Shown: positions 1-32,000 of the stretch, in pieces
Layout: each line of letters begins with the position of its first letter
Position numbering within the stretch: position 1 is the stretch's first letter
DNA from: Chlamydiales bacterium
Lineage (GTDB): Bacteria > Chlamydiota > Chlamydiia > Chlamydiales > SM23-39
Assembly (NCBI GenBank): GCA_965261025.1
Contig: OZ253438.1
Coordinates: 990,001 to 1,022,000, forward strand
Length of the DNA stretch: 32,000 nt
Direction: 5' to 3'
Position numbers and translations under genes: made by a program
The notes under the pieces: model-generated
What the model was told of the DNA's origin: nothing
The model's database searches: none
What the model saw: only the letters and a program-made list of their open reading frames with translations

Positions 1-253
1 TTTGAGAAGCTCGAGCAGAAGAAAAAGAGGCTAAATTGTAAATTTCTTCGGCATCAACATAGAGGGTGTGACAAATATCGTGCTCTATAAAAGAAAACTT
101 AGGATCAGAAAAAAAAGAAGCGATATTCTCCTTGGTCCCAGAAGAGAAATTATCTACACAGACAACTTCGTTCCCTTGCCGCAGAAGTTTTTCACAAAGA
201 TGAGAGCCTAAAAACCCAGCCCCTCCCGCTACTAAACACTTACGCTTTGCCAT
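1..253 (-). CDS. NAD-dependent epimerase/dehydratase (SDR family), UDP-glucuronate decarboxylase (UXS)/ArnA-like. Only the 5' part is present; the gene runs off the left edge.
   Basis: Not in the ORF track because it has no stop codon in the window. My reverse-strand translation from ATG at 253 reads MAKRKCLVAGGAGFLGSHLCEKLLRQGNEVVCVDNFSSGTKENIASFFSDPKFSFIEHDICHTLYVDAEEIYNLAS... It has a GxxGxxG Rossmann motif and the VDNFxxGxKENI / IEHD / IYNLAS pattern I associate with UXS-type enzymes. The start overlaps the stop of the upstream Wzc-like gene by 14 nt. Confidence 0.7.
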   Translation of the reverse strand, partial: MAKRKCLVAGGAGFLGSHLCEKLLRQGNEVVCVDNFSSGTKENIASFFSDPKFSFIEHDICHTLYVDAEEIYNLASFSSARASQ

Positions 254-3110
254 ATCCTCTCAATTCCTTCCTCAGAAAAGCCAACCTTCTCCTCTCCCCA
301 TCATAAGCCCAATCCATAAATGGTTGCAATATTTCTATTGCCTCTTTCTCTAAAGTAACTAACATCTTATCAGAAAAAGAAAAAAATGTTTTGCTCTCTA
401 AAAAAGAAAGCTCATATCGGCTATGTAGAAAAACCCTGTCGTATCTTTGTCTTGCCTGGTTTAAAAAAGAACTAAAAAACTCTGAGGTAAAAAATTCAAC
501 CGAAAACCGGGTCGATCCCCCAGAGGGCAAGTAATCAATACCCTCTCCTTTTTCTAAGGGAAAAGAATCGAAAGAAAGCTCTGACTCTTTCAAGGCTGTA
601 AGAAGACCTTTTTCCTCTTTTTTCTTATAAGGGTTTTGCAAATCGCAATTTACTACTAAAACTTTCTCTTTTTTTTGCACAAACAGTTTTGCTAAAGCAA
701 ATACATAGTTAGGACCCGATGCATTTAGAAGAGAAACTATTTTTGCATTATTTTCTTCTTCTAGGAAAAACCTCATTTCTCTTAAAGTTTCCAGATCTTT
801 GTCAGAAACTTGTTCCAAGCAAACTTCCTTTAACTGAGAAGAAATTTCCCCTAAAAACCGTTGGTTTAATAACTTTAACGTACGAGAAGAAACAGGAAGA
901 CCTTTTATTAAAGCTAAAACAAAGAGAGCTAAAAAACTAAAAAAGGAGAGAATTCCCCCAAAAAGAACCGCTTTTACCAAAAACAGTTTTGAAACAGGTT
1001 TTATAGGAAGAACTGCTTCGTCTAAAGGTTTTGACTCTACTTGAAGCAACTTATTACTCAGGGTTTTGTTTTCGATAAGCTCTGTAATGGTCTGCACCAT
1101 TTTGGCTCCCACTTCTTTTTGCAGAGAAAGGATTTTCTCCTTTTCCATCTGCTCTGGAATCTCGCCTATTTGTTGCTTTACCTGGGATATCTTCTCTAAA
1201 AGATCTTTTTTTTGCCTCTCTATTTGTTTTTTCTTTTTCGCAAAAAATTCCTCTCCTCTAGCTTTTAAAAGGACCAAGGACTGATCTAGTCGGTCCGCTA
1301 TAACGCATTGAAGCATTCTTTGCTTTTGTTTTACTAGATTCAAAGTAGTGGCTTCTACTTTAGAAGAAGCTTCTATATGAGATAAAAGCCCTTTTTTTTC
1401 GAAAGCTATATCTTCATCTAATCTTCTTTTTTCCTTCTCTGTTAAAATCGCTATCTCCTTCCGTTTTGTAGCAAGCTGAGAAAGTCTCCGGATTTTTTCC
1501 TGTCCAACCGAATCTTGTAAAAGAGTCGATAAGGAGCTAAATTCAAAAAAAGTATCTTGAAGTTTTTCTTTTACAAGAGATAGTTGCTTAAGCTTTTCTT
1601 GCAAATTATCTAAGCGATTATGATACAGAATAGATAACTCTTTCGCTGTCTGTAAATCTATCCCTTCTAACTCTTTAGAAACTTCTTCAGAAGAGCTTAC
1701 CCTTTTCTCTAAAATGGCCCTTTCTATCTTTAGCTGACTGATTAAATGCTCTTTGTAGGAAAAAAACTCTTCCTTCCACTCAGAGAAATCTTCCCCCTTA
1801 TTCTCTTGCCAACGCTTCTCCCACAAAGCAAGAGCTCCCACAGGAGGATAGGTGCCTATTTGTCCTTCTTCCAAAGAAACAATCTGCTTTTTTACCTTTT
1901 CTAACTCTTCAGAATATGCCTCTTTTTCTCCTTGTCCAGACAAGAAGAAAGTCTCTCCTTCTGCCCCTTGAAGTCGCAAGGAAAGCTCTAAGCCTTCTTT
2001 TTCTGCAGAAAGCTCCCTGATCTCTTTATAGACACTTTCTATTTCAGGGTCTAAATCCTGCAAAACATTTTGTGCTTGCCCTAAGTCTTTACATCTCTCT
2101 AATTCTTTTTCCACGCTTTGGAGCCTTAATAGCTCTTCCACTTGCTTCTCGTAGCTCTTTGTATAGGCAATAGATTCTTCTTTTGTGGAAAGAAACCCCT
2201 TTTTTTGTATCTTTTTCTCTAAGTAGCCTCCGTATTCCCTAAGGCCTTTTAAAAAAGTATTTTCTATTTCTTCTTGGCGTTTTTTCAAATAAGCAACTTG
2301 ATGCTCTCCCTCTTCTTCCTGCTGTTTTTGAACATATTCCCTATATGCCTCCATTAGCCCGTTAAGGATTGCTACCCCGTCTTTCCTATTTCTTCTTAAT
2401 AAAGAAAGAGACAAAAGCTTCGGGTTTTCCTTATCCTTTTTTATAGAGATATCTGCTCTTAAGCCCTCATAAACAACCTGCCAAGGCATAAGATGAAATG
2501 TATATCTTTTGTTTAGCAAAGCTTTTTTGGGTTTTCCCGAAAGGGTGAAAGAAAAATTAGAAGAGAAAAATGGAACCTTTAGCTCTCCTTGACCTAGTTT
2601 CTTTCCAGAAGAGGAAAATACAAAAAACCTCTTTTCTTCGAAAAACTGCAGAGAAAAAAAAAGAGGGGTTTCCCCCTCAAAAGCTACTTCTCGAAAGGGA
2701 AAGCTTTCTTTTTCGGAAATCTTTGTAAAAAAGGCCCACAAAAGATTTTCCCCCAGATTACGAAAGGCCTTTTTTATAAGACCTCCCCTTTCTTCTTTTA
2801 CCTGCAAGCCCTTTTTCTCAATTAAGGCCTTCATAACTTTTCTAGAACGCATCAAAGAAGCCACCTTTGATTCTTCTTCTGAGGAAGCTTTATCAAAGAA
2901 AAGCGCTTTTAAGGAGTCTTGCGTTCCTGTCTCTTTTTTTCTCTCCAAAAAAGAAGCTACAATCCGGTATTGAACAGGAGTAACTAATGAAAAAAGAAGA
3001 TGGAGGCAAGCTCCAATCAAAAAAATCTGAAAAAAAAGAGGCTTTTTCTTCTGAAAAAACTCCTTGCCCTCTTCCAATGAGAAAATTACTTCGAGAGGAT
3101 CTTTTTTCAT
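240..3110 (-). CDS. Polysaccharide co-polymerase (PCP-2a / Wzc-like) with a greatly extended coiled-coil periplasmic region and a degenerate C-terminal P-loop (BY-kinase-like) domain.
   Basis: 956 aa. TM1 lies near aa 24-43 (LFFQIFLIGACLHLLFSLV), followed by about 665 aa rich in E/K/L/Q heptad-like sequence. The Pro-rich motif AVLPIKPVSK sits immediately before TM2 (LFLVKAVLFGGILSFFSFLALFVLALI), as in Wzz/Wzc proteins. The C-terminal 166 aa keep a Walker A'-like VLVVNCDLQNP, but the Walker A GK[ST] is absent. The start overlaps the wza stop (ATGA). Confidence 0.65.
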   Translation of the reverse strand: MKKDPLEVIFSLEEGKEFFQKKKPLFFQIFLIGACLHLLFSLVTPVQYRIVASFLERKKETGTQDSLKALFFDKASSEEESKVASLMRSRKVMKALIEKKGLQVKEERGGLIKKAFRNLGENLLWAFFTKISEKESFPFREVAFEGETPLFFSLQFFEEKRFFVFSSSGKKLGQGELKVPFFSSNFSFTLSGKPKKALLNKRYTFHLMPWQVVYEGLRADISIKKDKENPKLLSLSLLRRNRKDGVAILNGLMEAYREYVQKQQEEEGEHQVAYLKKRQEEIENTFLKGLREYGGYLEKKIQKKGFLSTKEESIAYTKSYEKQVEELLRLQSVEKELERCKDLGQAQNVLQDLDPEIESVYKEIRELSAEKEGLELSLRLQGAEGETFFLSGQGEKEAYSEELEKVKKQIVSLEEGQIGTYPPVGALALWEKRWQENKGEDFSEWKEEFFSYKEHLISQLKIERAILEKRVSSSEEVSKELEGIDLQTAKELSILYHNRLDNLQEKLKQLSLVKEKLQDTFFEFSSLSTLLQDSVGQEKIRRLSQLATKRKEIAILTEKEKRRLDEDIAFEKKGLLSHIEASSKVEATTLNLVKQKQRMLQCVIADRLDQSLVLLKARGEEFFAKKKKQIERQKKDLLEKISQVKQQIGEIPEQMEKEKILSLQKEVGAKMVQTITELIENKTLSNKLLQVESKPLDEAVLPIKPVSKLFLVKAVLFGGILSFFSFLALFVLALIKGLPVSSRTLKLLNQRFLGEISSQLKEVCLEQVSDKDLETLREMRFFLEEENNAKIVSLLNASGPNYVFALAKLFVQKKEKVLVVNCDLQNPYKKKEEKGLLTALKESELSFDSFPLEKGEGIDYLPSGGSTRFSVEFFTSEFFSSFLNQARQRYDRVFLHSRYELSFLESKTFFSFSDKMLVTLEKEAIEILQPFMDWAYDGERRRLAFLRKELRGYGKA

Positions 3111-4156
3111 GGAACAAAAACCCCCATTCCTCTGCAGGAGTTTCCTACTACATCAATACTTGTAAAGCTAGGTAAAAGCTGCGAAATAAACCGATTCCAC
3201 TCTGTAATCGGTTTTGAAGCCACGTAAACCACATCCCCCGGCATTAGTAAAAGACTGTCATTCGGAAGATGGATCACATGCTCCCAGCTTAGAGTGTAGA
3301 TTTTGGGTTTCAAAATATTCCCTCGGATTATCTGAATATAGGACTTATCCCCCGTATAGGGAATTCCGTTAGCCGCTGCTAGAGCCTCCCTCAAAGAAAG
3401 AAAACCCGCAGGAACATTCAATACCTTGGGAACATTTACCTCCCCCATCACCATTAAAGTAGCAGAGGAAGCTTCTGCTATATAAACCTTGTCTCCTCCT
3501 CTCATGACAATATTTTGAGACATATCTCCCTGCTTTAAAAGCTTGTACAGATCCACTGACAAGGGCTTTTTTTCCCGGATAACATAGCTTTTAAACAGGT
3601 TTGCCTCAGGGGGAACTTTTGCTTTTGATAGAAGGTCAAAAAGACGCATCTTTCCATCCACGGGAACGCTAGAGAGCTGTACCATTCCTGCAAGCTCTAC
3701 TTTTTTACAGGCCCTGTTTTTATAACTTACATAAACCTCTACATCTGCAATCTCTTCACGATAACTTTTTTCTAAAGCCTCCTTTGCTTGAAAAAGGGTC
3801 TTCCCTTCCACACAAACCGGCGGAAGATCTGGAAGATATACTTTTCCCTCCGTTACCGGAAATCCCACTTCGGAACTAATTTCCTGTATCGATTCAGCTA
3901 AGTCTTTTCTTTTAGGATGGTAGATAGCAAGGAAAAGAACGTCTCCAGAATGGATTGTATCTTCATATTCTTCTAAAAGACTCTCAGGCATATGCTCAAA
4001 GGTTTTTCCTTCCATTTCCAGAATGGAAAACTTTCCCTCTTTGATTCGGTAAGAATCTAAAACAAATTCCTCGGCCCCAAAAATCTCCTTCCCCATATAG
4101 GGAGATCCACAAGAGCAAAAAAGCCCCAAAAACAAGGATAAAAAAAGCGCTCTCAT
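3107..4156 (-). CDS. wza: Outer-membrane polysaccharide export protein, Wza family (lipoprotein).
   Basis: 349 aa. The N-terminus MRALFLSLFLGLFCSCGS is lipoprotein-signal-like. A Poly_export-type motif is present (YRIKEGK...IHSGDVLFLAIY). SLBB-like repeats are present (GEVNVPKVLNVPAGFLSLREALAAANGI and MPGDVVYV). It is translationally coupled to the downstream PCP gene. Confidence 0.8.
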   Translation of the reverse strand: MRALFLSLFLGLFCSCGSPYMGKEIFGAEEFVLDSYRIKEGKFSILEMEGKTFEHMPESLLEEYEDTIHSGDVLFLAIYHPKRKDLAESIQEISSEVGFPVTEGKVYLPDLPPVCVEGKTLFQAKEALEKSYREEIADVEVYVSYKNRACKKVELAGMVQLSSVPVDGKMRLFDLLSKAKVPPEANLFKSYVIREKKPLSVDLYKLLKQGDMSQNIVMRGGDKVYIAEASSATLMVMGEVNVPKVLNVPAGFLSLREALAAANGIPYTGDKSYIQIIRGNILKPKIYTLSWEHVIHLPNDSLLLMPGDVVYVASKPITEWNRFISQLLPSFTSIDVVGNSCRGMGVFVP

Positions 4157-4311
4157 ATAAAATAGCCTTCGAACTAAGTCCCATTTTGGGGATTTCCTTT
4201 TTTCTATTCCAGATCTATTGCACCTGTTTTTTTTATCAAACCTACCTTCTCTCTCTTATTTCCTATTTCTGTTAGCAAGTTATTCTCTAAAAAAGGTACA
4301 ATCCCCTCCTC

Positions 4312-5289
4312 ATGAAACGTATCTTCATCACGGGTATAGCGGGCTTTATAGGATTTCATTTAGCTCTTTTTTTCAAAAAAAAAGGCCTGAAAGTCCTGGG
4401 CATAGATAATTTTCATTCCTACTATGATCCCTCTTTAAAAAAACAGAGAGCTTCCCTACTGAAAGAGGAGGGTATCGTTGTTTTCCCTTTAGATATCAAC
4501 CAGACAAGCTCCGTCCGAAATCTTTTAGAGAAAGAAAAAATTACCCACGTAGTTCATCTAGCAGCACAACCTGGCGTAAGACACCCTATCCTTTATGACT
4601 ATGTAAAAAGCAATCTAGAGGGTTTTGCTTCTCTACTAGACGCTATGAAAGACTTTTCGCTTCCCCTTCTTTTTGCCTCTTCTTCCTCTGTATATGGAAA
4701 AAACGAAAAAATTCCCTTTGAAGAAACCGATCTAACCGAAGATCCCGCCAGTTTCTACGGAGCTACCAAAAAAGCAAATGAGTTAATGGCAAAAAGTTTT
4801 CATTATACCTACGGGTTTCCCATAATAGGGTTTCGTTTTTTCACTGTATACGGCCCTTGGGGAAGGCCTGATATGGCCTATTTTTCCTTTACCAAGAAAA
4901 TTTTAAACGGAGAACCTATTTCTCTTTTTAAAGAGGGGAAGCTCCAAAGAGATTTCACCTATATCGAGGACATTTTACCAGCCCTTTATAACGCTTTAGA
5001 TTTTAACGCTTCCTTCGAAATTTTTAACTTAGGCCATACGCAACCTCATCCCGTGGAAAAGCTTCTCTTTTTCTTAGAAAAATTTTTAGGAAAAAAGGCA
5101 AAGGTGGAAAAAATCAAAGAAGATAAAAAAGAGCCTCTTATAACCTTTGCTAACAGTGAAAAAGCAAAAAGACTCCTAGGGTTTTCTCCTTCCGTTTCTT
5201 TAGAAGAAGGTCTCTTTCGTTTTACTTCTTGGTACCATCTATACCACCGTTGTTCAAAAAAATTAGATACAACCTCGTTGCCTTTATAA
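4312..5289 (+). CDS. UDP-glucuronate 4-epimerase (NAD-dependent SDR, GAE/Cap1J type).
   Basis: 325 aa with GIAGFIGFHL (GxxGxxG) and a YGATKKANE catalytic YxxxK. The long block FRFFTVYGPWGRPDMAYFSFTKKILNGEPI is nearly identical to the signature I remember for UDP-GlcA 4-epimerases. It is divergent from the wza operon. Confidence 0.8.
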   Translation: MKRIFITGIAGFIGFHLALFFKKKGLKVLGIDNFHSYYDPSLKKQRASLLKEEGIVVFPLDINQTSSVRNLLEKEKITHVVHLAAQPGVRHPILYDYVKSNLEGFASLLDAMKDFSLPLLFASSSSVYGKNEKIPFEETDLTEDPASFYGATKKANELMAKSFHYTYGFPIIGFRFFTVYGPWGRPDMAYFSFTKKILNGEPISLFKEGKLQRDFTYIEDILPALYNALDFNASFEIFNLGHTQPHPVEKLLFFLEKFLGKKAKVEKIKEDKKEPLITFANSEKAKRLLGFSPSVSLEEGLFRFTSWYHLYHRCSKKLDTTSLPL

Positions 5290-5298
5290 GCGCCTATA

Positions 5299-6849
5299 TC
5301 AGTTCATCCTTTTTTGAAAAAGAGGGAGTGTTTCTAATCCGGTAAGCAACATAAGTTGCTGAAATGCCTTCGGCAAATTTTCCACAAGATCGGAAGCGAT
5401 AAGACTATAGGAACTTTTCTCTCTGGCACTAATTTCTCCTGCGATGCCGTGCAAGGTAGCTCCTAAAAAAACGGCCTGCAAAAATGCCATCCCTTGAGCT
5501 AACAAAGCAGCTATTATCCCAGTTAACACATCCCCAGTTCCTGCTGTTGCCATTCCAGGATCTCCAAAAGGAGCAATAAATGGCTTATATCCAGAATAAA
5601 AAATAAAAGAAGGGGCCCCTTTTACGAGAAGAATCACTTCTTTTTCTTCTGCATACTTCTGACAATCTATAAAAAACTCCCTCTCTATCTGATATTCTTT
5701 TCCTAAAAGTCTTTCCATCTCCTTTTTGTGAGGCGTTAAGATACTATTTTTAGGGATTTTTATCTTCGTTTGAGCAAGGAAAAAAAGAGCATCTGCATCC
5801 ACTACTAAGGGAACCTTTATCAGGACAAGGATCTTTTCTAAAAAAGCCAATACCTTTTTCTCCCTTCCTATTCCAGGTCCTATATACACTGCCTTAGCTC
5901 GCTTTAGCTCTTCTTGTATTTTCTCTGTTTCTAAAAAAGAACCAGAAATTACCTCTGCAGGAAATTCTTCTGTTTTTTTTTCTGCCATGAAAAAAATCTT
6001 TACCATTCCTGCTCCCGATCTCAGACAAGCTAAAGAAGAAAGTTTCGCCGCTCCCATCATGGAAGAGGAGCCAGAAAGGCCCACTACCAATCCTGCTTGA
6101 TATTTATGTCTTTTCCTAGAAATTTTTGGTAAAAGAGCTGCTAATTTTTCCTGTCTTAAAAAGAAAAAAGAGGCCTTGGCTTTTTTTTCCTTAAAAGCAG
6201 GAAGACCAAAAGAGACCTTTTCAATTTTCCCAACCACATTCCATCCCTTTTCTAAAAAATATCCCGTTTTATAAAAACCCAAAGCAATTGTACTAATGCT
6301 TTCTATGCAAAGGGTCTTTATTTCTCCTGTATCTGCATCCAATCCTGAAGGAATATCTATAGCAAAAATGGGAAGATTACTTTCATTTGCCTTTTCTACC
6401 AAATCCTTTAAAGGTTCTTGCAAAGAGCCTTTAAATCCTGTCCCTAAAAGGGCATCTATAATTACCCCTTTCTCTCCAAAAAGTTTTTCAGCAGCAGGGG
6501 AAAAAACCCTTCCTCCTTGTGCCTCAAAAGCTTTTCTTTTTTTTTGTGCAAGAGGGGTTAACTGATCTAGCGAAAAAGGGGAGTAAGCCATTATTTCATA
6601 GCCTTTTTCTAGAAAAAGAGAAGCTACAGCGTACCCATCTCCCCCATTATTTCCCTTTCCTAAGAGAAAAAAGAGTTTTTTCTCCTTTGTTTTCTGTAAA
6701 AAAGCTTCTACTTTCTGAAACACCTGCTTAGCTGCTTCCTCCATAAAAGACTCTTCTAAACAGCCTTCTTGTATAGCTTCTTTTTCAAGCTCTCTTCCTT
6801 CTTCAGCTGTAATTACTTTTTCTAAAAAAGGAAAAAGATCCTTCTTCAA
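5299..6849 (-). CDS. nnr: Bifunctional NAD(P)H-hydrate repair enzyme (NAD(P)HX epimerase / ADP-dependent dehydratase).
   Basis: 516 aa. The N-terminal YjeF_N motif is GKGNNGGDGY. The C-terminal carbohydrate-kinase motif is TAGTGDVLTGIIAALLAQG. The start codon is TTG (6849-6847) and overlaps the gpsA TGA (TTGA). Confidence 0.85.
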   Translation of the reverse strand: MKKDLFPFLEKVITAEEGRELEKEAIQEGCLEESFMEEAAKQVFQKVEAFLQKTKEKKLFFLLGKGNNGGDGYAVASLFLEKGYEIMAYSPFSLDQLTPLAQKKRKAFEAQGGRVFSPAAEKLFGEKGVIIDALLGTGFKGSLQEPLKDLVEKANESNLPIFAIDIPSGLDADTGEIKTLCIESISTIALGFYKTGYFLEKGWNVVGKIEKVSFGLPAFKEKKAKASFFFLRQEKLAALLPKISRKRHKYQAGLVVGLSGSSSMMGAAKLSSLACLRSGAGMVKIFFMAEKKTEEFPAEVISGSFLETEKIQEELKRAKAVYIGPGIGREKKVLAFLEKILVLIKVPLVVDADALFFLAQTKIKIPKNSILTPHKKEMERLLGKEYQIEREFFIDCQKYAEEKEVILLVKGAPSFIFYSGYKPFIAPFGDPGMATAGTGDVLTGIIAALLAQGMAFLQAVFLGATLHGIAGEISAREKSSYSLIASDLVENLPKAFQQLMLLTGLETLPLFQKRMN

Positions 6850-7844
6850 AGCTGCTCCTCTTTAATTACCCTTTTTAATAAAGCCTTTACTGCATCTTTA
6901 GGATTCATGTTTTTATATAAGATCGCATGGATAACTTCTGTAATGGGGATATCTATATGATGCTTTTTCCCAAGCTCTAAAGCAGAAACACAAGTATAGG
7001 CGCCCTCTACTGCCATCCCTATCTCTTCTTTTGCTTCTTCTAAATCAAGGCCTGCTGCTATCAATTTTCCAAAGCGATAATTACGACTTAGTTTAGAAAG
7101 ACAAGTCACACACAAATCGCCCATCCCCGAAAGACCATTTAGGGTCTCTTTGTTACATTTTTGTGATTTAGAAAGCTTTCTCATTTCATGAAGCCCTCTC
7201 GTCATAAGAGCGGCCTTAGTATTATCTCCAAAGCCCAGTCCATCAGAAATACCACAAGCAATCGCTATAATATTTTTCATAGCAGCTCCAAATAAAACAC
7301 CTCGAATATCTGAATTGGGATAAACCCGGAAATGGGAAGCATTAAATAGCGCTAAGATAAGCTGACTTACTTTAGGATCAAAAGAGGCTGCTACTACTGA
7401 AGTAGGAATGGCCTGCATTACTTCTTCTGCATGGCTTGGACCACTCAAACACCCCAACAAAGAGGGATCTTTGTGAGGAAGAACTTCTAAAATTACATCA
7501 CAAAGTAGCAACCCTGTTTTTTGCTCAATCCCTTTAGAAGTTAAAATGATAGGCAGTGGTTTCTCTCCTATTTTTATCACCTTCTCAAAAACCGGCCGAA
7601 TCCCTGCAGAAGTTACGCTTTCTACGATTACCTCTGCTTTTTGCAAAGCCTCTTTTAAATCTTCCGTAAAAATAAGGGTATCAGGTGCTTTACACGGTCC
7701 GAGCTTGGGATGCTCCCTCGTTGTTTTTAAGTGCTCTACCAAGCTTTTTTCTCGAGCCCAAAGGACTACTTCATGCCCATTTTCTGCTAGAAGACAGGCC
7801 AGAGCAAATCCCCAAGTTCCAGCTCCTAAATAAGCTATTTTCAT
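6846..7844 (-). CDS. gpsA: NAD(P)H-dependent glycerol-3-phosphate dehydrogenase.
   Basis: 332 aa. It starts MKIAYLGAGTWGFALACLLAENGHEV (GxGxWG Rossmann motif), has LSGPSHAEEV, and shows the GpsA family pattern throughout. Confidence 0.9.
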   Translation of the reverse strand: MKIAYLGAGTWGFALACLLAENGHEVVLWAREKSLVEHLKTTREHPKLGPCKAPDTLIFTEDLKEALQKAEVIVESVTSAGIRPVFEKVIKIGEKPLPIILTSKGIEQKTGLLLCDVILEVLPHKDPSLLGCLSGPSHAEEVMQAIPTSVVAASFDPKVSQLILALFNASHFRVYPNSDIRGVLFGAAMKNIIAIACGISDGLGFGDNTKAALMTRGLHEMRKLSKSQKCNKETLNGLSGMGDLCVTCLSKLSRNYRFGKLIAAGLDLEEAKEEIGMAVEGAYTCVSALELGKKHHIDIPITEVIHAILYKNMNPKDAVKALLKRVIKEEQL

Positions 7845-8016
7845 GTTTCATCTCAATGTAACTGCGATCAAAAAGCTCCCTTCTCTTCCTAAAAAAGCAG
7901 GGTGAGTATATTCCCATTGTACAGAATCTAGAAAAAAAAGAAATTTTTTCACATTGAGATTTTTTAGTTTTTAAAAATACAGAAATTCTTTGGTTTTTTA
8001 AGAAGATAATCTATTT

Positions 8017-8910
8017 CTAATCAAGATGATTCCGTACCTCTTCCACAGAAATTGTGGAGAGATCTCGATAAGCTCCTATTAAGGGAATATGCTCTAAACC
8101 AGGGTTAGGAGAATCTACTTTCTGTTTTAAAATTCCCTGATTGGGATCAGCCCATAGGGAAATCACTTTAATAGGAAAGAATGCTTCTAAATAGTAGGTC
8201 ATGGACAAAACCCCTGAGTCAGGAGCCACCAGATACTGACACCGATTCTTGATCAAAGAAAGCATCTGATACAAAGAGGTTTTTCCTCGTAAATCAATCA
8301 CATTTTCTTGAGGAAAAATCGGATTTTTTTGAAATCCAAATAAAAGAAAATAGCAAGTTTTTTGCGTTTGTAAAAAAAGCCTATGCCAGTTTTTCTCTGG
8401 CCAATTTCTCCAAAGGCCGTAAGAGGTTTCTGCATTGACCTGCACCCCTACAACGGCTTTGTCTTTGGGTACAGAAAACCCTGTAGCCAAAGTATCATAC
8501 TCCGGTTTCCACCTAAGTTTGGGAGTCACTTTGCCCAGCTGCCATTTTACCCAATAAGTAGGATTGGGTTTTTCTAGGATAATGTCAAAGCCCTCTCTTT
8601 TTATTTGCAGCTCTTTTAAGGTCTTTTCTACCTCATAAGGTTCCCCTCTTTTCCAATTCGGCGCTATCAGGGTTTTTACCCCCGGTAAAAGAGAAAACCC
8701 CTCCTTTAGATTTTGTCTTATTAAGAAGGTGATCTCCGCTTCGGGAATTTTCTCCCGAATCCTTTGACAAATAGCATAAAGTCCTAAAGCGATATCCCCT
8801 AATCCTCGATTCCAGGCCAATAAAAACCGCTTCTTTCCCCTTTTTTTAGCCTTTTTCAAAAGACTGTCTAAAGGATTAGGAGAAAGGCTACGAAGAAAAG
8901 TTCTAAACAT
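8017..8910 (-). CDS. Glycosyltransferase family 9-like protein (short, divergent heptosyltransferase-type).
   Basis: 297 aa. RFLLAWNRGLGDIALGLYAICQRIREKIPEAEITFLIR resembles the GT9 N-terminal LGD motif, and LVAPDSGVLSM resembles the GT9 C-terminal DSGxxH region. Its ATG overlaps the stop of the upstream GT9 gene by 8 nt. Confidence 0.5.
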   Translation of the reverse strand: MFRTFLRSLSPNPLDSLLKKAKKRGKKRFLLAWNRGLGDIALGLYAICQRIREKIPEAEITFLIRQNLKEGFSLLPGVKTLIAPNWKRGEPYEVEKTLKELQIKREGFDIILEKPNPTYWVKWQLGKVTPKLRWKPEYDTLATGFSVPKDKAVVGVQVNAETSYGLWRNWPEKNWHRLFLQTQKTCYFLLFGFQKNPIFPQENVIDLRGKTSLYQMLSLIKNRCQYLVAPDSGVLSMTYYLEAFFPIKVISLWADPNQGILKQKVDSPNPGLEHIPLIGAYRDLSTISVEEVRNHLD

Positions 8911-17050: not shown

Positions 17051-18391
17051 CTATAAGACAAAACCGTCTGGAAGAGAGGTTCCTGCTGTAACTATGATGA
17101 TCCCATCTCGGATGAATACCCCTTCTCCATCATAGGTCTGTTTTTTTCCCTTGTTGATCAATTTTACTCCGTTACCAAGATGAACATTTTCATCCAAAAT
17201 CGCTTTTTTAATTTCACAATTTTCTCCTATATGAAGGGTAGGAAAAGAACGCTTATCTTCTGGTTTTTCAGGAAGATAAAAGTGAGACCCTAAAGTAATC
17301 GACTCTTTGATAGTAGTTCCTTTTTTGATATAGCTTCTCATTCCTATTACAGAATCGCTAATTTCTCTTGCCTCTATGACAGAACCCTCACATAAAATCG
17401 AGTTGATAATTTTTGCTTCTTTAATCTTAGGTCCTGATAAGAACGAGGGTCTAGTAAAAATGGGTCTTGTATCATCGTAAGTATCTAAACCACAAGATTT
17501 TTTAGTAAGAGCTAAATTCGCTTTATAAAAAGAAGCTATAGTACCAATATCCTCCCAATACCCGTCATAAATATAGGCAAAGGAGTTTTTTTTCTCTACC
17601 TGCTTAGGAATGAGATGTTTTCCAAAATCTTCTCTACTATCTTCTTGCAAAAGACGGAATAGGGCTTCTCGTTTAAATATATAAATCCCCATAGAAGCTA
17701 AATATTTAAGCTTTTTATCTCTTTCCCCGTTGTAATTTTTCCGCAAATTCCCGGGCAGGATAAAAGAGTTTAGTCTCCGAAAATCCTGGGGTTTTTCAAG
17801 GAAGTCCTCAATCCTGCTCTCTTTATTTACTTTCATGATTCCCAATCTACTAACTTCCTCCTCAGAAACAGCTATGGTAGCTACGGTAAGATCCGCTTCC
17901 TTTTTTTTGGCAAACTCTATCATCTTGATAAAATTCATATTATAAAGCTGATCTCCCGAAAGGATAAGAAAATACTCAACCGAACATTTTCTGAGCGTAG
18001 AAAGACACTTCCGAACAGAGTCTGCTGTTCCCTCAAACCAAATCTTTTCTCCTCCTGTTCTTACCTCAGGAGTTAAAAAGTCTAAAGATCCAGGTGAAAA
18101 AGGATCAAAATGATAGCTTTGCCTTAAGTGATGCTCTAATTCTGCTGTGAGGTATTGCCCCAAAACAAAAATCTTTCGAAGATTAGCATGAATGGAGTTT
18201 GATATGGGAATATCGATCAAGCGATACCTTCCTCCAAAGGGAACAGCTGGTTTACAATGATTCAGCGTCAAAGGAAAAAGGCGCTTTCCTTCCCCTCCTG
18301 CCATAATGATGGTAGCTACCTCTTCACTTTTTTCTGCCAATTCAAGCCTCCCCTTAAAACGGAAAATAGTGAGGAAGCTCTTGGAATGCAA
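17051..18391 (-). CDS. glgC: Glucose-1-phosphate adenylyltransferase.
   Basis: 446 aa. The nucleotidyltransferase motif is MAGGEGKRLFPLT. FEGTADSV and WEDIGT are present, followed by a C-terminal left-handed beta-helix region. Confidence 0.9.
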   Translation of the reverse strand: MHSKSFLTIFRFKGRLELAEKSEEVATIIMAGGEGKRLFPLTLNHCKPAVPFGGRYRLIDIPISNSIHANLRKIFVLGQYLTAELEHHLRQSYHFDPFSPGSLDFLTPEVRTGGEKIWFEGTADSVRKCLSTLRKCSVEYFLILSGDQLYNMNFIKMIEFAKKKEADLTVATIAVSEEEVSRLGIMKVNKESRIEDFLEKPQDFRRLNSFILPGNLRKNYNGERDKKLKYLASMGIYIFKREALFRLLQEDSREDFGKHLIPKQVEKKNSFAYIYDGYWEDIGTIASFYKANLALTKKSCGLDTYDDTRPIFTRPSFLSGPKIKEAKIINSILCEGSVIEAREISDSVIGMRSYIKKGTTIKESITLGSHFYLPEKPEDKRSFPTLHIGENCEIKKAILDENVHLGNGVKLINKGKKQTYDGEGVFIRDGIIIVTAGTSLPDGFVL

Positions 18392-18400
18392 TAAAAAAAC

Positions 18401-19315
18401 TTAGGAAGTACTCTTTTTTTGACTCTCTCTTTTTACAAAGGAGGCATTGTAGCTAGACCTTATAAAAGGCCCCGCATAAACATAAGATAGCCCAAGAGAA
18501 AGTCCAAAATTTGCATAGCGGGAAAAAGTTTCTGGGGGAATATAGGCTTTTACCCTTAATTTATTTTTCGAAGCTTGCAAATAATGCCCTATGGTAACTA
18601 CGTCACAACCTGCTTTTTTTAAGTCTTGTAAAGTAGTAAAAACCTCTTCTTCTCTCTCTCCTAACCCCAACATAATCCCCGACTTTACTAATTCAACTTG
18701 AGCTGAACTTTTTGCTTTCTGTAAAATAGCCAAACTTCTTTCATACTCGGCTTTATGCCTTACTTTAGAAGAAAGCCTTCTTACCGTTTCTATGTTGTGG
18801 TTAAATATCTCAGGCCTTGCTTTTAATACTTTTTGTAAAGCAGTAAAATCCCCAGAGAAATCGGAAGTTAATACCTCAATAGAAGAATGGGTATGCTCCC
18901 TTAATTTTTCTATAATTCTTACTATGTGCGAGGCCCCTTTATCTTCAAGATCATCTCTTGCTACCATGGTAACTACTACATGCTCTAAAGAAAGCTCTTT
19001 CGCAGAAAGAGCAATACGCAAAGGTTCGTCTTCTTCGGGAGCTTTAGGACTTTTACTAAAATCAATATCACAAAATCCACAAGATCTAGTACAGGCCTTG
19101 CCTAAAGCCAAAAAGGTAGCTGTCTTTTTATGATAACATTCCCTTCTGTTAGGACATTTTGCTTCATCGCAAACTGTATTGAGTCGATATTTTTGCAAAA
19201 GATGGTGTGTCTTAAAAACCTCTCCTCCCTTCGGTAAAGTACGCCGTAAAAAAGAAGGCAGTCTTGCTTTTTTTTGTTTTTCTTCAAAAGAGGGAAGTAT
19301 CTTTAGCCTATTCAT
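18401..19315 (-). CDS. lipA: Lipoyl synthase (radical SAM).
   Basis: CDEAKCPNRRECY is the auxiliary-cluster motif and CTRSCGFC is the radical-SAM CxxxCxxC motif. I place the start at ATG 19315 (MNRLKILPSF), which overlaps the lpdA TGA as ATGA. The track start at 19375 would overlap lpdA by 64 nt. Confidence 0.9.
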   Translation of the reverse strand: MNRLKILPSFEEKQKKARLPSFLRRTLPKGGEVFKTHHLLQKYRLNTVCDEAKCPNRRECYHKKTATFLALGKACTRSCGFCDIDFSKSPKAPEEDEPLRIALSAKELSLEHVVVTMVARDDLEDKGASHIVRIIEKLREHTHSSIEVLTSDFSGDFTALQKVLKARPEIFNHNIETVRRLSSKVRHKAEYERSLAILQKAKSSAQVELVKSGIMLGLGEREEEVFTTLQDLKKAGCDVVTIGHYLQASKNKLRVKAYIPPETFSRYANFGLSLGLSYVYAGPFIRSSYNASFVKRESQKKSTS

Positions 19316-20715
19316 CTTTTCCTGGGGGGATAGTGCACTGGACTTCCCTGTGCAATGAAGGCGGCTTCTAGCCAACCTTCTGCAACTGTTGGATGAGCAT
19401 GAATTGTTTCAGAAAGAGCCTCCAACGTAAGCTCATTTTGCATAGCAAGCGTAATTTCAGCAATTAAAGTGGAAGCTTCCTGTCCCACTACTTGAGCACC
19501 TAGAATTTGTCCTGTCTTTTTTTCTGAAATAATTTGAGCAAACCCTTCTACTTCACCTGCTGCTAAAGATTTTCCTAATACCTGAAAAGGAAACTTCCCT
19601 ACCACAGGATCATAGCCCTCCTTCTTTGCTTCTTCTATAGAGTAACCAACCGTTGCAATCTCTGGAGAGGTAAAAACTACAGCAGGAACCGCATAGTAGT
19701 GAATTCTCTTATTTCCCCCACAAACATTTTCAGCTGCCACCAAGGCCTGGTGAGAGGCAACGTGAGCTAGCATTGCTTTTCCCGTAACATCCCCAACAGC
19801 ATAAATTCCCTTCACATTTGTCTCCATCTTATCATTTACCTGAATCGATCCCCTTTCATCCGTGTAAATCCCCGCTTTTTGTAAATCCAAATGAGAAGAA
19901 AAAACTTTTCTCCCTACAGAAACCAAAACTACTTCAGCTTCTATTTTTTCCCCTTTGGAAAAAAATAGCGTTGCTCTCCTCTCATCAGCTTCTATTTTTT
20001 CCACTAAAACTTCTGTTTTTATATTTATGCCTTGCTTTTCAAAGGCTTTCGTAAGAGCTGTTGCTACCTCTTTTCCCAGTAAAGGAACCAAAGAATCTAA
20101 AGCCTCCACAATAGTTACCTCTGAACCTAGCTCTTTAAAAAGAGAGGCAAACTCACACCCAATATATCCCCCTCCTACAATTACTAATCTTTTCGGAACT
20201 TCTGTAAGCTCTAGCATAGAAGTAGAATTTCTTATAGTTTTATGATTGCAAGGAAAAGACGGTACTTCCACAGATTCTGAACCTGTTGCTATAATTATCT
20301 TCTCTGCCTTTAAAAAAAAAGTTTCTTCCCCTTGAACTTTCAACTCAAAAGGGGCGCTGAATTTTGCTTCTGCTTTGATAATGGTAATCTGATTTGTTTT
20401 TAAAAGGCCCTCTAAAGACTTTCGAATGTTTTGCACAATTTGATCTTTTCTTGCTTTCATCTTCGCATAATCAAAATGCACTTCTCCCAAGGAAATCCCA
20501 AATTCTTCCGCTTTTTTTATCTTTTCTAAAAGGGAAGAAGAAGCAAGTAGCGTCTTTGTAGGAATACACCCTATATTTAAACAAGTTCCTCCCAGCTCCT
20601 TCTTTTCAATCAAGGCTACTTTTTTTCCTCTTTGTGCAGCCCTTATAGCAGCTACATACCCCCCAGGACCTGCCCCAATCACAGCTAAATCAAAAAACGG
20701 TTTTTCCCTTGTCAT
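19312..20715 (-). CDS. lpdA: Dihydrolipoyl dehydrogenase (E3).
   Basis: 467 aa. GAGPGGYVAAIRAAQ is the FAD-binding motif, GGTCLNIGCIPTK is the redox-active disulfide, and HAHPT is the C-terminal motif. Confidence 0.9.
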   Translation of the reverse strand: MTREKPFFDLAVIGAGPGGYVAAIRAAQRGKKVALIEKKELGGTCLNIGCIPTKTLLASSSLLEKIKKAEEFGISLGEVHFDYAKMKARKDQIVQNIRKSLEGLLKTNQITIIKAEAKFSAPFELKVQGEETFFLKAEKIIIATGSESVEVPSFPCNHKTIRNSTSMLELTEVPKRLVIVGGGYIGCEFASLFKELGSEVTIVEALDSLVPLLGKEVATALTKAFEKQGINIKTEVLVEKIEADERRATLFFSKGEKIEAEVVLVSVGRKVFSSHLDLQKAGIYTDERGSIQVNDKMETNVKGIYAVGDVTGKAMLAHVASHQALVAAENVCGGNKRIHYYAVPAVVFTSPEIATVGYSIEEAKKEGYDPVVGKFPFQVLGKSLAAGEVEGFAQIISEKKTGQILGAQVVGQEASTLIAEITLAMQNELTLEALSETIHAHPTVAEGWLEAAFIAQGSPVHYPPRKR

Positions 20716-20743
20716 AAGATACCTAAATTTTCCTCATCCTACT

Positions 20744-22177
20744 TTAAAAGGAAGATAAAACGCATACATTCCCTTCAGAATCGATACAAAACTTTCCTTT
20801 TAAAGCATAAGGAGCCTTTTTTGCTATACCTGCAATTTGATTAAAACAAAGAGGAACCGTAGGATCTGCTTTAGGATTCCTTAAATTCTCTTTGTGTTCT
20901 TGTAATACACGAGCAATAAAGGGTAAGCCCAAAGCTACAGCTTGTGAAAGCCTCTCTCTCTCCGATGCTGCTAGTTGAGGGTTATTGGCTAGATTCACTA
21001 ACACAGCAGGCATATAAGTAGGTGTCCGATCTAACTCCTCTCCTTCGATAAAACTCAGCTGTTTCACAATCTGATCTTGTTCTGCTTTAGACAGCCTCGA
21101 AAAAGCCTGCTTGAGATAGGCTCCCTCTTCTACCGTAAAGAGTCTAAGCATGGCCCCCACCCTTGTTAACACACAATCTGTTGGGTTTTGGATATCCATC
21201 CCCAAGCACCTTGCCCTAACAGCTAAATAGGTATCATACGCGTCTTTTTCCGTCTTACTAGAATTTTCTAAAACTCTACAAGATTTAAAAACTTCCGATA
21301 TAGCAAAGTGAGTAGATTCTGTATATACCAAGGAAGATTGGTTATTTACATGTCCCAAGGCTCCAGCTACATCAAATAGATAAACAAAATAGCTGAAGGG
21401 AATAAGAATAGGACAGTTTTTCACCGCCTCGTTCTGCTGCAGTTTTGAAAACATACCTGGCCCCCCTTCAAGATGAGTGATATGTCCGTAATGAGCGAGA
21501 TTTGCTGTTTTGCTAATTAGCTCTTTTGCTCCTTGTGCAAGACGAGCAAACGTAGGAGAAAGATGAGGATTCTCTTGAAGGATCTCTATCACTTCTTCGT
21601 GAAAATCGTCATGATCGGGAGCCTTTGCCCCATAGGGCTTAAATATACTCCTTGCCTTTTCGCTTTTCCCAATATCTCCTAAAACAAGGGCTGCTTCCAT
21701 AGCCTGAACCATCTCCCATTCCGTCATGCCTTGAAATCGAGACTGCATAAGAATTAGGCCTTGTTTGTGCAGTATATCAAAGCTATTTCTAGAGAGTTTG
21801 CTATTTTTCGGTTGTGCCTTAACAAATTGTTGATAGGCATCCTCTCCTCCATGAAGAACAAGCCTTAGACAATGAAGCGTCATAATTGTTCGATCAAACT
21901 CGATAAATTTTTTCCCAAATAACAACTCAGAGTAAGAGCCTTGTAATGTAGCCCTTCCCTCTTCGGTAACTCGTACCCCTTCCTCGGCAAGCCAAAGGAT
22001 TTCAGGATACTCTTTTAAGCACAAACGCACCCAATCAATACCTACTGCTTTTGCTTTAACAACAGGCCCCATCTGTTGTGACAAGACAGAAGAAGGAGTG
22101 CTCTCTGCATAAGCATCTGCACTAACTCCCAAAAGAGCCAAAACTACAATGAGTCCAATCCGACTAGTTTTACGCAT
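20744..22177 (-). CDS. Secreted/periplasmic hypothetical protein (Sec signal peptide).
   Basis: I place the start at ATG 22177, with AGGGAG 8 nt upstream. This gives MRKTSRIGLIVVLALLGVSADAYA|EST, a canonical signal peptide. The mature protein is about 454 aa and helical-looking, with His-rich patches (APDHDDFHEE, HYGHITHLEGGPG). No family is recognised. The 87-codon N-terminal extension in the ORF track is rejected. Confidence 0.7.
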   Translation of the reverse strand: MRKTSRIGLIVVLALLGVSADAYAESTPSSVLSQQMGPVVKAKAVGIDWVRLCLKEYPEILWLAEEGVRVTEEGRATLQGSYSELLFGKKFIEFDRTIMTLHCLRLVLHGGEDAYQQFVKAQPKNSKLSRNSFDILHKQGLILMQSRFQGMTEWEMVQAMEAALVLGDIGKSEKARSIFKPYGAKAPDHDDFHEEVIEILQENPHLSPTFARLAQGAKELISKTANLAHYGHITHLEGGPGMFSKLQQNEAVKNCPILIPFSYFVYLFDVAGALGHVNNQSSLVYTESTHFAISEVFKSCRVLENSSKTEKDAYDTYLAVRARCLGMDIQNPTDCVLTRVGAMLRLFTVEEGAYLKQAFSRLSKAEQDQIVKQLSFIEGEELDRTPTYMPAVLVNLANNPQLAASERERLSQAVALGLPFIARVLQEHKENLRNPKADPTVPLCFNQIAGIAKKAPYALKGKFCIDSEGNVCVLSSF

Positions 22178-22522
22178 AACAAAACTCCCTTTCCTATTTA
22201 TTTCCTCATAATTATGGGTTGTGTTTTTATAGTTAATATTCTCACTTTGACAGCGAGTTCTGAAAAGATGTGAAAAAGAATGAAACTCCTCCGTTTTTTG
22301 CTGAGGCGCAGAAAAAACCCTTTTGCAATAAGCGGCTGTAAATACTTTCGGGACATTTTGAAAACTCCGAAAACACCCCACCGGCAGCATGAAACCCTCC
22401 CAAAATATAAAACAAGGCTTGCAGCCTATCATAAGCAAAAAATAAAGACAGCGGGAAATATTTTTTAAGATCTAACAAAAACTTTTTTCGCTTATTGGAA
22501 AAAAAGAAGATAACCCACTAAT

Positions 22523-22984
22523 ATGGTCCATATAGGTAAGCTGCAAGGTCGCATGAAACCAAAAAAAAGGCAAAAGCTTTGTCCTAGTTGTGAGGGGGAA
22601 GTTGATCTTGATGTGATCTTCTGCCCTTTTTGTGGAACGGATCTTTTAGAAGAAAAGGAGTTTACCCCCCCTCCTTCTACTACCCAAAACCCTTCTTACA
22701 AAGACTCCCTCGAACAAGAGATAGAAGAGACAAACCAAAAGCAGGAAGAAAAGTGGAAACTCTCTTTCTGGCCTTTTTTTTGCTTGAATTTAGGAGTTTG
22801 GCTTTTCCTTATAGCTCTGTTCATCCTGTTTTTTTCCCAAGGAGAGGCTCTCTGGTTGAGGATCAATGCAAAACTGTGGCTCTATTTCCTTCTTGGATCT
22901 CTTCCCTTATTAGCTATAGGAGGAAAAAAGTTTTTTGGGGAGCCGAAAAAAAATTCCTTTCCAGGAGAATTTAAGGAGCTGTAA
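22523..22984 (+). CDS. Zinc-ribbon membrane protein (hypothetical).
   Basis: CPSCEGEVDLDVIFCPFCGTDL forms a CxxC-x12-CxxC zinc ribbon. An acidic linker follows, then two predicted TM helices (FWPFFCLNLGVWLFLIALFILFF and LWLYFLLGSLPLLAIGG). The start may be ATG 22553 (MKPKKRQK). The 3' end overlaps the secA 3' end by 14 nt in convergent orientation. Confidence 0.55.
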   Translation: MVHIGKLQGRMKPKKRQKLCPSCEGEVDLDVIFCPFCGTDLLEEKEFTPPPSTTQNPSYKDSLEQEIEETNQKQEEKWKLSFWPFFCLNLGVWLFLIALFILFFSQGEALWLRINAKLWLYFLLGSLPLLAIGGKKFFGEPKKNSFPGEFKEL

Positions 22985-25943
22985 GAGCGCAGCACTTTTT
23001 GTATTTCCTTCCGCTTCCACAAGGACAACTTTCATTTCTTCCCTTCTTTTCCTCTGCCTTCTGGGTAGAAGGGCTAACTTCTTCCTCTCCTGTTTCCTTA
23101 ACAAGCGTAATTTTTTCCCTGACTGATTTTTCTTCTTTCTGCAACATTTCGAAACGAAATAAATCAGAAGAAATCTCCTTATAAAGGACTTTTCCTAAGG
23201 TATCAAAAAGATAAAAGGCTTCTTGCTTAAACTCCAGTAGAGGATCTTTCTGTCCTACACTTCGTAAAAATACATCCGATCGTAAATGATCAATAGCAAG
23301 AAGATGCTCTTGCCAGAGGAAATCGATCTTACGAAGAAGAATACTACGCACTACTTCTTGCACGATTTTTTCTGCTTTTTCTATTTTTTCTAACTCCTGC
23401 CTCATAAGAAGAATTCGTTTTTTTTGTCCCTCTATTTTTTGGGAAAAGGCAGAAAAAATGAGATCTTCTACCTGTTTTTCTAAGATCTCTTTGGGAAGGG
23501 CTAAATATCTCTTATCTTCGGAAAAACTTAAGGGAAACTGCTCTCTCAAAAAGGAGAAAAGCTCCCTTAAGTTTTTCTCTTCCCCTTTTTCATAAATGTA
23601 GGTGTCAAAAATCTCTAGTAAAAACCTATGAAGGATCCCCCTTGCCTGCTCCAGGGGATTTTCAGACTCTAAAATCTCCTTGCGAAAAGCATAGATCTCC
23701 TGTCTTTGTTTATTCATTACATCATCAAATTCTAACGTGTGCTTCCTCATAGTGTAATTTCTCTGCTCTACCCGTTTTTGAGCAGTCTCAATGGATTTAT
23801 TTAAAATCTTAGCAGAAATAGGCTCTCCTTCTGGAGGACGAAACCTCTGTAGTAAGGCCGTAATCTTGGGAGAGGCAAAAAGACGCATCAAAGAGTCTTC
23901 AAAAGAAACAAAAAATTTTGAAGAACCAGGATCTCCCAGCCTTCCCGATCTTCCTCTAAGCTGCCTATCAATTCTCCTAGAGTGGTGTCGACTGGTTCCT
24001 AAAACGTGAAGCCCTCCCAAACCTGCTACTTCTTCTTGAAGCTTAATATCTGTTCCTCTTCCTGCCATATTTGTGGCCAAAGTAATCGCCCCTTTTTTCC
24101 CTGCTTCTGCAATAATTTCTGCCTCTTTTTCGTGCTGTTTCGCATTCAATACTGTATGCACAAGGGCATTTTGCCTCAAAATACGAGAAAGCTTTTCTGA
24201 AATTTCCACCGATTCTGTTCCTATTAAAATAGGTCTCCCCTCTTTATGAATTTGCTTAATCTCTTGGAGGATAGCGTTATATTTTTCCTTTTCTGTCATG
24301 TAAATTTGATCATCAAAATCTTTTCGAACACATCTTCTATGGGTCGGAATCTCTAAAACTTCTAACTGATACAGTTCCTTAAACTCGGCCGCTTCTGTCA
24401 TAGCGGTTCCCGTCATACCAGCCAGCTTTTTGTACATACGAAAATAATTTTGCAAAGTAACTGAGGCAAAGGTTTGCGTTTCTCCTTGGATATGAACTCC
24501 TTCTTTTGCCTCTATTGCCTGATGTAGGCCATCTGAAAACCTTCTTCCAGGCTGAGGTCTTCCTGTATTTTCATCAATGATTACAATTTTTTGTTCGCTC
24601 ACCAAATAATCCACATCTTTTTCCATTAAAAGATGCGCTCTAAAAAGTTGTCTTAGGTTATGCGCTCTTTCTTTCCTACGAAGATCTTCTTCTCTAAGAA
24701 CTTGCTTTTTTTCTAATTTTTCTGCCTCTTCCAGAGAAGTACTATCTACTTTTGCATACTCATACCCCAGATCAAGCATCGTGAAGTCCTCTTCTTCTGT
24801 TCCAAAGAATTGACTCCACTGCTGTATTCCTTTATCAGTTAGTTCATATTCACTTGCCCTTTCATCTACTATAATGCAAAGCTCAGCAAGTTTTTTTTGT
24901 TTTTCTTCCTTATTCTGATCTGAGTAAAAATAGGTCTCCCAATCTTCTATCTTTGCTCTCAGAGAAGGGTCTTCTTTAATTCTTTTCAGCACTTTATTCC
25001 TAGGCGTTCCTTTTCCTACAAGCCAAAGCTTTTTGAAAGACTCCAAAGCTCTTTCCTTTTGCTTTTTGTCTAAAGAAGATTCTTGCTCGGACAACACTCC
25101 TAGAGTCTCTAACTCTTTTTTTGCTTCTAAAGCGATCTGATGACAAAGCTCTTTTTGTTTTTTCACCAAAAAAGAAACCCCTTCTTTTAAAGAGTCATAC
25201 ATGTGAAAGGAGCCTTGAGAGGGCCCTGAAATAATCAAAGGCGTTCTTGCTTCATCAATTAAGATCGAATCGATTTCATCAATTAAAGCAAAAGAATGCC
25301 CTCTTTGAGAACATTCTCCTTTGCTAGAGGCTAGCGAATTATCTCTTAAGTAATCAAAACCAAACTCAGAAGCTGTACCATAAACGATATCTGCCCTATA
25401 GACCTCTTTTCGATCTCTAGGAGAAATTTCGTGCGTTAAAAAAGAAACAGCCAAGCCAAGCTTGCGAAAAACAGAGCCGATCCATTCACAATCTCTTTTT
25501 GCCAAATAATCATTTACCGTAATTAAGTGGACAGGCTCTTTGGAAAGGGCGTTCAGATAGAGAGGCATTACCGCGGTTAGAGTTTTCCCCTCCCCCGTTT
25601 GCATCTCCGCTATACAGCCCTGATGCATCGCAATAGCTCCGAGCAGCTGAACTTCGTAGGGAACCATATCCCACTTCTGGGTATACCCAGAAACGTAGAT
25701 CTCTTTCCCTACCAACCTTCTACAAGCATTTTTTACAAGAGCAAAAGCCTCAGGCAAAAGATCTTCCAAGGTTTCACCCCTTTGAAATCTTACTCGAAAT
25801 TCCTCCGTTTTTTGGGGTAGTTCTTCATCCGAGAGTTTTTGAAATTTCTCTTCCCACTGAAGAATCAAAGGAATACGCTTTTGATACTTCTTCAACTTCC
25901 TCGATTGCGCTGTGCCAAATATTTTTTTACCTAATTTAAACAT
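22971..25943 (-). CDS. secA: Preprotein translocase ATPase SecA.
   Basis: 990 aa. The Walker A motif is MQTGEGKTL. SecA DEAD-like motor blocks are present throughout. The C-terminal zinc-binding tail is CPCGSGRKYKKCC. Confidence 0.95.
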   Translation of the reverse strand: MFKLGKKIFGTAQSRKLKKYQKRIPLILQWEEKFQKLSDEELPQKTEEFRVRFQRGETLEDLLPEAFALVKNACRRLVGKEIYVSGYTQKWDMVPYEVQLLGAIAMHQGCIAEMQTGEGKTLTAVMPLYLNALSKEPVHLITVNDYLAKRDCEWIGSVFRKLGLAVSFLTHEISPRDRKEVYRADIVYGTASEFGFDYLRDNSLASSKGECSQRGHSFALIDEIDSILIDEARTPLIISGPSQGSFHMYDSLKEGVSFLVKKQKELCHQIALEAKKELETLGVLSEQESSLDKKQKERALESFKKLWLVGKGTPRNKVLKRIKEDPSLRAKIEDWETYFYSDQNKEEKQKKLAELCIIVDERASEYELTDKGIQQWSQFFGTEEEDFTMLDLGYEYAKVDSTSLEEAEKLEKKQVLREEDLRRKERAHNLRQLFRAHLLMEKDVDYLVSEQKIVIIDENTGRPQPGRRFSDGLHQAIEAKEGVHIQGETQTFASVTLQNYFRMYKKLAGMTGTAMTEAAEFKELYQLEVLEIPTHRRCVRKDFDDQIYMTEKEKYNAILQEIKQIHKEGRPILIGTESVEISEKLSRILRQNALVHTVLNAKQHEKEAEIIAEAGKKGAITLATNMAGRGTDIKLQEEVAGLGGLHVLGTSRHHSRRIDRQLRGRSGRLGDPGSSKFFVSFEDSLMRLFASPKITALLQRFRPPEGEPISAKILNKSIETAQKRVEQRNYTMRKHTLEFDDVMNKQRQEIYAFRKEILESENPLEQARGILHRFLLEIFDTYIYEKGEEKNLRELFSFLREQFPLSFSEDKRYLALPKEILEKQVEDLIFSAFSQKIEGQKKRILLMRQELEKIEKAEKIVQEVVRSILLRKIDFLWQEHLLAIDHLRSDVFLRSVGQKDPLLEFKQEAFYLFDTLGKVLYKEISSDLFRFEMLQKEEKSVREKITLVKETGEEEVSPSTQKAEEKKGRNESCPCGSGRKYKKCCALTAP

Positions 25944-26091
25944 CTAAATCCTTATAGAGATCCATCTGCTAACTATTATCGTAAAAAGGAGAAAAAATTT
26001 TAAGGAAAAAGAGGTTTGTTATCCTGGAAATAATCCAGTTTTGGGGAGTTTAAAAAAAATTATCTATCTCAGGATGCAAAATACCCCCTTT

Positions 26092-32000: not shown

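Follow-up and report, generated by a model that had tools for sequence, protein, structure and literature searches.

A conserved chlamydial locus for a Wza-type outer membrane lipoprotein and a Wzc homologue with a predicted BY pseudokinase domain

Introduction

Chlamydial envelopes are usually described by their LPS, their cysteine-rich proteins and a vestigial peptidoglycan. At the left end of the stretch of DNA analysed here, 32 kb from the genome of a Chlamydiales bacterium (hereafter, the window), a first-pass annotation made from the letters alone recognised genes for a Wza-family lipoprotein, a Wzc-like protein and two enzymes acting on UDP-glucuronate, and proposed a group 1/4 capsule-type export route lying outside the classical picture of Chlamydiaceae. 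The locus thus raises the question of what kind of machine it codes for, and of what that machine might export.

Part of this proposal was already on record. A Wza was listed for Parachlamydiaceae in 2009, as predicted outer membrane cluster pCOMP 024 of Heinz et al. (PMC2811131), with entries that flag it as experimentally supported and as not found in Chlamydiaceae. It probably belongs to the same protein family as the window Wza, and related proteins from metagenome-assembled genomes (MAGs) are already named "wza [Parachlamydiales bacterium]". The contrast with Chlamydiaceae holds for Wza as listed in that survey, but its occurrence in other chlamydiae has been known since 2009. The passages of the survey dealing with this cluster concern the outer membrane protein alone, with no mention of a partner PCP, a pseudokinase, SDR genes or synteny, and a search of the literature on chlamydial capsule, Wzc and exopolysaccharide returned nothing beyond this listing.

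Results

Organization of the locus

Re-reading the sequence placed the four reading frames, the ATGA overlap and the 14-nt overlap where they had first been annotated, with the epimerase gene (uge) divergent from the minus-strand genes wza, wzcL (the wzc-like gene) and uxs (Table 1). All frames of the locus are intact within the window, and wza, wzcL and uge are full length. The ATG of wzcL (3110-3108) overlaps the TGA of wza (3109-3107), and the same 4-nt overlap is found in orthologues. At the second junction, the uxs ATG (253-251) starts 14 nt upstream of base 240, the last of the wzcL TAA (242-240); this overlap is also of 14 nt in locus L001 and of 4 nt in L004, and the two genes abut in L006. 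The overlaps at both junctions indicate that wza, wzcL and the UXS-type gene are translationally coupled.

Promoter and terminator scans of the locus were uninformative: there was no convincing sigma-70-type site in the wza/uge intergenic region, and a terminator-like hairpin at 2678-2655 was judged coincidental, being inside the wzcL coding sequence. Searches for tRNAs and Rfam families found no element, and a plasmid search was negative.

Table 1. Coordinates of the genes, junctions and protein segments of the locus in the window.
Feature	Positions	Strand	Description
uxs, UXS-type SDR gene, 5′ end	1-253	-	84 codons visible; rest past the left edge
wzcL, wzc-like gene	240-3110	-	956 aa; PCP-2 with predicted fused BY pseudokinase
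wza	3107-4156	-	349 aa; predicted class-1 OPX outer membrane lipoprotein
uge, UDP-glucuronate 4-epimerase-type SDR gene	4312-5289	+	325 aa; divergent from wza
wzcL stop/uxs start overlap	240-253	-	14 nt; sequence reading
wza/wzcL start/stop overlap	3107-3110	-	ATGA; sequence reading; junction ..CCATGAAA..
Divergent intergenic region, wza to uge	4157-4311	.	155 bp
Wza signal peptide and lipobox	4109-4156	-	MRALFLSLFLGLFCS, then C16; by homologue alignment
Wza C-terminal segment	3110-3211	-	Wza_C, residues 316-349; predicted outer-membrane-spanning amphipathic helix
WzcL TM1	2970-3041	-	Residues 24-47; hydropathy; AF2 helix 23-43; aligns with Wzc TM1
WzcL periplasmic helical insertion	1191-1970	-	Residues ca. 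381-640; family-specific
WzcL TM2	885-989	-	Residues 708-742; hydropathy; preceded by PCP proline motif LDEAVLPIKPVSK
WzcL cytoplasmic BY-kinase-fold domain	243-884	-	Without catalytic motifs; profile and fold matches
WzcL degenerate P-loop position	702-722	-	ASGPNYV; family consensus GxGPDYS

Synteny in metagenomic relatives

Inspection of the gene tables of metagenomic loci showed that about 70 independent loci of chlamydial type share the block uge|wza-wzcL-uxs|pbp2-rpsB, flanked by yjeF, gpsA and GT9 genes on one side and by pbp2-rpsB-tsf on the other. In 63 of 67 loci wza is followed by wzcL, in 38 of 47 wzcL is followed by uxs, and in 47 of 49 a divergent uge is located upstream. The suggestion that the locus might continue past the left edge of the window did not survive this comparison: in every relative, uxs is followed by a convergent pbp2 and then by rpsB-tsf-frr, and on this ground a leftward extension carrying genes for glycosyltransferases, Wzx or Wzy was rejected.

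Conservation is uneven within the block. Between the window and L001, identity was highest for wza (83 %, the maximum of the neighbourhood), intermediate for uge and the visible uxs fragment (77 % each) and lowest for wzcL (52.5 %). Of these genes, wzcL evolves fastest in all lineages, and it is deleted or reduced to a remnant in the metagenomic loci L085 and L086. Other lineages also carry a UDPGP gene in the block, which is absent from the window and from L001.

The wza product is a class-1 OPX lipoprotein

The wza product scored above the Pfam cut-offs for Poly_export (PF02563; 31.8 bits vs. 28, residues 63-144), for SLBB_2 (56.7 bits vs. 27, in two stretches) and for Wza_C (PF18412; 31.8 bits vs. 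25.8, E = 1.2e-7, residues 316-335). It also matched NCBIfam PRK15078 (E = 4e-32) and E. coli Wza (2J58; E = 1.6e-23 across residues 58-335), and is 63-83 % identical to more than 120 clusters of chlamydial type. Its Cys16 aligns with the Cys of an L-S-S-C lipobox and is kept in 96 of 103 full-length homologues. The public gene call, of 329 aa, begins at M21 and thus past this lipobox residue. The Wza_C segment aligns with the start of D4 in 2J58, and contains KPITEWNRFISQLLPSF, which does not vary within the family and corresponds in the alignment to WNRVISQLVPT in 2J58. These matches uphold the assignment to the Wza family of outer membrane lipoproteins and, at the level of sequence, identify the protein as an OPX lipoprotein of class 1 in which every domain of E. 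coli Wza is present.

Across deep lineages, identity is around 67 % for Wza, 71-78 % for rpsB, 53-59 % for tsf and around 30 % for the PCP partner. Judged by these identities, the constraint on Wza is comparable to that on ribosomal protein S2.

The Wzc-like protein is recognised by family profile and fold

The 956-aa WzcL matched no Pfam family at E ≤ 0.1, including Wzz (PF02706) and GNVR (PF13807), so that the Pfam scan proposed for checking the annotation was silent on this protein. Used alone against NCBIfam and PDB, it gave weak matches to kinase domains (TIGR03018, E = 8.6e-6 and far below the cut-off; VpsO, E = 0.009). As neither Pfam nor single-sequence searches were sufficient, its assignment to Wzc required a family profile. 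A word-indexed search returned two matches from the single sequence and seven from an 88-sequence profile, the protein being a low-complexity coiled coil; an exhaustive HMMER search returned 868 clusters. The family comprises at least 526 clusters at 50 % identity, chlamydial wherever named (Chlamydiota or Parachlamydiales), and a profile search of genome contigs added only one already known MAG and a Wzc of Opitutaceae. Full-length homologues span 850-1000 aa; together with an open frame of 956 codons in DNA of 37 % G+C, this indicates that the frame is not due to chance.

The family profile aligned with E. coli Wzc (7nhr) with E = 1.1e-35, in two blocks. An AF2 monomer model (pLDDT 85) agreed with this: the top 28 Foldseek matches were all full-length Wzc, the best being 9r68_I (E = 2e-26, target TM-score 0.46). 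Two TM helices (24-47 and 708-742) flank a large periplasmic domain, and the proline motif LDEAVLPIKPVSK, in which variation at P695, D697, A699 and P702 is absent or rare, aligns together with TM2 to DNAVTDPNPVRPK and TM2 of Wzc. The alignment is broken between profile positions 369 and 639 by an insertion that is all helical in the model, is shared by all 88 aligned members (gap fraction 0.04) and is conserved to the same degree as the remainder of the protein. WzcL is thus, by profile and model, a Wzc homologue with PCP-2a architecture, evident solely at the family-profile and fold level. The original PCP-2a designation stands for this architecture, but not for the kinase motifs that go with Wzc, which are absent throughout the family, as described below.

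The cytoplasmic domain lacks the catalytic motifs of BY kinases

The C-terminal domain of WzcL matched the kinase domains of Etk, Wzc, BceF and CapAB with E values of 1e-9 to 1e-11 by profile and of about 1e-8 by fold. At the P-loop, the columns of 88 sequences read G64, G71, P67, D/N80, Y/F82 and S/A71; Lys occurs once and Thr a few times across them, and GK[ST] never; the Walker A pattern G.{4}GK[ST] was found in 0 of 151 family representatives and in 0 of 48 metagenomic ORFs. The Walker A′ position reads VVNCDLQ, which retains the second Asp, as do only 37 of 88 members, but neither the first Asp nor the Arg. Instead of Walker B (hhhhDxxP) there is RVFLHSRY, with the Asp column hydrophobic across the family. 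The C-terminal Tyr cluster is likewise missing: the window protein ends in ..FLRKELRGYGKA, and family members have at most three Tyr, mostly none or one, in their last 25 residues. The EX2RX2R oligomerisation motif, which supplies residues of the ring interface, is retained as ETLREMR, with E774 and R777 at least 90 % conserved and the third Arg variable in the family. In all, none of 199 family members checked has a Walker A Lys, a Walker B Asp or a Tyr cluster, and neither the 32-kb window nor the flanks of its relatives showed a gene for a Wzb/Etp phosphatase.

A BY-kinase fold without catalytic motifs points to a PCP-2 fused to a BY pseudokinase, and from sequence and model we infer that this domain does not bind ATP. 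Since the motifs are lost in the whole family, the system is not a canonical group 1/4, phosphorylation-cycled one, and the original proposal needs changing in this respect. With a dead kinase in the Wzc partner, tyrosine phosphorylation is probably not what switches export. Both the pseudokinase domain and the insertion are conserved like the remainder of the protein, which argues against their decay.

The sugar-nucleotide enzymes

The uge product matched Pfam Epimerase (E = 6e-47) and, in PDB, 5u4q from K. pneumoniae (E = 1.9e-73) and 6zl6 from B. cereus (E = 4.4e-45), both UDP-GlcA epimerases; the Klebsiella enzyme feeds GalA into the LPS core. Its motifs GIAGFIGFH, SSSSVYG, YGATK (YxxxK) and FFTVYGPWGRPDMA are intact, and YxxxK and FFTVYGPWGRPDMA are shared with the 5U4Q and 6ZL6-series enzymes. 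The sequence thus bears out the annotation of the divergent gene as a UDP-glucuronate 4-epimerase-type SDR.

The SDR at the left edge, first described as UXS/ArnA-like, is of UXS type and not of ArnA type. The 84 visible residues contain a Rossmann GGAGFLGSH motif and are 77 % identical to the L001 orthologue, which in turn matches human UXS1 (4gll; E = 4.1e-81, ca. 43 % identity). However, compared with human UXS1 (2B69/4GLL), the L001 orthologue has F for the catalytic Y (FEEGK), SSS for TSE and GGG for DGR, replacements that probably extend to the window protein; human UXS1 also lacks the C-terminal EEDAFLSL tail of the chlamydial proteins. The window fragment carries the L001-type NAD-site motif FSSARASQ instead of LASPxHYQ. 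By contrast, the UXS proteins of L004, L006, L008 and L010 have canonical TSE and YDEGK, and the L001-lineage protein evolves faster (48 % vs. 65 % identity to other lineages). Given the loss of catalytic Tyr, Glu and Arg in the nearest orthologue and the shared NAD-site motif, synthesis of UDP-xylose in the window organism, as first proposed, appears doubtful.

Missing pathway genes

As originally noted, the window shows no gene for Wzx, Wzy or an initiating transferase and no ugd, the only candidate for the latter being a spurious weak match inside lpdA; there is also no dedicated GT2 or GT4 gene, and none of these was found in the 10-kb flanks of relatives. No window ORF without a family encodes a polytopic membrane protein, leaving no candidate for Wzx or Wzy. 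The only glycosyltransferases in the window are indeed those of the two GT9 genes at 8017-9940, one of which scored above the heptosyltransferase II cut-off (TIGR02195, 206 bits vs. 134.6). In four loci of one clade (L066, L068, L070 and L071) a Wzy_C gene adjoins wzcL; the products gave only weak matches to the NCBIfam "O-glycosylation ligase", and PF04932 also covers WaaL-type ligases.

Discussion

The chlamydial pair resembles the Wza-Wzc system of the E. coli group 1 capsule and colanic acid (2J58, 7NHR, 9R6x) in the domains of the OPX protein (Poly_export, SLBB and C-terminal helix), in the order of elements in the PCP (TM1, periplasmic alpha/beta and helical domain, proline motif, TM2, P-loop-fold domain) and in the adjacency and translational coupling of the two genes. 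It differs in that the chlamydial PCP has around 270 extra helical residues in the periplasm and lacks the Walker A Lys, the Walker B Asp and the Tyr cluster, and in the absence of genes for the Wzb phosphatase, Wzx, Wzy and glycosyltransferases nearby. Moreover, the chlamydial locus sits in a conserved housekeeping neighbourhood, whereas that of E. coli lies in a variable capsule island.

PCP-2 proteins that work independently of phosphorylation with a BY pseudokinase are known from EcpK/EpsV of Myxococcus xanthus and HfsB/HfsA of Caulobacter, and a scaffold role has been proposed for BY pseudokinases without Walker motifs and Tyr tail (PMC12004946). The same paper, citing Cuthbertson (2009), refers to fused variants, S. 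meliloti SMc01795 and V. vulnificus VV1_2305, in which, as in the chlamydial protein, a single polypeptide comprises the pseudokinase together with the membrane-spanning and periplasmic portions. Fusion of a PCP-2 to a BY pseudokinase has therefore been described before. Judging from its sequence, the chlamydial family would be set apart by its own GxGPDYS motif and its long periplasmic insertion. The myxobacterial EcpK/EpsV system also differs in its outer membrane part, using a class-3 OPX and a beta-barrel where the chlamydial locus has a class-1 Wza.

We favour, with a probability of roughly 0.55, the reading that the locus provides a polysaccharide conduit across the envelope that operates without tyrosine phosphorylation and belongs to the conserved core of Chlamydiota outside the Chlamydiaceae. 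The sequence and the monomer model suggest that WzcL would form a PCP-2 ring whose long helical periplasmic domain docks onto an octameric Wza, with the pseudokinase in a scaffold role like that suggested for EcpK/EpsV and for PCP-2 proteins with a fused pseudokinase. The putative cargo would be a lipid-linked acidic glycan containing galacturonate, supplied through the epimerase, and in most lineages xylose, supplied through UXS. Polymerisation or ligation could be due to a Wzy_C-family protein, whose gene is wzcL-adjacent in some lineages; here, such a protein, if present, would be encoded outside the window, and we assume that the missing pathway genes lie elsewhere in the genome. In the window lineage the UXS-like protein is probably not catalytic, and the glycan would then likely lack xylose.

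The same genes could instead serve LPS. The epimerase and UXS would supply UDP-GalA and UDP-Xyl for an LPS core or short O-chain that the GT9 enzymes build and a WaaL-type (Wzy_C) ligase attaches, and the Wza/Wzc-like pair would handle an LPS-related "O-antigen capsule", similar to group 4 or K-LPS, or have nothing to do with how these sugars are used. Nearly all loci do have the two GT9 genes, one of them of heptosyltransferase II type, within the conserved block; K. pneumoniae provides the closest structural relative of the epimerase, and the ligase matches of the Wzy_C proteins fit as well. Nevertheless, we consider this unlikely, because uxs is coupled to wzcL instead of to the GT9 genes, located 4-5 kb off beyond yjeF and gpsA and perhaps no more than inner-core genes, and because PCP-2 and OPX pairs are not known to transport ordinary LPS.

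We give less credence to a machine turned to another use, with Wza and WzcL as a constitutive envelope component, either a tether or a channel for non-capsular cargo, and the SDR genes as retained neighbours. The rpsB-like constraint on Wza next to a far more variable PCP partner would agree with it, as would the location among pbp2, rpsB and gpsA and not in a variable glycan island, the absence of biosynthetic genes alongside, the lost kinase regulation and the conserved periplasmic insertion. Yet the coupling to a sugar-nucleotide enzyme is conserved, a UDP-GlcA epimerase gene is divergent in nearly all loci, Wzy_C genes occupy the same slot in four loci, and every characterised Wza/PCP-2 pair is a polysaccharide exporter. 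It is still more improbable that these genes only look intact and are relics with hardly any function or none, in a lineage with a reduced genome of 1.42 Mb that is losing the system. The altered and faster-evolving UXS orthologue, the missing UDPGP gene, the low conservation of wzcL relative to L001 and its loss in L085 and L086 speak for decay; the intact, full-length window frames and the high identity of wza, uge and the uxs fragment to L001 speak against it, and the fast evolution of wzcL is common to all lineages and not peculiar to this one.

One could go further and suppose, more tentatively, that environmental Chlamydiota possess a near-housekeeping core machine, consisting of a class-1 Wza and an elongated, kinase-dead GxGPDYS PCP-2 and fed by UDP-GlcA-derived sugars, which exports an undescribed, conserved acidic surface glycan, that is, a "chlamydial capsule" or glycocalyx. 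Chlamydiaceae would have lost it on adapting to vertebrates, and the extra 270 residues might fit the conduit to the unusual chlamydial periplasm. For the window genome itself the significance is smaller: among the members of the family, it represents one with a reduced genome and with signs of loss of the xylose branch. The family at large, with its hundreds of clusters, offers a natural collection for studying PCP-2 function without tyrosine phosphorylation. A complete OPX/PCP pair with two enzymes of the UDP-glucuronate family is among the most syntenically stable blocks in non-Chlamydiaceae chlamydiae, and is thus a concrete candidate for the production, in chlamydiae associated with amoebae and invertebrates, of a surface glycan so far unrecognised.

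Gene organization and genomic setting

The ORF list and a direct reading of the DNA agree on the anatomy proposed in the first-pass annotation, namely a minus-strand operon of wza, the Wzc-like gene wzcL and an SDR gene (uxs), with a further SDR gene (uge) transcribed divergently beyond a spacer of 155 bp. On direct reading, the sequence ATGA (3110-3107) contains the wza stop and the wzcL start, and wzcL and uxs share 14 nt (253-240), where the former ends and the latter starts. G+C content is 36-42%, and the window carries ordinary chlamydia-type housekeeping genes (secA, psd, ispF, murA, glgC, lipA, lpdA, ruvA, mnmE and nth). GC skew is negative nearly everywhere (cumulative -4.3) and most genes lie on the minus strand, which is consistent with a position inside a single replichore, without a skew switch.

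Two overlapping ORFs near the locus showed no Pfam family or TM segment, and their counterparts in L001, the locus of the nearest relative, are 31-33% identical, against 60-83% for neighbouring genes. They are fast-evolving, lineage-specific proteins, possibly effectors.

Features of the window and of homologous loci
Feature	Locus	Coordinates	Strand	Remarks
uxs	Window	starts 253	-	runs off left edge; 84 codons visible
wzcL	Window	240-3110	-	956 aa
Hairpin and T run	Window	2655-2678	-	inside wzcL
wza	Window	3107-4156	-	349 aa
uge	Window	4312-5289	+	325 aa
Short spacer in UDPGP slot	Window	7845-8016
Two adjacent GT9 genes	Window	8017-9940	-	upstream gene 8903-9940
Two overlapping ORFs	Window	10108-12616	+	358 and 479 aa
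DUF6829 protein gene	Window	20744-22438	-	564 aa; E 1e-36; between lpdA and a small zinc-ribbon gene
UDPGP gene	L004	3078-4172
UDPGP gene	L006	4261-5400
UXS gene with acidic tail	L001	12804-13790
UXS gene with acidic tail	L006	12834-13802
UXS gene with acidic tail	L008	5628-6620
UXS gene with acidic tail	L010	5807-6793
D-Ala-D-Ala ligase gene	L063	13532-14635		after wzcL
D-Ala-D-Ala ligase gene	L064	4905-6017		after wzcL
F-box and WD40 protein gene	L077	2878-4200		in wzcL position
wzcL missing or remnant	L085	10001-11674
wzcL missing or remnant	L086	1-1438

The outer membrane protein Wza

Wza scored above the Pfam gathering thresholds for Poly_export, SLBB_2 and Wza_C and matched the NCBIfam Wza-type model PRK15078 (E 4e-32), and its residues 58-335 align with E. 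coli Wza (2J58, E 1.6e-23). In its N-terminus, MRALFLSLFLGLFCSC, Cys16 falls on a lipobox cysteine present in 96 of 103 full-length homologues. All of this agrees with the proposed Wza-family outer membrane lipoprotein, which belongs to class 1 of the OPX scheme of PMC9603273. The gene call in the public collection gives 329 aa from M21, a start that omits the signal peptide and is probably wrong; the homologues show the 349-aa form, with signal peptide and lipobox, to be the real one. Wza is already known from environmental chlamydiae: MAG proteins bear the name 'wza [Parachlamydiales bacterium]', and Heinz et al. (2009; PMC2811131) list a Wza cluster, with experimental support, as a lipoprotein found in Parachlamydiaceae and not in Chlamydiaceae.

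The product of wzcL is a Wzc homologue without kinase motifs

For the 956-aa protein, the Pfam scan suggested as a check in the first-pass annotation found no family at E<=0.1, and matches to the NCBIfam tyrosine-autokinase domain (25 bits; cut-off 231) and the VpsO kinase domain (E 0.009) were weak or marginal. A word-indexed search retrieved a single relative, and an exhaustive HMMER search 868 clusters at the 50% identity level, of which 526 had E<1e-30; nearly all are full length (850-1000 aa), and the named members are all labelled Chlamydiota or Chlamydiae bacterium. With a profile from 88 members (A1), full-length E. coli K30 Wzc was hit at E 1.1e-35. The alignment falls into two parts, which pair profile positions 22-369 with Wzc residues 28-367 and positions 639-902 with residues 345-641. 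Between these parts, within the helical region of the periplasm, the chlamydial family has ca. 270 residues of its own that E. coli Wzc lacks. For the AlphaFold2 model built on A1 (pLDDT 85), the first 28 PDB matches were without exception full-length chains of Wzc, the best at E 2e-26, and isolated BY-kinase domains came next. The order of elements (TM1 24-47, a periplasmic part of ca. 660 residues, a PCP proline motif, TM2 708-742 and a cytoplasmic domain of ca. 210 residues) is that of Wzc. Profile, fold and topology thus identify a true Wzc homologue of PCP-2a architecture, as first proposed, even where Pfam is silent.

Where Walker A would lie, the window protein reads ASGPNYV, and the family consensus is G-x-G-P-D/N-Y/F-S/A (G64, G71, P67, D/N80, Y/F82, S/A71; n=88). 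A GK[S/T] pair occurs in none of the 88 members, whose Walker A columns hold one Lys and a few Thr, and the pattern G.{4}GK[ST] in none of 151 representatives or 48 independent metagenomic ORFs. The column of the Walker B aspartate holds hydrophobic residues, only the second aspartate of Walker A' is retained, and that partly, and the C-terminal tyrosine cluster is absent, members having at most three Tyr, mostly none or one. Of the EX2RX2R ring-interface motif (ETLREMR in the window), at least 90% of members keep the E and the first R. Judging from these motifs, the protein is not a kinase. Its cytoplasmic domain and periplasmic insertion are conserved like the rest of the protein (ca. 30% mean pairwise identity, nearly gapless), so that the domain is a pseudokinase under maintenance and not in decay. 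This kind of protein is already known: the BY pseudokinases EcpK and HfsB are scaffolds for PCP-2 proteins (PMC12004946), and that article cites Cuthbertson et al. for PCP-fused variants, the form seen in wzcL.

A terminator-like GC hairpin with a nine-T run (GAGGGGGAAACCCCTC TTTTTTTTT) inside wzcL encodes the conserved stretch EGETPLFF; the window contains 41 homopolymer runs in all, counting A/T from 8 nt and G/C from 7 nt upwards, and the arrangement is probably coincidental.

Sugar-nucleotide genes

We accept uge as a putative UDP-glucuronate 4-epimerase gene, as annotated, because the closest structures to its product, K. pneumoniae 5u4q (E 1.9e-73) and the B. cereus 6zl6 series (E 4.4e-45), and its intact motifs SSSSVYG, YGATK and FFTVYGPWGRPDMA are those which we take to be of such enzymes.

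The left-edge SDR had been read as UXS/ArnA-like; it is of the UXS type and not the ArnA type. Its L001 orthologue, with 77% identity across the 84 residues inside the window, matches human UXS1 (E 4e-81). The L001 protein has CFEEGKR instead of CYDEGKR, with the catalytic Tyr replaced by Phe, SSS instead of TSE, EGGGVIAQ instead of NDGRVVSN and FASY instead of PASP; these motifs are canonical in four more distant lineages (L004, L006, L008 and L010). It is also unusually diverged (48% vs 65% identity to other lineages), and the window fragment shares its state (NLASFSSARASQ vs NLA[SC][PL]ASPxHYQ). We infer that the window protein is catalytically inactive, so that the predicted output of UDP-Xyl or a 4-keto-pentose is doubtful in this organism. 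At their C-terminus, chlamydial UXS proteins carry a conserved acidic tail, EEDAFLSL (EEDASLSSGT in L006), that is absent from human UXS1; that it might serve as a docking peptide, perhaps to the pseudokinase encoded next door, is pure speculation.

Synteny and constraint

Loci fetched via family members were compared together with 75 metagenomic loci found with the Wza alignment, and the automated counts were corrected by eye. The recurrent order is ruvA-ruvC, GT9-GT9like-(UDPGP)-gpsA-yjeF, uge(-), wza-wzcL-uxs, pbp2(-) and rpsB-tsf-(pyrH)-frr, with wza immediately 5′ of wzcL in 63/67 loci, uxs after wzcL in 38/47 and uge divergent upstream in 47/49. This order shows an operon of three genes ending at the convergent pbp2; it does not continue past the left edge into biosynthetic genes, one of the options first suggested. 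In many other lineages, a gene of the UDPGP family (UDP-sugar pyrophosphorylase) separates the GT9-like gene from gpsA; a short spacer in the window and L001 indicates its loss from the block in their lineage.

Two metagenomic loci (L085 and L086) have a truncated wza followed directly by uxs, wzcL being missing or a 140-aa remnant, through either real PCP loss or an assembly artefact. In L077, wza is followed by a gene with a eukaryote-like domain combination. A D-Ala-D-Ala ligase gene in two uxs-less loci and the constant neighbour pbp2 place the export genes beside peptidoglycan genes.

Identities between window and L001, and among deep lineages, are 83% and ca. 67% for wza, 80% and 63-69% for gpsA, 77% and 50-56% for uge, and 52.5% and 30-32% for wzcL; deep-lineage values are 71-78% for rpsB, 53-59% for tsf and 40-42% for pbp2. 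The level of wza among these neighbours places Wza under housekeeping-grade constraint.

Cargo and alternative readings

We favour, with a probability of about 0.55, a Wza/PCP-2 conduit that works independently of phosphorylation and carries a conserved acidic glycan. The pseudokinase would assemble as an oligomer, dock to Wza and act as a scaffold; the cargo would be galacturonate-rich, with xylose also outside the window lineage, and genes elsewhere would supply the Wzx, Wzy, transferase and Ugd functions that the locus lacks. The sole direct genomic tie of the export pair to a glycan-assembly enzyme comes from a clade of nine loci lacking uxs (wza 56-63% identical to the window), four of which (L066, L068, L070 and L071) carry a Wzy_C (PF04932) gene between wzcL and pbp2. 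Its products are membrane proteins of 480-551 aa, above the gathering score (E 3e-16 to 5e-18) and with weak NCBIfam matches; the window and remaining loci have no Wzy_C homologue, and no window ORF without a family encodes a polytopic protein.

PF04932 includes both O-antigen polymerases and ligases, and a WaaL-type Wzy_C would fit a use of the sugars in LPS, together with the neighbouring GT9 genes. One of these (8903-9940) scores 206 bits with the NCBIfam model of heptosyltransferase II, whose cut-off is 134.6, and the other is only weakly GT9-like. Nearly every related locus keeps the pair within this conserved block, which suggests that the LPS inner core contains heptose. We consider the LPS route unlikely. 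That the Wza/PCP pair is a re-purposed constitutive envelope machine, a reading that the constraint on Wza would also suit, seems decidedly improbable. Decay of the system in this reduced genome, to which the altered UXS might be ascribed, is very improbable.

What is new is the recognition of the chlamydial Wza partner as a fused pseudokinase PCP-2, with the family's own conserved GxGPDYS motif and its periplasmic extension, in a block conserved phylum-wide at a housekeeping-like level, together with the loss of the UXS active site in one lineage.
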